Source of the DNA: a virus
Taxonomy: Duplodnaviria; Caudoviricetes
Reading direction: 5' to 3' (one strand)
Length of the DNA: 57,321 nt
IMG/VR virus record: IMGVR_UViG_3300037502_001747
Coordinates: 1-57,321 of that record
Shown: in pieces, positions 1 to 57,321 of the stretch
How the letters are laid out: the number at the start of each line of letters is the position of its first letter
Numbering within the stretch: the stretch's first letter is position 1
Notes under the pieces: model-generated
Seen by the model: the letters and a program-made list of their open reading frames with translations, nothing else
Databases searched by the model: none
What the model was told of the DNA's origin: nothing
Made by a program: the position numbers and the translations under genes

Positions 1-127
1 GGCGTCGGTGTCGAAGGTGACCACGGTCTTCACTGCCTCGACCGGGATGCCGCGCAGCGACAGTTCCTTCTGGTAGGCAGCCATGCCCTTGAGCGCAGCC
101 GGGGTGATCTGCAGCAGGTAGATCGGA
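1..127. repeat. 127-bp terminal direct repeat (identical to 57195-57321); circular-assembly overlap
   Basis: ggcgtcggtgtcgaagg...gtagatcgga occurs at both ends, and an ORF reads in frame across the junction. 127 is a common assembler k-mer size. Confidence 0.95.
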
Positions 128-588
128 CCCGTCGGGTCGTTGGCAGCCACGACGGCCAGTCGCTTCTGGTCGGCGCAGGCTTTGACCTGCTGGCCCATCG
201 GCGTGATCTTGGAACCCCACGCATTCATCGGGCACCCTGCACAGGTGTCGTTCTGCGGGTCGCTGCTCTCCGGGTGCGGGCGCAGGCCATCCAGCGAGTA
301 GCAGTCCGGCGAGGACGGCTCACTGTCCGGGGTCCACTGCTTTGCGTAGTACGTCTTTGACAGACGGGGGTTGGCACCCACGATCACGACGGGCAGCTTG
401 GTGTCTTCGAGCACCGTCTCGGTGCCGCTCTCGACGATACGGAACCGGCTACCCTTGATGGAGATGCGCGGGAAGTCAGCGCCACCAGTGAGGCCACCCG
501 CCAGAGCGGACGACAGGGCCGAGGGTTGGCCCACCACCTTCGCGAGGTGGGCGGGGATTTGGATGTTGGTCGGTACGATGTTGCTCAT
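1..588 (-). CDS. Putative ssDNA-binding/recombination protein, N-terminal part (continues across the origin to 56796; about 328 aa total)
   Basis: ATG at 588 after GAGAGGA. Translates MSNIVPTNIQIPAHL...FPRISIKGSRF...CAGCPMNAWGS...KACADQKRLAV and is in frame with ORF 56796..57278. Acidic C-terminus (MEDMDLDD) and replication-module context. Confidence 0.65.
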   Translation of the reverse strand, partial: MSNIVPTNIQIPAHLAKVVGQPSALSSALAGGLTGGADFPRISIKGSRFRIVESGTETVLEDTKLPVVIVGANPRLSKTYYAKQWTPDSEPSSPDCYSLDGLRPHPESSDPQNDTCAGCPMNAWGSKITPMGQQVKACADQKRLAVVAANDPTGPIYLLQITPAALKGMAAYQKELSLRGIPVEAVKTVVTFDTDA

Positions 589-607
589 GGTATCCTCTCG
601 GTGAGCG

Positions 608-883
608 TTACTTGGTGATGCGCGTGGCGGCCATCTTAGCCACCAGCTGAGGGCCGAGGTCCTCGGCCGTTTGGGAGTACGTCGCCTCGATCATGTCCGG
701 ACCTTGGCTGTTGTACACCCGGCGGCAGATCAGGAACCCATTGGTGATGGGGATCACAGACAGCGAGATCAGGTTGTCGTAGGACGACAGGTGGTGCAGC
801 AGTGACATCGGGGTGACAGCGTCAGTCGCCACACCAAGCGAGCCCACGTTGTTGCGCCCCATGAGCCTGCGCAGAAGTTTCAT
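608..883 (-). CDS. Hypothetical protein
   Basis: 91-aa ORF with ATGA overlap to the upstream gene. Confidence 0.7.
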   Translation of the reverse strand: MKLLRRLMGRNNVGSLGVATDAVTPMSLLHHLSSYDNLISLSVIPITNGFLICRRVYNSQGPDMIEATYSQTAEDLGPQLVAKMAATRITK

Positions 884-1281
884 TCGTCCCCTCCCGTAGG
901 TTTGCGGATGTTGATCCCGATCTTGGTTCCGTAGGTGATACCGGGCGGTACGCTCCCGGTCTCGTCCAGCTGTGCGCGCACGGCCGTCTTGCTCACCCGC
1001 TTCTCCAGCATGTCGTACGCATCATGCGTCTTGATGTAGGAGAGCACCGCGTCCCAGTCTGCGACGTTGGCGAAGTCCGTGGTGGTGACGAAGGCCGTCC
1101 CGGACGTGGTCTTGAAGGAGGTCACTCCGTCCTGATCCGCCTTCTGCATGAGCCATGCTTCCAGCTTCGCCATCTTCGCCTTGATCTCGTCGACATCCGC
1201 CTTGACGCTGGCTTCCAGAGCCTCCTTCTTGCGGCGAAGTTTGACGTAGGTGCCTACCACCTGCTCGACTGTGAAGGTCAT
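880..1281 (-). CDS. Coiled-coil protein, Gam/Gp157-like
   Basis: Start MTFTVEQVV at 1281 (ATGA overlap, GGAGG RBS). N-terminal coiled coil, then VADWDAVLSYIK...VPPGI. Confidence 0.6.
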   Translation of the reverse strand: MTFTVEQVVGTYVKLRRKKEALEASVKADVDEIKAKMAKLEAWLMQKADQDGVTSFKTTSGTAFVTTTDFANVADWDAVLSYIKTHDAYDMLEKRVSKTAVRAQLDETGSVPPGITYGTKIGINIRKPTGGDE

Positions 1282-1505
1282 TCCATCCTCCAGACCCGCA
1301 CGCCCCAGCTGCCCTCGCTCTCCACCTTGGCGGTGACGAACCGGGCGCCAAGCCGGGCACCCGCCCGCTTGCACAGCGCCGACATCTGAGCGGTGTCCTT
1401 GTTGGCCACGAAGAAGCTGTCACCAGCGTCCATCTTGTCGAACGGATACTTCCACCGCACGTGCTTCTCGGGCAGCGGGATGCCCTTGTCGATAACAATG
1501 GTCAT
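1278..1505 (-). CDS. Small putative DNA-binding protein
   Basis: IDKGIPLP...KYPFDKMDAGDSFFV...GVRVWR, a conserved small phage-protein pattern. Confidence 0.7.
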   Translation of the reverse strand: MTIVIDKGIPLPEKHVRWKYPFDKMDAGDSFFVANKDTAQMSALCKRAGARLGARFVTAKVESEGSWGVRVWRME

Positions 1506-1506
1506 G

Positions 1507-3054
1507 TCATTCCTTTCCCATCTGGGCGATCAGGTCGAGGAGCACGCCCTGCAACTTCTGCTTATTCTGCAGACGCTGGTATATACGGTGCTCGACCTCA
1601 GTTGCTTCTATGTGCACTACGTTCGACACATGCTTCTTGCCGATACGTTCTACACGTCCGTTGGCTTGAACATACTGTTCGTTACTGGTGATAGGTCCAT
1701 ACCATACAACAGTTGACGCCGCTGTCAAGGTCAATCCATGCGCCATTGTTGCCGGGTGTGCGATAAGAACGCGCGGGTCGCGCGAGTTCTGGAAGTTGTA
1801 GAAGATGCTGTTCCGCTTGGCCGACGACACCTCGCCGTTAACCACAGCCACGCTCCAGTCCTTGGACAGTTCGCGCTCCAGCATCCGCAGGGTGCCTGTC
1901 AGGGGGACGAACAGGATGACCTTCTCGCCTGCCTCCTCGATCACCTCGCGCACTGCGTTGATGCGCGGCTTACAGTCCAGTTCGAGCGGCTCTCCGTTCT
2001 CCCCGTAGGCCACGCCCAGCGCGATCTGGATCAGCTTCTGCGCCTTGACCGCCTCGTTCACTGCCGTGATGGTGCCGCCCTCGACCTCGGTGACCAGCTG
2101 CCGCAGCATCTGCTTGAAGTGCTTGGCCTGATCCGGGGTCAAGTCCACCTTGCGCGTCTGCGTGATGGTGTCCGGCAGGTCGAGACAGTCCTCACGGGTG
2201 AACCTGATGGATGGTTGGAGCACGTGCTTCACAACGTCCACGCTCTCGGGCCGGGGCACGAACTTCCACTGGCCGATCTTCATCATGACCTGCTCACGGA
2301 ACCCGGTGAAACTCTTGGACATGTGCGGGCTATCGACCAGCTTGGCCAGTGCCCATGCGTCGGTCGGTTCGTTGGGGGTGGGTGTGCCTGTCATCAGCCA
2401 CAGTCGCATGTTGGGCTGCACCTGCAGCCAGCGATAGAACTGCTTGAAGCGCCGGGTCGATGGGTTCCTGTACACCGCCGCCTCGTCGATGATGACGAGG
2501 TCGAACTTATCCAGCGCCTCCTTGGCGATGATCGGGAAGCCGTCGTGGTTGATGATGTAGAAGTCTGCGTCGGTATCCAGCAGCTTGAGCCTGCGCTTGG
2601 CGTCACCGTAGAGGGTCACCGACTTGCGGTGGTAGAACTCCTTGAAGATAGCGTCGGCCCACACTCGCTCCAGTGTGGAGAGAGGGGACAGGATCAGCAC
2701 CTTTTTGATCACGCCCTTGTTCATCAGGAAGTCGGCTGCCCACAGGGAACTCACCGTCTTGCCAGTGCCGATCGAGTTCAGCACCAAACATCTTTTGTGC
2801 AGCGTGAGGAACTCAGCCGTGGACTTCTGGTGAGAGTAGGGGGTGAACCGGCCGGGCCAGTCGTACTGATATCCAATCGGTGATGGCGGGTTGAACCCCA
2901 GTTCCTTGAGGCGCTGCATCTCCTGCACCCGGTGCGGCATGACCACGATGCGGGGATCGGACGGAAGTTGGCGGGCCTTGGGTATACACTCCAGTACCCT
3001 ACTGGGGTCATTCAGCTTGAGGGCGACTGCCTTCGCCTCCTGCACGACGAGCAT
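1507..3054 (-). CDS. SNF2-family (SF2) helicase
   Basis: Walker A GTGKT, IIDEAA, MTGTPTPN, HGLTLTAA, QANGRVERIG. Confidence 0.92.
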   Translation of the reverse strand: MLVVQEAKAVALKLNDPSRVLECIPKARQLPSDPRIVVMPHRVQEMQRLKELGFNPPSPIGYQYDWPGRFTPYSHQKSTAEFLTLHKRCLVLNSIGTGKTVSSLWAADFLMNKGVIKKVLILSPLSTLERVWADAIFKEFYHRKSVTLYGDAKRRLKLLDTDADFYIINHDGFPIIAKEALDKFDLVIIDEAAVYRNPSTRRFKQFYRWLQVQPNMRLWLMTGTPTPNEPTDAWALAKLVDSPHMSKSFTGFREQVMMKIGQWKFVPRPESVDVVKHVLQPSIRFTREDCLDLPDTITQTRKVDLTPDQAKHFKQMLRQLVTEVEGGTITAVNEAVKAQKLIQIALGVAYGENGEPLELDCKPRINAVREVIEEAGEKVILFVPLTGTLRMLERELSKDWSVAVVNGEVSSAKRNSIFYNFQNSRDPRVLIAHPATMAHGLTLTAASTVVWYGPITSNEQYVQANGRVERIGKKHVSNVVHIEATEVEHRIYQRLQNKQKLQGVLLDLIAQMGKE

Positions 3055-3337
3055 GTATCCACTCCCTTACTTGCTCAATGGTTGTCTTGTCATAGACCAC
3101 GAAGCATTTGCCTCCGGCCTTCTCGATGTCCGCCATGCACTTGATCTGCAGGGCAGTGGGCTTCTTAGTGGCATCTGCTTTACACTCGATGCCCACGAAC
3201 AAACCTTCCACGACCGCAACTCGGTCTGGAATACCAGCCCCACCAAATGGTCCGGCCTGCGGGGGGTAAAACCACACCCGCTCGGCCTTCAACATTCTAT
3301 CGAGGGCAGCCTTCACTTTGCTCTCGGGGGTCGCCAT
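3008..3337 (-). CDS. VRR-NUC domain nuclease (putative resolvase)
   Basis: MATPESKVK...GIPD...FVGIECKA...PTALQ. The true start is 3337, inside the longer called ORF. Confidence 0.88.
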   Translation of the reverse strand: MATPESKVKAALDRMLKAERVWFYPPQAGPFGGAGIPDRVAVVEGLFVGIECKADATKKPTALQIKCMADIEKAGGKCFVVYDKTTIEQVREWIHARRAGGEGSRPQAE

Positions 3338-3339
3338 GG

Positions 3340-4011
3340 TCAAGCGGCAAATTCGCAGAAGCCCTTGCAGGGGCAGAACTTGCACAGCCCGCTCGGCTTG
3401 GCGGGCCAGTTGTCTGTCTCCACTGACTTCTCCACTCGGTGGATGCGGGTCAGCAGCCGGGTCCACATGTCGTCGAGGTGCTCCCGCTTGTACGTCTCCT
3501 TGTCGGTGGCGTTCTCCTTGGTCCACACAAACATGGATGACACACGGTCGGCCGAGGGCCAGAAGCTGAACACCGCAAGGGCGAACATCTCCAGCTGATC
3601 GAAGTCGGGGCGGCGCTTGCCTGTCTTCCAGTCGATCACGATGGCCCTGCCGTTGGGGCGGATAGCCAGCACGTCCAGCTTGAAGCGCAGCCATGCGTCC
3701 GGTGCGAACCACGACGTGGGCTTGAGGTCACTGGTCAGGGTGTACTCCTGCTCGACGAGCAGCATCCCGCCACCCTTGGCGTTTTCGATCACCGTGTCGC
3801 ACAGCGGCTTGAGTGCAGCGGTCTCCTCCGGCAGGCCAGTGGCCGGAGCCTTGAGGTATTCTTCTAGCTGCTTGTGCACCCGCTCACCGTAGACCGTGGC
3901 CGTGCCCGGCTGGTCCTGCACCTCCTTGGTGACACGCTGGTGGTAGTACCTCTTGGGGCAGTTCTCGTACATCTTGAGGGCAGTGTACGAGTGGGCCAGC
4001 TTAACAGTCAT
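3340..4011 (-). CDS. PD-(D/E)XK Cas4/RecB-like exonuclease
   Basis: SYTALKMYENCPKRY, GERVH, KLD...IDWKTGK, QL, and a C-terminal CKFCPCKGFC cysteine cluster. Confidence 0.88.
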   Translation of the reverse strand: MTVKLAHSYTALKMYENCPKRYYHQRVTKEVQDQPGTATVYGERVHKQLEEYLKAPATGLPEETAALKPLCDTVIENAKGGGMLLVEQEYTLTSDLKPTSWFAPDAWLRFKLDVLAIRPNGRAIVIDWKTGKRRPDFDQLEMFALAVFSFWPSADRVSSMFVWTKENATDKETYKREHLDDMWTRLLTRIHRVEKSVETDNWPAKPSGLCKFCPCKGFCEFAA

Positions 4012-5876
4012 CACGTCTCTCCATAGGTGTCGGCCGTGCCTGCCTCGCAGGCGACGGGCAGGTCAGGCGCCCAGTCCGGTGGTGTGGACATGATAGCCAC
4101 GATGTCCTTCTCCGCCTGCTCGGCCCGGTCTTCAGGCACTACGCAGACGTTCTCGTCATGCACTTGGAAGGCGACGTGGTAACCTGCGTCCCTGATCTTG
4201 AGCATCTGCTCAGCCACCACGATGCGGGCCAGTGCTTGGGTTATGTTCTCCACAACCATCGCCCCGTAGATGCGGCTCTGGCCGGGGACTACCCCTCTGC
4301 CCACGTCCGTCGTGTCACCTGCCAGTCGTGCCTTCATCGCCCGGTCGAACATGCGGCGGTCTTGGATGTAGGTGAACTGTCGGTCGGTGGCTTGCAGCCC
4401 GTGGTAGCGCAGCTTCATCCCGTTGGGCAGGTTGATCCCCTCAGGATCGTAGGTCAGGATGTTGCCAATGCGCCCCTTGCGCCCCGCTACCATGCCCGAC
4501 AGGGCGTAGCCACACTCTCCCCACAGCTTGACGATGTGGTGGTAGCCAGTGCGATAGGTGTGGACCAGACGATCCACGTCCTCTTCCGGCAGGTCGACAG
4601 GCGGCTTGCCCCGCTTGAGTGTCAGCCCGAACTTGTCCGCGCTCATCCCGTAGCCCAGCCCGAGGATCGCAGCCTTACCCACGTGGCGTTCCAACTTGTC
4701 TGCCTTGCTGACCGGGCGACCGTAGAACTTGGTGGCGAACTCCGAGTACACATCCCGTCCTTCACGGAACTGCTGCACAAGATCAGCCTGCCCTGCGAGG
4801 TAGGCCACCATGCGGGCTTCGATCTGGCTGCTGTCGCAGCTGATGATCTTGTGTCCTTCCGGTGCCCGCAGTGCGTTGCGCAGTGCCCCACCACGGGGGA
4901 GGTTCTGTAGGTTCAGCTTCTCCCCACCAGAGAAGCGGCCGGTGTGTGCACCGTAATAGTTCAACATGATAGGCAGCCGGCCCCGGCGGCTCACGTCGAT
5001 CAGCCTCTTGGTGCGCGTCTCCTCCAGTGTGGACTTGAGTCCAAGCCGTGCGGTTACCAGCGTCTGGACCACGGGGTCAGGGTGGTCCTGCAACGCGATG
5101 AAGTCGAGGTCTGTCTTGGCGAAGGCGAACGTCTCCTTGCCAGTGGTGGCACTGGTCTTGGTCGGCGGCTCGACGCCACGCCTGCGCAGCAGCTTGGCGA
5201 ACTTGTCGTTGGACATGATGATGTCCTTGCCCTTGCCGCCCAGACTGTGCAGCAGCGCCAGCTTCCCTTCGAGGACCGTGTTCAGATGGCTACCCAGTAG
5301 GTCCTCATCCAGTTCCACCATCGGCTCGGTGTACATCCTGATGGTCGTGTCGATCACACGCAACTCGCTGACCGGGAACCCCTTCTTCAGTTTGCGGAAC
5401 AGTTCGTAGGTCAACTCGATGTCGTTGGCACAGTACTTCATGTAGGCTGCAAGTTCTGCGGAAGAGAAGTCCTTGCGCCGTTTGCCCAGAGCATGGGTGA
5501 CTTCCTCACCCTTGACACCCAACTCGTAGTGCTGGGCCAGCGCCTTGAGGCTACCGCCCACCGTGGCTTGGTGGAGGGGCCGCGCCATAGACAGAGTGTC
5601 CAGCCACAGCTTGGGCTTGACGCCGTAGTTCCATGAGAGGATGGCCCCGTCGAACATGGTGTTGTGGCAGAGGATCGCCTTGTCGCTGTAGTCCAGCGAC
5701 TTGAGGAACTTGCCTGCATCCGAACCGCTGTAGGTATCGACGGGTCCGTCGTTCACCTTAACGCCAACACCGATCACCTCGAACTGTGGGTCACGGATGT
5801 ATGCCTCGGTGGTGATCTTCGACAGGGAATAATCCTTGTCGTAGTATGTCTCGAAGTCGATCGTTACTATGTCCAT
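4011..5876 (-). CDS. polA: Family A DNA polymerase with 3'-5' exonuclease domain
   Basis: Exo I TIDFETY, HTGRFSG, NLQNLP, motif A DSSQIEAR, motif B RHVGKAAILGLGYG, motif C QVHDE. Confidence 0.95.
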   Translation of the reverse strand: MDIVTIDFETYYDKDYSLSKITTEAYIRDPQFEVIGVGVKVNDGPVDTYSGSDAGKFLKSLDYSDKAILCHNTMFDGAILSWNYGVKPKLWLDTLSMARPLHQATVGGSLKALAQHYELGVKGEEVTHALGKRRKDFSSAELAAYMKYCANDIELTYELFRKLKKGFPVSELRVIDTTIRMYTEPMVELDEDLLGSHLNTVLEGKLALLHSLGGKGKDIIMSNDKFAKLLRRRGVEPPTKTSATTGKETFAFAKTDLDFIALQDHPDPVVQTLVTARLGLKSTLEETRTKRLIDVSRRGRLPIMLNYYGAHTGRFSGGEKLNLQNLPRGGALRNALRAPEGHKIISCDSSQIEARMVAYLAGQADLVQQFREGRDVYSEFATKFYGRPVSKADKLERHVGKAAILGLGYGMSADKFGLTLKRGKPPVDLPEEDVDRLVHTYRTGYHHIVKLWGECGYALSGMVAGRKGRIGNILTYDPEGINLPNGMKLRYHGLQATDRQFTYIQDRRMFDRAMKARLAGDTTDVGRGVVPGQSRIYGAMVVENITQALARIVVAEQMLKIRDAGYHVAFQVHDENVCVVPEDRAEQAEKDIVAIMSTPPDWAPDLPVACEAGTADTYGET

Positions 5877-5878
5877 TG

Positions 5879-6241
5879 CTACTCCCCTACCTTGTGCCTG
5901 TCGTCACTGCCGATCTTACGGCGCTCGTATGTCAGGAGGAAAGCGATACAACATGCAGCATGTGCAAGGTGTGAATACCCTGTCTCAGGATCATTGTCCT
6001 GCCCGCCCCACCATGCCCACATGTGGCGCATAAGTGCACCGAATGGACGGTGCCACGCCATACCCTTCTCCCAGTTACGAGCACTATACTTTACAGCGCC
6101 GTAAGTCAACACTCGCGCTGTCTCTTCGAGCAGTTCCGGCGGCAGCAGATCGTAACGGAGTTTGTCTCCGTCGAACTTGACGCCCTCTGATTGCATCAGG
6201 ATGCGCTCGTCGTTCCATTCGTCTAGTGCGGATTTGGTCAT
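5879..6241 (-). CDS. dATP/dGTP diphosphohydrolase-like (DUF5664) protein
   Basis: GVKFDGDKLRYDLLP...YGAVKYSARNWEKG...RH...DPETGYSHLAHAACC signature. Confidence 0.85.
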   Translation of the reverse strand: MTKSALDEWNDERILMQSEGVKFDGDKLRYDLLPPELLEETARVLTYGAVKYSARNWEKGMAWHRPFGALMRHMWAWWGGQDNDPETGYSHLAHAACCIAFLLTYERRKIGSDDRHKVGE

Positions 6242-6261
6242 GTCGATCCTCCATGGTGGGG

Positions 6262-6367
6262 ATCGTGAGGGGCGCTAGGTTTCTATTGAAATGCCGTGGC
6301 GCAGTCAGATCAGTTTCGACCAGACACCGAATCCGCTATGAGCAGTTCGTTGCGCGCCCCTCACGAT
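6262..6367 (-). ncRNA. Candidate structured RNA closed by a perfect 14-bp stem
   Basis: atcgtgaggggcgc (6262-6275) and gcgcccctcacgat (6354-6367) enclose two internal hairpins. Intergenic, just upstream of the DUF5664 RBS. Confidence 0.5.
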
Positions 6368-6405
6368 GGGTTTAGCCCGTGGCCTTGGTAGCCGCAAGCA
6401 GTTTG

Positions 6406-6627
6406 TCAGTCAGTCTTTCGATCTCGTCGATAAGGGCCCAAGTGCCGGGGTCCACGCCGTCGGTCTGTAGTTTCGTTCGCAATCTCCTGCGCAAGTTTAA
6501 TAGACTGATCAGGTCTTGGTTCATCGGCTGTCTCCCATGGTTCGCAGGGTAGGCTCACCTTTGTGGTGCGGGCCACCTCGCCGGTGGTGTGCATGTAGAG
6601 TGGGTGCTCGACGGTGCGCTTCTTCAT
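6406..6627 (-). CDS. Hypothetical protein
   Basis: 73-aa ORF with GAGGA RBS and ATGA overlap. Confidence 0.6.
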   Translation of the reverse strand: MKKRTVEHPLYMHTTGEVARTTKVSLPCEPWETADEPRPDQSIKLAQEIANETTDRRRGPRHLGPYRRDRKTD

Positions 6628-6827
6628 CTCGTCCTCTTCGCCGAGTCGATCAGTGCGGACAGGATGAACTGTCCATGTGCCTTGGCGGCTGGGTGCTGGA
6701 TACCCTTGGCTCGGCGGTTGTTGTGGGCAATCGTGCTCACCAGCCGTCGGACCTCGGCCTTGCTCTCCTGCTTCGTGATGCTCTTGCGGATCAGGTGTTC
6801 GCCTTTCCAGCCTTCATCTTCTGCCAT
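6624..6827 (-). CDS. Hypothetical basic protein (start uncertain)
   Basis: Fills the gap between neighbours; its stop overlaps the next start. Confidence 0.45.
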   Translation of the reverse strand: MAEDEGWKGEHLIRKSITKQESKAEVRRLVSTIAHNNRRAKGIQHPAAKAHGQFILSALIDSAKRTR

Positions 6828-7027
6828 GCCAGTTCGATCTCTTGTTCTTTGGTTAGGGTGGTGCGGCTTGCAGCCCTGATCCTGTTTACCTCGGACTCGT
6901 TCTGCTTCGCCATGTACATCAGCAAGTCCAGTTGCTCGTCGGTTAGCCAGACGCGAGGGGCGGGCTTGTAACCCGCCGCCCGCAGAGCTTGAGCCCCCGG
7001 AGACTTGAGCTCGCTACCGTTGCTCAT
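6791..7027 (-). CDS. Hypothetical protein
   Basis: 78-aa ORF in a tightly packed operon. Confidence 0.65.
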   Translation of the reverse strand: MSNGSELKSPGAQALRAAGYKPAPRVWLTDEQLDLLMYMAKQNESEVNRIRAASRTTLTKEQEIELAWQKMKAGKANT

Positions 7028-7178
7028 GGTCTTTGAAGAGTTCCAATTTGACCCCGCGTGACCGCCACGCGCCCTTGCGGGCGATGGCTTCGGCGTCCTG
7101 CATGTATTGCTCCCGGCCCCGCGTCCAATCGGCGTCCTGCGGGTGAAAGCCCGTGTCCTTCTTTCGCCGCATCGTCAT
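7014..7178 (-). CDS. Hypothetical 54-aa protein (not in ORF track)
   Basis: MTMRRKKDTGFHPQDADW...KDHEQR; ATGA overlap with the Lar-like gene and GGAGG RBS. Confidence 0.55.
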   Translation of the reverse strand: MTMRRKKDTGFHPQDADWTRGREQYMQDAEAIARKGAWRSRGVKLELFKDHEQR

Positions 7179-7519
7179 CCCCGGCCCTCCCTGATGGCGG
7201 CGAGGCTGTCACGGCAGCTTTCGCACAAGTCCTCTTCCTCGTAGCCCACCTCGTCCATGACGATACGCACGGCCTTATCAACGGCCTGACGGATCAACGC
7301 CCGCACCTCCGGCAACTCGGCCAGCACGGCGGGGGACAGGGGCGCGCGGGTGTTCCATGCGCGAGTGGCGGCGTCTAGCGTGTCCACCACGGCGGCTTCG
7401 GCGGGGCATTGGTCAGACGGGCAACCAATAATCCAAACGCCTTCGTGATACGCACCATAGTCCTTGGTGTATGCCTCGCCCCCGCAAAACGGACACGGCA
7501 AAAGTTCCGGCGTCGTCAT
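7175..7519 (-). CDS. Lar-like restriction-alleviation zinc-finger protein
   Basis: LLPCPFCGGEA...IIGC...C...AWNTR signature. Confidence 0.75.
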   Translation of the reverse strand: MTTPELLPCPFCGGEAYTKDYGAYHEGVWIIGCPSDQCPAEAAVVDTLDAATRAWNTRAPLSPAVLAELPEVRALIRQAVDKAVRIVMDEVGYEEEDLCESCRDSLAAIREGRG

Positions 7520-7818
7520 GGCTTCTCTCCGATCTCCGCAACCATCGGCGCAAATGGGCGCTCACGATTTTCGGAGTTGCTGCTGGCGTAACCAGCGCCA
7601 ATAGCCAACGCCTGAGCGAGTGCAAAGGCGACGGGTAGGGCGTATTCGTCGGGGACTTCACAACCGAAGCGGCCATCTAGCACGAAGACCACTCGCCTAT
7701 CTCCACGGCGCGCAAAAAGCCCCGGAATGGCACGACCATCTACAATAACTTGTCGCTCCGATTGCGGCGGCAAAAGCATCTTCTCTATAGCGGAATCAAG
7801 CAAGTTTGGCGTCGTCAT
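7516..7818 (-). CDS. Hypothetical protein flanked by 23-bp direct repeats
   Basis: 100-aa ORF with ATGA overlaps at both ends. Confidence 0.7.
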   Translation of the reverse strand: MTTPNLLDSAIEKMLLPPQSERQVIVDGRAIPGLFARRGDRRVVFVLDGRFGCEVPDEYALPVAFALAQALAIGAGYASSNSENRERPFAPMVAEIGEKP

Positions 7819-8399
7819 GGCTTCTCTCCGTCTTTCGGGATCAGGGCGAGGGCGGCGCGGGCCACCTTGACGGTGTGCTGTTTCTCAGGGTCGCCCAGCT
7901 TATTGCGCGTCATGTAGTCAACCTTTTCCTCAACCATCGCTTCCAGCGCCTTCACCAGCGCCTCCACGGGGGCGGGGGGTAATTTGGAGCGGATAAACTC
8001 GTCCTGCTTCTCACGGATCATGGAGGCAGTGACGGCCTCCACCCCGCCCGATGCGGGGGCGAGGGCGGCGAGGATGCGGGCCTCGTAGTCGGCTTGGGCT
8101 GCGGCCTTGGCGGCGTCGAGGGTGTGGAAACGGGCTTGCGTCGGGGGGTTGGTAGTCGGATCACCTTCATAGACCCAAGTGCCGTTTTTCTGGTCCCAGA
8201 CGTTTCGATACAAACCGTCTGCGCCACAAGCCTCATGAAGGCCGTTAAGGTCTTCGCGCGCTGTCCACACCAGCGGCTTCACCCTCACCCCCTGCGCGGG
8301 CAGGGCGGCGATGGCGTTCAGCGCCTTCTCCACGCCTTCTGCGGTCGAGTATGCGGCTACGATCTGGCGCGCGGCCTTGCGGTCAATCAGGTCAGCCAT
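7815..8399 (-). CDS. Hypothetical modular early protein
   Basis: Start MADLIDRKAA after GGAGG; contains VRVKPLVW and AKAAAQADYEARILAAL modules typical of alphaproteobacterial phage early genes. Confidence 0.7.
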   Translation of the reverse strand: MADLIDRKAARQIVAAYSTAEGVEKALNAIAALPAQGVRVKPLVWTAREDLNGLHEACGADGLYRNVWDQKNGTWVYEGDPTTNPPTQARFHTLDAAKAAAQADYEARILAALAPASGGVEAVTASMIREKQDEFIRSKLPPAPVEALVKALEAMVEEKVDYMTRNKLGDPEKQHTVKVARAALALIPKDGEKP

Positions 8400-8526
8400 T
8401 GGTCTGGTCCTCCAGAAGTTTGAGGAGTTCTTTTTCGTAGTGCGGGACACGGTAGCCGTGAAAAGCTGCAAGCATGATTTCGCCCTCAAGCTCTTCAATC
8501 CGTTTCTGTTTTTCTGCTTCATCCAT
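8392..8526 (-). CDS. Hypothetical 44-aa protein
   Basis: MDEAEKQKRIEELE...QTNG after GGAGA RBS. Confidence 0.55.
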   Translation of the reverse strand: MDEAEKQKRIEELEGEIMLAAFHGYRVPHYEKELLKLLEDQTNG

Positions 8527-9223
8527 TGGTCTGGTTCTCCGTGGTGAGGGCGGCGCGGGCGATTTCGCCCATGCGAAGGACAAGGCCGCGAAGGACGTTC
8601 ACGCTGCACCCGTCGATGTGTTTTTCTGGGTCAAGCGCGTCGATGTTCTTCAACGCCCCCCGCATCGCCTCCACCTGTTCTTTCAGACTGGCGACGGTGG
8701 CCTCGGCGGCTTCGGCTCTAGCGGTCATTTCCGCCATTGCCTCTTTATGGATCGACCAAGAAAAATCAGGTTGACCATACCGCGCTGTATTCAGCTCCCG
8801 GCCAAGGCGCATGACTTCTTCCTGTAGTTTTGACGCTTGCCGCTGGTATTCATCCCGCTCCTTCTCCACCTCTGCCAGCTTGTCGGCCAAAGCCTGCGAT
8901 TTCTGCGACCAGAACCTCCATAAGTTCGACGGATCGTTTTCCTGCGCGGCGCGTTCAAGGTCTGCCAGCTTGGCCTCGGCGGCGAGTTGCGCCTCATACG
9001 CATCCTGCGCCTGACCGGATGCGGCAAGCACGTCAAGGGCAAGGTCACGCTTCTGCGCCTCCAACTCACGGATGGCGGCGATCAGGGCGGGGACGCCTGC
9101 CACGATCTGCGCGGCGTCCTCTACGTCAACCGCAGCCCAATCCTGCCAGTCGTATTTCCGCAGCCGCTTGATCGTGGTCAGCGCAGCCTCACCCTGCGCG
9201 CACAGGTCGGTGTAATTAGTCAT
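8519..9223 (-). CDS. Coiled-coil early protein (Ead/Ea22-like architecture)
   Basis: Long heptad coiled coil ending ARAALTTENQTNG. Confidence 0.65.
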   Translation of the reverse strand: MTNYTDLCAQGEAALTTIKRLRKYDWQDWAAVDVEDAAQIVAGVPALIAAIRELEAQKRDLALDVLAASGQAQDAYEAQLAAEAKLADLERAAQENDPSNLWRFWSQKSQALADKLAEVEKERDEYQRQASKLQEEVMRLGRELNTARYGQPDFSWSIHKEAMAEMTARAEAAEATVASLKEQVEAMRGALKNIDALDPEKHIDGCSVNVLRGLVLRMGEIARAALTTENQTNG

Positions 9224-9464
9224 CGCTGCTGCCCCCATTGCTGTCCGAGGAGCCGCTCACATCCCCATTATCATCAGAAGACCCCCCGTTGTGATGTCCG
9301 CCATCGCCTCCATGATCAGGTGGAAGACCATGATCCACAGCACGATCAGAACGATCCATTTCAACACAGGGGCAGTACTCCACGATGGGGTTGCAGGGGC
9401 GCAGGCACGGGTCGACGTGCGGGACGCAGGCGGCAAGGGGTAGGATCAGGAACAGGGCTTTCAT
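9216..9464 (-). CDS. Putative Cys-rich lipoprotein with G/D/S low-complexity tail
   Basis: Signal MKALFLILPLAA|C (lipobox); four more Cys; acidic tail. Confidence 0.65.
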   Translation of the reverse strand: MKALFLILPLAACVPHVDPCLRPCNPIVEYCPCVEMDRSDRAVDHGLPPDHGGDGGHHNGGSSDDNGDVSGSSDSNGGSSDD

Positions 9465-9862
9465 CAGTAGCGATCCTTCATCAGTTCTCCAGCGTCGACG
9501 TTCAGGTCGACATCAGGGATGATGCTCTGGGGCTTGAAGACGACCCTGTAGTGATAGACGCTGGCGTTGGCCGTCTCCAGCTGCTCGACGAAGTAGGTGA
9601 CGTTGTCAGAGATGCCGAGGAAGTGCTTCTTGTAGGCGTCGTGGCCCGTCTTGCAGGTCACCTCCAGCTGCACATCTGCAGCGTCCTTTTCGATGGAGCA
9701 ACGCCCCTCGATGGTCAGCATGTAGCTGTCCGTGATGCCGTTGTAGAAGACGATACGGCGGTCGATCTCGAACATGTCCGCAGCTTTGGACAGGTTGTGA
9801 GATGCCACCTGTGCGTCAGGGACGCAGGCGGCAAGGGGCAGGATCAGGATCAAGCGTTTCAT
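9464..9862 (-). CDS. Conserved phage lipoprotein (family often labelled RDF in annotations)
   Basis: MKRLILILPLAA|C lipobox; ASHNLSKAADMFEIDRRIVFYNGITDSYMLTIEGRCS...YKKHFLGISDNVTYFVEQ. Confidence 0.8.
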   Translation of the reverse strand: MKRLILILPLAACVPDAQVASHNLSKAADMFEIDRRIVFYNGITDSYMLTIEGRCSIEKDAADVQLEVTCKTGHDAYKKHFLGISDNVTYFVEQLETANASVYHYRVVFKPQSIIPDVDLNVDAGELMKDRY

Positions 9863-10329
9863 TTTTTCCACTTTCTCATCATCTCTTGTTCAGTTGTGGC
9901 TAGGGCTTGCGGGCTGGTGCTGCTCGACACTCGCACCTCAAAAATCTGCACTCCCGGCCCTGCCTTGTAGAGGGGCTTGGGCATGGGGGCATCAGCGGCG
10001 CACAGGTGTTGGTCCCGCCCGTCGAACTGCATGTAATACTGGCCCTCCGAGTGTACGCCCAACGTCGGACGAAGGTCCGGGTCAGGCTGGATCATCGGCT
10101 TGTCCACGCCGTCGCTCATGAACCTCCCCGTCACATAGGCCACGGGGTCTCCCGTCTTTAGCGCAGGTATCTGCCTAGCCATGTCCTGCCACATGCCTGT
10201 GGGTGAAGGCACTGGGGGCAGCGCTGGGGTAGGTGTAGGGACAGCGACAGGCTGGGCAGGGGCCATGCTGGGGCGGATCAACGCCGCAGCAGCAACACCA
10301 CCAAGAAAGAGGCGTCTAGTGAGTTTCAT
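9859..10329 (-). CDS. Twin-arginine (Tat) signal protein resembling the fibre lectin-like core
   Basis: MKLTRRLFLGGVAAAAL...APA Tat signal, Pro-rich linker, then WQD..P...GDPVA / Q.....RP / FDG.D motifs. Confidence 0.7.
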   Translation of the reverse strand: MKLTRRLFLGGVAAAALIRPSMAPAQPVAVPTPTPALPPVPSPTGMWQDMARQIPALKTGDPVAYVTGRFMSDGVDKPMIQPDPDLRPTLGVHSEGQYYMQFDGRDQHLCAADAPMPKPLYKAGPGVQIFEVRVSSSTSPQALATTEQEMMRKWKK

Positions 10330-10523
10330 TTGTCTGCCCATCTGCTGTGATCCGAAAAGAACTGTTCCCTGTTTCCCTCTTGGACATCCAAGGTTGGACG
10401 GCCTTTTTTGCCTGAGAACGTATCTACGCCCACGTTCATGCCCCCAATGCGTTTGTGTTCTTTCTCGCAGTGCGGGCATACTTTGGTTTGGTATGGCGTC
10501 CAGCAATAGTCACATGTTGGCAT
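10326..10523 (-). CDS. Small zinc-ribbon protein
   Basis: CDYC...CPHC. Confidence 0.6.
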   Translation of the reverse strand: MPTCDYCWTPYQTKVCPHCEKEHKRIGGMNVGVDTFSGKKGRPTLDVQEGNREQFFSDHSRWADK

Positions 10524-10524
10524 G

Positions 10525-10596
10525 TTATTTCTTCCTCGCTGGGCAGGCGCGCCCTTGATTGCAGTCGCCGTTGCAGGGTGGGCAGGTCTCAGCCAT
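10525..10596 (-). CDS. 23-aa Cys-rich micropeptide (not in ORF track)
   Basis: MAETCPPCNGDCNQGRACPARKK; fills the intergenic gap, start overlaps the upstream gene. Confidence 0.55.
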   Translation of the reverse strand: MAETCPPCNGDCNQGRACPARKK

Positions 10597-10813
10597 TTCC
10601 AAGCCCCTCCGGTCTGGGTTGCGGGCGGAGCAAGGACGACGGCAGCAATGTCTCTTCGCAGATGACGTTGTAATCGTACTGGCCATCAATGGTGGCCACG
10701 ACGGGGGAGATTGCGGCCTCGCAGGCGGAGAGGTCGCGGTAGATCAGGCCTGAAGTCGAGCCGTCGAGAGGGCCAGACAGCACTGTGATCCAGAGGACGG
10801 TCCAGTATTCCAT
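10589..10813 (-). CDS. Hypothetical membrane-associated protein
   Basis: Hydrophobic N-terminus, two Cys, C-terminal SLLRPQPRP; GAGGAG RBS. Confidence 0.7.
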   Translation of the reverse strand: MEYWTVLWITVLSGPLDGSTSGLIYRDLSACEAAISPVVATIDGQYDYNVICEETLLPSSLLRPQPRPEGLGNG

Positions 10814-10825
10814 TGCGCTTACTCC

Positions 10826-10978
10826 TCAGTGTGGGATGTTGCCGTCTGCATACCAAACGCCTTGCCACATATTGGGCGGGCCTTCAGGTCGGACGGGTTG
10901 TTTCGGTTGTTTCGGTTGTGGTTGGGCGATGACGCCCAACTCATTGAGGAACTTCTCTAGATCACTCTTCAAATTCAT
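10826..10978 (-). CDS. Hypothetical 50-aa protein
   Basis: MNLKSDLEKFLNELG...; PKQ repeats. Confidence 0.5.
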   Translation of the reverse strand: MNLKSDLEKFLNELGVIAQPQPKQPKQPVRPEGPPNMWQGVWYADGNIPH

Positions 10979-11558
10979 CGACATCAGCCTTCTCAGGGTA
11001 GCAGGTATACCACTCACGGCTCGGCTTGGACTGATCCGCCGACCGCCACATGGAGAACTTGGCGCACTGGTTGTCAGCGAACATCGAACGCAGGGTGTAG
11101 GCCACCGTATTGTAGTCGCTCAGCCCATCACCACGGGTCTTGCCGGGGAACAGTTCCGCAAAGGCAGTGCCCACAGTCCACACCCCACCACTCTGGAGCA
11201 GGGCGCGCGTCCGGTCAGCAGTCTTAGGCACCGCAGGCACCGCATCCTGCTGCTCATCAGGCACGTCGATAGGCAGAGTGTATTGGACCGGACGGGGTGC
11301 GGCAGGGATTACTGCCCCCGCAGACAGATGGACAGCCAGCCACGGGGTGCGCTCGGCCTTGTCAGGGAACCTGTTGGGCACAAGTCTGGCGGTGAACTCA
11401 GCACCCACCGTGAGTTTAACTGCGTCGCCCACCTTGTTGGGGATGTAGCAGTTGGTCCCGTCGTCCAGCCGGACGCCGAACCCAGCGCCAGAGGACAGAA
11501 CATTAGCCACCACAATGGTGGCCTCGGTCGGGATGAACATGGTGTTCATGTTGGTCAT
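10962..11558 (-). CDS. Hypothetical protein (possible OB-fold plus winged helix)
   Basis: 198-aa ORF; GAGFGVRLDDG beta-rich N-terminus; ATGA overlap. Confidence 0.7.
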   Translation of the reverse strand: MTNMNTMFIPTEATIVVANVLSSGAGFGVRLDDGTNCYIPNKVGDAVKLTVGAEFTARLVPNRFPDKAERTPWLAVHLSAGAVIPAAPRPVQYTLPIDVPDEQQDAVPAVPKTADRTRALLQSGGVWTVGTAFAELFPGKTRGDGLSDYNTVAYTLRSMFADNQCAKFSMWRSADQSKPSREWYTCYPEKADVDEFEE

Positions 11559-12151
11559 TGCACTTCTTCCTCTTCTACGTCTTCGATCAGTTCGTTTGCT
11601 TCGATGGTGTCCCAGACTGCTTCGTCACTGGTGAGGTAGTCATACTCCTTCTCAAGTTTGCGGTAGAGATCGTCCATGTAGGACCGCCACTGTTCAGTAA
11701 CGTCCTTCCCGAAGTCGGCCATCTCTATGTCCAACTCGCGTTGCCATGCCTCCACCACGTCAAGGTGGAAGTCGGTCGGGCAGTCGATGATGGTGTCCAG
11801 AAGGTCTGCCTCCACACTTATGGACGCGCTGCGCGAGTGGTAATACCTGTGACCGGAGTAACTGAACGCCGACACTATACCGCCGTGCTCTAGCAGCTTG
11901 CGCACCATGGGGTACTGGTCCTGATGGTGGTGGTCGAGGTAGGTCAGCGCGTTGTCCAGCGAACCGACAAAGCAGGCGCCGTCGCCCTGCGACCAGAAGC
12001 CGGAGAAGCATATCCCGTCGACGGCTATGCCGACCTTCTTCATGTCCTCTATGAAGTCAGCCTCAACACAGTCCCACCACGTGTCGAACTCAACGTTAAT
12101 GTGTCTGTACTTTTCCAGCAGAGCAGTGCGTTGCGACGATGCGACCATCAT
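11555..12151 (-). CDS. Highly acidic protein of the FSGFWSQGDGA family
   Basis: FSGFWSQGDGACF and LYRKLEKEYDYLTSDEAV motifs; GGAGG RBS. Confidence 0.75.
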   Translation of the reverse strand: MMVASSQRTALLEKYRHINVEFDTWWDCVEADFIEDMKKVGIAVDGICFSGFWSQGDGACFVGSLDNALTYLDHHHQDQYPMVRKLLEHGGIVSAFSYSGHRYYHSRSASISVEADLLDTIIDCPTDFHLDVVEAWQRELDIEMADFGKDVTEQWRSYMDDLYRKLEKEYDYLTSDEAVWDTIEANELIEDVEEEEVQ

Positions 12152-12356
12152 CTGTTACCTCCAGTGTTGCTTGGTTATGTGCTACATCGTAAAGAACCTG
12201 CTTCAGCAGGTCCACGGTTTTGTCTGCCGATTGGAGTGCCTCATATGCCGCCTCCATGGCATCGTCCTGACCGTTAATAACCAACTGTTGTCGGACTATC
12301 CACACTGCGGCCAGCACCAGTGCTGCACCCGCGACCAGTAGTTCTGTCGGTATCAC
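12096..12356 (-). CDS. Hypothetical membrane protein
   Basis: GTG start (GTGA overlap); TM segment LLVAGAALVLAAVWIV. Confidence 0.6.
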   Translation of the reverse strand: MIPTELLVAGAALVLAAVWIVRQQLVINGQDDAMEAAYEALQSADKTVDLLKQVLYDVAHNQATLEVTDDGRIVATHCSAGKVQTH

Positions 12357-12649
12357 TTTATGTTTCCTTTCATACGGTGCAGCGTGCACAACGCTGTCAC
12401 TACCTGTTGTATATTACCCTCGATAGGTGCAGTCATCTCCGACCCGAGCAGGATACCACGGATTGGTGCCTCATGTGCCTCCTTTTTTACGACGGCTACC
12501 TCAGTGAACTCGTAGGGTGAAGTCTTTCGACTGGGCTTGCAGTAGGGGTTCCGTCGACTGTACGTACCGATCACCAGTGTGAACTTCTCCTGCATGAGCT
12601 TACCCTTCGTGGCCGGGGCGAAGCCGTAGCCTTCGGGGAAGTCTACCAT
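12353..12649 (-). CDS. Hypothetical protein
   Basis: 98-aa ORF in a packed operon. Confidence 0.6.
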   Translation of the reverse strand: MVDFPEGYGFAPATKGKLMQEKFTLVIGTYSRRNPYCKPSRKTSPYEFTEVAVVKKEAHEAPIRGILLGSEMTAPIEGNIQQVVTALCTLHRMKGNIK

Positions 12650-12951
12650 GAGGGCACCCCCTCTAATGGGGTGTATCCCTGCATCCTAAGGCCGGCGATG
12701 TAAGCGATCATCGCGTCACGCTCATTTGCTTCGAACATTTTCTCCGTAATCGACCTGTATATACCACCCATGGCATAGTGATGGAACTTACCCTCCCTGC
12801 TGGACGCCACGAGTATCCGGGCCACACCGTAGCGATCCTTGTGCGCCCGTCCCCTTACCAGCAGGACTCTGAACTGCATGGGTCGTCCCCAGTAGGTAAC
12901 GAGGTAGCGTCGCCGCCACCCCGTCGTTGTTTTGCCTGCCTTGCTGCCCAT
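12643..12951 (-). CDS. Hypothetical protein
   Basis: TGATG coupling with the upstream gene. Confidence 0.6.
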   Translation of the reverse strand: MGSKAGKTTTGWRRRYLVTYWGRPMQFRVLLVRGRAHKDRYGVARILVASSREGKFHHYAMGGIYRSITEKMFEANERDAMIAYIAGLRMQGYTPLEGVPSW

Positions 12952-14108
12952 CACATACGAACCCGGCAGTGCTCCCCGAAGGGGGCGGTCATGTCAGTCG
13001 TCATGGCCCAGATCAGGGGGTAGTTGCAGCCCTCGGGGTAGGGGGTGTAGCCGTCGGTCAGCACGATCGTGCAGACCACAGTGTCAGCATGACCCTCTGC
13101 TTCGAGGTAGTCGAAGGCAGCACGCACGTCAGTGCCGCCACCACCGTGGAAGCGGATGTCGAGGGCATCGTCCGGACCGTAGCACTCGTAGTGGGACACC
13201 GTGCTGTCGAAGTATATGACGTGCATCTTCTCAGGACGCAGGTCTTCGTGCACCATCCGCATCTCGGCCGCCATCTGTGCCAGTTGCTGGTCATCCACAG
13301 AGCCAGAGCAGTCAACGAAGAAGGCAATCGGACCCATCACCTCACCGCTACGGCTGGGCATATACATACCCTGCGAGAGGAAGCGACGGTTGGGGCGGGC
13401 GAAGCTACGCTCGTCAGTCTTGTGCTTGACCACGAACTTCTGGAGCACGTCACGCCAGTCGACGGTGGGGTTGAGGATGCTGTCCACCAGACGGGCCATG
13501 CCTGCTGACAGTTTGCCCATCATCTTGGCGGCTTGTGCAGCCTGTGCCACCTTGACCTTCCACTCAGCAGCCTGTGCAGCCTGCTCAGATGCGGTGCCAT
13601 CACCGTCCTCAAGGTCAGAGCCAGTGCCGCCGGGACCATCGCCGTCACCCTCGCCTTGGTCAGGGAGCAGGGTGTAAATCTGCTCGGACACACCCTGTCC
13701 GGCAACATACAGGTCCTTGTTGAGGCAGCCACACTCGATGAAGGCACCGATGCCCTCGTCGGTCAGCAACTGGTTGATGACATAGTCCGCAGCCTTGTTC
13801 CACTTGCGAGGATCACGGGACTGGCGGCGGAAGTTGTGCTCCAGCATGGGGTGCATACACTCATGGGCCACGAGGAACTTAAGCTGGTCGTCGGTCAGGT
13901 CGGACACGAAAGCGGGGCTGTAGAGCACCCGCTTGCCATTGGTGCGGGCCGTCGGCTTGATCTTGCTGGCACGGAGTGCGTCCTCAAACTCCGGCGTCAT
14001 AAACGTGTGCGGCATACCAAGGGCGATGGCGCCGACGAAGGGATGTTCCAGCACGAGGCTGGTCTTGGCCTTAGCCAAGCGGGTCTTGAGTGTGTCGAGA
14101 GATTGCAT
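12951..14108 (-). CDS. DUF2201-type metallopeptidase-like plus vWA domain protein
   Basis: TARTNG, AHECMH (HExxH), MIDAS DCSGS, GGGGTD, LTDGY. Confidence 0.88.
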   Translation of the reverse strand: MQSLDTLKTRLAKAKTSLVLEHPFVGAIALGMPHTFMTPEFEDALRASKIKPTARTNGKRVLYSPAFVSDLTDDQLKFLVAHECMHPMLEHNFRRQSRDPRKWNKAADYVINQLLTDEGIGAFIECGCLNKDLYVAGQGVSEQIYTLLPDQGEGDGDGPGGTGSDLEDGDGTASEQAAQAAEWKVKVAQAAQAAKMMGKLSAGMARLVDSILNPTVDWRDVLQKFVVKHKTDERSFARPNRRFLSQGMYMPSRSGEVMGPIAFFVDCSGSVDDQQLAQMAAEMRMVHEDLRPEKMHVIYFDSTVSHYECYGPDDALDIRFHGGGGTDVRAAFDYLEAEGHADTVVCTIVLTDGYTPYPEGCNYPLIWAMTTDMTAPFGEHCRVRM

Positions 14109-14113
14109 GTGTG

Positions 14114-14341
14114 TTACTCCTTGTTGGGTTCGGGTGCGAACTGCACGTCACGGATACGGGCAAGAGGGATGCAGGTGGCGGTCCCTGCATCATCGTCGCG
14201 CAGCACAACGACACCTGTCTGGGCCGCCTGCTCCATCATATAGCCAGCGATGCCGGACCCTGCACTCACAGGGTAGGACTTGACCTCACCATCCTCGAAC
14301 GTCACGGTCACGACGGACCGCTGCTTGGGATACTTAGGCAT
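14114..14341 (-). CDS. Hypothetical protein
   Basis: AAGGAG RBS; 75 aa. Confidence 0.7.
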   Translation of the reverse strand: MPKYPKQRSVVTVTFEDGEVKSYPVSAGSGIAGYMMEQAAQTGVVVLRDDDAGTATCIPLARIRDVQFAPEPNKE

Positions 14342-14344
14342 GTG

Positions 14345-14686
14345 TCACTCCTTGTTGAGCTTGGATTCTACGCGCTTCTGCCACAGTCCGTAGGCTTTCA
14401 GCATGTCGTCGGGCCAGAGGTCGTGGTGCACATCCTTGAGAGTGAAGTCCTCCCATGGGGCGTCGCCGACCCGGACGGACAGCACCCTGAACAGCCACGG
14501 CTTGGGGTGGGACTGGTGCACAGCGTCCGTCTCCCTGACCCTCATGGACACAGGTTCCTTGAGGTTCTTGGGCGGGATACCCAGCAGGTCGGCCAGTCGC
14601 AGTGCCTTCTTGAGCTTGGTCATCAGCTCGATCTTATGATGGAGCAGGACGATCATCTCGTCGATGTTTGTGAAGACGTCAGTCAT
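14345..14686 (-). CDS. Hypothetical protein
   Basis: GGAGG RBS; ATGA overlap. Confidence 0.65.
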   Translation of the reverse strand: MTDVFTNIDEMIVLLHHKIELMTKLKKALRLADLLGIPPKNLKEPVSMRVRETDAVHQSHPKPWLFRVLSVRVGDAPWEDFTLKDVHHDLWPDDMLKAYGLWQKRVESKLNKE

Positions 14687-15543
14687 ATGTTACCTCCCAT
14701 AAATGCGCCCATCTTAGCCATGATGTCGGCCGCCTCGGTTGCCACCTGCTTACGAAGGACCGGGTTGTCCTTGATGCTGTCCTTGGTGTGGCTGGCCAGC
14801 TTGGTCTCCACCTCGTAACGCATGGCTTCGAGGTGAGGATCGTCAGTGAAGTTCAGCCGGGGCAGGATGCGACACAGCTCGATGGCGTTGTCAAACAAGC
14901 TCTCATACAGCCGACCCTCCGTGTTCCCCAACCGCTCGGACATCAGCTTAACATGATCGTAAAGACGTTGCCAAGCCTCACGCATAGCCAGACTGGAACT
15001 CTCCTCGACCCGACGCTGGATGTCAGCATGGATGCCAGCCAGTTCGTCGTCTGCCAACTGGACACGGAAGTCGTTGGTCGGGACGGGCATGACCACGAGG
15101 TCCATCTTGAACTTGTGCTTTAGGTCGGAGACATCGGGGTAGTCGGCCGGATCGTAGAGGTTACCGAGGAACCGCTTGGCCGTGATCTGGAGGGACGGGT
15201 AGTCTGTCAGGAACTTACGCACCACAGTATCCCACTCCGACTTGCGTTTGCGGAAGGTGGTCATGAAGCCGAGGTAGTTGGCGGTCGGCAGCATGTGGGT
15301 GTTCTCCAGACCCCACGGCAGAGTGTTGGCGTAGAACTCCCGACGGATGTCACCCGTCATGGTGTGGATGTTGGCAAGGCTGTCGCTCATGGGCAGCAGC
15401 TTCTTGTTGTAGTTCCCTGCATCGCGGCTGGCGTAGTTGGCATCGGCCACCTCACGGGTGGCTTTTTTGTCCAGCTTACGTGCCGTCCACTGGGAGACGT
15501 TGAGTTGCACCAGCAGGGCGCGGTCGGAGAGTTGTGTGGTCAT
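14683..15543 (-). CDS. DUF3150-like protein
   Basis: Start MTTQLSDRALLVQLNVSQWTARKLD after GAGGA; TLPW, YDPADYP, LNFTDDP motifs. Confidence 0.7.
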   Translation of the reverse strand: MTTQLSDRALLVQLNVSQWTARKLDKKATREVADANYASRDAGNYNKKLLPMSDSLANIHTMTGDIRREFYANTLPWGLENTHMLPTANYLGFMTTFRKRKSEWDTVVRKFLTDYPSLQITAKRFLGNLYDPADYPDVSDLKHKFKMDLVVMPVPTNDFRVQLADDELAGIHADIQRRVEESSSLAMREAWQRLYDHVKLMSERLGNTEGRLYESLFDNAIELCRILPRLNFTDDPHLEAMRYEVETKLASHTKDSIKDNPVLRKQVATEAADIMAKMGAFMGGNI

Positions 15544-15553
15544 AGCTGTGTCC

Positions 15554-15880
15554 TCAGTTAGAGATGCGGTTGACGGTGAGGAGGGCGAGAACCTCCTCCT
15601 TGGACAGGGAGGCAGGGTTATCCACCTCGCTGATGGGGATGTTGCCGAGGAGCATGGTGCCGTCCTCGTTCCTGACGTAGCAGACACGGTAGTTAACCGC
15701 CGTGGAGTGGTCCACGTCGTTCACCTGACCCCAGAGTTCTGCGGCGAACTCGTCCGTGCCGTCGTCGTTGTAGTGGTCAGCCCGCACCTTCTCGACGACA
15801 TCAGGCAGGCTGTCTGCTTCGACCTCGACGATGCCATAGACACAGACATCGTAGGCCAAGCAGAGGGTGAACTTGGGCAT
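15554..15880 (-). CDS. Acidic hypothetical protein
   Basis: AAGGAG RBS; 108 aa. Confidence 0.7.
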   Translation of the reverse strand: MPKFTLCLAYDVCVYGIVEVEADSLPDVVEKVRADHYNDDGTDEFAAELWGQVNDVDHSTAVNYRVCYVRNEDGTMLLGNIPISEVDNPASLSKEEVLALLTVNRISN

Positions 15881-15904
15881 GTATTACTCCTTGTGTTGAA
15901 GTTG

Positions 15905-16075
15905 TTAGGGATACCAAGCCAGTATCTTGGGATCACCTTCGATGATCCCAATCAGGTCGCAGTTAACGGTGTCGACTTCCCATTGCCGCACCGCATCCTC
16001 TTGCGTGTCGCCTTCATAGACCTCACAGCCTATGTCGAGGTTCCACGCCTGCCAAATCAGGGTGAACTTAGCCAT
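15905..16075 (-). CDS. Acidic 56-aa protein (not in ORF track)
   Basis: MAKFTLIWQAWNLD...ILAWYP; TGATG coupling to the AAA ATPase. Confidence 0.6.
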   Translation of the reverse strand: MAKFTLIWQAWNLDIGCEVYEGDTQEDAVRQWEVDTVNCDLIGIIEGDPKILAWYP

Positions 16076-17067
16076 CAGAACAAAACGCTCTGATGACGGA
16101 TCGACCAGTCAATGAAGCCCTTGGTGGCGGTGACGGAGGGATCACGACGGACAGCCATGGACATAGCCAGAACACTAAATTCGGCAGGCATACGAGTGAG
16201 ATATGTTACTGCTCTGTCCACGTTTGACGTGGAGATGCGGTTGGAGATGGCGCCAGACAGGGCGTAGAGAGTGGCCGGATCAGACGGCACGTCGGCACCG
16301 TCAGGGTTGAGCAGGATAGCGTCGGGGTTGGGCAGCTTACGGTAAATCTTGAGGAACCCCACGAACTCAGCGGCAGCCCCCTCACCGACGGCACCCTTGA
16401 AGCAGTCGAACTCAGCCTCAGGAGGGACCACACCGAGGACGGCACTGACACCCTCGGCCCAGCTACGAGGGGTGGAGTTCTTGTTACGCTGGGGGTCGAA
16501 GTCGTGGAGCAGACCGGGACGGAAGCGGATGAAGGCCACCACCTCAGGCTTGACACCGTTGGTAAGGGCCCAGCCAGACCAGTCGTCGAGATGCGTCTCG
16601 AACTCCAGCGTGGTCTCACGATCAGAGAGGTGGGACAGGACACGGTTGGCACCAGCCCGGTCAGACTGACGGTTACCAGTGGAGACGACAGTCCAGCCCT
16701 CTGCCATAGGCACACCGTGGAGGTTCCGTGCTTGGCAGATGTTAGCCAGAACCTTCTGGATGTCGGCAGGTGCTTGGTTCCGGTCGTCGAAGCAGAGCAC
16801 ACCACCACGACCGTCGTCGTAGCGTGACCCCTTGGAGGGGAACCAGTCGGGGATTTGGTAGGTCAGGGTCTCCTTGCCAATGACAGGGATGCCGAAATCC
16901 TCGACCAGCATGGTCGGCAGGTGCTTCTCGATGTAGTGCAGACCGAGGCTGTCAGCGACAGACCGGACAAGGGTGGTCTTACCACCCCCCGGAGCGCCTT
17001 CGATCGCCGTGGTGCGGTTGATCGAGATGAGGTCCTTGAGAGTGTCGGACAGAAGTGTGGGACGCAT
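16075..17067 (-). CDS. MoxR-like AAA+ ATPase
   Basis: Walker A GAPGGGKT, Walker B LCFDD, TGNRQSD, TPRSW; GGAGA RBS before MRPT. Confidence 0.9.
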   Translation of the reverse strand: MRPTLLSDTLKDLISINRTTAIEGAPGGGKTTLVRSVADSLGLHYIEKHLPTMLVEDFGIPVIGKETLTYQIPDWFPSKGSRYDDGRGGVLCFDDRNQAPADIQKVLANICQARNLHGVPMAEGWTVVSTGNRQSDRAGANRVLSHLSDRETTLEFETHLDDWSGWALTNGVKPEVVAFIRFRPGLLHDFDPQRNKNSTPRSWAEGVSAVLGVVPPEAEFDCFKGAVGEGAAAEFVGFLKIYRKLPNPDAILLNPDGADVPSDPATLYALSGAISNRISTSNVDRAVTYLTRMPAEFSVLAMSMAVRRDPSVTATKGFIDWSIRHQSVLF

Positions 17068-17123
17068 TGTGTATGTCTCCATTGGTGTTGTGGCTGTCCG
17101 CTCCGCGGAGCGGCAGCACAGTT

Positions 17124-17190
17124 TCGGCTTGTCTCATCAGTGCCGTGGTAGCCAACCACGACAGACGGGGGGCGAACCCCCTGTTTCGAC
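17124..17190 (-). ncRNA. Type II hammerhead ribozyme with loop I/3'-tail pseudoknot
   Basis: Minus strand: GUC-GAAA-C-A-GGGGG-UUCG-CCCCC-C-GUC^-UGUCGUGGU-UGGCU-ACCACGGCA-CUGAUGA-GAC-AAGCCGA. All core nucleotides and three stems are present. Confidence 0.88.
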
Positions 17191-17191
17191 G

Positions 17192-17977
17192 TTATCCCAG
17201 CCTCCGGCTGCTAGCCACGATGGCGGTCAACTCCCGCCAGCTGCTGACGTAAGGCACCTCCTCGGTGGTCACGGTGTCGTAGAAACGCTGGACTTGGAGC
17301 CGCACCGCAGCCAGTTGAGTGTCGACAGCATGGAAAGTGGACCACTCACGGACGATGTCAGGGTAACGATCCACCTCGTCGAGGCACCGGACGGTGCTGT
17401 CAGTGACTTGTGCAGCAGAGTAGCGCCACCTACCCTGACGAGGGTCCAGACCGAGACGAACTTGAGTCCGTAGCCACAGGGAGAACTGGTTGAACCCCGA
17501 CGTGTGGTAAGCGTCCTTGGATGCTTTACGATCCACCCGGTATCTGGTGAAGGGCTGAGACCCAGCAATGAGCCGATGGTCCTTGTCCAACGAGGCGAAG
17601 TCAGGGGTGTAGTAACCACGACGGATGCCGTCAGCGTCAGTAGCCCAGAGAACCGGGCCAGTAGGGCAGGTGTAGCTGGGCTGGACAACACCACGGAAGA
17701 TGCCACGGACGGCATCGTCAGTGAGCCGAGAAGCGTAGGGTTCGAGGTCGATAGTGCCACCCTTGTGATAGGTGATGATGTCAGTGTGGTAGAGCCGGAT
17801 CGAGACGCTCTCGTCCTTGGGGTTGAGCCGGATGGTGAAGTTGTCGTTACGACGCTGAGCCACAGGACGGATGTCGATCTTACGACCACGGATCGGGGCG
17901 ATGCTGTGGTATTTCTGGAGGGCCTGTTCGTAGGACAGGATGCCGTGACGAGGCAGTTGGAGGTTGGAACCGAACAT
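17192..17977 (-). CDS. Hypothetical early protein
   Basis: 261-aa ORF; IRLYHTDIITY motif. Confidence 0.75.
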   Translation of the reverse strand: MFGSNLQLPRHGILSYEQALQKYHSIAPIRGRKIDIRPVAQRRNDNFTIRLNPKDESVSIRLYHTDIITYHKGGTIDLEPYASRLTDDAVRGIFRGVVQPSYTCPTGPVLWATDADGIRRGYYTPDFASLDKDHRLIAGSQPFTRYRVDRKASKDAYHTSGFNQFSLWLRTQVRLGLDPRQGRWRYSAAQVTDSTVRCLDEVDRYPDIVREWSTFHAVDTQLAAVRLQVQRFYDTVTTEEVPYVSSWRELTAIVASSRRLG

Positions 17978-17978
17978 C

Positions 17979-18209
17979 TCAGAGGTCCTTCTTGGTGTTG
18001 TGGGAGAAGCGAGGGGCGGGGTGGCCAGCCGCAGCCAGCCACTTGTAGACGGTCGAGGGGTGCAGTTTGTAGAGCCGAGCAGCCTCCATGGGGGAGACCT
18101 TCCAGTCTACGACCAGCCGCAGCACTTCCACTCTCGTGGAGTTGTCCAGACCATAGTCAGGGTGGAAGGGGAGTGTAAAACTAGTGATGGGGTCGGAGCG
18201 AAGCGACAT
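17979..18209 (-). CDS. Helix-turn-helix DNA-binding protein
   Basis: SPMEAARLYKLHPSTVYKWL. Confidence 0.75.
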   Translation of the reverse strand: MSLRSDPITSFTLPFHPDYGLDNSTRVEVLRLVVDWKVSPMEAARLYKLHPSTVYKWLAAAGHPAPRFSHNTKKDL

Positions 18210-18484
18210 CACAGTGCCACCTCGATAGGAGCCATGCCGGGGTTGAACCGGATGTGGAGATGGCTGACACCATAGGTGGATTTGAGAGTGTGACGGTCAC
18301 AGACAGTGACCAGACAGTCGTTAAGGGGGGACGACTGGTCGATCACCAAGAAGTCATGACCGACGGTGTAGTCGTAAAGACAGTCCTGCTGGGAGAGGTA
18401 AGGACGGTGTAAAGGGCGGACCGTCAAGGTCTTTTTGTAAAGACCAGTGGTGAGGTCGGCGAGTTTGGTCCAGCTAGTAGCCAT
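18209..18484 (-). CDS. Hypothetical protein
   Basis: Start MATSWTKL; TGATG coupling downstream. Confidence 0.65.
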   Translation of the reverse strand: MATSWTKLADLTTGLYKKTLTVRPLHRPYLSQQDCLYDYTVGHDFLVIDQSSPLNDCLVTVCDRHTLKSTYGVSHLHIRFNPGMAPIEVAL

Positions 18485-18557
18485 GGTGGTAGTCCCTGAT
18501 TGTGTGTTAAGTTTTGCTGGACCGGAGCGGTTTGGTTGTGGCTCGGCCAGCCCCAGA

Positions 18558-18586
18558 AACATGGCGGATGGCGCCGCGGATGTCAA
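18558..18586 (-). promoter_or_regulatory. Putative sigma70 early promoter
   Basis: TTGACA (18586-18581)-N17-CATGTT, upstream of the leftward operon. Confidence 0.5.
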
Positions 18587-18599
18587 ATTTTGGGGGGAA

Positions 18600-19190
18600 G
18601 GGGGGTAAGTATCTAAATTTTACACAGGGAAGTAGGTGAAATATCTTTACACGATTTTGAAAAATAGATAGTGAAAAGTGTGGGAAATCAATGGCTTAGT
18701 TGGGGTGTATCTAGAATATCTACGATTTTTTCGAAGATAGCCCCCCTAAAATGGGCGGAACTAGAGGTTGAGTGTAAAGATGTAAAGTTCAACCGAGTCA
18801 GAGCGTGAAATTTTGCGCGTATCCTCTCAAAAAACGTGTATTATATAGATAGTTAGTATAGTTTACAATACAAACACACACTGGTGTAAACCCGATTCTT
18901 GTGGAAAATCAATGACTTAGTGGAAACTTTACACCATACAAAGCAGCAGGGACGAACGCAACAAATGTAAAGCGTTTGTAAAGCAAAATTAGATAGTTGT
19001 TTGTTATCAATGACTTACTGGGTGTAAAGCGCAGCCCCCCGACTGTGTGGTGTATAGTGTGTAAAGATGGGGGCGACTACGTGTAGAGAGCTACAGGCCC
19101 CCGACGTATGGCGAGCGAATGCGAGCAAACTTTACACACGCAGCACGCAAGCGCCCCCTGCACGGACAGACACGTGGTGTAAAGCAGAAA
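18600..19190. promoter_or_regulatory. AT-rich non-coding region with three IHF consensus sites and TGTAAA repeats (candidate origin)
   Basis: WATCAANNNNTTR at 18686-18698, 18907-18919 and 19005-19017; about 12 TGTAAA/TTTACA copies. Confidence 0.6.
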
Positions 19191-19222
19191 CGAAAACCCC
19201 GCTAGGCGTTAACCTAGCGGGG
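19188..19222 (-). terminator. Intrinsic terminator
   Basis: CCCCGCTAGG/CCTAGCGGGG 10-bp stem followed by TTTTCGTTT on the minus strand. Confidence 0.75.
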
Positions 19223-19228
19223 CTGGTG

Positions 19229-19426
19229 TTAACCTACGAGGTAGGCGAGGAGGGTGACCGAGACGAGGTAGACGACCGCCATGGTCGCCGCGAGTGGCAG
19301 CGCATGGGACTTCTGCCGGTGATGGGCTTCCAGATACCGTCTGGCAGCCTCTTGGCCGATCTTGCTGATGCTGGCGTCGACGCGGGCTTGGCGGTCGCGC
19401 AGTGCTGCGCGGGTTTCGAGTTTCAT
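19229..19426 (-). CDS. Small membrane protein
   Basis: AAGGA RBS; C-terminal hydrophobic helix. Confidence 0.65.
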   Translation of the reverse strand: MKLETRAALRDRQARVDASISKIGQEAARRYLEAHHRQKSHALPLAATMAVVYLVSVTLLAYLVG

Positions 19427-19449
19427 AGGTCTGTTCCTTTGTGTGAGGG

Positions 19450-19479
19450 AAGGCGGGCCTTGCGGCCCGCCTTGTTTTT
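19450..19479. terminator. 10-bp hairpin (GCAA loop on the minus strand; T-tract on the plus strand)
   Basis: aaggcgggcc-ttgc-ggcccgcctt-gttttt. Confidence 0.55.
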
Positions 19480-19858
19480 ACTTCTGCATCGCGGCGAGGA
19501 CGGCTGCGATGATCGCCTGCATGTCCGGCTGGGCGGGCGCTGCGGGCGCTTCGGCTGCGGGCTTGGCTTTGCCCTTGCCCTTGGTCCCGTTGGCCGGGAT
19601 CATCGCCTTCTGCCCAGCCGTCAGCGGCTTCGGCGCGGGCTTGTCGGCCTTCGGCTTCGGCGCCGGACGGCCTTCGGCCTTGAAGTTGAGGACCATCTGG
19701 CCGCGGTAGTCCGCGAAGCCGTAGAAGCGATTGTCCGCTTCGCCGTTGGCGGACAGCACCTCAACCGAGGTGATACCGCCCAGAAGACCGCCTTCGGTCG
19801 CTTTGGTCACGGTCAGCGTGACGGTCAGCGTGACGGGCTCGATTGCAAACATTGCCAT
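19478..19858 (-). CDS. First leftward early gene; Lys/Pro/Ala-rich C-terminus
   Basis: GGAGA RBS; strongly biased codons; VTLTVTLTVT repeat. Confidence 0.75.
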   Translation of the reverse strand: MAMFAIEPVTLTVTLTVTKATEGGLLGGITSVEVLSANGEADNRFYGFADYRGQMVLNFKAEGRPAPKPKADKPAPKPLTAGQKAMIPANGTKGKGKAKPAAEAPAAPAQPDMQAIIAAVLAAMQK

Positions 19859-20173
19859 GACATTTCTCCATGTGTATGTCATAAGGTGCTAACAGAGCAC
19901 CACTGTTTCAGATGCACGTTCCAACGATGTCAAAGAGCGTGGGACCGTGGCCGTCCCGACCGTTTACTCATCTGCTACCCATCAACCACAATTTGTTTAT
20001 GGCATACGGCGTCGCTAGAGTCAAAAATCCCTGCACAAAGGCCGGAATCGCCACTATATAGCACGCGCGCCGCGCGGCGCCGGCGAGGACACCCCCCGGG
20101 GGGGTTGGACAGAGAATTCTACACCCCCCGTCTAATGTAGGGAGGCCCTTACACCACAAGGCGATTTTTTGTA

Positions 20174-20202
20174 TTGCAATTAACGTTGGATAAGAATAGC
20201 AT
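20174..20202 (+). promoter_or_regulatory. Putative sigma70 promoter for HNH-1
   Basis: TTGCAA-N17-TAGCAT, then GAGG RBS. Confidence 0.5.
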
Positions 20203-20229
20203 ACAACTTGACACAAATGAGGTTACTCC

Positions 20230-20736
20230 ATGCCACCCACAGCCGCACTTAGTCCATTTTCCGTAGAGGAACTTCGGGCCGTCTTTACACTAGACGCCGA
20301 ACGCGGGGTTTTGTACCGCGTCTCCACTGGCAAGCCAGCCGCGGTAAAGTGGAAACGCAACTGGGGTAAACTGCGGGGCTGGGTTGTTGTGAAGGACCGG
20401 CGCGAGGTCGCCGTACATAGGGTCATCTGGGCGTTATATTACGGCAGTTGGCCAGAGCAAAGTGTGGACCACATAGATGGTGATACAGAGAATAATAGGA
20501 TAGCTAACCTCCGTGATGTGAGCGTAGCTACAAACTCTCGTAACACGAAGAAGTACGGCAACAATACATCCGGGTATATAGGGGTGACGCGTACTGCGTC
20601 GGGGAGGTGGCAGGCTAGGATCGGCTATAACATGGGTAGAATCTGCCTAGGTAGTTTCGACACGGCCGAAGAGGCTTACGCAGCGTATAGAAAAAAGGCT
20701 GCAGAGCTAGGGTTTCACGACAACCACGGTCGCTAA
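20230..20736 (+). CDS. Free-standing HNH homing endonuclease with AP2-like domain
   Basis: VHRVIW...VDHIDGDTENNRIANLR; NTSGYIGV...RWQARI...LGSFDTAEEA. Confidence 0.9.
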   Translation: MPPTAALSPFSVEELRAVFTLDAERGVLYRVSTGKPAAVKWKRNWGKLRGWVVVKDRREVAVHRVIWALYYGSWPEQSVDHIDGDTENNRIANLRDVSVATNSRNTKKYGNNTSGYIGVTRTASGRWQARIGYNMGRICLGSFDTAEEAYAAYRKKAAELGFHDNHGR

Positions 20737-20780
20737 GCACCTCCTTGCCGCAACGGCCTCTGAATGATAGCTTTACCCCC

Positions 20781-21257
20781 ATGTACATCAGCCCCGTCCA
20801 AACCAAGTGGAACGACCGGTTCGCGTTTGACCTCGCCCTTTTGCTGGAAGGGAGCGGGGAGAAGATCGACGAACTGCTGGATCGGCACGAATTCGACGCC
20901 TCCGATCTGCTGACGTTCAACAAGGACACCCTGTTCCACAAGAAAGTCGAGGCTTACCGGGAAGAAGTACGCACCAAGGGCCTGACATTCCGGGTCAAGG
21001 CGCGTGCGCAGGCTGAAGAACTGCTCAAAACCTCATGGTTGCTCATCCACGACCCCGTGGTTAGCCCTGCGGTGAAGGCCGATCTCATCAAATCTGTCGT
21101 ACGCTGGGCCGGTTTAGAGACGCCGCCGAAGGAGGAGGGCATTGGGGGTGCCGGAGGTGTGACGATTACCATCAACCTTGGGGGCAGGCAGTTGGATGTG
21201 ACAGCGAAACCCGCCCCTCTTGAGTTGAACGGCGCGGACTACTCGGAGGTCGAGTGA
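20781..21257 (+). CDS. terS: Putative terminase small subunit
   Basis: Helical protein upstream of TerL with C-terminal VTITINLG strand. Confidence 0.6.
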   Translation: MYISPVQTKWNDRFAFDLALLLEGSGEKIDELLDRHEFDASDLLTFNKDTLFHKKVEAYREEVRTKGLTFRVKARAQAEELLKTSWLLIHDPVVSPAVKADLIKSVVRWAGLETPPKEEGIGGAGGVTITINLGGRQLDVTAKPAPLELNGADYSEVE

Positions 21258-21811
21258 TTTTTTCTCCCGTGGTTAGGGTGATAGTCGAGCGCAACCTCTG
21301 CAGCTCTACGCGCGGCCACGGCTTCCGCCATAGTATCGAATGTGCCGAGCTGTATCAGCTTACCAGAGTCGGATATCCGTGCCCTCCACCTGCCGTTGCG
21401 CAGGCTCACGCCTAGCACTGCGTCAGATTTGTTGCCCCTAGTAGCCACATTTTTGGCGTTTTCGCCTCGCGACACACTTCGGAGGTTGCACAGGCGGTTG
21501 TCAGCCCGATCACCGTTGATGTGGTCGACAAAATCCGGGTCTTCGCCGTGTACCAGCTTCCATATGAGCCTGTGGACCTTATAGGTGTTGCCCATTATGC
21601 GAGCGCAGAGGTACCCCTCATCACTGAGCGACCCGACAGTGGTGTCTGCAAACCGCTTGTTCCACCATTTCTGCTGCCATTCACGGGTACGCGCAGCGGT
21701 GGGTACAAATTCCTCCAGCGATCTGTGGTTCCACAGCACCGTACCCGTTTCTTGGTTGTACCGGAGCAGTTTTTGTAGCACTATTTGCTCTGGGAGCGCG
21801 GTAATCTTCAT
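21239..21811 (-). CDS. Free-standing HNH homing endonuclease with AP2-like domain (antisense to the packaging operon)
   Basis: YKVHRLIW...VDHINGDRADNRLCNLR; RWRARI...LGTFDTMAEA; AGGAGG RBS. Confidence 0.9.
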   Translation of the reverse strand: MKITALPEQIVLQKLLRYNQETGTVLWNHRSLEEFVPTAARTREWQQKWWNKRFADTTVGSLSDEGYLCARIMGNTYKVHRLIWKLVHGEDPDFVDHINGDRADNRLCNLRSVSRGENAKNVATRGNKSDAVLGVSLRNGRWRARISDSGKLIQLGTFDTMAEAVAARRAAEVALDYHPNHGRKNHSTSE

Positions 21812-21834
21812 GATGACCTCCTTGAATGAGCTCA

Positions 21835-21863
21835 ACCGTAGCCCAAGGTAGCTTTGATGTCAA
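21835..21863 (-). promoter_or_regulatory. Putative sigma70 promoter for HNH-2
   Basis: TTGACA (21863-21858)-N17-TACGGT. Confidence 0.6.
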
Positions 21864-21865
21864 CG

Positions 21866-22015
21866 ATGAAACCTAAAGTTCACCTGTTCCACAGCCTGTT
21901 TGCGGCGCAGGCGTTCATCGCCACCCAGAAAGCCGCCCAAAAGTCCTATCGCGCCCTGCGCATACCCCGCCCGAAGCGCGGAAAACCCCTCTACACGGTG
22001 GTTGTCTATGGCTGA
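21866..22015 (+). CDS. Small basic protein, 49 aa (not in ORF track)
   Basis: MKPKVHLFHSLFAAQAF...TVVVYG; overlaps the next start. Confidence 0.45.
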   Translation: MKPKVHLFHSLFAAQAFIATQKAAQKSYRALRIPRPKRGKPLYTVVVYG

Positions 22016-22250
22016 GATCAAGAAGTTCTACCCGAAAGACGCTGCCAAGGACGCTGACAACGTTCTGGAGCAGGCGCTGGGGGTCTACGACGACGTCTTG
22101 CTTATTGGGTGGAACAAGGACGGCAACATGGAGGCCCGAGCGACCCTCGGGCTGAAAGACGGCGGCGATTGCCTTTGGCTGATCGAGAAGTTTAAGCACA
22201 ATCTGCTGGACGGGCGGTACTTGCCGCCTGAAATGCAAGAGGACGAGTGA
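22008..22250 (+). CDS. Hypothetical protein
   Basis: MAEIKKFYP...VLLIGWNKDG...LWLIEKFK; TGATG coupling to TerL. Confidence 0.7.
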   Translation: MAEIKKFYPKDAAKDADNVLEQALGVYDDVLLIGWNKDGNMEARATLGLKDGGDCLWLIEKFKHNLLDGRYLPPEMQEDE

Positions 22251-24529
22251 TGGCCCTCGACATCTCCTACACTCCGACCCCCACGGTCGCGAAATTCATG
22301 GATTCCAACGCCAAGATGCGCGTGATCATGGGTCCTGTCGGGTGCGTTGCACCCGAGACGCTGGTCCTTACGGAGTATGGTCCGCTTCCCATCGCGCGTA
22401 TAGATCGTCCAATGCGCGTTGTATCGTGGAACGAGAAGACATCTCGATTCCAGCTTTCTTGGTGTGGTGGAGCGTTCCCGAAAGGTACGGACTATCTATA
22501 CCGAGTGACAACGCGGCAAGGAGAATTTGCCGCAAACGAACATCACCTCGTGCTCGACGGGCAGCGTGCATATCGACGCGCTCGATCTCTGCGCCAAGGT
22601 CAGTCCTTATCCCAGTGTTCTGACGTCCGCGCGTTGATACGTTCGGCCCCCGACCTGCCAGTGTCGCATGAAGGTGATCCTGATTTGATCGGAACAGCCG
22701 TAGATTCTCTGGCGCATTATGCAGCGTCAGCCCGTCAATATGGTCTACGACTTCTGCGGGAAGAAGGTATCGACCAAGAGTTTGCCCCATCACAAGACGG
22801 TGCTCGTAGATCAGCTTACCGGTTCGGTTCGTACGCTGCCGGGCGTATGGATGGTCTTGTGGCGCAGTTACGAGCACGTACCCGTCTTGGTCTATCCTCC
22901 GCCCTGACGCGAATTGGTGATTTGCTCGGCCGGGTTGGGCACCTTCTGCTCGCCTTGGAAGGTCGAGTCGCAGCATCACCTTACGCACATAGCGGGGGGA
23001 CAGCCCCACTAGGGCTGCTATCTCCGCAGAAGTCTTCAGGCCGTCGGCCAACGCCACGATCTGTTTCGTATTCTCGTTCCACTCTCGGGGCATGTAACAT
23101 ATCCTCCAATGCCAACGGGGCCATATTGAAGGTAGAGCGCGAGACTGTCAAGCGGTCTTATTGGGACATGCAAGTACTTGATACAAACAACTACGTGACA
23201 GTGGACGGCACTATCCACCATAACAGCGGTAAGTCCGTGGCGTGCTGTTTCGAGATTGTCCGGCGGGCTGCCCAGCAGAAACCGAACGAGCAGGGCGTGC
23301 GCAAGACCCGCTGCGCTGTGGTTCGTGAGACCGTGCGCCAACTCTCGGATACCACGATCAAGACCTTCCTCGACTGGTTCCCTCCGGGGGTCTGCGGCCA
23401 CTTCATGCGCACCACCAAGACCTATTTCTTCAAGGTCGGGGATGTGGAGTGCGAGATTATGTTCCGCGCGCTGGACGACGCGGACGACGTGGCCAACCTG
23501 AACTCTCTCGAACTGACCTTCGCGTGGTTTAACGAATGCCGGGACATTCACCCCGACATCGTGGACGCGATGTCTAAGCGGGTCGGCCGATTCCCCTCCG
23601 CCAAGGATGGCGGGGCGACGTGGCATGGGATGTGGGCGGATACCAACCCGCCCACCATGGATACGTGGTGGTTCTACCAGATGGAACACATCGACCCCAA
23701 GGACGGGGTCAGCCCCAACAACAACGGGTGGGATGTCTTCAAGCAACCGTCAGGACGGAGCCCATATGCAGAGAACATCGAGAACCTACCGGAGGGATAC
23801 TATGACACCCAAGGTCGCTCGGAGGAGTACATCCGGGTTTTCATCGACGGTGACTACGGACTCTCCCTCGCAGGTACGCCGGTGTTCAAATACTTCCGCC
23901 CGGATTACCACATGGCACGTGCCACCCTTCGACCCATTATCAACGGCACTCGGCCTGTCATCGTTGGTATGGACCTTGGTCTCACGCCTGCGGCTGTGAT
24001 CGGGCAGCAGGACCCGAGGGGGCGGGCGCTCGTCATGGCGGAGGCCGTCAGCTACGACATGGGGGTGCAACGCTTCGTCAGGACGGTGCTCAAGCCCCTG
24101 CTCTTCGAACGCTTCGCGGGGGCGCCGGTCATCGTGGTGGTCGACCCGGCGGGTATCCAGAGGGCGCAGACAGACGAGCGCAGTGCGGTCGACATCATCA
24201 AGGCCGAGGGGTTCAGGGTCATGCCAGCCCGGACCAACAGCATCACGGCGCGCATCGCCGCCGTAGACGACTACCTCATGCGGCAGGTGGACGGTGACCC
24301 GGGGTTCCTAGTCGACCCCAGCTGCACGAGACTTAAAGCCGCCATGATGGGTGGGTACCGGTTTAAGAAGAATGGCGATGGGTTGGAGAAGGGTGGAGAC
24401 GCAGGTAAGCACAGCCACATCGGGGACGCCATCAGTTACCTCTGCCTGCACATTGGTAGTCTCGACAGTGGCGCGTTGATGCACCAACGCAGGGAGGTTA
24501 AGCGCATTGACTCCAAGGGGTGGACGTGA
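22250..24529 (+). CDS. terL: Terminase large subunit, intein-containing (about 465 aa after splicing)
   Basis: Walker A GPVG^SGKS is split by the intein; Walker B WFNE, DTNPP coupling motif, nuclease GMDLG, DPAG, HSHIGDA. Confidence 0.93.
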   Translation: MALDISYTPTPTVAKFMDSNAKMRVIMGPVGCVAPETLVLTEYGPLPIARIDRPMRVVSWNEKTSRFQLSWCGGAFPKGTDYLYRVTTRQGEFAANEHHLVLDGQRAYRRARSLRQGQSLSQCSDVRALIRSAPDLPVSHEGDPDLIGTAVDSLAHYAASARQYGLRLLREEGIDQEFAPSQDGARRSAYRFGSYAAGRMDGLVAQLRARTRLGLSSALTRIGDLLGRVGHLLLALEGRVAASPYAHSGGTAPLGLLSPQKSSGRRPTPRSVSYSRSTLGACNISSNANGAILKVERETVKRSYWDMQVLDTNNYVTVDGTIHHNSGKSVACCFEIVRRAAQQKPNEQGVRKTRCAVVRETVRQLSDTTIKTFLDWFPPGVCGHFMRTTKTYFFKVGDVECEIMFRALDDADDVANLNSLELTFAWFNECRDIHPDIVDAMSKRVGRFPSAKDGGATWHGMWADTNPPTMDTWWFYQMEHIDPKDGVSPNNNGWDVFKQPSGRSPYAENIENLPEGYYDTQGRSEEYIRVFIDGDYGLSLAGTPVFKYFRPDYHMARATLRPIINGTRPVIVGMDLGLTPAAVIGQQDPRGRALVMAEAVSYDMGVQRFVRTVLKPLLFERFAGAPVIVVVDPAGIQRAQTDERSAVDIIKAEGFRVMPARTNSITARIAAVDDYLMRQVDGDPGFLVDPSCTRLKAAMMGGYRFKKNGDGLEKGGDAGKHSHIGDAISYLCLHIGSLDSGALMHQRREVKRIDSKGWT
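22368..23093 (-). CDS. HTH-HNH endonuclease encoded antisense entirely inside the intein
   Basis: HTH TSAEIAALVGLSPRYVRKVM; DGYVLV...HPYA...YEHRLVM...LGRYL...EVVDHIDGLTLHNAPENLRLF; GGAGG RBS at 23107-23103. Confidence 0.88.
   Translation of the reverse strand: MPREWNENTKQIVALADGLKTSAEIAALVGLSPRYVRKVMLRLDLPRRAEGAQPGRANHQFASGRRIDQDGYVLVTAPQDHPYARQRTNRTGKLIYEHRLVMGQTLGRYLLPAEVVDHIDGLTLHNAPENLRLFRSNQDHLHATLAGRGPNVSTRGRQNTGIRTDLGAEIERVDMHAARRARGDVRLRQILLAALSLGIDSPYLSGTLHHTKKAGIEMSSRSTIQRALDDLYARWEADHTP
23123..23151 (-). promoter_or_regulatory. Putative sigma70 promoter for the intein-nested HNH
   Basis: TTGACA (23151-23146)-N17-CAATAT within intein codons. Confidence 0.55.
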
Positions 24530-24579
24530 TAGATAATGCCCACCTACCCGTTGATGGTAACGTCAACCTGCTCGACTCG

Positions 24580-24608
24580 CCCCGCCGGCCCTCCCCCGGC
24601 GGGGTTTT
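24580..24608 (+). terminator. Intrinsic terminator after terL
   Basis: ccccgccgg/ccggcgggg stem followed by tttt. Confidence 0.75.
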
Positions 24609-24610
24609 CC

Positions 24611-24639
24611 TTGCGCAAAGAGTGGCAGTTGTGTATCGT
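24611..24639 (+). promoter_or_regulatory. Putative promoter of the structural operon
   Basis: TTGCGC-N17-TATCGT before AAGGAG RBS. Confidence 0.4.
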
Positions 24640-24665
24640 GGCGCCAACCATGCAAGGAGCCTCGT

Positions 24666-24896
24666 ATGCGTACCACGCCCAGCAAGCCCGGAAGTGACTT
24701 CGCCAAGCAGTATGGCGCGGTCGAACGGGGCAACCGCAATGCGCAGCCGCCGGGCAAGCCCGGCCCGGGTATGACCACGTCGCCCAAACCCAAAGCCAAT
24801 CCCAACCGCGGCATGACCACGTCGCCGCGGCCGCAGGCCAACCCGAAGAACAAGCCGACGACCCCGCGGGGTCCGTCCAAGCCCAAGAACATCTGA
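24666..24896 (+). CDS. Small basic Pro-rich protein
   Basis: AAGGAG RBS; GMTTSP(K/R)P(K/Q)ANP twice. Confidence 0.65.
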   Translation: MRTTPSKPGSDFAKQYGAVERGNRNAQPPGKPGPGMTTSPKPKANPNRGMTTSPRPQANPKNKPTTPRGPSKPKNI

Positions 24897-24904
24897 GGTG
24901 ATCC

Positions 24905-25261
24905 ATGCCGCTTATTGCACCTTCGCTAAACGCGGACATCCGCTCCGTCCCGCGGGTTATCTGGAGCGGCATTGCTGCGGGTGACACCTTCACCCCCTTC
25001 ACGCTCACGCAGCAGTACGGCCTTGCGGCCTCTGTGCAGGTCACGGGCACCTTCAGTGGCTCCACTGTGACGCTTGAGGTGAGCAACGACGGGACGAACT
25101 GGGCGGTTGCCCGGGGGCTCGACACGACCAACATCACTTTCACGGCAACGGGCTACCGGGAGTTCTCGCTCTGTGCGGCCTACGTCCGCCCGGCCATCAC
25201 CGGCGGCACTGGCTCGGGACTTGCGGTTGTCATGGTCCTGAGGGGCTCTCATGGGGTTTAA
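24905..25261 (+). CDS. Putative virion beta-sandwich protein
   Basis: GAGGTG RBS; VTGTFSGSTVTLEVSNDGTNW. Confidence 0.7.
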   Translation: MPLIAPSLNADIRSVPRVIWSGIAAGDTFTPFTLTQQYGLAASVQVTGTFSGSTVTLEVSNDGTNWAVARGLDTTNITFTATGYREFSLCAAYVRPAITGGTGSGLAVVMVLRGSHGV

Positions 25262-27599
25262 CCTCCCACTGCTTAACCTCCGTCGGCGACTGCTGGGGTC
25301 CGGCGTCTCGTTTTCCCCAGTGGAGCTATTCACACTGTCAGAGCCGGGCCTTTGGCTCGACCCTTCTGACGTGGCCAACTTGGATTGGCGTCGGAACCTG
25401 CTGACGTGGACTGAGCAGTTCGATAATGCTGCTTGGACGATCTCCCGCGCAACTATTCTGGCCAATAACACCGCTGATCCGCTCGGCGGCAATACCGCAG
25501 ACCGATTTACCATCACAGCGGAAGCTGCGGGCGGCGCAATTGCATCGCAAGCGCCCGCTGTGTCTGGCGTATCTTCGACGGGCAGCGCCTATTTGAAAGC
25601 TGGCGATGCTCAATGGGCATTCTTGCGGCTGAACACCACGGAAGTCGTTTGGTTTGACCTCATCAACGGCGCAGTCGGCACGCAGACCAACGCTACCGGA
25701 ACCATCACCGCAGTAGGCAACGGGTGGTATCGCTGCACCATTTCCGGCACTCCTACCGCAAATGCCTTTGGTGTGTGTGGAGTGTGTTTTGGCAACGGCT
25801 CCACGTCATCTGGCACTATGCTGAATAAGTTCGCCTACGTCTGGGGCGCACAACTCGAACTCGGCTCCACAGCCACCGAATACCAGCGCATCACTGACGT
25901 TAACACCGAGGTGATCCAACGCTTCCCGTCTGCCACCCTTTACCAAGACACGGCAGGCACCACGCCTGTGACCACCCCCGGTCAGTCCGTTGCGCTGGCT
26001 CTTGATAAGTCCAAGGGGCTGGTGCTGGGGTCGGAGTTGATCGTAAATGGGGATTTCTCCAGCGGGACCACGGGATGGACGGGAGCAGGCTCCACACTAG
26101 CGTCAGTGTCTGGCGCTGTGCAAATCACTGCTGACGGTACTGGGCAAGCCCGAGCAAGCCAGCTTGTAACGCTTGTCGTTGGTCGTTGGTATGAAGCTAG
26201 GGCAACGATCTGGCGTGGAACTGGCTCTATCAACGTAGATTTGCTCGTATCTGGAATTGCGTCTTCTGCTAATGTCAGCAGCACAACGCCCACAGAGGTT
26301 GTTGTTAGGTTTCAAGCAACTCAGGTAAACCAGAACATCCGGGCCGGGTCTAACGGGACTGCTGTCGCGGGCACTACTTATTTTGCCGACAACATCTCCG
26401 TCAAGGAACTCCCCGGTTTCCACGCCACGCAGGCCACGGCAGGCTCCCGTCCGATCTACGGCATTGTCCCCGTCGGTGGGCGGAGGAATTTGCTGACGGC
26501 ATCTGACGATCTTGGGACTACACAATGGAACACTGCATCTAACCTTACGCGGACCGTTGGGGGCGGCGGGACTTCGTCTAGCGGCAGCGCATACACCAGA
26601 TTGACGGCAACGGCTGGCAACACTGACCACTATCTGCAAAGTGCTGGCCTAGCTCTCACTACTGGACAAACATACGCAATCTCTTTTGAGGTTCAGTATG
26701 TGAGCCACCGCTGGGTTGGCATAGCTGTATTCGATGGCGGCTATAGAAACGGGGTCACCTTTGACCTATTGAACGGTGCAGTAGGTTCAAACTTGGGTAA
26801 CTTTGTTTCCCGAACCCTCACGCCGCTAGGCTCAAATCGCTATAGGATTTCCGGCGTTTACACGGCAGTGTCTACTGGTAATGCGTTTTTTGCTATTGCC
26901 ATGCTTGATGCCGACAAGGTGTTTACAACAACGACTGTATCTAACCTCACAGCGACAATCGTTGACGCTGGTAGGGCGCAGTTTGAGGTCGGCTCCACCG
27001 CCACGGCCTACCAGAAGGTCACCACCCAATACGACGTGACCGAAGCGGGTGTGTCCTCGCTGTCCTACCTCGCGTTTGATGGTGTGGATGACTTCCTTGT
27101 GACCCCCACCATCACGCCGGGGATCGATAAGGCGCAGGTCTTCGCTGGGGTGCGGAAGCTGAGTGATGCGGCGGGGGCTGTGGCAGTGGAACTTAGCGCA
27201 GCAGTCGTAAGCAATGCGGGGGCATTTGCGATTTTTGCGCCAAGCAGTGCAGCGCCAAACTACTTGTTCAGATCACGCGGGTCTGCCGCACAAGTTGGCG
27301 CAGACTACACAAACGCCATCGTGGCGGCCCCCATTACCAACGTCATCACTGGCCTTGGTGACATCTCTGGAGACATCGCAACCCTGCGGATTAATGGCGC
27401 CCAAGCTGCTCAATCCACAACAGACCAAGGCACAGGTAATTACCTCGCCTACCCGCTCTACATCGGTCGCCGCGGCGGCACCTCCAACCCATTCAACGGT
27501 CAAATCTTCTCCCTCATCGTCCGCTTCGGCGCGAACCTGACGGCAGACCAGATCACCTCCACGGAGACGTGGGTCAACGGTAAAACGCGAGCGTATTGA
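25251..27599 (+). CDS. Fibre/spike protein with LamG/ConA-like core and inserted carbohydrate-binding modules
   Basis: Thr/Gly-rich; two RRNLL...FDL.NGAVG...AQ.E.GSTAT.YQ repeats; ELIVNGDFS...DNISVKE module. Confidence 0.8.
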   Translation: MGFNLPLLNLRRRLLGSGVSFSPVELFTLSEPGLWLDPSDVANLDWRRNLLTWTEQFDNAAWTISRATILANNTADPLGGNTADRFTITAEAAGGAIASQAPAVSGVSSTGSAYLKAGDAQWAFLRLNTTEVVWFDLINGAVGTQTNATGTITAVGNGWYRCTISGTPTANAFGVCGVCFGNGSTSSGTMLNKFAYVWGAQLELGSTATEYQRITDVNTEVIQRFPSATLYQDTAGTTPVTTPGQSVALALDKSKGLVLGSELIVNGDFSSGTTGWTGAGSTLASVSGAVQITADGTGQARASQLVTLVVGRWYEARATIWRGTGSINVDLLVSGIASSANVSSTTPTEVVVRFQATQVNQNIRAGSNGTAVAGTTYFADNISVKELPGFHATQATAGSRPIYGIVPVGGRRNLLTASDDLGTTQWNTASNLTRTVGGGGTSSSGSAYTRLTATAGNTDHYLQSAGLALTTGQTYAISFEVQYVSHRWVGIAVFDGGYRNGVTFDLLNGAVGSNLGNFVSRTLTPLGSNRYRISGVYTAVSTGNAFFAIAMLDADKVFTTTTVSNLTATIVDAGRAQFEVGSTATAYQKVTTQYDVTEAGVSSLSYLAFDGVDDFLVTPTITPGIDKAQVFAGVRKLSDAAGAVAVELSAAVVSNAGAFAIFAPSSAAPNYLFRSRGSAAQVGADYTNAIVAAPITNVITGLGDISGDIATLRINGAQAAQSTTDQGTGNYLAYPLYIGRRGGTSNPFNGQIFSLIVRFGANLTADQITSTETWVNGKTRAY

Positions 27600-27600
27600 T

Positions 27601-27984
27601 ATGCCAAGAATTACATGTGCAGCCCCCGAAGCCCTCGTCGCAGATGCAAATCAGTATGCGATGTGCCTCGCCTTTGGCCCCGCTGACGCCTACACCTACG
27701 TCGGTCTGAACTGGCAGGATGCCCAAGGCAACCTCTACGCCGCCACGTCCTTCGAGGCCCGCGATGAGTGGATCACCTTCGCGCAGGCTCCCCTTGTGCG
27801 CCCTGCATGGGACGTGGACCAGATCATCGACATGGTGGCCGCTGCCCGCGCGCAGGCTGCTCTGGTCTACTCAACTGATCCGTTCCCTGCCATCCCCGGG
27901 AACCTGTCGGCACTGAGCGGACCTAACGGCCCGGAGGCTTTGGCCCTGATGGGGCTGACCGCCTATACAACGGATGGACAGTGA
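27601..27984 (+). CDS. Fibre-associated hypothetical protein
   Basis: Immediately follows the fibre gene; WQDAQGNLYA motif. Confidence 0.7.
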   Translation: MPRITCAAPEALVADANQYAMCLAFGPADAYTYVGLNWQDAQGNLYAATSFEARDEWITFAQAPLVRPAWDVDQIIDMVAAARAQAALVYSTDPFPAIPGNLSALSGPNGPEALALMGLTAYTTDGQ

Positions 27985-27997
27985 GGTATAAGGCATT

Positions 27998-30022
27998 ATG
28001 GCTGGTCTGACACTCCTTCGCGTCGTCGGTAACGACCAACTCGTTCGCGCCGAGCGGGAGCGGGCTGAGAAAGAACTTGCCGACCGTCAGTCTAGCCCCG
28101 TCATGCTTGGCATCACGGCCTATCTCAAGCAGTGCTGGGACGCAGCACGCATCGCTCGGGACCCGATTACTGACATCATGCTCAAGGCCATGCGGCAGCG
28201 GAACGGCGAGTACGAGGCCGATACGCTCAAGGCGATCAAGGACCAAGGTGGTTCCGAGGTCTACATGATGATCACCGAGGTCAAGTGCCGGGCGGCTGAA
28301 AGCTGGCTGCGCGATATCCTGCTGGATAGCGGCACGCCCCCGTGGGACCTGCAGCCCACCCCAATCCCGGACCTGTCGCCCAAAGAGGCGGAGGAGCTTC
28401 AGCTTGCCTTCGCTGAACGGGTCATGGAGGTTCTCCAAGGTAGTGGGCAGGCACCTAGCCGCGCCCAGCTTGCCGAGCTCAAGGAAGTGGTGGGGCAGGA
28501 GTTCCGCTTCAAAATTCTGCAGGCGGCGCAGAATCGCGTCGACCGGATGCGGATCAAGATCGAGGACCAGTTCGTCCAAGGCGGCTGGGCCGATGCGTTC
28601 AACGAGTTCATCACCGATCTCGTCACGTTCCCGGCGGCGTTCATCAAGGGGCCGATCGTCCGGCGTCAGCGCTACCTCAAGTGGTCTGGGTCTACATTGC
28701 AGCCCGGTGAGCGCATCGCCCCGGAGTACGAGCGCGTCAGCCCGTTCAACATCTACCCCGAGCCGGGGATCACGCGCATCAACGACGGGTACATCTTCGA
28801 GTACCACGAGATGACTCGCACCCAGATGGCCGATCTTATCGGCGTGCCGGGCTATGACGACGCCGCCATCCGCAAGGTCCTTGAGATCGGCAACACTCAG
28901 TCGTGGGTGCAGGAGTGGCAGAAAGACTCTCGCGAAGATGCGGAACGCAAGTTCCACACAGAACTGCGGCCGACTGAGGTTTACGACGCCCTTGAGTTCT
29001 GGGGCAAGATCAACGGCCGGATGCTCCAAGAGTGGGGCATGTCCGAGGAAGAGGTCCCCGATCCGGATCGCGAGTACGACGCGAACATCTGGGCGGTGGG
29101 TAACTACATCATCAAGGCTGTGCTGAACTACGACCCGCTGGGCGAGAAGCCCTACGCCAAGACGTCGTTCATCAAGCAACCCGGCGCCTTCTGGGGCAAG
29201 GGTATCCCCGAGATCATCGAGGACATCCAGAACGTCTGTAACGCGGCTGCCCGGTCTCTGGTCAACAACATGGCGATCGCCTCCGGTCCGCAGGTCGAGG
29301 TCAACCTCGAACGCCTGCCGCCCAACGAGGACATCACCCAGCTACGCCCGTGGAAAATCTGGCAAGTACTCAACGATCCGCTGGGTTCGAGCGCTCCGGC
29401 GGTGCGGTTCAACCAGCCTAACGACAACGCCAACACACTGGTCGGGGTCTACGACCGGTTCTCTCGCATGGCTGACGACCACAGCGGCATCCCGGCCTAC
29501 ATCTACGGGGACACCAACGTGCAGGGGGCTGGGCGCACAGCCTCCGGCCTGTCCATGCTGATGGGCTCGGCAGGCAAGGGCATCCGGCAGGTAGTGATGC
29601 ACATCGACAACGACGTGCTCAAGACCATCGTGCACCGGCAGTTTGTCTACAACATGCGCTATGATCCGGACGAGTCCATTAAGGGCGACGCACAGGTCGT
29701 GGCGCGCGGGGCAGTGAATCTCGCGGTCAAGGAGACGGTCAACGTTCGCCGCGTGGAGTTCCTTAACGCGACTGCAAACGAGTTCGACATCAACATCATC
29801 GGCACCGACGGCCGCGCAGCACTGCTGCGTGAGGTGGCTAAGGGCCTGCAGATGCCGGTCGACGACATCGTTCCGTCGCGCGAGAAGCTGGCGATGAAGG
29901 CGCGTACTGCTACGGCGTCGCAGATGCCCGCACCCGGCGGCGGTCAGCCCGCCATGGAGAATACCGATCTCGCTGGTGCACCCGCTGGCGGGACCAACTT
30001 AATAAACGGGGGGCCGCAGTGA
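27998..30022 (+). CDS. Portal protein
   Basis: 674 aa; size and position; FWGKGIPE, RTASGLSML motifs. Confidence 0.85.
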   Translation: MAGLTLLRVVGNDQLVRAERERAEKELADRQSSPVMLGITAYLKQCWDAARIARDPITDIMLKAMRQRNGEYEADTLKAIKDQGGSEVYMMITEVKCRAAESWLRDILLDSGTPPWDLQPTPIPDLSPKEAEELQLAFAERVMEVLQGSGQAPSRAQLAELKEVVGQEFRFKILQAAQNRVDRMRIKIEDQFVQGGWADAFNEFITDLVTFPAAFIKGPIVRRQRYLKWSGSTLQPGERIAPEYERVSPFNIYPEPGITRINDGYIFEYHEMTRTQMADLIGVPGYDDAAIRKVLEIGNTQSWVQEWQKDSREDAERKFHTELRPTEVYDALEFWGKINGRMLQEWGMSEEEVPDPDREYDANIWAVGNYIIKAVLNYDPLGEKPYAKTSFIKQPGAFWGKGIPEIIEDIQNVCNAAARSLVNNMAIASGPQVEVNLERLPPNEDITQLRPWKIWQVLNDPLGSSAPAVRFNQPNDNANTLVGVYDRFSRMADDHSGIPAYIYGDTNVQGAGRTASGLSMLMGSAGKGIRQVVMHIDNDVLKTIVHRQFVYNMRYDPDESIKGDAQVVARGAVNLAVKETVNVRRVEFLNATANEFDINIIGTDGRAALLREVAKGLQMPVDDIVPSREKLAMKARTATASQMPAPGGGQPAMENTDLAGAPAGGTNLINGGPQ

Positions 30023-30249
30023 AGCAGGCCGCCCCCGAAGTAATCCACGCGCTGGCCAACAGCGTCCGTCAATACCCAGTCCTCCTAGAGTGGATGGGAG
30101 AGTGGCGGATGTCTGAGCTTGAACGGCTGCCCAGCGTTGGAGCCCAGAACGTGACACTTGCACAGGGGCGGTGTCAGGTTCTGACTGAGCTATTTCGGCT
30201 CATGAGCGAGTCCCCTGACTTAGCAGCAAAGCCCCGTAGGGGCAGCTGA
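30019..30249 (+). CDS. Small head-associated protein
   Basis: GTGA overlap; AQGRCQVL motif typical of post-portal genes. Confidence 0.65.
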   Translation: MKQAAPEVIHALANSVRQYPVLLEWMGEWRMSELERLPSVGAQNVTLAQGRCQVLTELFRLMSESPDLAAKPRRGS

Positions 30250-30281
30250 TCCACCACGCACACCCGAGAGGAGCGTTCACG

Positions 30282-31268
30282 ATGGCTATTCCAGAACAAA
30301 TTCGCAAGCAGTCCGAGGCTGTTGCAAAGCTGTATGAGGACCTTAACCCCGAGCCCGGCACCGCCGCGGCGGGGACTGATGTCCTTGAGGCTGAGCCTGC
30401 CGACGGTGCGGGTGAGGTTGTCGCTGAACCGGCGCCCGCCGAGCAAGGGCGATCCGGTACCCCCAAGGAAGAACAGACCTACGAACAGCGCTGGCGGTCC
30501 CTTCAGGGAATGTACAACGCTGACACTACTCGCCTCCGGGCAGAGAACAATCAACTGGGCCAACGCGTCACGCAGCTAGAACAGCTGTTGTCGTCGCTCT
30601 CTGCTCCCCAGCAGTCACCTGCACAGGTTGCGGCGGAGAAGCTCATCACCAACAAGGACGTGGAAGAGTACGGCGATTCGATCGAGGTTATGCGGAGGGC
30701 TGCCCGCGAGGAAGTCTCTGCGGCTAACCAGCAGATCGCCCGACTTGAAAAGATGGTCATGCAGTTGCAGGCCAACGTCGTCCCCAAGGTCGAGGGCGTG
30801 GTCCAGCGTCAGGCGTTGAACGCCGAGCAAATGTTCTGGTCGGAGTTGTCGGCGGAAGTCCCGGACTGGCGTGAGATTAACGCCGATCAGGATTTTCACA
30901 GCTGGCTGCTGGAGGTTGATCCTCTGTCGGGCATGACCCGTCAGACCTACCTCGATGCGGCGCAGGGACAACTCGACGCGAAGCGAGTCGCAGGTTTCTT
31001 CCGGACGTGGCAGTCTATGAATAGCGGTTCTGTTGCTCAGAAAACTCGGACCGTAACTGCTTCCCAACTCGAACGTCAAATTGCCCCCGGGCGTGGTCGC
31101 ACTACTGCGACTACTACTGTGGGTAACGACGTTAAGTCATTCTCACGCACTGACGTCGCCAAGTTCTTTGACGATGTTCGTCGTGGTGTGTATAAAGGTC
31201 GGGAGCAGGAGCGTGACCGGATCGAGCGCGACATCTTCGCTGCACAGCGAGAGGGTCGTATCACCTAA
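30282..31268 (+). CDS. Capsid scaffolding protein
   Basis: Acidic coiled coil ending IFAAQREGRI, directly upstream of the capsid gene. Confidence 0.8.
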   Translation: MAIPEQIRKQSEAVAKLYEDLNPEPGTAAAGTDVLEAEPADGAGEVVAEPAPAEQGRSGTPKEEQTYEQRWRSLQGMYNADTTRLRAENNQLGQRVTQLEQLLSSLSAPQQSPAQVAAEKLITNKDVEEYGDSIEVMRRAAREEVSAANQQIARLEKMVMQLQANVVPKVEGVVQRQALNAEQMFWSELSAEVPDWREINADQDFHSWLLEVDPLSGMTRQTYLDAAQGQLDAKRVAGFFRTWQSMNSGSVAQKTRTVTASQLERQIAPGRGRTTATTTVGNDVKSFSRTDVAKFFDDVRRGVYKGREQERDRIERDIFAAQREGRIT

Positions 31269-31293
31269 AACTGCCTAAGTGAAAGGACACCAC

Positions 31294-32220
31294 ATGGGCT
31301 ATCCTGTCTCCGCCGGCCGCCCGGACTACTCGGGGAACTTCATCCCCGAAATCTGGTCGGGCAAACTCATCGAGAACTTCTACGACGCCACCGTGCTCGC
31401 AGCGATCTCGAACACCGACTACGAAGGCGAAATCCGCCGCATGGGCGATACGGTCAACATCCGTACCCAGCCCAACATCACCATCCGTGACTACGTCAAG
31501 GGTCAGAACCTGACCGTTGAGAACCCGGATGCTCCGAAGCTGCAGCTTGTCATCGACAAGGGCGACTACTTCGCTTGCGTCGAAGACGACATCGACCGCA
31601 TCCAGTCGGACGTCAAGCTGATGGACATGTGGTCGAAGGACGCCTCCGAGCAGATGAAGATCAAGATCGACCAGCGTGTGCTGACCGATCTGCTCCCGGG
31701 CATCGCGGCTGCTAACAAGGGCGCCACTGCTGGTCAGCAGTCGGCGGCTTTCAACCTCGGCACGACCGGCTCTCCGCTGACCGTGACCAAGGACGGCGCT
31801 GGTTCCACCACCCCGGTCGTCGATCTGATCGTCGACATGGGCACCGTGCTGGACGAAGCTAACGTGCCGGAGTCGGACCGCTTCCTCGTCATCCCGGCCC
31901 GCATGGCTGGTCTGATCAAGAAGTCGGAACTGAAGGACGCTTCGCTGACCGGTGACGGCACCACCCCGATCCGCAACGGCCGTCTCGGCATGATCGACCG
32001 CTTCACGCTCTACGTGTCGCACAACCTGAACGTCTCGTCCGGCAAGACCTCGCTGATCGCAGGTCACAAAATGGGCTTCACGTTCGCCTCGCAGATGACC
32101 GAGATGGAAACGCTCCGTGCGGAATCCACCTTCGGCAACATCGTTCGCGGGCTGCAGGTGTACGGCTACAAGGTTGTGAAGTCGGAAGCTCTGACGCAAG
32201 CCGTCGTCCAGTTCGCATAA
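31294..32220 (+). CDS. Major capsid protein
   Basis: FIPEIWSGKL, NTDYEGEI..MGDTVNI, LDEANVP, RGLQVYG; strong codon bias. Confidence 0.9.
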   Translation: MGYPVSAGRPDYSGNFIPEIWSGKLIENFYDATVLAAISNTDYEGEIRRMGDTVNIRTQPNITIRDYVKGQNLTVENPDAPKLQLVIDKGDYFACVEDDIDRIQSDVKLMDMWSKDASEQMKIKIDQRVLTDLLPGIAAANKGATAGQQSAAFNLGTTGSPLTVTKDGAGSTTPVVDLIVDMGTVLDEANVPESDRFLVIPARMAGLIKKSELKDASLTGDGTTPIRNGRLGMIDRFTLYVSHNLNVSSGKTSLIAGHKMGFTFASQMTEMETLRAESTFGNIVRGLQVYGYKVVKSEALTQAVVQFA

Positions 32221-32232
32221 GGAGGGACAACA

Positions 32233-32709
32233 ATGGTTGCCTATACTGACTCCCTCGGGTTCTACAAGAACTCGGCTGGCTTCACCGCCAACTACACCGA
32301 CCGCGTGAGCGTGCTGGAGATCGACATCGACTTCCGCAAGATCGCTGCTGCGCGCACGGCTGCCGGTGCTACCGCACTGGCTGCTACCGACACGCTGGTG
32401 ATCGGCGTCCTGCCCAAAGGCTCCTTCGTACTGTCCGGCGTTGCGACGCTGGTCCGTGCAGAAGGCGCCGCGGGTAACATCGACGTCGGCATCGGCGGGG
32501 GCACTGTCGACTTCTGGGTCGACGGCTTCGATCTGAATGCGGCAGTGGGCACCACCGGCGGCTATGCCGACGCGACGGCCTACTACTGCGCAGTCGATAC
32601 CAACATCCTGATGACCATCAACTCGAACAGCCTTGACGTTGCACGCGTCAAGATTTCGCTGGCGGTGGTCAACATGGGTGCTGACCTCGGCGTTGTTCCG
32701 TCGGCCTGA
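32233..32709 (+). CDS. Putative capsid decoration protein
   Basis: AAGGAGG RBS right after the MCP; beta-rich. Confidence 0.7.
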   Translation: MVAYTDSLGFYKNSAGFTANYTDRVSVLEIDIDFRKIAAARTAAGATALAATDTLVIGVLPKGSFVLSGVATLVRAEGAAGNIDVGIGGGTVDFWVDGFDLNAAVGTTGGYADATAYYCAVDTNILMTINSNSLDVARVKISLAVVNMGADLGVVPSA

Positions 32710-32710
32710 T

Positions 32711-32732
32711 GATGGGGGCTTCGGCCCCCATC
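32711..32732 (+). terminator. cUUCGg hairpin (attenuator or stabiliser; no U-tract)
   Basis: gatgggggc-ttcg-gcccccatc. Confidence 0.55.
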
Positions 32733-32754
32733 TCCTCAACAAAGGAGACTGAAC

Positions 32755-33231
32755 ATGGGTGTTTACACTGGCATTTCGCAAGACAATGTCACTATCAACA
32801 GCGGTCAGGCCACGCTGCAGTCACTGACTGTTACGGGGTCGGCGGCTATCGCCGGGGCTATCATGAACGTGCGCCGGCGCTTCACGATCGCTGAAGTGAA
32901 CGCCGGGGCTACTCTGGTACCGGCCGTCTCCGGCAAAGCGATCCGCATGGTTGCCTGCAAGGCCATCGCCGTCGGCGGTGCTGCCGGTGCAGTGACCACG
33001 GTTGATGTGCTGGGCACGTCGACCACTTCTCGCAAGCTCGTCGCTTATGCGCAGGCCAACCTGACGCAGAGCACGGTGCTCGTAGACGGCGGCACTGGCG
33101 GGGCGGTTCTTGCTGATGGCGCATCTTACACCGCAAACGACGCGGGTACGGCCATCACTGTCGGCAAGACGGGCAGCAACGTCACGACGGCGACGCACAT
33201 CGACGTGATCTTCGACTACGTCCTTGTCTAA
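32755..33231 (+). CDS. Virion structural protein
   Basis: AAGGAG RBS; Thr/Ala/Gly-rich. Confidence 0.75.
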   Translation: MGVYTGISQDNVTINSGQATLQSLTVTGSAAIAGAIMNVRRRFTIAEVNAGATLVPAVSGKAIRMVACKAIAVGGAAGAVTTVDVLGTSTTSRKLVAYAQANLTQSTVLVDGGTGGAVLADGASYTANDAGTAITVGKTGSNVTTATHIDVIFDYVLV

Positions 33232-33276
33232 CAACAGTGGGGGCTGCGAGGCCCCCACTACACGAAGAGGTGGGCT

Positions 33277-34239
33277 ATGGCGACAAACCTGACGAACGTA
33301 AAGGCTAAGGATAGCTTCCAGCAGCTGCTACATGTTGACGGCGGGCCGGAAGCCACGGCCAAGACCGTCTACAGTGGGGCTGGCGTGGCCACCGCAATGA
33401 AAGTCGGCACCGCGAGTGTTGAGGTGGATAACATCCGCCTAGACGGCAACACTGTGTCAACTACGAACACGGACGGAAACCTTGTACTAAGTCCAAACGG
33501 GACTGGCGCGGTCGTCATCGGGAATGCCAACATCACTGGTGGCACGATCACCGGGGTTTCGTTCCCCGGCAGCTTCACCGGTATGACGCTCGTCGAGTCT
33601 ACGACGCTGGCTACCGGCGCTGCTGCGGCCGGGGTCAACCTGAATGGCAACACGCTGGCTGCGGACGGCACCGATACCAACATCGACATCAACATCACAC
33701 CCAAGGGCACGGGTGAGGTGAACATCACCAACGTCGACATCCTTAGCGGTAAGGTGCCCTTCAGCACGGTCACCGGCCGGGCCTTCGCCTCCTTCTCCGA
33801 TATCACTGACCAGACTGGCAGCACCTCTGCTGCGACCGCGGTTAAGTTCGGCACCACCGAGATCAGTGGCGCGGGGATTACCATGGTGACCGACGGGGCT
33901 AACCTGACGCGCCTGACCTTCGCCGCAGCCGGGACCTACATGGTCGCTCCGAACCTGCAGCTTGCGAACTCTGACACCGCCGACCACGACGTAACTGTTT
34001 GGTTGGCACTCGACGGCACGAACATCGACAGGTCTGCTACTAAGGTCACGGTGCCCAAAGCGACGGACGGCGGGACCACCTTCTTCCAGATCATCTTCTA
34101 TCTCACCGTGACGGCGGGGCAGTACGTCCAAGTCCTGTGGCTGCCGGAGAACGTGGCTGTGACTCTCGATCACACAGCAGCCGGGGCTATCGCCCCCGCT
34201 ATCCCATCCGCTATCATCACCGCTGAGAGGATCGCGTAA
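33277..34239 (+). CDS. Virion fibre-like protein with C-terminal C1q/TNF-like domain
   Basis: LSPNGTG/ITPKGTG repeats; LTFAAAGTYMV...LTVTAGQYVQV. Confidence 0.7.
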   Translation: MATNLTNVKAKDSFQQLLHVDGGPEATAKTVYSGAGVATAMKVGTASVEVDNIRLDGNTVSTTNTDGNLVLSPNGTGAVVIGNANITGGTITGVSFPGSFTGMTLVESTTLATGAAAAGVNLNGNTLAADGTDTNIDINITPKGTGEVNITNVDILSGKVPFSTVTGRAFASFSDITDQTGSTSAATAVKFGTTEISGAGITMVTDGANLTRLTFAAAGTYMVAPNLQLANSDTADHDVTVWLALDGTNIDRSATKVTVPKATDGGTTFFQIIFYLTVTAGQYVQVLWLPENVAVTLDHTAAGAIAPAIPSAIITAERIA

Positions 34240-34493
34240 TGGCCAAGACACCGGCGTGGACCCGCAAAGAAGGTAAGGACCCGAAGGGTGGCCTCAACGC
34301 CAAGGGTCGAGCCAGCTACAACAAGGCCAACCCGGGTAAGCCCGGGCTCAAGGCCCCGCAGCCGGAGGGCGGCCCGCGCCGCGACAGCTTCTGCGCCCGG
34401 ATGGAAGGCATGAAGAAGAAGCTGACGTCGAAGAAGACGGCCAACGACCCGAACAGCCGCATCAATAAAAGCCTCCGGGCGTGGAACTGCTGA
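34239..34493 (+). CDS. Small basic protein (DUF6321-like)
   Basis: AWTRKEGKDPKGGLNAKGR...RRDSFCARM...SRINKSLRAWNC. Confidence 0.8.
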   Translation: MAKTPAWTRKEGKDPKGGLNAKGRASYNKANPGKPGLKAPQPEGGPRRDSFCARMEGMKKKLTSKKTANDPNSRINKSLRAWNC

Positions 34494-34494
34494 C

Positions 34495-34665
34495 ATGGCC
34501 AGCCCCAAACCGACCAACCCGTCTCTGTGGTCCAAGGTCAAGTCAGAGGCCAAGGCCAAGTTCGACGTGTACCCCAGCGCCTATGCCAACGCATGGGCGT
34601 CCAAGGAGTACAAGAAGCGCGGCGGCGGATGGAGCGGCCCGGATAACCGGGTGAAGAAGAAATGA
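34495..34665 (+). CDS. Small basic protein (DUF5872-like; not in ORF track)
   Basis: PTNPSLWSKVK...YPSAYANAW..KEYKKRGGGW; ATGA overlap. Confidence 0.75.
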   Translation: MASPKPTNPSLWSKVKSEAKAKFDVYPSAYANAWASKEYKKRGGGWSGPDNRVKKK

Positions 34666-34895
34666 GCAAGGGCGGTCTGGGCAAGTGGTTCGGCGAGAAG
34701 TGGGTCGACACCAAGACCGGCAAGGAGTGTGGGCGCTCCGGGGCTGAGAAGTCCTCACGCGCGTACCCTGCTTGCCGCCCGGCCGCTGCCGCTGCCAAGA
34801 TGACCGCCGCGGAGAAACGCTCCATGGCGGCGAAGAAGACCGGTCCGGCCCGCAAGTCGTGGCCAGTCAAACCGTCGGGCGAGAGGAAGAAGTGA
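34662..34895 (+). CDS. Small basic protein
   Basis: GLGKWFGEKWVD...CGRS...YPACRP. Confidence 0.75.
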   Translation: MSKGGLGKWFGEKWVDTKTGKECGRSGAEKSSRAYPACRPAAAAAKMTAAEKRSMAAKKTGPARKSWPVKPSGERKK

Positions 34896-34896
34896 C

Positions 34897-35034
34897 ATGC
34901 CGCTGAACGCCAAGGGCAAGAAGATCAAGGCTGCCATGCAGAAGGAGTATGGCAAGGAGAAGGGGGAGCGTGTGTTCTACGCCTCCGAAAACAAGGGCAC
35001 CATCAAGGGCGTCGCCAAGAAGGGCAAAAAATGA
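34897..35034 (+). CDS. Small basic protein, 45 aa (not in ORF track)
   Basis: MPLNAKGKKIKAAMQKEYGKEKGERVFYASENKG; ATGA overlap. Confidence 0.7.
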   Translation: MPLNAKGKKIKAAMQKEYGKEKGERVFYASENKGTIKGVAKKGKK

Positions 35035-35282
35035 CGAAGTATCTGCGCCACAAGATCGACGGGTTCATCTACGGGTGGCACCCTATCCTCGCTAAGAACC
35101 CACTGTGCGAGGAAGTCACTGAGGAAGAAGCATTCCCGGAGCGGTTCGCCCCACCGGTAGTGATGGAGAAAGCCAAGCGGCGTACCAAGAAGATCGAGCT
35201 CGTGGCTGATGACAACCTGACTGAGCCTGTGTATAGTTCGCCAGAACTGTCGGCAGACGCATCGAGGAACTTGCCTGAATGA
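35031..35282 (+). CDS. Hypothetical protein
   Basis: ATGA overlaps on both sides. Confidence 0.7.
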   Translation: MTKYLRHKIDGFIYGWHPILAKNPLCEEVTEEEAFPERFAPPVVMEKAKRRTKKIELVADDNLTEPVYSSPELSADASRNLPE

Positions 35283-35923
35283 CACCAGCTGATGTCATAG
35301 TCGAGGTTCGGCGCATCGTACAAGACGAGGGGCTACCGTATCGCTACAGCGACGCGGTGCTGCTCGGTTATGTCAACCAGACGCTCAAGCGCATGGCCAT
35401 TCTGCGCCCCGACCTCTTCTCTGAGATCGTGGATATTTCGACCACTGCAGGTTCCGCAGTGCAGTCACTGCCTGCTGACGCTGTGCGCCTGCTGGACATC
35501 TTCCAAGTAAAGAACGGTGCCGCAATCAACGAGGTTGATCGCGAGACTATGAACCGTAACTACCCGAATTGGATGCAGGAAGCCGCCGGGCAACCGGTAA
35601 ACTTCATGCGCCATGTGAAGAATCCTGACCGGTTCTTCCTCTACCCCCGCCCCGCGGCGGGGGTAGTACTTGTTGGAGAGTACACGAAGAGCCCGCCGGA
35701 CTACTTACTGACCGGTACGATAGGCTTCATATCAGACGTGTACTTCCCCGCTCTGGTTGACGGTGTTGTGTTCCTCGCCGAGTCGATCGACGACGAGCAT
35801 GTCCAGTCTGGCCGTGCCAAACTATTCTACGACAGCTTTGTGCAGCAACTCGGGACAAACCTCCAGAGCCGCAAGGTGACCGATACGAAGAACGCCGGGA
35901 TGGATAAGGGTGAGGTGATCTGA
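35279..35923 (+). CDS. Head-tail adaptor protein
   Basis: VRRIVQD...RYSDAVLL...RPD...FFLYPRP pattern. Confidence 0.75.
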   Translation: MTPADVIVEVRRIVQDEGLPYRYSDAVLLGYVNQTLKRMAILRPDLFSEIVDISTTAGSAVQSLPADAVRLLDIFQVKNGAAINEVDRETMNRNYPNWMQEAAGQPVNFMRHVKNPDRFFLYPRPAAGVVLVGEYTKSPPDYLLTGTIGFISDVYFPALVDGVVFLAESIDDEHVQSGRAKLFYDSFVQQLGTNLQSRKVTDTKNAGMDKGEVI

Positions 35924-36693
35924 TGCCTACGCGCGCGTTTACAGACGTACTGCCTAAGGTGCTGCCGTCGGTGCCCGGCTGCCCGCAGCCGCTGGCTGTG
36001 CAGCATATCCGCGACGCAGCAATCCGTGTCTGTGAGCGCACACTGGCATGGCGCTACGCCCAGCCCAAGTTCCAACTGCTGCCCGGGGTATTCGACTACG
36101 AGTACCAGAAGCCTCTGGATACCGAGGTTCACGTGGTCTTCCGCGTGTCGGTTAACGACAGCCCGCTCGAAGTACTGACGCTAGAGCAGGCACTAGATAG
36201 CTATCCTGAATGGGCGGACATCTACAGCGGAGAAGACCCGTCAGTCGTTTGGAGCCTTACTCCGCCCAGCTACACCGGGTCAGATGTCTACGACGAGACC
36301 GAATTCAACCCGGGCTCTGAGTTTGTCCTGCCCCCCGCGATCGTTGCTGCGGCCGCGCAGCCGCGGTCGGTAACACAGTTGACGCCCGATCGGTACATCA
36401 TACTGCCGCTACCCGATGGCGAGGACACGTACATGGTGCGGATGTTCTACGCGCTCAAGCCAACGCGGACTGCGGCGGGCATGGACCAAACGATCCTGAA
36501 CGAACTGGAAGAGCCGATTGTGCATTCCGCGCTGCAGCACCTTCTGGTTATGCCCGGTGTGTCGTGGACTGACCGCGAGTTGGCCTCCTACCATGCCAAG
36601 CAGGCGCTGTTTACACTGACGGAGCGCCGGGCCCGGGCTAACCTGATGAACACCCGCGGCACTGTCACTGCCCAGTTCCCGAAGTTCGCGTGA
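35923..36693 (+). CDS. Second adaptor/tail tube-like protein
   Basis: VLPSVPGCP...IRDAAI..CERTLAW; position in the tail module. Confidence 0.7.
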   Translation: MPTRAFTDVLPKVLPSVPGCPQPLAVQHIRDAAIRVCERTLAWRYAQPKFQLLPGVFDYEYQKPLDTEVHVVFRVSVNDSPLEVLTLEQALDSYPEWADIYSGEDPSVVWSLTPPSYTGSDVYDETEFNPGSEFVLPPAIVAAAAQPRSVTQLTPDRYIILPLPDGEDTYMVRMFYALKPTRTAAGMDQTILNELEEPIVHSALQHLLVMPGVSWTDRELASYHAKQALFTLTERRARANLMNTRGTVTAQFPKFA

Positions 36694-36700
36694 GGATAAG

Positions 36701-38008
36701 ATGGTAGTCAAACTAAGCAACAACGTCCGGTCATCGCTCCGCACGGAGGTGTTGTCTGGTAGTACGACCATCCTTTTGCCCGTCGGCCACGGTGCTCGGT
36801 TCCCGGCGCTTGGCGCGGGTGAGTACTTCTATGCCACCATCGAGGACGCGGCTGGCAACTACGAGATCGTGCGGGTCACTGCCCGGGCGACGGACACGCT
36901 GACTGCAACACGCGGCGCCGAGGGCACGACGGCGCGGACCTTTGCTGCTGGGTCCACTATCGAGATGCGGGTTACTGCTGCCAGCGTTCTGGACGCCGCA
37001 CAAGATGCTGCCGACACGGTGGACTTGGCGCAGTTCAGCGTCACTGCTTCCGCGGCAGAGATCAACATCCTAGACGGGGCGTTGCTGAGCACGGCCGAAC
37101 TCAACATCCTTGACGGGGTGACTGCCTCCACTGCGGAGATTAACATCCTTGACGGGGTGACCGCCTCGACCGCGGAGATCAATATCCTCGACGGGGTTAC
37201 CGCCTCGACCGCAGAGATTAACATCCTTGACGGGGTGACGGCGACGACGGCTGAGATTAACAAGCTGGCCGGTACACCGGCAGGTTTGACGGCAACCGAG
37301 CTCGGTTACGTTGACGGGGTGACTAGCTCTATCCAGACGCAGTTGGATGCCAAGCAGGCGCTTGACTCTGATCTGACAGCACTCGCTGGCCTTTCGGCTA
37401 ATGGTATCATCGCCCGCACGGGGGCGGGAACTGCTGCAGTGCGCACACTTACTGGTACAGCCAACCAGATAACTGTAACGGACGGCGACGGTGTGGCTGG
37501 CAACCCTACCATTGCGGCGGTCGTGGCATCTCAAGCCGAGGCACAGGCCGGCACTGATACTACTAAGCTGATGACACCTCAGCGTGTGCTTCAGTCAATC
37601 ACTGCAAACTCTACTGTGTTGCTTTCGACGCTGACCACGGTCACTGGCAACACCTACACCACGCCCACTTTGGACCTGACTCCGTACAAGTTTGTCACGG
37701 CAGTTGTTGATGGTGTTGGCGACAACTCTGCTACTTCTGGGACGTTCAATATTTTTGGCCTAGGTCTCGTTGCTACTGGGACAACGGCTGCTTTTAGGAT
37801 TTATGGAAGCTGGACGCTTGATCTTCAGACGGGTCTTTTTTTCGGGGTGTCACAGGTCATCACCCCAGCGGCTCTTCCACAACTGCTTTTTGCTCTAGTT
37901 AACAGCGGCGGAAGAACTGCCCTTGGCAATGCGACCACCACCTTCACTGTGACAATGACTACGACAAACTTTGCCGCTGGCACTGTTCGCTTCTACGGAG
38001 TTAGGTGA
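36701..38008 (+). CDS. Tail fibre protein
   Basis: EIVRVTARATDTLTATRGAEGTTAR N-terminal anchor; 13-aa shaft repeats; KLMTPQRV. Confidence 0.8.
   Translation: MVVKLSNNVRSSLRTEVLSGSTTILLPVGHGARFPALGAGEYFYATIEDAAGNYEIVRVTARATDTLTATRGAEGTTARTFAAGSTIEMRVTAASVLDAAQDAADTVDLAQFSVTASAAEINILDGALLSTAELNILDGVTASTAEINILDGVTASTAEINILDGVTASTAEINILDGVTATTAEINKLAGTPAGLTATELGYVDGVTSSIQTQLDAKQALDSDLTALAGLSANGIIARTGAGTAAVRTLTGTANQITVTDGDGVAGNPTIAAVVASQAEAQAGTDTTKLMTPQRVLQSITANSTVLLSTLTTVTGNTYTTPTLDLTPYKFVTAVVDGVGDNSATSGTFNIFGLGLVATGTTAAFRIYGSWTLDLQTGLFFGVSQVITPAALPQLLFALVNSGGRTALGNATTTFTVTMTTTNFAAGTVRFYGVR
37043..37267 (+). repeat. About 5.8 copies of a 39-bp tandem repeat (TASTAEINILDGV)
   Basis: Units start at 37043, 37082, 37121, 37160, 37199 and 37238, diverged mostly at synonymous sites. 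Confidence 0.9.
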
Positions 38009-38009
38009 C

Positions 38010-38303
38010 ATGGCTGACGATCAGCGCTTCGACCGCATTGAGAAAAACCTCGATAAACTCGGGGACAAGATCGACGAGTTAACCAAGGTCGTGACGGCCA
38101 TGGCCCGCATTGAGGAGCGGATGGTGACGCTGTTTAAGCGCATGGATCGGTACGACGAGGCGCAGTCGGAAATCGACGAGCGTCTTGCCGAGGTCGAGAA
38201 GACCTCTACCAAGCGTGGCGTCGTCTACCACATAATCGACAAGGGCTTCTGGCTCATCGTTGGCGCGGGCATGACCTACATCATCAAGACCACTGGTGGC
38301 TGA
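38010..38303 (+). CDS. Coiled-coil protein with C-terminal TM (lysis-associated)
   Basis: RFDRIEKNLDKL...FWLIVGAGMTYII. Confidence 0.7.
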   Translation: MADDQRFDRIEKNLDKLGDKIDELTKVVTAMARIEERMVTLFKRMDRYDEAQSEIDERLAEVEKTSTKRGVVYHIIDKGFWLIVGAGMTYIIKTTGG

Positions 38304-38715
38304 CATGCGGCAGTGGGACCAGCGGAGCCTAAAGAACCTGCAAGGCGTTCGCCCCGAGCTCCGCCGAGTCATGGACCGTGCACTGCAGGACGCCCCGTTC
38401 CCGTTCATCATCACCGAGGGCCTACGCACCATTGAGCGGCAGCGGGAGCTTGTCCGAATCGGCGCGTCGAAGACCCTGAACAGCCGCCACCTGACGGGCC
38501 ATGCCGTGGACCTCGTGCCCTATGTGGACATCGACAAGGACGGTAAGGTCGAGTCGGAAGAGATGTATGCGTGGCCGCTGTATCACAAGCTGGCTGTCGT
38601 GATTAAGGCTGCCGCAGACAAGGAAGACGTCGCCATCGTATGGGGCGGCGACTGGGTGAAGTTCCGTGATGGACCTCACTGGGAACTGGACCGCCGGGTC
38701 TATCCGGCAAAGTAG
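38296..38715 (+). CDS. Endolysin, M15-family peptidase
   Basis: ITEGLRT..RQ, SRHLTGHAVDL, WGGDW, DGPHWEL. Confidence 0.9.
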   Translation: MADMRQWDQRSLKNLQGVRPELRRVMDRALQDAPFPFIITEGLRTIERQRELVRIGASKTLNSRHLTGHAVDLVPYVDIDKDGKVESEEMYAWPLYHKLAVVIKAAADKEDVAIVWGGDWVKFRDGPHWELDRRVYPAK

Positions 38716-38724
38716 GAGACTGCC

Positions 38725-38895
38725 ATGACTGGTGATCAGATCGCAGGCGTCGTTCGCGCCATCGTTGCCGCCCTCGGCGGGTACTTTGTGGGTCAGGGTG
38801 TCACTGACGCCGAAACCGTTGCGACCGTCGGCGGCGCCGCTGCCACTCTCGCCGCTGCACTGTGGTCGATCTACTCCAAGCGCGCCAAAGAATGA
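38725..38895 (+). CDS. Putative two-TM holin (not in ORF track)
   Basis: MTGDQIAGVVRAIVAALGGYFVG...AAALWSIYSKRAKE; AGGAG RBS. Confidence 0.75.
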   Translation: MTGDQIAGVVRAIVAALGGYFVGQGVTDAETVATVGGAAATLAAALWSIYSKRAKE

Positions 38896-39131
38896 TCTGG
38901 CAGGCGTTTTTCTCCGCCCTCCTGCGGCCGGTTCTTCATGCTCTCTCGCTGGCAACAAGCTGGTTTGGTGGCAGAAAATCGGCGCAGGCTGACATCAAAC
39001 TGGCCACCGTCGAGCGATCCCTGAGGGTTGTTCGACGCGCAGAGGAGATCGAGAATGAGGTCGAAGCTCTTGATCGTGAGTCTCTCAAGTCTCGTAGCCG
39101 TCGCTGGGTGCGTGGCGTCAACGACAAGTGA
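38892..39131 (+). CDS. Putative i-spanin (Rz-like)
   Basis: Hydrophobic N-terminus plus coiled coil; ATGA overlap. Confidence 0.6.
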   Translation: MIWQAFFSALLRPVLHALSLATSWFGGRKSAQADIKLATVERSLRVVRRAEEIENEVEALDRESLKSRSRRWVRGVNDK

Positions 39132-39258
39132 GTGCGACTGGACTGAAACGCTATACTACGGCAGCGACAACGTGGTAGACTGGTTGGCAGCGAACGATCC
39201 CTCGCTGTTGGCGGGTGTAACGTCGCACAACGAGAAGCGGATGGAGTTCTGCAAATGA
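39055..39258 (+). CDS. Putative o-spanin (Rz1-like lipoprotein)
   Basis: MRSKLLIVSLSSLVAVAG|C lipobox; overlaps the i-spanin in another frame; GAGGAG RBS. Confidence 0.65.
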   Translation: MRSKLLIVSLSSLVAVAGCVASTTSECDWTETLYYGSDNVVDWLAANDPSLLAGVTSHNEKRMEFCK

Positions 39259-39356
39259 AGAAACCGGCTCCGAAGTTCACCCCCTGCCCGGGGTGCCCTG
39301 CACCTAAGAAATGCGCTGCCATGGGCAAGTGCATGAAGAAGGCCACCAAGAAGTGA
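39255..39356 (+). CDS. 33-aa Lys/Cys-rich peptide (not in ORF track)
   Basis: MKKPAPKFTPCPGCPAPKKCAAMGKCMKKATKK; ATGA and GTGA overlaps. Confidence 0.6.
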   Translation: MKKPAPKFTPCPGCPAPKKCAAMGKCMKKATKK

Positions 39357-41794
39357 CCACGACTAAGATCGCCGAGTTTAGGGGCACGCTCCCACGTGTG
39401 GCACCCGAACTACTTCCGGGCACCGCTGCGCAGACTGCGCAGGGCGTTAAACTATACTCCGGCGATCTTATTCCTACCCCGACGCCTGTCGTGGCCGCTG
39501 CGGCGGGCCGCACAGGCACGATCCGAACACTCTACGCGCTGCGCGATCCGGTGACTTCCGAACGCAAGTGGCTGACGTGGGCCAATGAGGTCGACATCGC
39601 CACCCCTGCCGCGGACGAGTTGGGCGAACAGCGGTTCTACTACACGGGCGACGGTGCGCCCAAGGTTAGCACCTACGCGATGGCCACTTCTGGTGCAGCG
39701 CCGTATCCGTCCGCCGGTGGGTACTACAATTTAGGGCTGCCGCTGCCGACCGCGCAGCCAGTAGCTACACCAACTACCTTCTCATCTCTCACGTCGGCCT
39801 CCTTCGCCCGCGACGGCGGTGGCAACGTGACGCTCACGACAAGTACGGCGCACAATCTCAAAGACGGCGCACTCGCCACCATCTCCGGTTTTTCCTACCG
39901 TACGGGTACCTATACTCGGGCCCTGAATACCATCACGGTGACGATTAACAACCACGGTCTGGTGACAGGTACCCGTATCTACATCGAGTTCACGTCTGGT
40001 GGTGCGACCACGAACTCTTACACTGTGACCGTTACCGGAACCAACACCTTCACCGTGACTGACACGGTCTCGGGTACGATCGCCTCAAGCAACTGCCGTT
40101 GGGACATTCGCGATCTCAACATCACTACGACGGTGACGGTCATCAACCCGACGACGATCACGTACTTCTCCCCCGGGGCGCAGGTGGCTACCACTACCAG
40201 TTCCGAAGGTAAGGTCGACCTTGGCGGATTGGTGCAGGCACGCACCTACCTGTACACGTGGTATACCCCATGGGACGAGGAGTCGATCGGGTCCGAACCG
40301 TCGACCGCCATCTTCATCAAGGAGGGCCAGATCGTCACGATCTCTGGTCTGCCTACCGCCAGACCGGCGGGCGACAACTTCATCCGCGGCATCAGGCTTT
40401 ATCGTACCCTAGCTACCACTGCGGATGCGGCGGAGGCTGATTACTTCCGGCTGGCTACCCTGTGGTTCCCGCAGGGCATTGCCTCTGTCAGCCGTACCTC
40501 GGGGGTTGTGACACTCAAGTTCTCTGAACAGCACAAGTTCATTAAGGACGACCGGTTCAAACTCTCGGGCTGCAGCGTGGCCGGTTTCGACATCACGGGT
40601 GGGGTAGTGACCACTACCCCAGACCAGTTCACTATAACCTATGCGCAGGCAGGTTCTGATACGGCTACGACCGCTGCCACTGGCACGGTCTACTACGACG
40701 TGGCGGAGAACCCCCCGACGGATGCCGCACGGTATTGGGGTGATGGGTCCTACGACTTCACCGACGACTTCAACTACCGCAGCCTGACCACCGTACTGGA
40801 CTCCAACGAGTTTGATGCGCCACCTGCGGACCTGCAGGGTCTGACGGTTATCCAGAACAACCTGATGGTCGGCTTTACGGGTAACGACGTCTACTTCACT
40901 GAGCCGAACAAGTTCCATGCGTGGCCAGAGAAGTACAAGATTTCGCTGGAATACAACATCGTCGGGCTGGTGGCGCTGGGCAGCGACCTGCTGGTCATGA
41001 CTGAAGGGTACCCTTACGTCATCTCGGGGTCGGACCCCGCCGTTCTGTCGACCAGCCGCTACTCCACTAACTATCCGTGCCTTAGCAAGCGCAGCATCGT
41101 CCAGACCGATGTGGGTGTTATGTATTCCACCCATGAGGGGCTGGCTTTGGCCTCTTTCACCGGCGGGGTGCAGATTGTTACGGCCCCGGCGCATAGTCCA
41201 GACACGTGGAACGCCGCCCTTGATCCGTCTACTATCACCGCTGTGTTCTATGACAGCCTTTACTTTGGCTCACACAGCACCGGGTCGTTCTTCTACCGCC
41301 GCAGTCAAGACGGTCAGAATCCGGGCGACTTCATCACCTACAACATCACCTTCACGGCTACATGGTTCGACCCGTTGACCGGGGCGCTTTACTACGTGAC
41401 CGGCACCGATGGCGATATTGTCCTATGGGATGATCCGGCGCAGCCCAACTCGGACTACACGTGGAAGTCCAAGGTCTTCGTGTCGCAAGAGCCGTTTAAT
41501 ATGGGCGCAGCGCGCGTGGTTGCTGACTACACCGGTGTGACTGTGTCTCCGGTGTGGAGTGAATGGGACTCCACGTGGATTACGGCCGACGTTACGTGGG
41601 ACGTGGTTGAGCCGGTTACTTTCAAATTGTACGCCAACCGCTCATTGGTCCTGACGACCACGCGTGCCGATAGCGACGTGTTCCGTCTGCCTGCCGGGTA
41701 CAAGACTGACACCTACGAGGTCGAGATTAGCGGTACTGTCCGCGTCCGCGCTGTCCACCTTGGTGAAACACCCACTTCGCTGAAAGGGTCCTGA
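39353..41794 (+). CDS. Tail nozzle/stabilisation protein (P22 gp10-like beta-propeller) with inserted beta domains
   Basis: GTG start; RTYLYTW...ES, FTEPNKFHAWP, YPCLSKRS, YTWKSKVF, FRLPAGY. Confidence 0.8.
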   Translation: MTTTKIAEFRGTLPRVAPELLPGTAAQTAQGVKLYSGDLIPTPTPVVAAAAGRTGTIRTLYALRDPVTSERKWLTWANEVDIATPAADELGEQRFYYTGDGAPKVSTYAMATSGAAPYPSAGGYYNLGLPLPTAQPVATPTTFSSLTSASFARDGGGNVTLTTSTAHNLKDGALATISGFSYRTGTYTRALNTITVTINNHGLVTGTRIYIEFTSGGATTNSYTVTVTGTNTFTVTDTVSGTIASSNCRWDIRDLNITTTVTVINPTTITYFSPGAQVATTTSSEGKVDLGGLVQARTYLYTWYTPWDEESIGSEPSTAIFIKEGQIVTISGLPTARPAGDNFIRGIRLYRTLATTADAAEADYFRLATLWFPQGIASVSRTSGVVTLKFSEQHKFIKDDRFKLSGCSVAGFDITGGVVTTTPDQFTITYAQAGSDTATTAATGTVYYDVAENPPTDAARYWGDGSYDFTDDFNYRSLTTVLDSNEFDAPPADLQGLTVIQNNLMVGFTGNDVYFTEPNKFHAWPEKYKISLEYNIVGLVALGSDLLVMTEGYPYVISGSDPAVLSTSRYSTNYPCLSKRSIVQTDVGVMYSTHEGLALASFTGGVQIVTAPAHSPDTWNAALDPSTITAVFYDSLYFGSHSTGSFFYRRSQDGQNPGDFITYNITFTATWFDPLTGALYYVTGTDGDIVLWDDPAQPNSDYTWKSKVFVSQEPFNMGAARVVADYTGVTVSPVWSEWDSTWITADVTWDVVEPVTFKLYANRSLVLTTTRADSDVFRLPAGYKTDTYEVEISGTVRVRAVHLGETPTSLKGS

Positions 41795-42141
41795 TGGCTC
41801 GCTTTACAGGCATACCCAGTCTGCCGCAGGTTGGCGTCGAGGAGTGGGAGTACCGCATCCTTAGCGCGATGAAGCAGAACATAGAGCTCCTAGTCGGCAC
41901 TCGTGGTGAACAGGACTCCTCTAGCCGCGCCGTGGTAAAATCTGCTATAACCATCGCGAGTGCGCCCGAACCTACGATACGGTCAGTCTCTGCCGTAGGG
42001 GCTGGGTTCACGATTAGCGGCGCGCAAGTGCCGTCTCTGGCGGACTACCAAGCGCTGGTGCGCGATGTGCAACTACTAACGAGTGATGTCGCCCAGCTGC
42101 GCGCGGCGGTTAACACTCTGATCTCGCAGCTGAGGAGCTGA
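41794..42141 (+). CDS. Hypothetical tail-associated protein
   Basis: AMKQNIELLVGTRG; C-terminal coiled coil. Confidence 0.7.
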   Translation: MARFTGIPSLPQVGVEEWEYRILSAMKQNIELLVGTRGEQDSSSRAVVKSAITIASAPEPTIRSVSAVGAGFTISGAQVPSLADYQALVRDVQLLTSDVAQLRAAVNTLISQLRS

Positions 42142-42143
42142 CC

Positions 42144-43565
42144 ATGGCAAAGGGACCAACAACGACCAAGAGTGTCACGGTCAATGGCAAGGTAGTCACT
42201 GATCCGCAGAAAGTTGCGCAGATCGAGCGCAACCGGGAAGGCGCTGCACGGTACGCCGTCGACGCGTATCAGAAAGAAGGCACCCCAATCCCCTCTCACC
42301 TGAAGGGGACCGTGGAGGCGCAGATTGCACGTGGTGACTACAGCACTGGTACGCGCAACACCGGTGGCACTGGGGCTTTTGGGTTGCCTGACCCGATGTC
42401 TGGCGGTAAAATTTCCAGTGTTGCGGGCCTTAGGGTCGGCAGCCAGACAGGTGGCGGCACCGGCGGCAGCCTGTTTACTTCCCTGACCGGTGGCTACACT
42501 GGTATGGCCGACATGATTAATGGCGGCGGTCCGGGGGCGGCTGGTGCCGCCGCCACGCCGGGGCCGAACTACTTTGCGGGACTGGGTGCGCCCGGTACCG
42601 CTCGTGACGATAGTAGCGGTCCGGGGTCGGTCGCTACTCTGGCGCCCGTGGCTACGCCACCTGCCACATCCATCGACAGCGGCAATCAGGGTGGGGGCGA
42701 CGGGCTGAGCGGTGAGGAAGTCAGCCGCCGCAACGCAGAGCGTTCGCGAGTCCCGACCTATGAGGCCGGTGGCTATGTCGGCAAAGGCGGTGTACCGCAG
42801 CGTCCGTCCACGGCATCGCTTGATCTGCCGCCTGCGCTGGCGCGCATGTTGGCTATGCCCACGCAGTCCTATGCTGCAGGCGGGATGGTTGGTCCGGGCG
42901 GTGTGCCGCAGCGCCCGATGACTTCCCCGATGGCTATGAACCTCGCCCAGCAGGGCGGGGCCCCGGTGGTTGGTGTCGCTCCCCCCGGGCAGCAGGGTCG
43001 CCCCCTTAACTTCGCCGCGATCGACCAGCAGGCGCAGCAGTTCATGCAGCAGAACCCGCAGCAGGTGCAGCAGATCAGGGCACAGGTCGAGCAAGCCATG
43101 GCTTCTGGCGAGATCGACGCACAGGGGCTGAACATGTTTGTTCAGATCGCGACGACGGCGTTGCAGAACCCGGAGATGTGGCCGCAACTGCGGCAGGTGC
43201 TGATCCGTCAGGGGATGCTGGATGCCGAAGAGGTCGGTGAAGAGTATGACCAAGGCTTCCTAATCGTGCTCTACATCATCGGTAAGACCATGGGTGGTGG
43301 CCAACCCACTACACCCGCGCCGATGTCGGCCGGACAGTCGCCGCAGATGTCGATGAAGAAGGGCGGCGCGTTGCCTGCCAAGAGCGCAAACCCGGACGGG
43401 TCGATTCCGATCAACGCCCACGAGGGCGAATACGTCATCCCGGCCGACGTTACCCGCAAACTGGGGACCAACCACTTCGACAAGTTGATCGCCAAGGCGC
43501 GCGGCGTGGACATGAACGGCAACGGTGGCAGCACTAGCAGCATGAACGACGAAGGAGAATCGTAA
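42144..43565 (+). CDS. Putative internal virion/ejection protein
   Basis: Gly/Gln-rich; YxAGG repeats; EGEYVIPADV. Confidence 0.7.
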   Translation: MAKGPTTTKSVTVNGKVVTDPQKVAQIERNREGAARYAVDAYQKEGTPIPSHLKGTVEAQIARGDYSTGTRNTGGTGAFGLPDPMSGGKISSVAGLRVGSQTGGGTGGSLFTSLTGGYTGMADMINGGGPGAAGAAATPGPNYFAGLGAPGTARDDSSGPGSVATLAPVATPPATSIDSGNQGGGDGLSGEEVSRRNAERSRVPTYEAGGYVGKGGVPQRPSTASLDLPPALARMLAMPTQSYAAGGMVGPGGVPQRPMTSPMAMNLAQQGGAPVVGVAPPGQQGRPLNFAAIDQQAQQFMQQNPQQVQQIRAQVEQAMASGEIDAQGLNMFVQIATTALQNPEMWPQLRQVLIRQGMLDAEEVGEEYDQGFLIVLYIIGKTMGGGQPTTPAPMSAGQSPQMSMKKGGALPAKSANPDGSIPINAHEGEYVIPADVTRKLGTNHFDKLIAKARGVDMNGNGGSTSSMNDEGES

Positions 43566-44479
43566 TGGGGTTCCTGTCCAAAATCTGGAGGGGCGTTAAG
43601 AAGGTCGTTGGCGCAGTCGCCATGATCGCCGCCCCCTTCATCGCGGCTCCTATCGCGGGTATGATTGGCGTCTCCGGCACCATCGGCACGGCGCTTGTGG
43701 GTGCTGGCATCGGTGGACTTGGTGCGGCTGCAGCGGGGGTTAACCCGCTGATCGGTGCGGCGCTTGGTGGTCTGGGTGCCGGCATCGGTGCCGCTAGGGC
43801 CGCCGGGGGTGCTGGTGGCGGGGGTCTCTTCAGTGGGTTGTTCCGTGGCGCTGCCCCCGCTGCGGGCGCAGCTGGCACTGCTGGTGCCGCGGCCGCTCCT
43901 GCTGCTGCGGGTCTTACCACTGCTGCAACGACTGCTCCCGCTGCGGGTGGGCTCCTCTCGGGGCTTAACCTCAGTAACCTTGCCCCACTGGCGATGACCA
44001 TGTTCGGCAAAGCTCCGCAGGACCTTACCGAGGTCGAGCGACAGAACCTGTTGGACAACGCCGAGATCGCCGCGACTGAGCGTGGTGTGTTCAACGAGCG
44101 TCTGGATGCAGCCCGGTCGTTGCTGCAGCAGGGTGAGGCTAACCCCGAGCAGGCATTTGCCACCGCGCAGATGGCCACCCAGCGTGGGCTGCGGGAGCAG
44201 GAGCGCACCTCAGGTCTGTCCGAGCGCCCGGGTATGCGTGAGGCTGAGCGCCGCCGCGCTGCTATTGAGGGCGCCCGTGTGGGTACTGCCGCTGTCACTG
44301 GGGAGCAGGCTCGTGCCGCGCAGGCCACGGCTGCCGGGCTCTCGGCGCTGCCGACCAACGTCCCGACCAGCGCGTCGGAACTGAACAAGACAATCTACGA
44401 AGACCTGTACAAGCGCCGGGCCGATTACTCACGTGACTTGGCGGGTGCCTTCGGGCAAATGTACGGTAACATCACCTGA
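43565..44479 (+). CDS. Putative ejection (DNA pilot) protein
   Basis: MGFLSKIWRGVKK followed by Gly/Ala hydrophobic helices and a coiled coil. Confidence 0.72.
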   Translation: MGFLSKIWRGVKKVVGAVAMIAAPFIAAPIAGMIGVSGTIGTALVGAGIGGLGAAAAGVNPLIGAALGGLGAGIGAARAAGGAGGGGLFSGLFRGAAPAAGAAGTAGAAAAPAAAGLTTAATTAPAAGGLLSGLNLSNLAPLAMTMFGKAPQDLTEVERQNLLDNAEIAATERGVFNERLDAARSLLQQGEANPEQAFATAQMATQRGLREQERTSGLSERPGMREAERRRAAIEGARVGTAAVTGEQARAAQATAAGLSALPTNVPTSASELNKTIYEDLYKRRADYSRDLAGAFGQMYGNIT

Positions 44480-44491
44480 TAGGAGCCACCC

Positions 44492-46213
44492 ATGGCACAA
44501 GTTTTCGGTAACCGCATTCTCGGTGGTGTCGGCGCTCCGGGCGGCGGCATGTCGCAGGCTTATGCAGAGGGTGTGGGGCTGCGGCTTGACCAGCGTCGGG
44601 CCCGGCAGGCCATGGATGAAACTGCGCAAGCCATGCGGATGCGCGACATCGAACTGCAGTGGGCGACTGAGGACCGCGAGGAGGCCAAGCGCCAGCGTGC
44701 TGCCGCCGCTGCGGCTGCCGCCGCTGCCAAGGCGCGTGAGGCAGCCTTGGCTAAAGAGTTGCTTGCCACCGTTAACACTTCCGCACCCGGACTGGCTGTG
44801 CCTCCGGGCCAGACCTTCGGCCCCCGTGTCTCTGTTGGTGGGGATACGCCCATGTTGCCGCCCTCGGCGAGGCCCGCTGCTCCCACTGTCGGCGTCCGCC
44901 CTAGCGCCCCCTTGTCGTTTGGCGTAAGCGGCGGTGGCGGTGCCGATGTCACTCGTGGTGGTCCGGGCGCGGACATCCTTGGTGCACCTGCGGGCGGTCC
45001 TTCGTTCGAGCGTGTTGGTCGTGAAGTTGGCGCAGCGTCTGCTTCGGATATGGCCGCAACGGCCGCTGCCCGCGCAGCGATGGTTACCCCCACTGCGCAA
45101 CCTGCTGCGGCGCCCCTGCGCCCGGGGTTTGGTCGCGCGGTCACTGGGCTCGAAGGCGGGACCAACGGTTTCCAGCAGCTTATGGATGTTCTGACTACTC
45201 GTACGGGGCGTACCGCGGAAGAGTCTGCCGCTGCTCCTATTGCTGGTCCGTCGTTTGAGGACGCCGGACGTGGGGTTGGTGTAACTTCGCCCGCTGCACC
45301 TGCTGCGCCTGTTGCGGCCACAACACCTGCTGCCGCTGTGGCGGCCGCGCAGTATCCGATCGGGCAGTACCCCACCGCGCCGACGGCGCAGCTGTCGTTT
45401 GGCCCCCAGTTGGGGGCGATCGAGGCAGACCCGAACGCATCCGTGGCAGCCAAGGTGGAGGCCAATCCTCCGGGGCAGGCGCAGCCCACGCCCAACGCCG
45501 AACTGTACATCATGGAGCCCGGACGTCCGGGCCGTGAGTTGCAGCAGGCCATGGACCTGCGCGCACAGTATGTTCAGGCTGCTCAAATCTACGAGAAGTA
45601 TGGGGACTACGCCGCTGTGCGCGACCTGTACAGCAAAATCCAAGAGTTGGACTCAACGCTCTACTACCTGCAGGGTATGCAGGGCCTGCAGGAACTGCAG
45701 TTCAACTCGCCGCAGCGCCTCACCATGGTTCTGAGCGAACAACTCGGTCGCAACATCGGCATCCAACCCAACGCGGAAGGTGGCTACGACATCTACGTCG
45801 ATGGCCAACTGGCCATGAAGAAGGACGCCGGTGGCGGGGAGAACAGTGTGGGCTACTGGGCCCGGTCGCTGCTTGACACCAACTTCGCACAGGCCGAGGC
45901 CGCACGGGCGGACGAGTACAACAAGCTGCGGTACGAGGCTGAGATCGACGTAGCCAAGCAGACTGCGATCGACGCGAACAAGGCGGCCAATGACGAGTGG
46001 CTCAAGCGCGTCGACGCCGACATCGCTGCGGAGAAAGCTCTCCTTGACGCCCGGTTGAACCCGAACGCCATCGAGCTTCAAGTTGACGAGAACACCTCGG
46101 AAGTGCTTGTCTATGACAAGGTCAACCGGCAGATGCTGGGGGTTATCACTAGAGCCGACCCGCTCAACCCGGAAGTACCTCTCAGCCAGCCGACATTCGT
46201 ACCGGCGCAGTAA
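44492..46213 (+). CDS. Putative ejection protein
   Basis: AGGAG RBS; Ala/Pro-rich and helical; between the pilot and giant proteins. Confidence 0.7.
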   Translation: MAQVFGNRILGGVGAPGGGMSQAYAEGVGLRLDQRRARQAMDETAQAMRMRDIELQWATEDREEAKRQRAAAAAAAAAAKAREAALAKELLATVNTSAPGLAVPPGQTFGPRVSVGGDTPMLPPSARPAAPTVGVRPSAPLSFGVSGGGGADVTRGGPGADILGAPAGGPSFERVGREVGAASASDMAATAAARAAMVTPTAQPAAAPLRPGFGRAVTGLEGGTNGFQQLMDVLTTRTGRTAEESAAAPIAGPSFEDAGRGVGVTSPAAPAAPVAATTPAAAVAAAQYPIGQYPTAPTAQLSFGPQLGAIEADPNASVAAKVEANPPGQAQPTPNAELYIMEPGRPGRELQQAMDLRAQYVQAAQIYEKYGDYAAVRDLYSKIQELDSTLYYLQGMQGLQELQFNSPQRLTMVLSEQLGRNIGIQPNAEGGYDIYVDGQLAMKKDAGGGENSVGYWARSLLDTNFAQAEAARADEYNKLRYEAEIDVAKQTAIDANKAANDEWLKRVDADIAAEKALLDARLNPNAIELQVDENTSEVLVYDKVNRQMLGVITRADPLNPEVPLSQPTFVPAQ

Positions 46214-46225
46214 CAGGGCCCCACC

Positions 46226-49200
46226 ATGGCAGATCGCGGACTCTCCTTCACCAACCCGCTGTTCGACTCCATGAACGCCGGGTTGCGAACTCCTGTCGGC
46301 ATTGCCGCTGGCGCACCGTCCAACTCCATCGGGCTTGGCAACCTTGCCCCCAACCGCGCGGACACTGCGGTGCAAGGGGAGCGGGCGGTACCCGGTGGTA
46401 CTGCAAGGCGTGCACTCCAAGCCCTGTCGGCTCCGCCTGCGGCGACTGCGCAGCAGTTCTTCTACCCGGAGACCGGGCAGATTTACTCCGGCGGTCGGTT
46501 GTTCAATCGGGACGATGCGACGTCTGCGTTTGCAGCGCCTCTCGCAGAAGCACCGCCGCCCCCGCCGGGTGGCGTGCCGTTGTCGGCCGAGTCCTATGGG
46601 CGGTACCTGCAGTCGTTCGGTGAGCGCCGGACTACTGGTGAATTGTTAGGGCTGGGCGTTCGGCAGGCGGCCGAGGGGCTTATCGGTGGCGTGGGGGCTG
46701 GGCTTGAACTGGCTGGCGCAACTGAGGTTGGCCCCGCCATTCGTGGGTTCGCGCAGGAAGCCTTTGGTCAGACCGAGAACGAACAGTTGCGGTCGGCGCT
46801 GATCGCCGAGAACAGCACCATGTGGGAGCGCGTCGTCGACGCCTCCATCCAGAGTGGCCCCACTCTGGTGTCCATCATCGGGACCGGTGGTCTTGTCGGT
46901 GCGGGGCTTCGTGCTGTGGGTGCGGGTGCTGCCATGGCTACGGCCGGGGCTACTGCTGGTGCAACTGGTGCCAGCTTCCCCATGCACCTGTCCTCGTTCT
47001 ACGACGCGGCGGAGCGCAACGGCTTCGACCTGACCGATCCGAAGGTTAAGACCGAGATCGTCGGCGGCGCAGTGGCCAACACGCTTCTGGATACGTTCGG
47101 CCCGGGGATGATCTTCTCCACCGCCTTCCGCCGACTGGCAGGCGAGGTTGGTGGGCAGGTCGCTCGTGGTGCACTGAAGAACGCAGCCATTGGTGCTGGC
47201 CGCATCGGGTTCACTGAAGCCCTGACGGAAGGTACCCAGACGCTGCTTGAGTCCGTGGTCTTCGACCCGGAAGTGCGGAGCACGCTGGCGGTTAACGACC
47301 TCAAGCTACTCGCGCCGATGATCGCGGAGAAATACGGCGAGGACATCCTCGTCTCTATGGGTGCGGGTGCCATCCTTGGTGGTGGTGTCGGCGGTGTGGT
47401 TAGCGCACGCGCCACGCCCGGCCCGCAAGAACTCCCGGCTGACAAGCCGGTCGACCTGACCCAGCAAGGGGTTGAGCCTGAAGCCCCGGCCGCACAGCCT
47501 GAAGTCCCAGCCGCAACTGGGCCGCTTGCGCTGCCGTACATCCCGGGTGCCGAGACTATCGGTGCGCGGCCGCGCGATCTGCCGTATATCCCCGTCGCAC
47601 CGATGGGGCCGGAGCAGGTAATTGATCCCAACCGCCCGCTGACACTCCAGCAAGTTGGGCTTATGCGGGGTGCAACTCGGGGCCTGCGCCCCGAAGATCG
47701 TGCCGCTGGCAACATCACTGTGCCGAGCGGTGAGCGTGCGGTCACGCTTGAGGGTGAGGTCCTGCCCCCGGAGACCATGGCTGCTGCACCGCAGGCTGCC
47801 CGCCTGCGTACTCTTGGTGCCCCGGCTGCTGCACCGCAACTGACCCCGCCCGGGACTGGGGCGGCGGACTTCACTGCTGGTCCGGAAGGTGTCGCTCCCA
47901 CCGGCGCTGCTCCCGCTGCGGCTCCTGCCGCTGCTCCCGTTACTCCGGGTGCGCAGCTTCGTGTTGGTGCTGCGCCGCGTCCCGGCATCCTGCCCGCTCC
48001 CCCGCAGGGGGCTATGGCCGACCGGTTGCGCGCGGCTATGGCTGCACGGCAAGAAGCCGAAGCACGGCGTCAGGCGGAAACCACTGCGCAGGAAGCTGCG
48101 ACCCGGGCCGCACAAGAGGTGGCACGGCAACGCGCCACACAGGTCGAAGAAGCCTATGCACAGCGGGAAGCCCAGCGCGCCACGATGTACAGCGCGGAGC
48201 AACAGGCAGCTTATGACCAGCTGACGGCTGAACAGAAAGCCTACGTCGACGCCGACACGGTGTGGGAACAGTTCCGTCCCGAGCAGAGTGGTGTCACTCT
48301 CCGTGACCTTGCGCCCAAGGCGCAGCGCGAGTGGGTCGCTGCCGTCCAGCGGGGCACCGCTGATCAGGCGTTGTACCAGAAGCTGCGCAACCGCCGCCCG
48401 GTGGGCAAGGCAGCCCCTCTCGTGGATGTACCCACGATCCTGCAGGCTGCGCCTGAACCTGAGATGACACCGCCGGAGCCGACGCCGCCCAAGCCCACTG
48501 GTAAGGCCAAGGTCCAGCGCAAAGCCGCTGAGCCCAAGGCGCCCAAGCCGCTCAAGGTGCCCAAAGAAACCCAGCCCTCGGCGGGTAAGCCCCGGGCGGA
48601 GGCAGTCACTGTCGAGTCGACCAAGCGGTCGCCTCGTGGTGCAGAGCCGCACAGGATAGTCACGCTGTCAGATGGGCGCGTCATTCGCATCAAGCACACC
48701 GGCGACAAGTTCGCCGGCTCGTGGACTTTCCTCAAGACTGGCGACGTTATCGGAGAAGGGATCAAGGCCGACGATGCGGCCGCGCGCGTGGCGGAACTCG
48801 CCTCGCAGGGTCAACTCTCCGATGCCGTCGTAGACACTGAGCAGGAGGTGGCGGCTGAGCCGACCAAGCTGAGCGTGGTCGAGGAACTTGAGGCCGACAT
48901 CAACGACTTCATCACGGTGCTTGAGTCTTCCACGGATAAGTTCGACCGCCACGCTGCGATCAGTGGGTTGCAGGATGCTCTAATCGACCCGTCCATCACG
49001 CCTAAACTGCGGACGCGGGTGAAGGACTACCTTGCTGAACTGGGCCCCGAAGTTGCGGCCGGTGATCTGAACGCCAAGACTGACGTCAACACTGCCACTG
49101 CGCAGCTGACGCTTATGATCGAAGACTTCAACGCTGCCCCCGGCGATGTCACCCGCACGTGGCAAGATCAGTTCCGTCGTCTGGTTGCCGCAGTGCGCAA

Positions 49201-52200
49201 GGAAGACCCGGGGGCTCGCTTCGGCGATCGTGGCCTGCTGACCTTCGCCAAGGCCAATGGTGACCCCAACTTCGCGCGAGTGGATGGGGTGCGGCAGATC
49301 GTCGGTGCCCCCGGCGGCTTCTCACTCGCCGACTGGAACACCATCGACGGGGTCGTGGACCTCGACGGTAGGCCGGTCACCCCGGTTGCACCCGGTCGCG
49401 TGCAGCTTCTGGCGCGCAACTTCGCAGCAAAGCTGGCGCGGGCACCCAAGATCACCGTCGTTCGCAACCAAGCTGACCTCAAGGCCAAGAACCCGCAGCT
49501 TTACGCCCGGGCAGTGGCAGCCCGCCCGCAGGGTGACTTCGATACTGCAGCCGCCATGGGGTACTCCTTTGGTGATGGGCAAGTCATCATCTTCTCTGAC
49601 CGGATCGGCACGGAACAACAGCTTCGCTTCGTCCTCGCCCACGAGACGATGGGCCACTACGGCCTGCGTGGCATCATGCCGGGTCCGAAGTTCGACGCTC
49701 TGATGGAGACGTTGTACACAGGCGACAGCCGCATTCAGCGCGCAGTCGACGCCGCGATGGCGGTCCGGCCGGGCATGTCCCGGGCCGAAGCCGTGGAAGA
49801 ATACTTGTCAGACTATGCCGCTGTGCTGGAGACGAGCATCGTCGCCCGCATCTGGAATGCCATCAAGGGTGCACTCAACAAGCTGGGCATCACCACTGGC
49901 GACGAGATGGTGCGCTACCTCCTAGACCAAGCCCGTCGGTACGCGCGTGATGGTAAGGGTGTGACCTTCGACGCCGGGGCAGTTGCTGCCCGTCTGCACA
50001 GTGTCGAGACCTCTGGTGACACAGGGCGCTTTGCTATCGGTGGGTCGCTGCGCGACGTCAACACTGTGGCCGGAACGATGCGGGACACCGTCGGTGGTAT
50101 GCCGATGAGCATCGAGGAAGGCTGGCGATTTCTACAAGGTCAGGGCGTTAATTCTGTCGATACTTGGGACCGGTTCAAGGCCAAGTTCTTGAGCCTTGCG
50201 AACTTCCGGGCGCGGCAGAACCCCGGGCTGGCAGCCCTCGAAGAACTGATGGACGAAGCCCGCAACATCTCCATGTCGCTCAAGGTTGGGTTCAACGAAG
50301 AACTCCAGCTGGTGCTTAACCGCGCCATTGCGGGCGAGGTCGGTGGTATCTCGGATGCCCAGACTGACCGGATCAACAAGATGCTCTACGCAGCGCAGCG
50401 GTTCAACGTGGCGGCGCTTCGCAACCAGCCTGACCTTGGCAACGTGCCGCTGTTCCGCTCCGAGGGTGGACGGCTGGTCCCCAACCAGCCCGAGGTTGAC
50501 CGCCTGCGCCGCATGGGTCGCCGGACCTTCGCGCAGATGCGTGATGGCTTCGAGTACCAAGTCTCCTATGAGGAGGCGGGCAAGACTGTCACCAAGACGG
50601 AACGCTTCGCCGGGTTCCCTGACCTCAAGGAGACCAGCAACGAGTGGCGTGGGTACCTCAAGGTACGTGACGCCATGGATAAGATCGAACTGGAGTTGCT
50701 GCGTGCGCGCTATGAGGGCGCGCTCCAAGAGCGTGATCTGGCATTCCGCCAGATTGCTGCCACTGTCCCCGAGGGGGAACTCAGCACGGCAGAACGCGCA
50801 GCACTGACCCAGCTGGCCGAGACCTACGGTCGGCTCTACACCAGCGACGTCACGCAGGACGAGACCGGCCGCGCAGTGCTTAACCCGAGATACCAGACCT
50901 ACGCCAACGATGTCCTGCGCACCACCAATGCCGCTCTCCTTGGCAAGGGGGACGACCGCTTCGATGCGCTGCGCACACTGCTGACCAGCCCGCGGGGGTT
51001 CACCACTGGTGAGGGGGATGCTACTAAGGTCGTAGATTCCCTGCCTGCAGCCATGGACGCACAGGCGGCTGACGATCTGATCGCGCAACTCAAGCAGTTC
51101 AAGACCCGGATGCGCATCGGCGAAGATCGCTTCGTGGTGCAGAACAAGATCAAGCAGATCATCCTGTCCGAGTTGGCAAGTAAGGACGCTGACAAGTACA
51201 CCAAGCGGACGATCGCCACGGGCTACACCCCGGTGCTGCGTGAGGGCAAGTTCCAAGTCCGGGTTGAGGCCACGGTGGGTGACCGCCCGGTGCGTCTGCA
51301 GGACAACTATCGGGAGCAACTGGTCTACTCGCAGGTGGATACTCCGGCCGAGGCGCTTGAATTGGCCAACAAGATCAATGGCACCTTCGGCGACACCGAG
51401 TTCGAGGTCATGGCCTACGACCAAGAGGCTGGTGAGTACCGGCTCCGCAAGGTTAAACTCAAGGCTGTGTCCGAGAGCGCACTCGACGCTGTGGCTGCGC
51501 CGCCTGAACTGAACCTCAACGAGTTCATCCGTGGCCTGCGGCAGTTCGATATCGCCCTCACGCCCGACAAGATGGAAGACATCGTCGTCGCCCTGACCAA
51601 GCAGAACAGCGCAGCACGTAACAGGCTGGAGCGTGCCTTCGTTCCCGGGGCTGACCTTGACGGCGTCATGGCCACCATGCGCCACATCGAGAGCCGTGCC
51701 TCTACCATCGCCAAGGTCATCATGCGGCCGCGTCTGGCCGAACTGATGGACCGCAGCATGGAGTCCACGCAGCGGCTGTGGAACGGGGATGCGGACACTC
51801 TGGCCAAACTCAAAGCCCGGGCCGAGTCGCTTGCTGCCAATCAGACAGCGACCAAGGAGGAGATCGCCGACGCGCAGCGGAAGTACGAGCAGTACGCCTA
51901 CATGTACGAGCAGACTAACCCGCAGGGCAAACCGCGCCGCGCGAACCAGTTCTACAACGAGGCAGCCAGCACCGTCGCTTTCCTTGACGGCAACAAGAAC
52001 GTGGACGAGTCGGACTTCGGCTCTGGCCCGGTCGTCTCGGCGGTGCGCGCCGCCACTTCCATGATGCAACTCGGCGGCTCCGTGGCCACGGGTGCGCTCA
52101 ACGTGCTCAGCGTCTACACCAACGGCATCCCGTACCTGTCCAGCTATAACCCGAAGACCGCCTTCGGCGGTGGGTTCGCTGTGGGTAAGGTGGTGACGGA

Positions 52201-53617
52201 ACTGCACCGCGCAGCCGCGCAGGTAGGCGGGCCGGGGATCACCAGTGGTGCGATGAACACCGCTGAGTTCTACGACAAGATTGCCACCGACCGGGCACTG
52301 CAGGACCGGTACGGCCTGAAGCCGCACGAGGCGCGGTTCATCGCACAGGAAATCCGGGACGGGGCCATGATCCCGGCCCAGTCCAACGCACTGGTGGGTA
52401 CCGCCCGTGGCCGCACGACCAAGGGATGGCAACAGAAGTTCCTCGACGGGTGGATGTGGACGTTCAACGTCACGGAGCAGGCATCGCGCCGCTCTCTGGG
52501 TCTGACTGCTTACCGGTTGGAGTACGCCCGCAGGCTGGAGGCTGGGGCCAGTGAGAAGGATGCGGCCGCTGCTGCGCGCAAGTTCGCTGTTCAGGCGCTG
52601 CAGTACACCATGGGTGAGTACTCCGTCCTCAACCGTCCGCCAGCGTGGCGCTCGGGCATTCAGTCGTTCATCTACATGTACAAGGTGTTCCCCACCACGT
52701 CTGTCCAGATGTTCATGAACATGTCCCGTGGCGGCAAGGTCGGTATGCTGACCGCACTCTGGCTGCTCAGCGGTCTGGCTGGTCTGCCCTTCGCCGAAGA
52801 CATCGAAGACCTCGTGGATACACTGGCACAGAAGCTGAAGGTGCCCGGCTGGCAGGGTGCACGGTACGAGACCGCGCAGTTCATCGACAGCATCTTCCCC
52901 GGCATGTCTCCGATCTTCCTCAAGGGGATCGTCAACCAAGCTGTCCCGGCCGACGTAGCTGGCCGCACCTCTCTTGGCGACTTGCTGCCCGGAACCGATA
53001 TCTTGTTGGCCGGAAGCGACGTGGCTCGTAGCATCTCGGAGATCGCCGGTCCTGCACCATCCATGCTGCTGGGCACCGCCCAGTTCGCCACCGACATCAT
53101 CGCCGCTCCGTTCTCCAAGGCTGTCACTGCGGAGGATGTTCTGCGCGAGGCGCCGGTCACGATGCTGCGCGCGACGGCGGATGCCTACGCCTACATCCAG
53201 AGCGGGGCAGTGGTGGATCGCCGTGGCTACATCGTGACCGACGACATGTCGGCATCGACCGTCATTGCGCGGGCACTTGGGTTCTACCCGTCCGCAGCAG
53301 CGGCGCAGTACGACACGATCCGGGCTGCCAAGCGCATGACCGACTACCAGCGTGAGGTCGTCACGGCGTACCGTACTGCATGGGTCAAGGCCATGATGCG
53401 CAACGACCGTGAAGGGGCGCGGGAGATCGAGGCTGCCGTCGAAGAGTGGAACAAGTCCGCCGCTGGCACGGCACTGGAGATCAACAACTTCGTGAAGAAC
53501 TCGCGCCGTACCCTCGGGGAAGCGCGACGCCCAGCGATGGAGCGGACCTTGCGGGCCGCACCTGATGCCGCTGAGCGTGATCTTCAGAACATGGTCGATC
53601 TGCTGACGGCGAACTAG
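46226..53617 (+). CDS. Giant internal virion/ejection protein (2463 aa) with zincin-like motif and PLxRFG-like region
   Basis: LAHETMGHYGLR...AVEEY; YTPVLREGKF; last gene of the structural arm. Confidence 0.8.
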   Translation: MADRGLSFTNPLFDSMNAGLRTPVGIAAGAPSNSIGLGNLAPNRADTAVQGERAVPGGTARRALQALSAPPAATAQQFFYPETGQIYSGGRLFNRDDATSAFAAPLAEAPPPPPGGVPLSAESYGRYLQSFGERRTTGELLGLGVRQAAEGLIGGVGAGLELAGATEVGPAIRGFAQEAFGQTENEQLRSALIAENSTMWERVVDASIQSGPTLVSIIGTGGLVGAGLRAVGAGAAMATAGATAGATGASFPMHLSSFYDAAERNGFDLTDPKVKTEIVGGAVANTLLDTFGPGMIFSTAFRRLAGEVGGQVARGALKNAAIGAGRIGFTEALTEGTQTLLESVVFDPEVRSTLAVNDLKLLAPMIAEKYGEDILVSMGAGAILGGGVGGVVSARATPGPQELPADKPVDLTQQGVEPEAPAAQPEVPAATGPLALPYIPGAETIGARPRDLPYIPVAPMGPEQVIDPNRPLTLQQVGLMRGATRGLRPEDRAAGNITVPSGERAVTLEGEVLPPETMAAAPQAARLRTLGAPAAAPQLTPPGTGAADFTAGPEGVAPTGAAPAAAPAAAPVTPGAQLRVGAAPRPGILPAPPQGAMADRLRAAMAARQEAEARRQAETTAQEAATRAAQEVARQRATQVEEAYAQREAQRATMYSAEQQAAYDQLTAEQKAYVDADTVWEQFRPEQSGVTLRDLAPKAQREWVAAVQRGTADQALYQKLRNRRPVGKAAPLVDVPTILQAAPEPEMTPPEPTPPKPTGKAKVQRKAAEPKAPKPLKVPKETQPSAGKPRAEAVTVESTKRSPRGAEPHRIVTLSDGRVIRIKHTGDKFAGSWTFLKTGDVIGEGIKADDAAARVAELASQGQLSDAVVDTEQEVAAEPTKLSVVEELEADINDFITVLESSTDKFDRHAAISGLQDALIDPSITPKLRTRVKDYLAELGPEVAAGDLNAKTDVNTATAQLTLMIEDFNAAPGDVTRTWQDQFRRLVAAVRKEDPGARFGDRGLLTFAKANGDPNFARVDGVRQIVGAPGGFSLADWNTIDGVVDLDGRPVTPVAPGRVQLLARNFAAKLARAPKITVVRNQADLKAKNPQLYARAVAARPQGDFDTAAAMGYSFGDGQVIIFSDRIGTEQQLRFVLAHETMGHYGLRGIMPGPKFDALMETLYTGDSRIQRAVDAAMAVRPGMSRAEAVEEYLSDYAAVLETSIVARIWNAIKGALNKLGITTGDEMVRYLLDQARRYARDGKGVTFDAGAVAARLHSVETSGDTGRFAIGGSLRDVNTVAGTMRDTVGGMPMSIEEGWRFLQGQGVNSVDTWDRFKAKFLSLANFRARQNPGLAALEELMDEARNISMSLKVGFNEELQLVLNRAIAGEVGGISDAQTDRINKMLYAAQRFNVAALRNQPDLGNVPLFRSEGGRLVPNQPEVDRLRRMGRRTFAQMRDGFEYQVSYEEAGKTVTKTERFAGFPDLKETSNEWRGYLKVRDAMDKIELELLRARYEGALQERDLAFRQIAATVPEGELSTAERAALTQLAETYGRLYTSDVTQDETGRAVLNPRYQTYANDVLRTTNAALLGKGDDRFDALRTLLTSPRGFTTGEGDATKVVDSLPAAMDAQAADDLIAQLKQFKTRMRIGEDRFVVQNKIKQIILSELASKDADKYTKRTIATGYTPVLREGKFQVRVEATVGDRPVRLQDNYREQLVYSQVDTPAEALELANKINGTFGDTEFEVMAYDQEAGEYRLRKVKLKAVSESALDAVAAPPELNLNEFIRGLRQFDIALTPDKMEDIVVALTKQNSAARNRLERAFVPGADLDGVMATMRHIESRASTIAKVIMRPRLAELMDRSMESTQRLWNGDADTLAKLKARAESLAANQTATKEEIADAQRKYEQYAYMYEQTNPQGKPRRANQFYNEAASTVAFLDGNKNVDESDFGSGPVVSAVRAATSMMQLGGSVATGALNVLSVYTNGIPYLSSYNPKTAFGGGFAVGKVVTELHRAAAQVGGPGITSGAMNTAEFYDKIATDRALQDRYGLKPHEARFIAQEIRDGAMIPAQSNALVGTARGRTTKGWQQKFLDGWMWTFNVTEQASRRSLGLTAYRLEYARRLEAGASEKDAAAAARKFAVQALQYTMGEYSVLNRPPAWRSGIQSFIYMYKVFPTTSVQMFMNMSRGGKVGMLTALWLLSGLAGLPFAEDIEDLVDTLAQKLKVPGWQGARYETAQFIDSIFPGMSPIFLKGIVNQAVPADVAGRTSLGDLLPGTDILLAGSDVARSISEIAGPAPSMLLGTAQFATDIIAAPFSKAVTAEDVLREAPVTMLRATADAYAYIQSGAVVDRRGYIVTDDMSASTVIARALGFYPSAAAAQYDTIRAAKRMTDYQREVVTAYRTAWVKAMMRNDREGAREIEAAVEEWNKSAAGTALEINNFVKNSRRTLGEARRPAMERTLRAAPDAAERDLQNMVDLLTAN

Positions 53618-56475
53618 CGTATCACGCGCAGTTGCCCGAGGGTCAGGCTGTCGGGTGCGCTGCCGTCGTTGTCCAGTAGGTCCTTGAGCCGGTCGTGCGC
53701 GAGGTTGATCCCGACCACGTAGGTCTGTGGCAGTCGCAGTTCCGGCAGGTTCCGGCCGAGCATGGCCTTCTTCGAGGTGGGCGTGGCGTCGATGCTCTCC
53801 GCTTCAAGGGTGTCGGTGAACTTCTTCCAGTCGCCACCACGGCTGGCCATCCACTTGCGGAAGTGGGTCTTGTCGACCAGCAGGATACCACGGTCGTTCT
53901 TGGCTGCGGCACTCTTGCGGTACAGATCGAACCGCACTCGCACCTCGCCGCGCGGCAGGCGCGTCTCGTCGTAGATGGCGTTGGGGTTGTTGTCCACATG
54001 CGTGACCGCCACGGTGGCAGAGCGCATCTCGTTCAGGTACTCGGACAGCAGGTCGAACTCGTCCAGCTTCGCTGCGCTGATGCTGCGCCGCACCATCCCT
54101 GCCTGAACCAAGGCGAACTCCGTGGCCTTGGTGTAGTCGTAATCGACCCAGCCATTCTCGACGGCGATCTTGTTCATCAGGTCAGCCAGCACGATCATGA
54201 CTTCCCAGTACCGCTCCTCGCCGCTGAACCGAACCTTGTACTTCTTCTCGAAGGCGACCATGTGGTCGGCGATCACCTTGGTGGCAGCGACCTCACCTAT
54301 ACCCACCAGCCACTCCAGTACCCACACTCCGACATGACCGTAGTTGCGGGTGATCGTATTGTAGAACTTGCGCCCCACATCGGTGCTCTTGGTGAACAGG
54401 TCCGAACTATCCAGCGAGAGTTCCAGCATCCGGGCCATCTGCGCGTCTGTCTCAAACGTGGCTGCCAAGAGTTTGCCGCCCATGGGGCGGTTGGTCGAGA
54501 GGGTCACTGGCGCCGCCCACGTGCGTGGGTCACGCTCCTCCACTCTGGCGTTGAGCCGGCTCTTGTCCCGGCCCTGCGTGACGCCGTAGATGAAGTCACC
54601 GACCTCTTTGTCGGGCATCATGGTCGTCTCGTCGATCGTCATGGGCAGGTTGCTGTAGAACGAGAGGCGCATGAACAGCGCGTTCTGGGTGTACTTGGAC
54701 TGGTAGTGGAGTTCGACAGGGTTGCCCCACACAGACTGCATCGCCAGCTGGGCCAGCGACTTGCCGCTACCCGTCGGCCCGTAGAGTGACAGCACGCCAC
54801 CCTTGAGGCCAGTGAACTGGTAGAGAGGGGCCGACATCGACACGCCCATGGCGAATATGTGTGCGTTCAGCCCGGCCACATCCATCAGCTTGGTGATCTT
54901 GAGCCACTTCTCGTGGTCGCCCTTGGTTCCGTACATCCCGTTGCTGACACGCTGCACCGCAGACGACAGCACAACATCCTCGATAACGACCTGCCCTTGT
55001 TCATCCTTGCGCACCTGCCTCTCGCCGAGCACGAAGACGGTGTTGTCTTCCTTCCACCCCAGCGTGGTGTACAGGTTGGTAGTTGTTCTGAGCCTGCGGA
55101 GTTCATCCATGTAGGAGCGAAGCATTAGCTGGAACCTCTCGGTTAGACCCTTGTGTGGGAGCACGATCCCTTGGTCAGCGATGGCGGTGGGGAACTCCCG
55201 GTTCCCGTCGGCGAGGTAGGCTTGCCGGAACTTCAGTTCCTGCCAGCCCTTGTGTGGGCGCTTCCAGTGGTACCTGACCACCTCGTAGCCGAGGGCTTCA
55301 TCCCGCCCGTAGCTGATGGGGTACATGTCAAACGGCACCACCTCGATGTCGGTGTCGTCGATGGTCTGGGCAATGCCGCCAGCCTTAGTGCGCTTGAACC
55401 CCTTGGGCAGCGGCACTTCATGAGCGACCGTGTCCAGCACATCTTCTGCGGGGCCTTCAGCCTCGGCCAACTGTCGGCCGATCTGGGCGGGGCTGGTTAT
55501 CTTACCAGCAAATGGGCACTTGCTGCACCCACTATTGCGCAGGTCCTTGAACTTCTTACAGGTGGTGGGGCCAGTGGCCTGCCGCTTCCACTGCTCGATC
55601 TTGAGGACGGTCTTGCTGTAGTCGAAGTCCGGATGCTGGTCTGACCAAGCTACCGCTACCGCCTCGGCGTCGTCACAGAACGCAGCGACACCCATCAGCG
55701 CATACCAGAAGGGCTCGTCCACCTCATGCTGGTTGGTCGCCGCCCAACGCACCTGCCCGCAGCCTGCCAACACCTTGTCCGCGCGGGCGGGCTCGTACTC
55801 CTGCCCACTGGAGAGTGCAGCCGTCAGGCTCGACGGTGCCGCCTTGGTGAAGCCGCGGGGTGCAGGCATCCGCTTGATGTAGGACGACAGGACGGAGCGC
55901 AGCGTGGCCGGATCGTAGTCCGGACAGTCCTTGATGAGTGCGACCTCGACCCCGTTCTTAGGATTGTGGGTGCCCACCGGGCGCAGCACTCGGGCGCTGT
56001 CGGCTGTGACAGCAGGGTCGATCTCGAACTCATGGTGCTTGGCGCACTCCTTCAGCCCGTCCGCCAGAGGCTGCCAGTCCATTGGGGATAGCGCCTCAGT
56101 CATTGGCCAGTACACGTGCAGACCACGGCCAGAGTTCACGACCATGGGGGCAGGCATACCGCTTGCCTTGAGGAACGCCTTGAGTGCCTTGGCACCCTCC
56201 CGCTGGTCAGCGAAGGGCTTGTCCTCACCGCAGTCGATGTCGATGAAGAGTGACTTGGTCTTGTGGACGTTGGCCTGCTTACGGTTCCCAGCTTCCACGA
56301 ACGACGACAATGCGTAGTAGACGTTGCCACCTGCGATGTCGATCCGAATCACTGCGTTGGCCAGCGCCTCTACGGTCTCGTATGACTTCTGTGCACGGCG
56401 ATCCGGGTTGATAACGGTTGCTACTAAATATCCCTCGTCGGGCAGAACTCTGCCCAGAAACTCGACTGTGTCCAT
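53614..56475 (-). CDS. Primase-helicase (AEP/RepB-like primase, PriCT-2, DUF927 helicase)
   Basis: FIDIDC, SGRGLHVYW, ARVLRPVGT, C...CSKC, GPTGSGKS, TIDE, NYGHVG. Confidence 0.88.
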   Translation of the reverse strand: MDTVEFLGRVLPDEGYLVATVINPDRRAQKSYETVEALANAVIRIDIAGGNVYYALSSFVEAGNRKQANVHKTKSLFIDIDCGEDKPFADQREGAKALKAFLKASGMPAPMVVNSGRGLHVYWPMTEALSPMDWQPLADGLKECAKHHEFEIDPAVTADSARVLRPVGTHNPKNGVEVALIKDCPDYDPATLRSVLSSYIKRMPAPRGFTKAAPSSLTAALSSGQEYEPARADKVLAGCGQVRWAATNQHEVDEPFWYALMGVAAFCDDAEAVAVAWSDQHPDFDYSKTVLKIEQWKRQATGPTTCKKFKDLRNSGCSKCPFAGKITSPAQIGRQLAEAEGPAEDVLDTVAHEVPLPKGFKRTKAGGIAQTIDDTDIEVVPFDMYPISYGRDEALGYEVVRYHWKRPHKGWQELKFRQAYLADGNREFPTAIADQGIVLPHKGLTERFQLMLRSYMDELRRLRTTTNLYTTLGWKEDNTVFVLGERQVRKDEQGQVVIEDVVLSSAVQRVSNGMYGTKGDHEKWLKITKLMDVAGLNAHIFAMGVSMSAPLYQFTGLKGGVLSLYGPTGSGKSLAQLAMQSVWGNPVELHYQSKYTQNALFMRLSFYSNLPMTIDETTMMPDKEVGDFIYGVTQGRDKSRLNARVEERDPRTWAAPVTLSTNRPMGGKLLAATFETDAQMARMLELSLDSSDLFTKSTDVGRKFYNTITRNYGHVGVWVLEWLVGIGEVAATKVIADHMVAFEKKYKVRFSGEERYWEVMIVLADLMNKIAVENGWVDYDYTKATEFALVQAGMVRRSISAAKLDEFDLLSEYLNEMRSATVAVTHVDNNPNAIYDETRLPRGEVRVRFDLYRKSAAAKNDRGILLVDKTHFRKWMASRGGDWKKFTDTLEAESIDATPTSKKAMLGRNLPELRLPQTYVVGINLAHDRLKDLLDNDGSAPDSLTLGQLRVIR

Positions 56476-56494
56476 ATCCCTACCCTGCTCTATG

Positions 56495-56518
56495 GAATGG
56501 GGGCTCGAGCCCCCATTC
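56495..56518. promoter_or_regulatory. Perfect 24-bp palindrome between the HTH gene and the primase
   Basis: gaatgggggctcgagcccccattc. Confidence 0.55.
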
Positions 56519-56803
56519 TTACACTACGCGGATCAGTTTTAGTAGCTCTGCGTAGCGATCATCACTCTCCATGGCGACCACGTTTGGCGACGGCCATTCG
56601 TGATCCACCATTATGCGAAGGACTTCTTTCAGGACCTTGCGCACGTACACTACATTTCGTGGTGTGACTGAACCCAGTGCCTTCCAGTTGTAGTAAGTTA
56701 CTCGGGATACCCCGAGTAACTGTGCCATCTGGGTGCGCGTGAGCAGCATGTGCTTCCTGAGAGAGTCGATCTTCTCGAAGCTGATCACGCGAACGTCAGT
56801 CAT
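56519..56803 (-). CDS. XRE-family HTH regulator
   Basis: LRKHMLLTRTQMAQLLGVSRVTYYNW. Confidence 0.82.
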   Translation of the reverse strand: MTDVRVISFEKIDSLRKHMLLTRTQMAQLLGVSRVTYYNWKALGSVTPRNVVYVRKVLKEVLRIMVDHEWPSPNVVAMESDDRYAELLKLIRVV

Positions 56804-57321
56804 CGAGGTCCATATCCTCCATCAGCGAGGCGATCTCGTCGGCCAGCGAAGCAGCGCCCTTGGCTTCGACCCTCGGTGCTGCCTTGGGGACCGGCTTGGC
56901 AGCTGCCTTGGGCTTGGGAGCGGGGGCTTCCTCTTCCTCCTCGACGGGCGCTGCCGGTGCGGCCTTAGCACCGAACCCACGTGTGGGAGCGGGCGCTTCT
57001 TCCGGCTCGGGCTGCGGCTTGACCGGGGGCTTACCTGCGGCCTTCGGCTTGGCTTCCGGCGCGGGTGCCGGCGGAGCCAGTTCCTTTTCGCCAGTGATCT
57101 CCATCACCTTATCCGAACCGAACAGTTGTTCAACCGCAGCGTAGGCATCCTCGTCAAGGAACCCGCCGAACTTGAAGATCAGCTTGGGAAAGCTGGCGTC
57201 GGTGTCGAAGGTGACCACGGTCTTCACTGCCTCGACCGGGATGCCGCGCAGCGACAGTTCCTTCTGGTAGGCAGCCATGCCCTTGAGCGCAGCCGGGGTG
57301 ATCTGCAGCAGGTAGATCGGA
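56796..57321 (-). CDS. C-terminal part of the putative ssDNA-binding protein (joins 1..588)
   Basis: In-frame continuation through the terminal repeat; Pro/Ala/Lys linker and acidic tail. Confidence 0.65.
   Translation of the reverse strand, partial: PIYLLQITPAALKGMAAYQKELSLRGIPVEAVKTVVTFDTDASFPKLIFKFGGFLDEDAYAAVEQLFGSDKVMEITGEKELAPPAPAPEAKPKAAGKPPVKPQPEPEEAPAPTRGFGAKAAPAAPVEEEEEAPAPKPKAAAKPVPKAAPRVEAKGAASLADEIASLMEDMDLDD
57195..57321. repeat. Second copy of the 127-bp terminal repeat
   Basis: Identical to 1-127. Confidence 0.95.

Follow-up and report, generated by a model that had tools for sequence, protein, structure and literature searches.

A phage protein with a putative twin-arginine signal and a module shared with LamG-like fibre domains

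Small superinfection-exclusion proteins targeted to the envelope are encoded by several phages, among them Sp and Imm of T4, Llp of T5 and SieA of P22. Truncated envelope proteins of endogenous retroviruses give receptor interference. Proteins exported by the Tat system carry the consensus (S/T)-R-R-x-F-L-K near the N-terminus. In the literature searched we found neither a Tat-exported nor a fibre-derived phage exclusion factor, nor a phage-encoded Tat substrate of the kind described below; T4 Imm and Sp are mentioned in PMC13128918.

We analysed one stretch of DNA, referred to as the window, a viral record that is complete at 57,321 bp, has direct terminal repeats and contains 60.5% G+C. Its minus-strand block encodes a helicase, a family-A DNA polymerase, an HNH endonuclease and an ATPase, and its plus-strand virion block encodes a portal, a major head protein, a T7-type tail-fibre N-terminus, an internal virion protein and a protein of 2,463 aa. 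The portal shares 36% identity with its counterpart in Rhizobium phage RHph_TM3_14A and about 27% with the portals of HMO-2011-type roseophages and pelagiphages, values that place the phage, by sequence comparison, as an uncultured podovirus distantly related to both; its host is probably an alphaproteobacterium.

Two further features of the virion block were recorded. Pfam and PHROG terminase matches to the 760-aa large terminase start only at about residue 326; its N-terminus contains 'GPVGC' followed by about 300 residues without a match, and an insertion in the ATPase motif, for instance an intein, may account for this stretch, which matched no intein family. The 2,463-aa ORF, which closes the block, had no match in the Pfam search, and only its last ~500 residues match PHROG families, whose function is not assigned (phrog_11358, 1.5e-39).

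The gene and its twin-arginine-type N-terminus

The gene under study lies on the minus strand and encodes a protein of 156 aa, here called P0001 (Table 1). The sequence-only reading had described an open reading frame with MKLTRRLFLGG...APA, a Pro-rich stretch and three blocks in that order, and the translation bears out this layout. We found 20 homologues with 54-91% identity and lengths of 86-167 aa, mostly 145-160 aa, and farther relatives, about 150-170 aa long, in which the layout is unchanged (P0023, P0024, P0026 and P0030). The linker varies in length and sequence between homologues, and the tail (residues 114-156) is conserved inside the family.

The codon-position pattern of the gene is coding-like, residues 1-45 included. 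Compared with the homologue in the related locus L003, 35 of the 102 codons of the mature part have changed synonymously and 21 non-synonymously, and the first 39 aligned codons differ at 10, 4 and 18 places in codon positions 1, 2 and 3, respectively. The JGI gene call starts at M46 (111 aa) and leaves the signal out. Since third-position changes prevail both in residues 1-45 and in the mature part, the start is best supported at the ATG at 10329. The P0001 gene is real, conserved and under selection.

No named family was found that covers P0001. The Pfam search gave no match and no known enzymatic or binding domain was detected; the best PHROG match was to a family of unknown function at E 0.17. 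No similarity to exclusion or defence proteins was found (PADLOC, 0 families), tblastn against 50,697 GenBank phage records gave no match, and none of the 118 pattern matches from a scan of 185,579 species genomes was confirmed.

The N-terminus, taken as twin-arginine-type in the sequence-only reading, has the parts of such a signal: a T-R-R-x-F-L motif, a 12-residue Gly/Ala-rich hydrophobic core, a basic residue and A-P-A, after which QP follows. Residues 4-10, TRRLFLG, fit the twin-arginine motif. R5, R6 and F8 are invariant in all 24 aligned family sequences, down to 30% identity, while the residues around them vary, and this assignment was upheld. P0001 itself was not matched by the curated Tat models, neither by Pfam TAT_signal at E <= 1 nor by NCBIfam TIGR01409 at E <= 10. 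TIGR01409 matches two of the 24 family members (best E 0.0015), and among four proteins to which it was applied the distant small relative P0043 scored 18.1 bits (cut-off 16.7) and P0039 14.7 bits. Cleavage is predicted after APA, before Q26. The motif and its conservation suggest that P0001 is quite probably exported by the Tat system and cleaved.

Table 1. Features discussed in the text, numbered on the window
Feature	Position	Strand	Remarks
P0001 gene	9859..10329	-	156-aa ORF and translation; stop codon included
Signal, residues 1-25	10255..10329	-	MKLTRRLFLGGVAAAALIRPSMAPA; APA before Q26
Proline-rich linker, residues 26-44	10198..10254	-	QPVAVPTPTPALPPVPSPT
'WQD..RP..FDG' module, residues 45-113	9991..10197	-	profile homology to the N-terminal piece of the fibre domain
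Family-specific tail, residues 114-156	9862..9990	-	predicted helix 140-155 at the end
65-aa CxxC..CxxC protein, upstream	10326..10523	-	TGA overlaps the P0001 ATG (ATGA)
74-aa protein	10589..10813	-	hydrophobic N-terminus, two conserved Cys; relatives in L002 and L012
Lipoprotein-signal protein, PF25682 (Phage_VG64)/phrog_478	9464..9862	-	Pfam 4.1e-54, PHROG 1.1e-53
Small lipoprotein	9216..9464	-	MKALFLILPLAAC...; LAAC lipobox; Asp/His/Gly/Ser-rich tail
Hydrophobic ORF embedded in the small lipoprotein gene	9257..9436	-	45-59 aa
Large terminase	22247..24529	+	760 aa
Fibre-like protein P0002	25251..27599	+	782 aa; phrog_5939 tail protein, 1.1e-19
P0002 conserved blocks	25938..25994, 26430..26462, 27066..27098	+	hmmsearch placement, six-frame matches
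P0002 LamG-like core	~26997..27596	+	Laminin_G_3 22.2 bits, below the 27.6 cut-off
Lysis cassette	37971..39258	+	away from P0001
XhlA/hemolysin-like membrane protein	in 37971..39258	+	110 aa
M15 peptidase endolysin	38296..38715	+	phrog_465, 4.7e-52
76-aa lipoprotein, candidate spanin	39028..39258	+	weak Rz-like match, E 0.005
2,463-aa ORF	46226..53617	+	closes the virion block

Relationship to the fibre-type domain

P0002 is a putative virion fibre, as indicated by its phrog_5939 match, a CBM_4_9 match (26.2 bits) and the similarity of its first insert to annotated tail-fibre proteins of RcapMu and others. Three conserved blocks of P0001 had been described as collinear with it, namely P0001 residues 46-64 against fibre residues 230-248 (7/19 identical), 81-91 against 394-404 (QPDPDLRPTLG vs QATAGSRPIYG, 4/11) and 99-109 against 606-616 (YMQFDGRDQHL vs YLAFDGVDDFL, 6/11), and they are as described. 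The blocks are held apart in the fibre by inserted modules, on which hmmsearch (residues 205-254 at 22.1 bits, 6e-9; 16-44 at 4.5 bits; 391-431 at 0 bits) and the family alignment agree with the sequence-only reading; the three inserts are jelly-roll modules, and the split architecture of the phage's own fibre holds.

Some details of this architecture were observed separately. The N-terminal conserved pieces of P0002 (residues 16-44, 230-254 and 391-405) are kept apart by the three beta-rich inserts; inserts 1 and 3 are paralogous, starting with 'RRNLLT.TE.FDNA.W' and ending with 'WGAQLE.GS.AT.YQ', and insert 2 is the CBM_4_9 module. Few columns of the 36-sequence family are as invariant as those of the short linking blocks. 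None of three related records searched, one of which is a 30% fragment, carried the P0002 fibre.

At the pairwise level the three-block likeness is not above chance. BLASTP of P0001 against its own fibre gave nothing significant (E >= 5.7), and the best collinear triple of ungapped windows, 18 identities in 41, was reached by 26 of 300 shuffles of the mature sequence. Profiles nevertheless establish the homology. An exhaustive HMM search with the P0001 family alignment (A1) yielded 61 proteins at E <= 1e-3, including at least one that looks spurious (the repeat protein P0025), and many of them are large proteins in which the match is confined to profile positions 43-114, such as P0027 (1,879 aa, E 1.6e-13) and P0028 (875 aa, E 4.8e-12). 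In the large proteins inspected, the matched segment reads contiguously 'WQD..G.PV..Q..RP..YL.FDG.DD' and opens each LamG-like domain.

With an alignment of 11 contiguous fibre-domain proteins (A2), the P0001 family gave an hhalign probability of 99.4 and E 4.3e-21, P0001 residues ~41-113 aligning to the first ~75 positions of the LamG-like fibre domain; by hmmsearch P0001 scored 80.3 bits, covering the N-terminal extension and the first core strand. A2 in turn matched residues 552-782 of the own fibre (probability 98.9, E 4e-17). The 11 proteins of A2 were chosen among the P0001-family matches themselves, so an independent fibre family (A5) was built from a fibre-only search, which gave 1,915 proteins at E <= 1e-5 among 8,000 scored, 36 of them being aligned. 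When the inserts were cut out by script, A1 against A5 gave E 3.7e-4 over 66 columns and the three blocks alone gave 1.4e-5; the insert-free score was 31.4, compared with a maximum of 21.4 in 100 controls made from random insert segments. hhalign of A1 against the single fibre and against A5 with its inserts placed blocks 3 and 1 on top at E only 0.12-0.13, block 1 leading at 0.13 in the comparison with A5, and block 2, which by itself is not significant, draws its support from its collinear position.

When the whole genome was searched in six frames, the domain profile matched at three places only, the fibre core, P0001 (9991-10311, E 1.2e-23) and fibre block 1. The profile comparison with the fibre family, which had been put forward as a check on the three blocks, thus came out significant, and by the profile evidence the fibre likeness of P0001 is confirmed at the family level.

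Descent from the phage's own fibre, which the sequence-only reading had also proposed, was not borne out. None of the 61 matches has the length of that fibre (782 aa, or 742 in the gene call), and the best large matches are contiguous modules in other proteins (P0027 and P0028); P0001 thus branched off the domain family long ago and is no recent fragment of the fibre gene. A scan of viral contigs with the distant small relatives (A4) returned full-length fibre-type proteins only. In a viral contig of 67.6 kb (L006, 2408..4684, plus strand) we observed a 758-aa protein whose last domain opens with the WQD module and whose N-terminal part looks by eye like a spike-type beta-helix.

The C-terminal part of the domain had been reported as missing, which is correct: 43 residues follow the FDG strand in P0001 vs ~165 in the fibre, and these fibre residues have no counterpart in P0001. 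We considered that the tail might correspond to the closing strand and helix of that domain, so that P0001 would be a 'collapsed' domain, and rejected this; nowhere in the fibre did the tail find a significant match (best E 0.42-0.73), and the places matched are inconsistent. P0001 lacks the complete beta-sandwich core (~150 residues after FDG) of PF13385. The Pfam Laminin_G_3 model starts in the relatives at about the FDG strand and the retained piece of P0001 is N-terminal to that core; what P0001 retains is therefore the extension ahead of the core plus the first strand, without the sandwich. It would thereby be without most of the sandwich expected to carry the ligand site, so a fibre-like ligand specificity is doubtful.

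The AF2 model of P0001 (24 sequences) places residues 41-110 at pLDDT 88-94, with means of 45 for residues 21-30 and 69 for 31-40; confidence is poor for the signal and for the tail (51-67). The model consists mostly of short strands with no coiled coil. Foldseek of this model against the PDB gave no match at E <= 0.001, and sequence profiles of P0001 against the PDB gave nothing below E 0.4. Against BFVD, parts of large phage proteins were matched at weak E values of 0.0035-0.1, those for the module (rmsd 2.1 over 57-68 columns) lying at 0.04-0.09. Atlas results, which serve as leads only, comprised a feature match (score 0.88) to a cluster with PF13385 in 64% of members and structure rows with TM 0.55-0.58 to LamG-containing clusters. 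The AF2 model of the fibre has four beta-rich domains and a C-terminal helix, and its PDB matches are arrays of jelly-roll/CBM domains and two phage fibre entries. Blocks 1-2 are low-confidence linkers in it (pLDDT < 50 for residues 206-258), so the fibre model does not show the blocks meeting as a shared folded module.

Neighbouring genes and related loci

The P0001 gene lies within the replication-gene block, among genes for small membrane proteins and lipoproteins and outside the virion module. ATGA overlaps, which are signs of an operon, join it to both neighbours, the downstream one being the PF25682 gene, whose ATG overlaps the P0001 TGA. Co-orientation with the replication genes suggests early expression of P0001; a promoter scan of the sequence was at chance level (4 found vs 3.8 expected).

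An identical copy of the upstream 65-aa CxxC protein precedes the homologue in L002, and neither this protein nor the 74-aa protein had a family match. Across the window and six related loci, the upstream genes encode small zinc-ribbon, hydrophobic or two-Cys proteins that differ by locus. In the window and in five related loci (L002, L003, L004, L011 and L012), P0001 or its homologue is followed, directly or after one gene, by a LAAC lipoprotein with a Pro/Asp/His-rich tail; the available sequence of L005, the sixth locus, stops short of that place. In L003 and L004 this lipoprotein has a long Pro-rich stretch.

The PF25682 gene, for which a LAAC lipobox was read from the sequence, intervenes in the window only and is absent at the corresponding place in the related loci. 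Its signal, MKRLILILPLAACVP, hardly differs from the one in the following gene, MKALFLILPLAACVP; this likeness and the absence together suggest an insertion event in which the signal was duplicated. For a lipoprotein, the PHROG label 'recombination directionality factor' is an ill-suited description. The hydrophobic ORF embedded in the putative small lipoprotein gene has a GC3 of 0.75 vs 0.60, and either frame, or both, may be expressed; the pair is also present in L002, L011 and L012, and fewer amino-acid changes were seen by reading in the embedded frame.

Proposed role and comparison with known systems

We suggest, at a probability of roughly 0.45, that P0001 is an exported accessory protein built on a fibre module that protects the infected cell. 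It would combine the Tat signal and the proline-rich linker with a LamG-like N-terminal module of ~70 residues and a family-specific tail of ~40 residues with a helix. P0001 would fold in the cytoplasm, be exported by the host Tat system with cleavage after APA, and act in the periplasm or envelope together with the neighbouring small membrane proteins and lipoproteins; the infected cell would be protected from further phages by binding of an envelope component or of an entering virion part. Action in the envelope is likely, held with slightly less assurance than the export itself, and a role in exclusion or receptor interference, the likeliest of the single roles, is as such offered as a tentative and rather unlikely assignment. 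The fullest version, in which a lytic phage took the N-terminal sub-domain of a fibre domain, added a Tat signal, and exports the folded product to the periplasm to bind a receptor precursor or the envelope partner touched by the fibre modules of related phages, so that relatives arriving later are shut out, appears improbable.

The signal and the envelope-gene context speak equally for an exported P0001 without any part in exclusion, namely a periplasmic factor with a glycan, a peptidoglycan component or a neighbouring lipoprotein as its ligand, which during infection remodels or stabilises the envelope or tunes the timing of lysis. This possibility, somewhat unlikely in our estimate, gains from the carbohydrate-binding type of the domain family, as seen in the sub-threshold Laminin_G_3 matches of relatives and the Atlas PF13385 cluster (lead only), and it is weakened by the separate lysis cassette with its own lipoprotein, by the missing enzymatic or known binding domain and by the absence of most of the sandwich.

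P0001 might instead stay in the cytoplasm, the arginine pair being incidental or serving another use, and assist fibre assembly or act as a dominant-negative fragment against a co-infecting phage. The failure of the curated Tat models on P0001 and the module common to P0001 and fibre proteins agree with this, and interference with tail assembly by bacterial defence systems is on record (PMC11364771). We nevertheless consider it quite improbable, as the RR and F are invariant while the remaining N-terminus varies, an n/h/c layout with a basic residue and A-x-A stands ahead of the mature part, the distant small relatives score as Tat signals, and the gene lies among membrane-protein and lipoprotein genes, not in the virion module.

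The adjoining and overlapping lipoprotein genes, and the long Pro-rich stretch of the L003 and L004 lipoprotein, would also suit a spanin-like lysis component, P0001 being the inner-membrane-anchored partner of the downstream proline-rich lipoprotein. The grouping of the endolysin, the XhlA-like protein and the lipoprotein with the weak Rz-like match in a cassette elsewhere argues against such a role, the 12-residue hydrophobic stretch is too short for a membrane anchor and the model is mostly short strands and not a coiled coil; P0001 thus has neither the lysis-cassette location nor the membrane anchor nor the coiled coil of Rz/Rz1-type spanins, and we regard this as very improbable. That P0001 is a decaying, functionless remnant of a fibre gene, as its truncated form of a larger domain could suggest, is hardly credible for a gene that is full-length in 20 homologues, keeps its layout in the four farther relatives, changes mainly at third positions and has had a signal peptide added.

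If P0001 is exported and acts in the envelope, as the accessory-protein reading proposes, phages would be seen to recycle pieces of their own attachment machinery as secreted accessory factors and to use the Tat route for folded proteins in doing so, and neither point was found described in the literature searched. Protection by such a protein, if true, would parallel in bacterial viruses the receptor interference exerted by truncated envelope proteins, and P0001 would be the first exclusion factor both derived from an attachment protein and exported by Tat. At present its value is that of a well-defined, testable candidate rather than a discovery. The 'WQD..RP..FDG' segment is an unnamed module found ahead of the LamG-like core in over a thousand fibre proteins; whole domains can be inserted into it, and it is useful for annotating the fibres of uncultured phages.

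Compared with the LamG-like (concanavalin-A-like, PF13385-type) distal domains of phage fibres and spikes, P0001 keeps the invariant W-Q-D, P, G, P-V, Q, R-P and F-D-G, whereas it has a signal peptide, no fibre shaft or attachment part and a tail unlike the core, and Pfam gives it no score. It shares with Tat-exported bacterial proteins the T-R-R-x-F-L motif, the Gly/Ala-rich core, the basic residue and A-x-A, and differs from them in being phage-encoded, without a cofactor-binding domain and missed by the curated models. Retroviral receptor interference belongs to another biological system, and the piece retained in P0001 is not the part expected to bind a receptor; the likeness lies in the idea only, that a cut-down attachment protein made in the cell blocks related viruses. 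T4 Sp and Imm, T5 Llp and P22 SieA have no sequence or profile similarity to P0001, which in contrast uses a Tat-type and not a Sec or lipoprotein signal and is derived from a fibre-domain module; like them, P0001 is a small phage protein whose destination is probably the envelope and whose gene lies with variable accessory genes, away from the virion module.

Follow-up and report, generated by a model that had tools for sequence, protein, structure and literature searches.

A type II hammerhead ribozyme at a fixed position ahead of a MoxR-like ATPase module in an uncultured phage lineage

A type II hammerhead ribozyme motif, complete and checked base for base, lies between two phage genes on the minus strand (17190-17125) of the window, which is the whole 57,321-base stretch of DNA analysed here and represents a complete IMG/VR virus record with direct terminal repeats. 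The motif is conserved at the same gene junction in related viral loci, with an invariant core and covarying stems. It is almost certainly a genuine hammerhead, and the explanation that best accounts for it, in which we have good confidence, is a pseudoknotted type II ribozyme (Rfam family RF02276) that would cleave the leftward transcript ahead of an ATPase gene module. Cleavage at this point may influence the stability or expression of the downstream mRNA.

Structure of the ribozyme

The elements of the motif, numbered in the window and read in the direction of transcription, are as follows.

17122..17191, minus strand: extent of the match to Rfam Hammerhead_II (RF02276), 32.2 bits, model positions 1-66 of 66
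17194-17192, minus strand: UAA stop of the upstream open reading frame (ORF), followed by C17191, the ribozyme beginning 1 nt after the stop
17190-17188, minus strand: stem II strand GUC (positions 11.3-11.1), partner of GAC 17133-17131
17187-17184, minus strand: core GAAA (G12 A13 A14 A15.1), invariant in an alignment of 11 sequences
17165..17184, minus strand: stem III hairpin, with A17184-U17165, C17183-G17166, an A17182.C17167 mismatch and five G-C pairs
G17181-G17177 with C17168-C17172, minus strand: the G-C run of stem III, closed by loop UUCG (17176-17173)
17166-17164, minus strand: cleavage triplet GUC, with the predicted cut between 17164 and 17163
17164, minus strand: C17, after which cleavage is predicted from the geometry of the hammerhead core, giving a new 5′-OH end at U17163
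17141..17163, minus strand: stem I hairpin of nine pairs, the third a U.G wobble
17163-17155 with 17149-17141, minus strand: the stem I strands, UGUCGUGGU and ACCACGGCA
17154-17150, minus strand: loop I, UGGCU, closing stem I
17140-17134, minus strand: core CUGAUGA (C3-A9), invariant in the 11-sequence alignment
17133-17131, minus strand: stem II strand GAC (10.1-10.3), partner of GUC 17190-17188
17129-17125, minus strand: 3′ tail AGCCG, preceded by a linker A and able to pair with loop I
U17150-A17129, C17151-G17128, G17152-C17127, G17153-C17126 and U17154.G17125, minus strand: pseudoknot, four Watson-Crick pairs and one U.G

When judged against the core consensus given in the Methods of Perreault 2011 (PMC3088659), the window copy contains C3 U4 G5 A6 N7 G8 A9, G12 A13 A14, the A15.1-U16.1 pair and H17, and all 13 strictly conserved core positions are intact. 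The pairs that adjoin the core are formed in each of the three stems (U17163-A17141, G17133-C17188 and A17184-U17165). Stems I and III are capped by loops and stem II is open, which is the type II topology; the RNA opens with one stem II strand and GAAA, continues through stem III, the cleavage site and stem I, and closes with CUGAUGA and the second stem II strand. A pseudoknot of at least four pairs between loop I and the bases directly after stem II is present (GGCU with AGCC, plus U.G), and stem III retains seven pairs despite its mismatch, including the five G-C pairs next to the UUCG loop. An earlier sequence-only reading had proposed a pseudoknotted type II hammerhead at this place; all of its coordinates and pairings hold on base-by-base inspection, including the position of the cut (17164/17163) and the possible loop I/tail pairing, and its classification is borne out by the full-model Rfam match, by covariation at syntenic positions and by a wider set of phage sequences.

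The element shares with RF02276 and the type II hammerheads of Perreault 2011 the same core, the permuted topology, the loop I/tail pseudoknot and an origin in phages and metagenomes. The UGG of its loop and the AGCC of its tail are the motif found in the RF02276 consensus, the pseudoknot being a feature of most, not all, members of that family. Two differences are apparent. Stem II of the window lineage has three pairs (GAC/GUC) followed by the linker A, whereas the RF02276 consensus has two pairs, and the window copy carries the A.C mismatch in stem III and scores 4.8 bits under the family cut-off.

Genomic context

The ribozyme is on the coding strand, as had been stated in the sequence-only reading, and belongs to a long row of leftward genes that also includes those for DNA polymerase and helicase. 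The rightward arm contains portal/adaptor, tail and internal virion genes. The neighbouring features are listed below.

17192..17977, minus strand: upstream gene, 261 aa, with no Pfam or PHROG family
17089..17120, minus strand: extra imperfect hairpin between the ribozyme tail and the ribosome-binding site (RBS), around a 16-base palindrome (17113-17098)
16075..17080, minus strand: RBS GGAG (17080-17077), start codon ATG 17067 and the AAA_5/MoxR-like ATPase gene
14683..15687: ORF of 334 aa between the ATPase and VWA-like genes
4011-5876, same strand as the ribozyme, further along: DNA polymerase
1507-3054, same strand as the ribozyme, further along: helicase

The upstream 261-aa protein has homologues of 95%, 56% and 53% identity in the related loci L019, L020 and L021, respectively. 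The start codon of the downstream ATPase gene (ATG 17067) is common to the relatives, including those that have no in-frame ATG upstream of it. The name MoxR that had been given to this gene is weak as a Pfam assignment (AAA_5, 22.6 bits versus a cut-off of 22); the protein is an ATPase by its match to phrog_1297 ('ATPase', 1.8e-64), and it is at most 31% identical to homologues annotated as MoxR-like ATPases in N4-like phages. The gene two places past the ATPase, which had been read as vWA, does encode a VWA-like domain, assigned by Pfam as DUF2201_N plus DUF2201. The label DUF3150 for the 334-aa ORF between them is not supported, as this ORF matched no Pfam family at E≤0.01 and no PHROG.

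The sole strong promoter-like site on the ribozyme strand (18868-18840, minus strand; TTGTAA-17-TATAAT, 10/12 match) stands ahead of the gene row, and a consensus scan of the minus strand from this site to the ribozyme found no terminator-like sites. We infer from these consensus matches that the ribozyme is co-transcribed with the upstream gene. The 'early' timing that had been ascribed to this operon is putative. The ATPase module also occurs with no hammerhead ahead of it, both in the related locus L016 (ATPase 60% identical) and in the N4-like Vibrio phage PJN101, in which the gene for a 30%-identical ATPase is preceded by a 25-nt gap. Thus, the ATPase module does not require the ribozyme.

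Rfam score and tests against chance

The sequence-only reading had named an Infernal search with Rfam models as a check, and this search gave Hammerhead_II (RF02276) over the full model with 32.2 bits (E = 4.2e-5 on 211 bases). In an Infernal scan of the whole window against 4,227 families it was the sole match with E≤1 (E = 0.011). A scan of the window at the gathering score of 37 bits gave no match, and a default Rfam scan therefore reports nothing at this site, the curated cut-off being missed by 4.8 bits; this cut-off is an annotation threshold and is neither a structural nor a biochemical defining feature. The shortfall arises from the A.C mispair in stem III together with the extra stem II pair and the linker base, which are modelled as insertions.

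Of the window's 40 CUGANGA sites, only that of the ribozyme was accepted by a descriptor of our own, which covers hammerhead types I, II and III and allows one stem mismatch. A stricter version requiring three contiguous stem III pairs accepted zero sites in the whole window, since the A.C mismatch interrupts stem III at the ribozyme site. The loose descriptor matches by chance in 14 of 300 Markov-simulated windows and, taken alone, is weak evidence for a hammerhead. A hammerhead search of 14 control genomes matched none of them. Thermodynamic folding of a 91-nt region gave z = −0.25 versus shuffles, with a minimum-energy fold that extends stem I into the core, and it was rejected as a test because such programs do not model the hammerhead core.

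Conservation and covariation in related phages

A total of 21 related viral loci, two of which are the same contig, were found through homologues of the downstream ATPase and the upstream 261-aa protein. A core-pattern search located the motif at the syntenic position in 18 of the 21. The contigs of two exceptions end inside a flanking gene (L013 in the ATPase gene, L022 in the upstream gene), and the third, L016, is the most distant relative and has an ordinary short intergenic region with no hammerhead. When 20 related loci were scanned with cmscan, Hammerhead_II was listed in 15 with scores of 34.7-43.6 bits, 12 of which were at or above 37 bits (39.2-43.6) and three below (34.7-36.7). L002 and L003 contain the full motif, yet are absent from the cmscan list at E≤1.

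An alignment was made of 11 distinct sequences (the window and 10 relatives), and a structure of 25 pairs, including the pseudoknot, was scored on it. Pairing is observed in 95.8% of cells, and this value falls to 34-47% when the partner columns are slid by 1-3 positions. Changes on both sides occur in nine of the 25 pairs (41 cells), and none of 500 shuffles equalled the observed pairing or covariation score. Compensatory changes are found in six of the nine stem I pairs and in three pairs of stem III, among them 15.3/16.3 and 15.4/16.4, which covary among the relatives. The core, the three pairs of stem II and the central pseudoknot pairs are invariant in 11/11 sequences, as are all three core-adjacent pairs (1.1-2.1, 10.1-11.1 and 15.1-16.1), and the pseudoknot as a whole is paired in 94.5% of cells. 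The covariation in related phages that the sequence-only reading had named as a check was therefore found, with nine compensated pairs around an unchanging core. Four near-complete genomes of relatives contain a single copy each. Conservation and covariation, as read from these relatives, settle that the motif exceeds chance.

At the DNA level, a blastn search of 16900-17500 against 50,697 phage records gave no match. Two sequencing runs contain four short contig pieces of a relative that correspond to 16407-16805 and 17293-17524, none of which extends over the ribozyme, and a search for runs containing the region listed none recorded as RNA.

The wider set of phage hammerheads

A wider set was selected by the three core blocks alone, with no helix requirement, from at least 119 viral contig stretches; it comprises at least 154 sites and at least 127 distinct sequences. 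Among the matches listed, 122 of 127 distinct sequences have at least five contiguous pairs in stem III (201 of 2,540 shuffles) and 121 of 127 have at least five in stem I (38 of 2,540 shuffles). The window is one of only two of these 127 listed sequences with just two contiguous stem III pairs. Loop I shares a Watson-Crick run of at least four with the 12 bases that follow stem II in 88 of 132 distinct sequences among the matches listed, versus 1,029 of 6,600 tail-shuffled sequences, and the loop and tail partners covary within these 132 (UGGCU/AGCCA, UGCCC/GGGCA, UGACCU/AGGUCA, UUGCC/GGCAA and others). Both the covariation of the partners and the excess of pairing indicate that the pseudoknot is real for the class.

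A universal gene partner was considered for these ribozymes and rejected, as 112 downstream ORFs among the matches listed fall into 82 clusters; the ATPase cluster, with 14 members, results from the way that loci were sampled. The wider set also has a regularity on its upstream side, where about 80% of the ribozymes among the matches listed begin at the upstream stop codon or no more than a few bases from it. No description of hammerheads abutting stop codons was found in the literature searched.

Proposed mechanism and role

The window copy very probably self-cleaves, and it probably does so in vivo. We propose that the ribozyme is transcribed within the leftward (minus-strand) transcript of the replication arm and that the RNA would fold as soon as transcription has passed the 3′ strand of stem II and the pseudoknot tail, and would then cut itself after C17164. 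Of the two products, the upstream RNA with the 261-aa gene would end in the stem III hairpin with a 2′,3′-cyclic phosphate, since hammerheads cut after position 17 to give this group and a 5′-OH (PMC3088659). The predicted 5′ product ends 28 nt past the upstream stop, in this GC-rich hairpin. The downstream RNA would begin with a 5′-OH at U17163, flush with the 9-bp stem I, whose loop would be pseudoknotted to the tail; because loop I and the tail share one fragment, the pseudoknot can persist after the cut. These elements would be followed by the second hairpin, GGAG and the genes for the ATPase, the 334-aa protein and the VWA-like protein. The predicted fold of the 3′ product likewise has stem I flush with the 5′ end and then the second hairpin (z = −3.1).

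The distance from the predicted cut to the ATPase start had been put at about 95 nt and is 96 nt to ATG 17067, compared with 53-63 nt in most relatives. The longer leader of the window is due to the extra hairpin (17120-17089), which is missing from most relatives; in L126 this position is taken by an unrelated hairpin. The possibility that the palindrome within the hairpin (17113-17098) is a repeated element was rejected, as the window contains one exact copy.

In the proposed scheme the mRNA of the ATPase module would be uncoupled from the upstream RNA and would acquire a fixed, structured and phosphate-free 5′ leader, an action resembling that of the RiboJ insulator in a natural form. A 5′-OH is a poor entry point for RNase E acting in its 5′-monophosphate-dependent mode. 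Processing or insulation of the transcript is probably the main role of the element, a view that we hold with moderate confidence. The A.C mismatch in stem III means that the window copy may cleave more slowly than its relatives.

Comparison with known systems

RiboJ was engineered from a type III satellite-RNA hammerhead. It consists of a hammerhead and a 23-nt hairpin placed before the RBS and normalises 5′ leaders, and uncleaved mRNA has been modelled as decaying twice as fast (PMC7536230). The window has the same order of ribozyme, hairpin (17120-17089) and GGAG, a likeness that exists on paper. Unlike that of RiboJ, the hairpin of the window lies outside the conserved design, because most relatives have none.

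In Perreault 2011 (PMC3088659), phage hammerheads were suggested to cut long transcripts down to mRNAs of gene length, and fast cleavage at low Mg2+ was shown to depend on the loop I/tail pseudoknot. The clustered prophage hammerheads described there, such as the triple arrangement at ardA of Agrobacterium tumefaciens, occupy the same short gap between co-oriented genes as the window element and share with it the proposed conversion of long phage transcripts into gene-length mRNAs. Bracketing of a single ORF, as in these prophage clusters, is seen in L111, L126 and 11 other viral loci. The window copy differs in that it is single, marks one boundary and brackets no gene.

The HHphage ribozyme of haloviruses HF1 and HF2 likewise immediately precedes the leading gene of an early/replication transcript that spans several genes. 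It lies 13 nt before the start of an early, ATP-dependent helicase gene, and a mapped 5′ end matches the cut to within 3 nt of the cleavage site (PMC3088659). The core of HHphage contains an atypical insertion, and its host is a high-salt archaeon, whereas the window copy has a canonical core and a 96-nt leader. Type II hammerheads of Desulfovibrio vulgaris, which belong to the same class and lie near phage-like genes, cleave in vivo according to cyPhyRNA-seq (PMC8782182); these are at chromosomal prophage-like loci of a cultured bacterium. The biological role of prokaryotic hammerheads is described as an open question by de la Pena 2017 (PMC6155905).

Alternative interpretations

The hammerhead and RBS form a block, conserved over 55-85 nt, that could serve mainly as a portable junction for the exchange of gene cassettes by recombination, with RNA cleavage as the price or the enabler of modularity. 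This interpretation is compatible with a processing role, and we consider it unlikely as the main function. Among the relatives the genes upstream of the hammerhead vary, and the block from the hammerhead through the RBS to the ATG is kept. L111, L126 and L021 have an additional ORF, about 140 aa long with MPMTT at its start, between the homologue of the 261-aa gene and the ATPase gene. It is bracketed by two hammerheads in L111 and L126, and the L021 sequence ends just past the start of the ORF. In L111 the two copies show no differences across at least 81 nt, a stretch that takes in the RBS. More widely, 13 viral loci contain 2-5 copies, and most of the intervals hold one ORF that extends from about 25 nt after one hammerhead to the next; hammerheads flanking small non-conserved ORFs are also described in Perreault 2011 (PMC3088659) and de la Pena 2017 (PMC6155905). 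However, the copies within most arrays differ in both stems, with compensatory changes and stem identities of 0.2-0.9. Such divergent copies would be poor substrates for homologous recombination and appear to be kept as independent working ribozymes. The window has a single copy and no bracketed cassette: neither the Rfam scan at E≤1 nor the descriptor, which covers types I, II and III, located a second ribozyme that would bracket a gene.

A broader form of this idea, which we regard as doubtful, is that phage type II hammerheads are one half of a portable junction composed of stop codon, ribozyme, pseudoknot, RBS and ATG, and not just passive processing sites. A ribosome terminating at the stop would then determine when the ribozyme can fold, the cuts reporting translation of the upstream gene, and single-gene cassettes would be open to insertion, duplication and exchange. 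If this were true, the window element would be one such junction, now in single copy.

Cleavage might also be gated by translation of the upstream gene, occurring only when the site is free of ribosomes. With the ribozyme 1 nt after the stop in the window, its first stem II strand, its GAAA and the 5′ half of its stem III would be occluded by a ribosome terminating on the upstream gene. Among the matches listed, 105 of 129 distinct phage hammerheads of this subclass have, at −1 to +9 nt from their first base, the stop codon of an ORF at least 50 aa long, and in 49 of those 105 the G of a UAG stop belongs to the ribozyme as well; such proximity occurs at 203 of 6,450 random positions. The downstream side is equally tight, however, with the next ORF starting within 40 nt in 73 of 143 cases among the matches listed, so that plain genome compaction explains the flush position of the stop. 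A fast, irreversible ribozyme would in any case need a brief ribosome-free moment at most. No precedent for gating by translation was found, the term 'stop codon' being absent from the main text of Perreault 2011, and we judge this mechanism improbable.

It is similarly improbable that the window copy has lost activity and is decaying while its counterparts in related phages still work. Its Rfam score is the lowest among the copies listed by cmscan (32.2 versus 34.7-43.6 bits), it alone among the 11 distinct sequences has the stem III mismatch (15.3/16.3), and its fifth pseudoknot pair is U.G instead of U-A. Against decay, the 13 core positions, the core-adjacent pairs, the nine pairs of stem I and the four Watson-Crick pseudoknot pairs are all intact. 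The acceptance rules of Perreault 2011 (PMC3088659) reject mispairs adjacent to the core or multiple mispairs in short stems, and a single mispair away from the core, as in the window, passes them.

The notion that the motif resembles a hammerhead by chance, or that it serves another purpose, for example as a pair of protein-binding hairpins, draws on the simulated-window matches of the loose descriptor and on the score below the Rfam cut-off, and it has a negligible probability given an exact core that is invariant while both stems covary in 11 syntenic sequences, 12 orthologous copies above the cut-off and no match in the 14 control genomes.

Significance

The class, its pseudoknot, its abundance in phages and its flanking of small variable genes are already in print (Perreault 2011; PMC6155905). 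The element therefore adds a member, in an uncultured phage lineage, to a known class, and knowledge of the hammerhead class itself is unchanged by the finding. In this lineage the hammerhead has a fixed place before a MoxR-like ATPase module. Given that the window copy and at least two orthologues are missed at the Rfam default or at E≤1, phage hammerheads are undercounted. The lineage constitutes a clean natural test case, each genome having a single ribozyme at a set junction ahead of a MoxR-like ATPase/VWA-like module. It also provides natural variants (a mismatched stem III, an additional hairpin, an extra gene bracketed by ribozymes, and relatives devoid of the ribozyme), and comparison of these could reveal the role that cleavage plays in gene expression.

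Position of the hammerheads relative to flanking ORFs

In the viral-contig loci L002-L141, phage type II hammerheads of the window copy's subclass begin flush with the upstream stop codon. At 105 of 129 distinct hammerhead sites in these loci, an ORF (≥50 aa) has its stop codon ending −1 to +9 nt ahead of the ribozyme's first base, whereas the corresponding figure for random positions is only 203 of 6,450. At 49 of the 105 sites the G of a UAG stop doubles as a ribozyme base. On the downstream side, the start of the next ORF is at most 40 nt away in 73 of 143 cases. The window hammerhead occupies the stop-abutting position of this subclass:

Window 17191-17194, minus strand: stop codon/ribozyme junction

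Hammerhead arrays and paired copies

Among the matches listed, loci such as L039, L087, L129, L038, L053, L061, L082, L122, L127 and L137 carry arrays of 2-5 type II hammerheads. The intervals in these listed arrays are mostly occupied by a single ORF, which reaches from ∼25 nt past one ribozyme up to where the following one begins. Copies from a single array mostly differ from each other in the two stems as well as in their pseudoknot partners. Two of the arrays are:

L039:8754-11317: hammerhead array
L087:30-1542: hammerhead array

Some relatives of the window locus (L111, L126 and L021) contain an extra ORF of ∼140 aa, starting with MPMTT, between the homologue of the 261-aa gene and the ATPase gene, and in L111 and L126 this ORF is flanked by a pair of hammerheads:

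L111:5342-5915: extra-ORF region; hammerhead pair identical over at least 81 nt, ribosome-binding site included
L126:1228-1840: extra-ORF region; two hammerhead copies that differ, with compensatory changes
L021:3793-3885: extra-ORF region; start of the MPMTT ORF, with the locus cut off soon after

Default Rfam annotation missed the window copy of the hammerhead. Complete hammerhead motifs are also present at L002:2935-2994 and L003:2917-2974, and neither was listed by cmscan against Rfam at E≤1.

Other genes of the window

Distant homologues of the window ATPase occur in N4-like phages. Neither Pfam nor PHROG assigned a family to the conserved module genes at 14683-15687 (minus strand, 334 aa) and 17192-17977 (minus strand, 261 aa). 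The protein encoded at 12951-14108 (minus strand) matches DUF2201_N (putative metallopeptidase domain, 1.2e-44) and DUF2201 (VWA-like, 2.1e-20) in Pfam, whereas its PHROG match, phrog_1314, is named 'HNH endonuclease', and the naming of this protein is therefore in conflict. A giant ORF of 2,463 aa is located at 46226-53617 (plus strand), and its PHROG matches (phrog_11358 and phrog_21376, both of unknown function) are confined to the last ∼500 residues.

Hairpin insert in the leader

In the window and in L126, a hairpin insert of ∼35 nt separates the pseudoknot tail from the ribosome-binding site:

Window 17089-17120, minus strand: leader hairpin
L126:1790-1825: leader hairpin

The two hairpin sequences are unrelated. 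With the insert the leaders measure 96 nt (window) and 90 nt (L126), versus 53-63 nt in most relatives, and their layout is similar to that of the synthetic insulator RiboJ.

What the first reader, a model, noticed from the sequence alone, without database searches (positions are those of the whole stretch)
22343..23224. Terminase intein whose homing endonuclease is a separate antisense gene nested inside it
Seen: a 294-aa intein (C...HHN|S) splits the TerL Walker A motif (GPVG^SGKS). Its central ~160 aa show no LAGLIDADG or HNH motif and look like Arg/Ser/Gly-rich filler. The opposite strand of the same DNA holds an intact 241-aa ORF (23093->22368) with an N-terminal HTH and an HNH core (YEHRLVM...EVVDHIDGLTLHNAPENL). 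It has a GGAGG RBS 9 nt upstream and a TTGACA-N17-CAATAT promoter-like element written into the intein's C-terminal codons. Both frames stay open over 726 bp, including the N-terminal splicing region. The antisense codons are offset from the TerL codons, unlike the in-register shadow ORFs elsewhere in this genome. Established: canonical inteins carry their endonuclease in frame. Inference: a free-standing HNH invaded a mini-intein backwards, so homing is uncoupled from late TerL translation and the antisense text is spliced out as a tolerated linker. I recall out-of-frame intein endonucleases being reported in actinobacteriophages, so novelty for this phage group needs checking.
Basis: partly seen in the sequence, partly recalled or inferred. 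Interest (0 to 1): 0.92.

Follow-up and report, generated by a model that had tools for sequence, protein, structure and literature searches.

The report
Terminase intein with backward HNH gene
A self-splicing protein insert in a phage DNA-packaging gene carries its DNA-cutting "homing" enzyme as a separate gene written backwards on the opposite strand, and part of that DNA encodes both proteins at once.

Summary
The 760-aa TerL ORF (22247-24529 +) holds a 294-aa class-1 intein (22343-23224) that splits Walker A (GPVG|SGKS). The opposite strand holds an intact 241-aa HTH-HNH gene (23093-22368).

This is not chance. In 174 of 174 related loci the opposite frame is open across the HNH gene. Synonymous shuffles predict 2-12 stops where none is seen.

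Selection switches frame along the element. The intein frame is constrained in the C-terminal blocks and the HNH frame in the middle. Both frames are constrained over about 165 bp (22398-22562), where the HNH C-terminal helical domain lies antisense to the intein's N-terminal splicing blocks.

An SD and a sigma-70-like -35 box sit in the intein's codons with frozen synonymous sites.

The intein is sporadic. Of the 80 closest TerL relatives, 72 lack it, 7 carry it and 1 is cut off. Two of the intein-less ones are 98-99% identical in DNA.

However, the architecture is ancient and widespread, not a local invasion. Antisense endonucleases in inteins are already known (LAGLIDADG, VSR-like). An HNH version and dual coding with the splicing domain were not found in print. 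Expression, splicing and cleavage remain untested.

The parts
22247..24529 (+). TerL precursor ORF (760 aa): N-extein, intein and C-extein
   Evidence: ORF listed. Terminase hits, all below curated cut-offs: Pfam Terminase_3 E=4.7e-4, phrog_979 terminase large subunit E=9.2e-6, TIGR01547 E=1.6e-9 on the C-extein.
22343..23224 (+). Class-1 intein, 294 aa (C1 ... H293 N294, then Ser+1), inserted in Walker A between GPVG and SGKS
   Evidence: Sequence. C1, H68, D275, H292, H293 and N294 are invariant in 61 sequences. The AF2 model matches mini-inteins at E down to 8.8e-7, TMt 0.72-0.86.
22343..22618 (+). N-terminal Hint splicing region (intein residues 1-92)
   Evidence: pLDDT 91-97, beta-rich; conserved blocks.
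22778..23095 (+). Plus-frame linker of the intein (residues 146-251), predicted disordered; it is the antisense read-through of the HNH gene
   Evidence: pLDDT below 50 for residues 146-251. Over the wider stretch 22640-23090, which covers this linker, the intein frame has dN/dS 2.79 and the HNH frame 0.14. No stops against 5.57 expected.
23108..23224 (+). C-terminal Hint splicing region (intein residues 256-294, blocks F and G)
   Evidence: pLDDT 93-95. In the part tested (23150-23222), intein-frame dN/dS is 0.01. Free third codon positions were shown for residues 273-294.
22368..23093 (-). Antisense HTH-HNH homing-endonuclease gene (241 aa plus stop codon at 22368-22370)
   Evidence: Homologues: 793 proteins. 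AF2 mean pLDDT 83.8.
22968..23075 (-). N-terminal helix-turn-helix of the HNH protein (aa 7-42)
   Evidence: Pfam HTH_29/HTH_28/HTH_23, weak and below cut-offs. Three helices with pLDDT about 89-93.
22674..22805 (-). HNH catalytic core (aa 97-140: EHRLV ... EVVDHIDG ... LHN ... NLRLF ... N..H)
   Evidence: Pfam HNH_3 over aa 97-138. E97, H98, R99, D117, H118, D120, H125, N126, N130, N137 and H140 are invariant in 59 sequences.
22383..22571 (-). C-terminal helical domain of the HNH protein (aa 175-237), encoded antisense to intein residues ~14-77
   Evidence: Helices 175-182, 184-197, 208-213 and 221-237 with pLDDT 90-96. No Pfam or NCBIfam family. Found in only one clade of the HNH tree.
22398..22562 (.). 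Dual-coded core: both frames under purifying selection
   Evidence: All three codon positions have low diversity, 0.17-0.36. Third positions of conserved intein codons are frozen, e.g. I20 ATA 57/57, G60 GGA 62/62, H68 CAC 63/63. dN and dS are low in both frames.
23103..23107 (-). Shine-Dalgarno GGAGG, 9 nt before the HNH ATG
   Evidence: Sequence. An SD-like motif occurs in 50 of 63 relatives. Intein codons S255 and S257 have frozen third positions (45/48 and 37/39). That these TCC codons are the reverse complement of the SD is my own mapping from the sequence.
23123..23151 (-). Promoter-like element: TTGACA (23146-23151), 17-nt spacer, CAATAT (23123-23128)
   Evidence: Sequence. The same aligned place holds TTGACN-N17-TAnnAT-like sites in 27 of 63 relatives, against 15 sites in 110,637 background positions. 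V269 GTC 37/39 and K270 AAG 41/42 are frozen. The window's own -10 hexamer is weak and the scan tool finds no promoter.
22331..22342 (+). Upstream half of the insertion (homing) site, GPVG codons
   Evidence: Compared with intein-less relatives; 22342 differs (GGG against GGC).
23225..23236 (+). Downstream half of the insertion site, SGKS codons, recoded relative to the nearest intein-less alleles
   Evidence: Six synonymous differences at 23225-23235 against L084 and L086. The same 12 replaced letters appear in contigs of 4 of 4 runs.

Best explanation
This is a mobile class-1 intein in the Walker A (P-loop) codons of the phage large terminase gene. Its homing endonuclease is a separate HTH-HNH gene on the opposite strand, not a domain of the intein protein.

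Inferred working cycle:
1. The HNH gene is transcribed from its own sigma-70-like promoter and translated from its own SD. Both signals lie inside the intein's C-terminal-proximal codons, so the enzyme can be made independently of terL.
2. During co-infection the enzyme nicks or cuts an intein-less terL allele near the Walker A codons. Repair from the intein-bearing genome then copies the whole element in, together with about a dozen flanking bases.
3. When terL is translated, the ribosome reads straight through the reverse complement of the HNH gene. This yields a stop-free, largely disordered linker of about 100-150 residues between the two halves of a Hint domain. The intein then splices itself out and restores GPVG-SGKS.

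Selection therefore acts on three layers. The intein protein is constrained at both ends. The HNH protein is constrained in the middle. Both are constrained over about 165 bp, where the HNH C-terminal helical domain is written antisense to the N-terminal splicing blocks.

Shown here: the anatomy, the frame-specific selection, the maintained open frames, the conserved signals, the Hint fold, and the presence/absence polymorphism with recoded flanks.

Inferred: transcription, translation, splicing, the cleavage site and the timing.
For: Anatomy.

HNH identity:
- phrog_10730 E=9.8e-57 and Pfam HNH_3 above its cut-off.
- Catalytic residues invariant in 59 sequences.
- HNH-frame dN/dS 0.14.

Intein identity:
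- Hint fold, with 26 PDB intein/Hint matches at E<=1e-3.
- C1, H68, D275, H293 and N294 invariant in 61 sequences.
- dN/dS 0.01 in the C-terminal blocks.

Both frames maintained:
- The opposite frame is open across the HNH match in 83 of 83, 80 of 80 and 11 of 11 loci.
- There are 0 stops in 63 of 63 distinct sequences, against 2.2-12.5 expected; 61 of 63 have fewer than 5% of shuffles open.
- The frame relation is identical in 63 of 63 and 69 of 69 distinct sequences.

Dual coding:
- Per-position diversity and frozen synonymous sites.
- Low dN and low dS in both frames.
- No HNH-frame stop in 63 of 63, against 1.87 expected per sequence.
- The C-domain is predicted at pLDDT 90-96.

Expression signals:
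- SD in 50 of 63.
- A -35/-10 pair at one aligned place in 27 of 63, against a background of 15 in 110,637 positions.
- Frozen V269/K270 and S255/S257 codons outside the HNH ORF.

Mobility:
- 72 of the 80 closest TerL relatives lack the intein, 7 have it and 1 is cut off.
- L084 is 98-99% identical in its flanks but intein-less.
- Seven synonymous changes fall within 1 nt upstream and 11 nt downstream of the insertion point, against 0-4 per 200 nt elsewhere.
- Contigs that join across the intein occur in 4 of 4 runs from 4 studies.
- The element occurs in 29 extein clusters at 35% identity.
Against: - No transcript, protein, splicing or cleavage data exist. No RNA run holding the sequence was listed.
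- The window's own -10 hexamer (CAATAT) matches only 3 of 6 bases, and the scan tool finds no promoter in 21800-23600. 36 of 63 relatives fail my strict promoter rule and 13 of 63 lack an SD by my rule, though some of these have mis-set starts.
- The HNH model's best PDB match (I-HmuI) is weak: E=0.09, TM 0.28-0.37.
- For the window alone, the N-terminal HNH-frame openness is not significant: 0.44 stops expected and 59% of shuffles open. That argument rests on the family.
- The related sequences are not independent, so counts such as 63 of 63 overstate the number of independent tests.
- TerL family hits are all below curated cut-offs.
- Presence/absence among near-identical alleles fits precise loss by recombination with an intein-less allele as well as it fits gain by homing.
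Confidence: 0.85

Rival explanations
1. The HNH gene is an independent selfish element that uses the intein only as a safe harbour. On this view it moves, or once moved, on its own between inteins, and the intein is not mobilised by it.
For: The catalytic core belongs to the broad free-standing phage HNH_3 family; distant relatives are intergenic genes in Streptomyces phage Cursive and Halobacterium phage phiH. The window carries two other free-standing HNH genes beside terL. Gosselin et al. (section 15) propose that free-standing endonucleases invaded inteins.
Against: The frame relation is identical in all 132 distinct sequences, and the HNH stop and start positions within the intein are conserved. 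Both point to one old insertion inherited with the intein, not repeated invasions. The HNH ORF overlaps the splicing blocks, so it cannot be excised or inserted without destroying the intein. In the window's nearest relatives the intein and the HNH are present or absent together, with a precise junction at the extein boundary.
Confidence: 0.07
2. The HNH protein is a packaging cofactor of the terminase, like the HNH proteins encoded next to terminase genes in cos phages, and not a homing enzyme.
For: HNH genes beside terminase genes are common and some are needed for packaging (abstracts of PMC3592412 and PMC12967558 in the listing). The gene lies inside terL.
Against: 72 of the 80 closest TerL relatives, including ones with 100% identical C-exteins, lack both the intein and the HNH, so it is dispensable for packaging. 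The same nested HNH also occurs in DNA helicase P-loop inteins (L171 and L200). It is always inside an intein: 174 of 174 loci.
Confidence: 0.04
3. The antisense ORF is a chance or relic shadow ORF that is no longer functional. On this view the element is a mini-intein with a decaying insert.
For: GC-rich genomes carry many long antisense ORFs; several are listed. There is no direct evidence of expression.
Against: HNH-frame dN/dS is 0.14 and the catalytic residues are invariant. The ORF is intact in relatives with GC as low as 39%. It matches phrog_10730 at E=9.8e-57 over its full length. The frame is offset, unlike the typical shadow ORFs.
Confidence: 0.02
4. The low variability at 22398-22562 reflects a DNA- or RNA-level constraint, such as a binding site or a structure, and not a second protein-coding layer. 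On this view the HNH C-terminal tail is a hitch-hiking read-through.
For: Both frames cannot be separated by dN/dS alone in an overlap. The window's own shuffle test for this stretch is not significant. The atlas search of the C-domain gave only low-scoring unnamed clusters.
Against: The HNH frame stays open to intein residue 6-17 in 63 of 63 distinct sequences, against 1.87 stops expected each. HNH-frame dN (0.055) is even lower than intein-frame dN (0.087) here. AF2 predicts a four-helix domain at pLDDT 90-96. Short-form relatives that lack the domain stop earlier, at intein residue ~37-83, so the read-through is not forced by the intein sequence.
Confidence: 0.1

Closest known systems
Non-canonical inteins with an anti-sense homing endonuclease ORF. 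Anti-sense LAGLIDADG comes from Gorbalenya 1998 and Gogarten 2002, as cited by Gosselin et al.; I have not seen those two papers. Anti-sense LAGLIDADG and VSR-like in actinobacteriophage inteins come from Gosselin, Arsenault and Gogarten, bioRxiv 10.1101/2025.01.02.630785 (sections 8 and 15 read).
   Same: A complete, contiguous intein whose endonuclease is a separate ORF on the opposite strand inside the intein. The large terminase is one of the host proteins. The proposed origin is invasion of an intein by a free-standing endonuclease gene. The distribution suggests continued transfer.
   Different: The endonuclease here is an HTH-HNH (HNH_3) enzyme. That paper lists HNH only as an in-frame domain. 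The carriers here are Pectobacterium/Dickeya and Pseudoalteromonas phages, uncultured viral contigs, and contigs in bacterial isolate genomes and metagenome bins, not actinobacteriophages. [quoted passage not shown] A promoter-like element and an SD embedded in intein codons are described here. Their supplementary tables could not be opened and might list further types.
Fractured genes: split inteins with a free-standing GIY-YIG or VSR-like endonuclease gene between the halves (Dassa et al. 2009, PMC2677866; passages read)
   Same: The endonuclease is a separately translated gene located between the N- and C-terminal splicing parts. Terminase is among the hosts. Short coding overlaps of 6-69 bp between the endonuclease and the intein part are reported.
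   Different: There the host gene is physically broken into two genes and the intein acts in trans. The endonuclease families differ. Here the host ORF stays continuous, because the reverse-complement frame is kept free of stops, and the overlap is antisense and about 165-250 bp long.
ShiLan-type hidden out-of-frame HNH insertion in a phage DNA methylase (Arsenault et al. 2025, PMC11855218; abstract read)
   Same: An HNH endonuclease ORF hidden in an alternative frame of an insertion that is stop-free in the host gene's frame. It is a mobile insertion in a phage gene.
   Different: ShiLan is on the same strand in another frame and has no detectable splicing domains. Here the HNH is antisense and is embedded in a bona fide Hint-fold intein.
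I-HmuI and the HNH_3 family of phage homing endonucleases (PDB 1u3e)
   Same: An HNH (beta-beta-alpha-metal) core joined to helical DNA-binding modules. I-HmuI is the best structural match of the model.
   Different: The match is weak (E=0.09). From recall, I-HmuI is encoded sense-strand inside a group I intron. The domain order also differs: here it is HTH, then HNH, then a helical C-domain.

Membership tests
Intein (class 1, Hint fold) | N-terminal Cys/Ser/Thr nucleophile at the upstream junction | tested here: met
   C1 follows GPVG; invariant in 61 of 61 sequences.
Intein (class 1, Hint fold) | Block B histidine, block F aspartate, C-terminal His-Asn, and Ser/Thr/Cys at +1 | tested here: met
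   H68, D275, H293 and N294 are invariant. The +1 residue is Ser, Thr in L001. Assignment of these residues to named blocks is from my own knowledge of intein motifs.
Intein (class 1, Hint fold) | Hint fold formed by the N- and C-terminal parts | tested here: met
   AF2 pLDDT 91-97 for residues 1-92 and 93-95 for residues 261-294. Foldseek matches Ssp DnaB, Npu DnaB and Mtu RecA mini-inteins at E=8.8e-7 to 1e-4, TMt 0.72-0.86. Pfam Intein_splicing is below its cut-off, 18 against 35.8 bits.
Intein (class 1, Hint fold) | In-frame insertion at a conserved site of the host protein, with intein-less alleles that restore the motif | tested here: met
   72 intein-less relatives read GPVG-SGKS without interruption.
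Intein (class 1, Hint fold) | Protein splicing activity | not testable with these tools
   Needs a reporter or a western blot.
HNH endonuclease (Pfam HNH_3, PF13392) | Profile match above the curated threshold | tested here: met
   25.6 bits against a cut-off of 24.8, E=9.2e-6. Fourteen PHROG families matched, thirteen of them annotated HNH or DNA-binding; best 9.8e-57.
HNH endonuclease (Pfam HNH_3, PF13392) | Conserved His/Asn/Asp residues of the beta-beta-alpha-metal core | tested here: met
   H98, D117, H118, H125, N126, N130, N137 and H140 are invariant in 59 sequences. Which residue is the general base is not determined.
HNH endonuclease (Pfam HNH_3, PF13392) | Beta-beta-alpha fold matching solved HNH enzymes | tested here: inconclusive
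   The model has strand-helix elements at aa 93-145 with pLDDT 90-94. The whole-chain Foldseek best hit, I-HmuI, has E=0.09.
HNH endonuclease (Pfam HNH_3, PF13392) | Nuclease activity | not testable with these tools
   Needs purified protein.
Homing endonuclease / mobile intein | Sporadic presence at one site among closely related alleles | tested here: met
   Of the 80 closest TerL relatives, 7 carry the intein, 72 lack it and 1 is cut off. Intein-less alleles at 98-99% nt identity. Joints across the intein in 4 of 4 runs.
Homing endonuclease / mobile intein | Co-conversion or recoding of flanking exon (extein) bases | tested here: met
   Seven synonymous differences clustered at 22342 and 23225-23235 against L084 and L086. 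Whether they arose by co-conversion or by selection for immunity is not resolved.
Homing endonuclease / mobile intein | Cleavage of the intein-less target and super-Mendelian inheritance | not testable with these tools
   Needs cleavage and co-infection assays.
Inteins with anti-sense endonuclease ORF (as described by Gosselin et al. 2025) | Endonuclease ORF on the strand opposite the intein, inside it | tested here: met
Inteins with anti-sense endonuclease ORF (as described by Gosselin et al. 2025) | Endonuclease of the LAGLIDADG or VSR-like family | tested here: not met
   The enzyme is HNH_3.
Inteins with anti-sense endonuclease ORF (as described by Gosselin et al. 2025) | Secondary ORF lies outside the splicing blocks (stated there as typical, not as a definition) | tested here: not met
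   The HNH stop lies at intein nt 17-50 in 62 of 63 distinct sequences; in L031 the frame runs on past the intein start. The dual-coded stretch is 22398-22562.
Large terminase subunit (TerL) | Profile match to terminase ATPase and nuclease families | tested here: inconclusive
   Terminase_3 at 20.2-20.5 bits (cut-off 23.2), TIGR01547 at 37.7 bits (cut-off 105), phrog_979 E=9.2e-6. No PDB sequence match. Homologous carriers are annotated or scored as TerL.
Large terminase subunit (TerL) | Walker A motif near the N-terminus | tested here: met
   GPVG|SGKS is restored on removal of the intein.

The most novel reading that the evidence does not exclude
The C-terminal four-helix domain of this HNH endonuclease (aa ~175-237) arose de novo by overprinting. 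An ancestral short antisense HNH ORF lost its stop and extended across the reverse complement of the intein's ancient N-terminal Hint blocks. The result is about 55-60 codons held under simultaneous purifying selection in two antisense frames.

The overlap welds endonuclease and intein into one inseparable unit, since neither can decay or be excised without killing the other. This may explain why this clade is so widespread.

Support:
- The domain has no family match.
- It occurs in 71 of 72 tips of one clade (SH-aLRT 99) and in 0 of 55 rows outside it.
- Short-form relatives stop at intein residue ~37-83.
- The Hint blocks it overlaps are homologous to those of all inteins, so they must be the older layer.

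Open points: the tree is unrooted, so one loss instead of one gain is not excluded. The function of the domain (DNA binding is my guess) is untested.
Probability: 0.5. Interest if true: 0.85.

Novelty: new variant of a known kind. Interest (0 to 1): 0.72.

Why it matters
- **Scale.** An intein can carry its homing enzyme as an independently expressed antisense gene on a large scale: 293 + 508 viral-contig hits, 793 proteins, at least 29 extein clusters, and both terminases and helicases. Such inteins look like endonuclease-less inteins to surveys that read only the host frame. Annotators also mis-split the host gene, as in PHS3, or miss the endonuclease, as in Ymer.
- **Dual coding.** This is a clean natural case of long antisense dual coding, with frame-specific selection that can be read directly from comparative data. 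It may also be a datable case of domain birth by overprinting.
- **Timing of homing.** Separate promoter and SD signals would let homing act before late gene expression, which bears on how inteins spread in phage populations.
- **Tools.** The family offers new HNH nickases or cutters aimed at P-loop codons, and inteins that tolerate a 100-150-residue disordered insert. Both are useful starting points for protein engineering.

Tried and rejected
- **Close DNA relatives in GenBank phages.** Megablast of terL against the phage collection found nothing. Relatives came from protein-level searches instead.
- **Solved structures by sequence.** HNH, intein and C-extein gave nothing meaningful.
- **Foldseek of the whole HNH model.** Only a weak I-HmuI hit.
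- **Atlas search of HNH aa 168-241.** Best scores were 0.89-0.90, to unnamed clusters of small proteins. I treat this as no lead.
- **Consensus promoter/terminator scan of 21800-23600.** No promoter. One terminator-like site on the minus strand at 22258-22239, against 1.4 expected by chance. Not used.
- **RNA evidence.** No RNA holder was listed, so expression could not be examined.
- **Depths.** They are contig figures and were not used to rank alleles.
- **My first regular expressions.**
  - The N-junction pattern mis-set several loci (L031 and L059, corrected).
  - It left many of the second set unresolved. Statements on where short-form HNH ORFs stop rest only on the resolved rows.
  - A motif-based long/short label mis-scored about a dozen rows and was replaced by an HMM label.
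- **Start codons.** Start codons taken as the first ATG are wrong for L010, L011, L026 and L052. These four were left out of the upstream alignment but kept in the counts.
- **Group I intron reading.** Considered and rejected, because the frame is continuous, the fold is Hint and the junction residues are those of an intein.
- **Literature searches**. None returned a report of an antisense HNH gene in an intein. The library holds only open-licence PMC papers and bioRxiv, so this is not proof of absence. Supplementary files were not requested and may bear on it.

Full report
**1. What is there**

The window is a complete 57,321-bp virus record with direct terminal repeats and about 60% G+C. Most long ORFs lie on the minus strand up to ~18 kb and on the plus strand after ~19 kb.

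The ORF 22247-24529 (+) encodes 760 aa. Residues 33-326 form an insertion that begins with Cys after GPVG and ends in His-His-Asn before SGKS. The insertion is therefore 294 aa (22343-23224) inside the Walker A motif.

The flanking protein scores as a large terminase, though only below curated cut-offs: Pfam Terminase_3, phrog_979 and TIGR01547.

On the opposite strand, 23093 to 22368 is an ATG-started ORF of 241 aa. It matches phrog_10730 'HNH endonuclease' end to end (E=9.8e-57). It also matches Pfam HNH_3 just above its cut-off and weak HTH families at aa 12-43.

The TTGACA-N17-CAATAT element lies at 23146-23151 and 23123-23128. Both can be read directly.

HNH codon position 1 falls on TerL codon position 1. 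Of nine other minus-strand shadow ORFs checked, seven are in register and two lie on position 2.

**2. Is it more than chance?**

Yes. Synonymous shuffling of the window's HNH codons gives 5.57 plus-frame stops on average, and only 1 of 500 shuffles stays open. The other two antisense frames of the real sequence hold 7 stops each.

Comparative data are stronger. A tblastn search of GenBank phages found full-length homologues (45-50% identity) in eight Pectobacterium/Dickeya phages and in Pseudoalteromonas phage PHS3. In Ymer and PHS3 the opposite strand carries a 754-aa and a 708-aa ORF that run straight through the HNH gene. Both read G|C...HHN|(T/S)GKS.

A scan of viral contigs found 293 relatives, and the best 80 were kept. 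With the two GenBank loci and the window, 83 of 83 have the opposite frame open over the whole HNH match. Of these, 81 show the Walker A junctions and two are cut by contig ends.

These reduce to 63 distinct intein sequences with G+C from 0.39 to 0.62. All share the same frame relation. All have 0 stops where shuffles predict 2.2-12.5, mean 7.2.

**3. Which frame is the gene?**

Across the 63 sequences, nucleotide diversity by codon position changes along the element (window coordinates).

| Stretch | What varies | Reading |
|---|---|---|
| 23224-23148 | Intein third positions 0.53-0.61, others 0.13-0.23 | Intein frame constrained |
| 23072-22640 | HNH third positions 0.62-0.70 (these are intein second positions) | HNH frame constrained |
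| 22620-22548 | All positions about 0.45-0.55 | Little constraint |
| 22562-22398 | All three positions 0.17-0.36 | Both frames constrained |

Nei-Gojobori estimates on 80 pairs at 70-93% identity agree.

| Stretch | Intein-frame dN/dS | HNH-frame dN/dS |
|---|---|---|
| C-terminal blocks | 0.01 | 3.6 |
| Central part | 2.79 | 0.14 |
| Dual stretch | 0.74 (dN 0.087, dS 0.13) | 0.30 (dN 0.055, dS 0.22) |

Elsewhere dS is 0.9-1.3, so both dN and dS are low in the dual stretch.

At conserved intein residues 16-77 the third codon position is frozen. Examples are P16 CCC 45/45, I20 ATA 57/57, G60 GGA 62/62, H68 CAC 63/63 and Y77 TAT 63/63. At residues 1-13 and 273-294 it varies freely. Mean diversity at four-fold sites is 0.30 (n=14) in the first group and 0.62 (n=6) in the C-terminal part.

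The HNH frame has no stop between its conserved stop site (intein nt 17-50) and intein codon 92 in 63 of 63 sequences. Shuffles predict 1.87 per sequence on average, but only 0.44 for the window itself.

**4. Structures**

*The plus-frame intein*, modelled with 61 sequences:
- Residues 1-92 and 256-294 form a beta-rich domain at pLDDT 91-97.
- Two helices lie at residues 95-140 (pLDDT 80-93).
- Residues 146-251 have pLDDT below 50.

Foldseek places the model among mini-inteins (Ssp DnaB, Npu DnaB, Mtu RecA; E down to 8.8e-7, TMt 0.72-0.86). There are 26 matches at E<=1e-3, and no endonuclease match for the insert.

C1, H68, D275, H292, H293 and N294 are invariant.

The helical stretch 113-140 lies opposite the most conserved HNH codons. 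Its conservation is probably a by-product of that; this is an inference.

*The HNH protein*, mean pLDDT 83.8:
- a three-helix N-terminal module (aa 7-42);
- a strand-helix core (aa 93-145, pLDDT 90-94);
- a poorly predicted linker (aa 150-170);
- a four-helix C-terminal domain (aa 175-237, pLDDT 90-96).

Its best PDB match is I-HmuI, but weakly, at E=0.09. The residues expected of an HNH core are invariant in 59 sequences.

**5. Expression signals**

An SD-like word lies 4-18 nt before the ATG in 50 of 63 sequences.

In an alignment of the upstream region, a TTGAC-like box, a 17-nt spacer and a TAnnAT-like box recur at one aligned place. By a strict rule, 27 of 63 have it, against 15 such sites in 110,637 other positions.

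The intein codons that hold these signals have frozen third positions although they lie outside the HNH ORF: V269 GTC 37/39, K270 AAG 41/42, S255 45/48 and S257 37/39. This points to a DNA-level constraint.

Against this, the window's own -10 is weak and the scan tool reports no promoter.

No RNA run was available.

**6. Mobility**

Among the 80 closest relatives of the C-extein (79-100% aa identity), 72 lack the intein, 7 carry it and 1 is truncated.

L084 is 98.2-99.0% identical to the window in DNA on both sides but has no intein. It differs at 22342, 23225, 23226, 23227, 23230, 23234 and 23235. All seven changes are synonymous, and they include two Ser codons switched between the AGY and TCN families. 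Elsewhere there are 0-4 differences per 200 nt. L086 shows the same seven changes.

Contigs of four public DNA runs from four studies join 22341 to 23236 with the same 12 replaced letters. Other contigs of those runs cover the intein.

This is the pattern expected of a homing element with a very short co-converted or immunising flank. It does not by itself distinguish gain from precise loss.

**7. How wide is the family?**

A profile search of 1.84 billion representatives found 232 proteins at E<=1e-30 and 10,174 at E<=1e-10.
- The top ~45 representatives match over the full length.
- Weaker ones match only the HTH and HNH parts.

Loci for seven such shorter proteins were also all nested. Of 508 hits, the best 80 were kept:
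- The opposite frame is open in 80 of 80.
- An HN|(S/T/C)GK(S/T) junction is present in 64 of 80.
- All 69 distinct sequences have the same frame relation.

Eleven of eleven hits in prokaryote genome contigs are nested too, including contigs of Enterobacter and Acinetobacter isolates.

The 156 usable C-exteins fall into 29 clusters at 35% identity. Of 20 representatives, 10 score as terminases, 2 as DNA helicases, 1 otherwise and 7 not at all.

More distant relatives of the catalytic core are free-standing genes.

**8. The C-terminal domain**

Where junctions could be resolved:
- Short-form HNH ORFs stop at intein residue ~37-83.
- Long forms stop at residue 8-22.

On a quick maximum-likelihood tree of the HTH-HNH core (127 rows, 151 columns), the 71 rows with the domain (HMM label) all lie in one clade of 72 tips (SH-aLRT 99). 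The 72nd tip, L168, has a cut-short domain. All 55 rows outside lack it.

The domain has no family match. It is written antisense to Hint blocks shared by all inteins, so it is the younger layer. The likeliest origin is extension of the ORF by overprinting. The tree is unrooted, so a single loss cannot be excluded.

**9. Comparison with what is known**

Gosselin, Arsenault and Gogarten (bioRxiv 10.1101/2025.01.02.630785; abstract, sections 8 and 15 and passages read) report actinobacteriophage inteins with:
- anti-sense LAGLIDADG endonucleases;
- anti-sense VSR-like endonucleases;
- in-frame HNH domains.

They credit Gorbalenya 1998 and Gogarten 2002 for anti-sense LAGLIDADG; I have not seen those papers. 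[quoted passage not shown]

Dassa et al. 2009 (PMC2677866, passages read) describe split inteins with free-standing endonuclease genes and short same-strand overlaps.

Arsenault et al. 2025 (PMC11855218, abstract read) describe a hidden out-of-frame HNH in a methylase insertion without splicing domains.

Six full-text searches found no antisense HNH in an intein. The library is limited and supplements were not seen.

The architecture is therefore a known kind. Three things appear new: the HNH family as the antisense enzyme, the dual coding with the splicing blocks, and the embedded signals together with the size and host range of the family.

**10. Verdict**

- Confidence that this is a mobile terminase intein with a separately encoded, functional antisense HNH homing endonuclease is 0.85.
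- Expression, splicing and cleavage are inferred, not shown.

Noticed in passing
window 20230-20736 (+) and 21239-21835 (-): Two further free-standing HNH endonuclease genes lie just upstream of terL. Both match phrog_99 at E~1e-53 and Pfam HNH_3; the second also has a weak AP2 match. That makes three HNH genes within 3 kb.
   Followed up: partly
window 22008-22250 (+): An 80-aa ORF (phrog_11040, unknown function) abuts the terL start. It is absent from the near-identical relatives L084 and L085 and from contigs of 4 of 4 runs (joint 22005->22249, with 4 letters between). Five substitutions cluster at 22253-22264 beside the junction. This looks like another presence/absence insertion.
   Followed up: partly
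L039, L048, L055 (TerL ORFs of ~1125 aa): These carriers have TerL ORFs about 360 aa longer than the rest. The C-extein of L039 hits PHROG profiles for thymidylate synthase and ribonucleotide reductase at aa 33-153, which may mark a second intein.
   Followed up: no
L001 (OP748252) 1625-3889; L002 (KX912252) 1691-3817: The GenBank annotations miss the architecture. PHS3 annotates only the C-extein as terminase large subunit and the HNH as a separate gene. Ymer annotates the 754-aa precursor as hypothetical protein and does not annotate the HNH ORF.
   Followed up: yes
L061, L062, L067-L069, L071, L075, L078, L079: These are variants whose HNH protein is 276-305 aa long, with what looks like a second N-terminal HTH-like module. 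The intein is correspondingly longer, 336-358 aa.
   Followed up: no
L171 900-2237 (-); L200 1347-2303 (-): The same nested antisense HTH-HNH arrangement occurs in inteins of proteins that score as DNA helicase (phrog_62, E=2.5e-58 and 1.7e-26). The family is therefore not confined to terminases.
   Followed up: partly
L168: This is the only member of the long-form clade whose HNH C-terminal domain is cut short. It may be a secondary loss.
   Followed up: no
intein-plus against intein-minus alleles, first extein codon after the intein: The +1 Ser codon is often AGC or AGT in intein-bearing alleles, and in all of the most distant ones. It is mostly TCN in the 72 intein-less alleles. This may be a trace of flank co-conversion from the donor. 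No statistics were run because the lineages are not independent.
   Followed up: partly
L251, L256, L253 (genome contigs): Nested copies lie on long contigs (186-544 kb) of Enterobacter pasteurii, an Acinetobacter isolate and a Paracoccaceae bin. This suggests prophage carriers.
   Followed up: no
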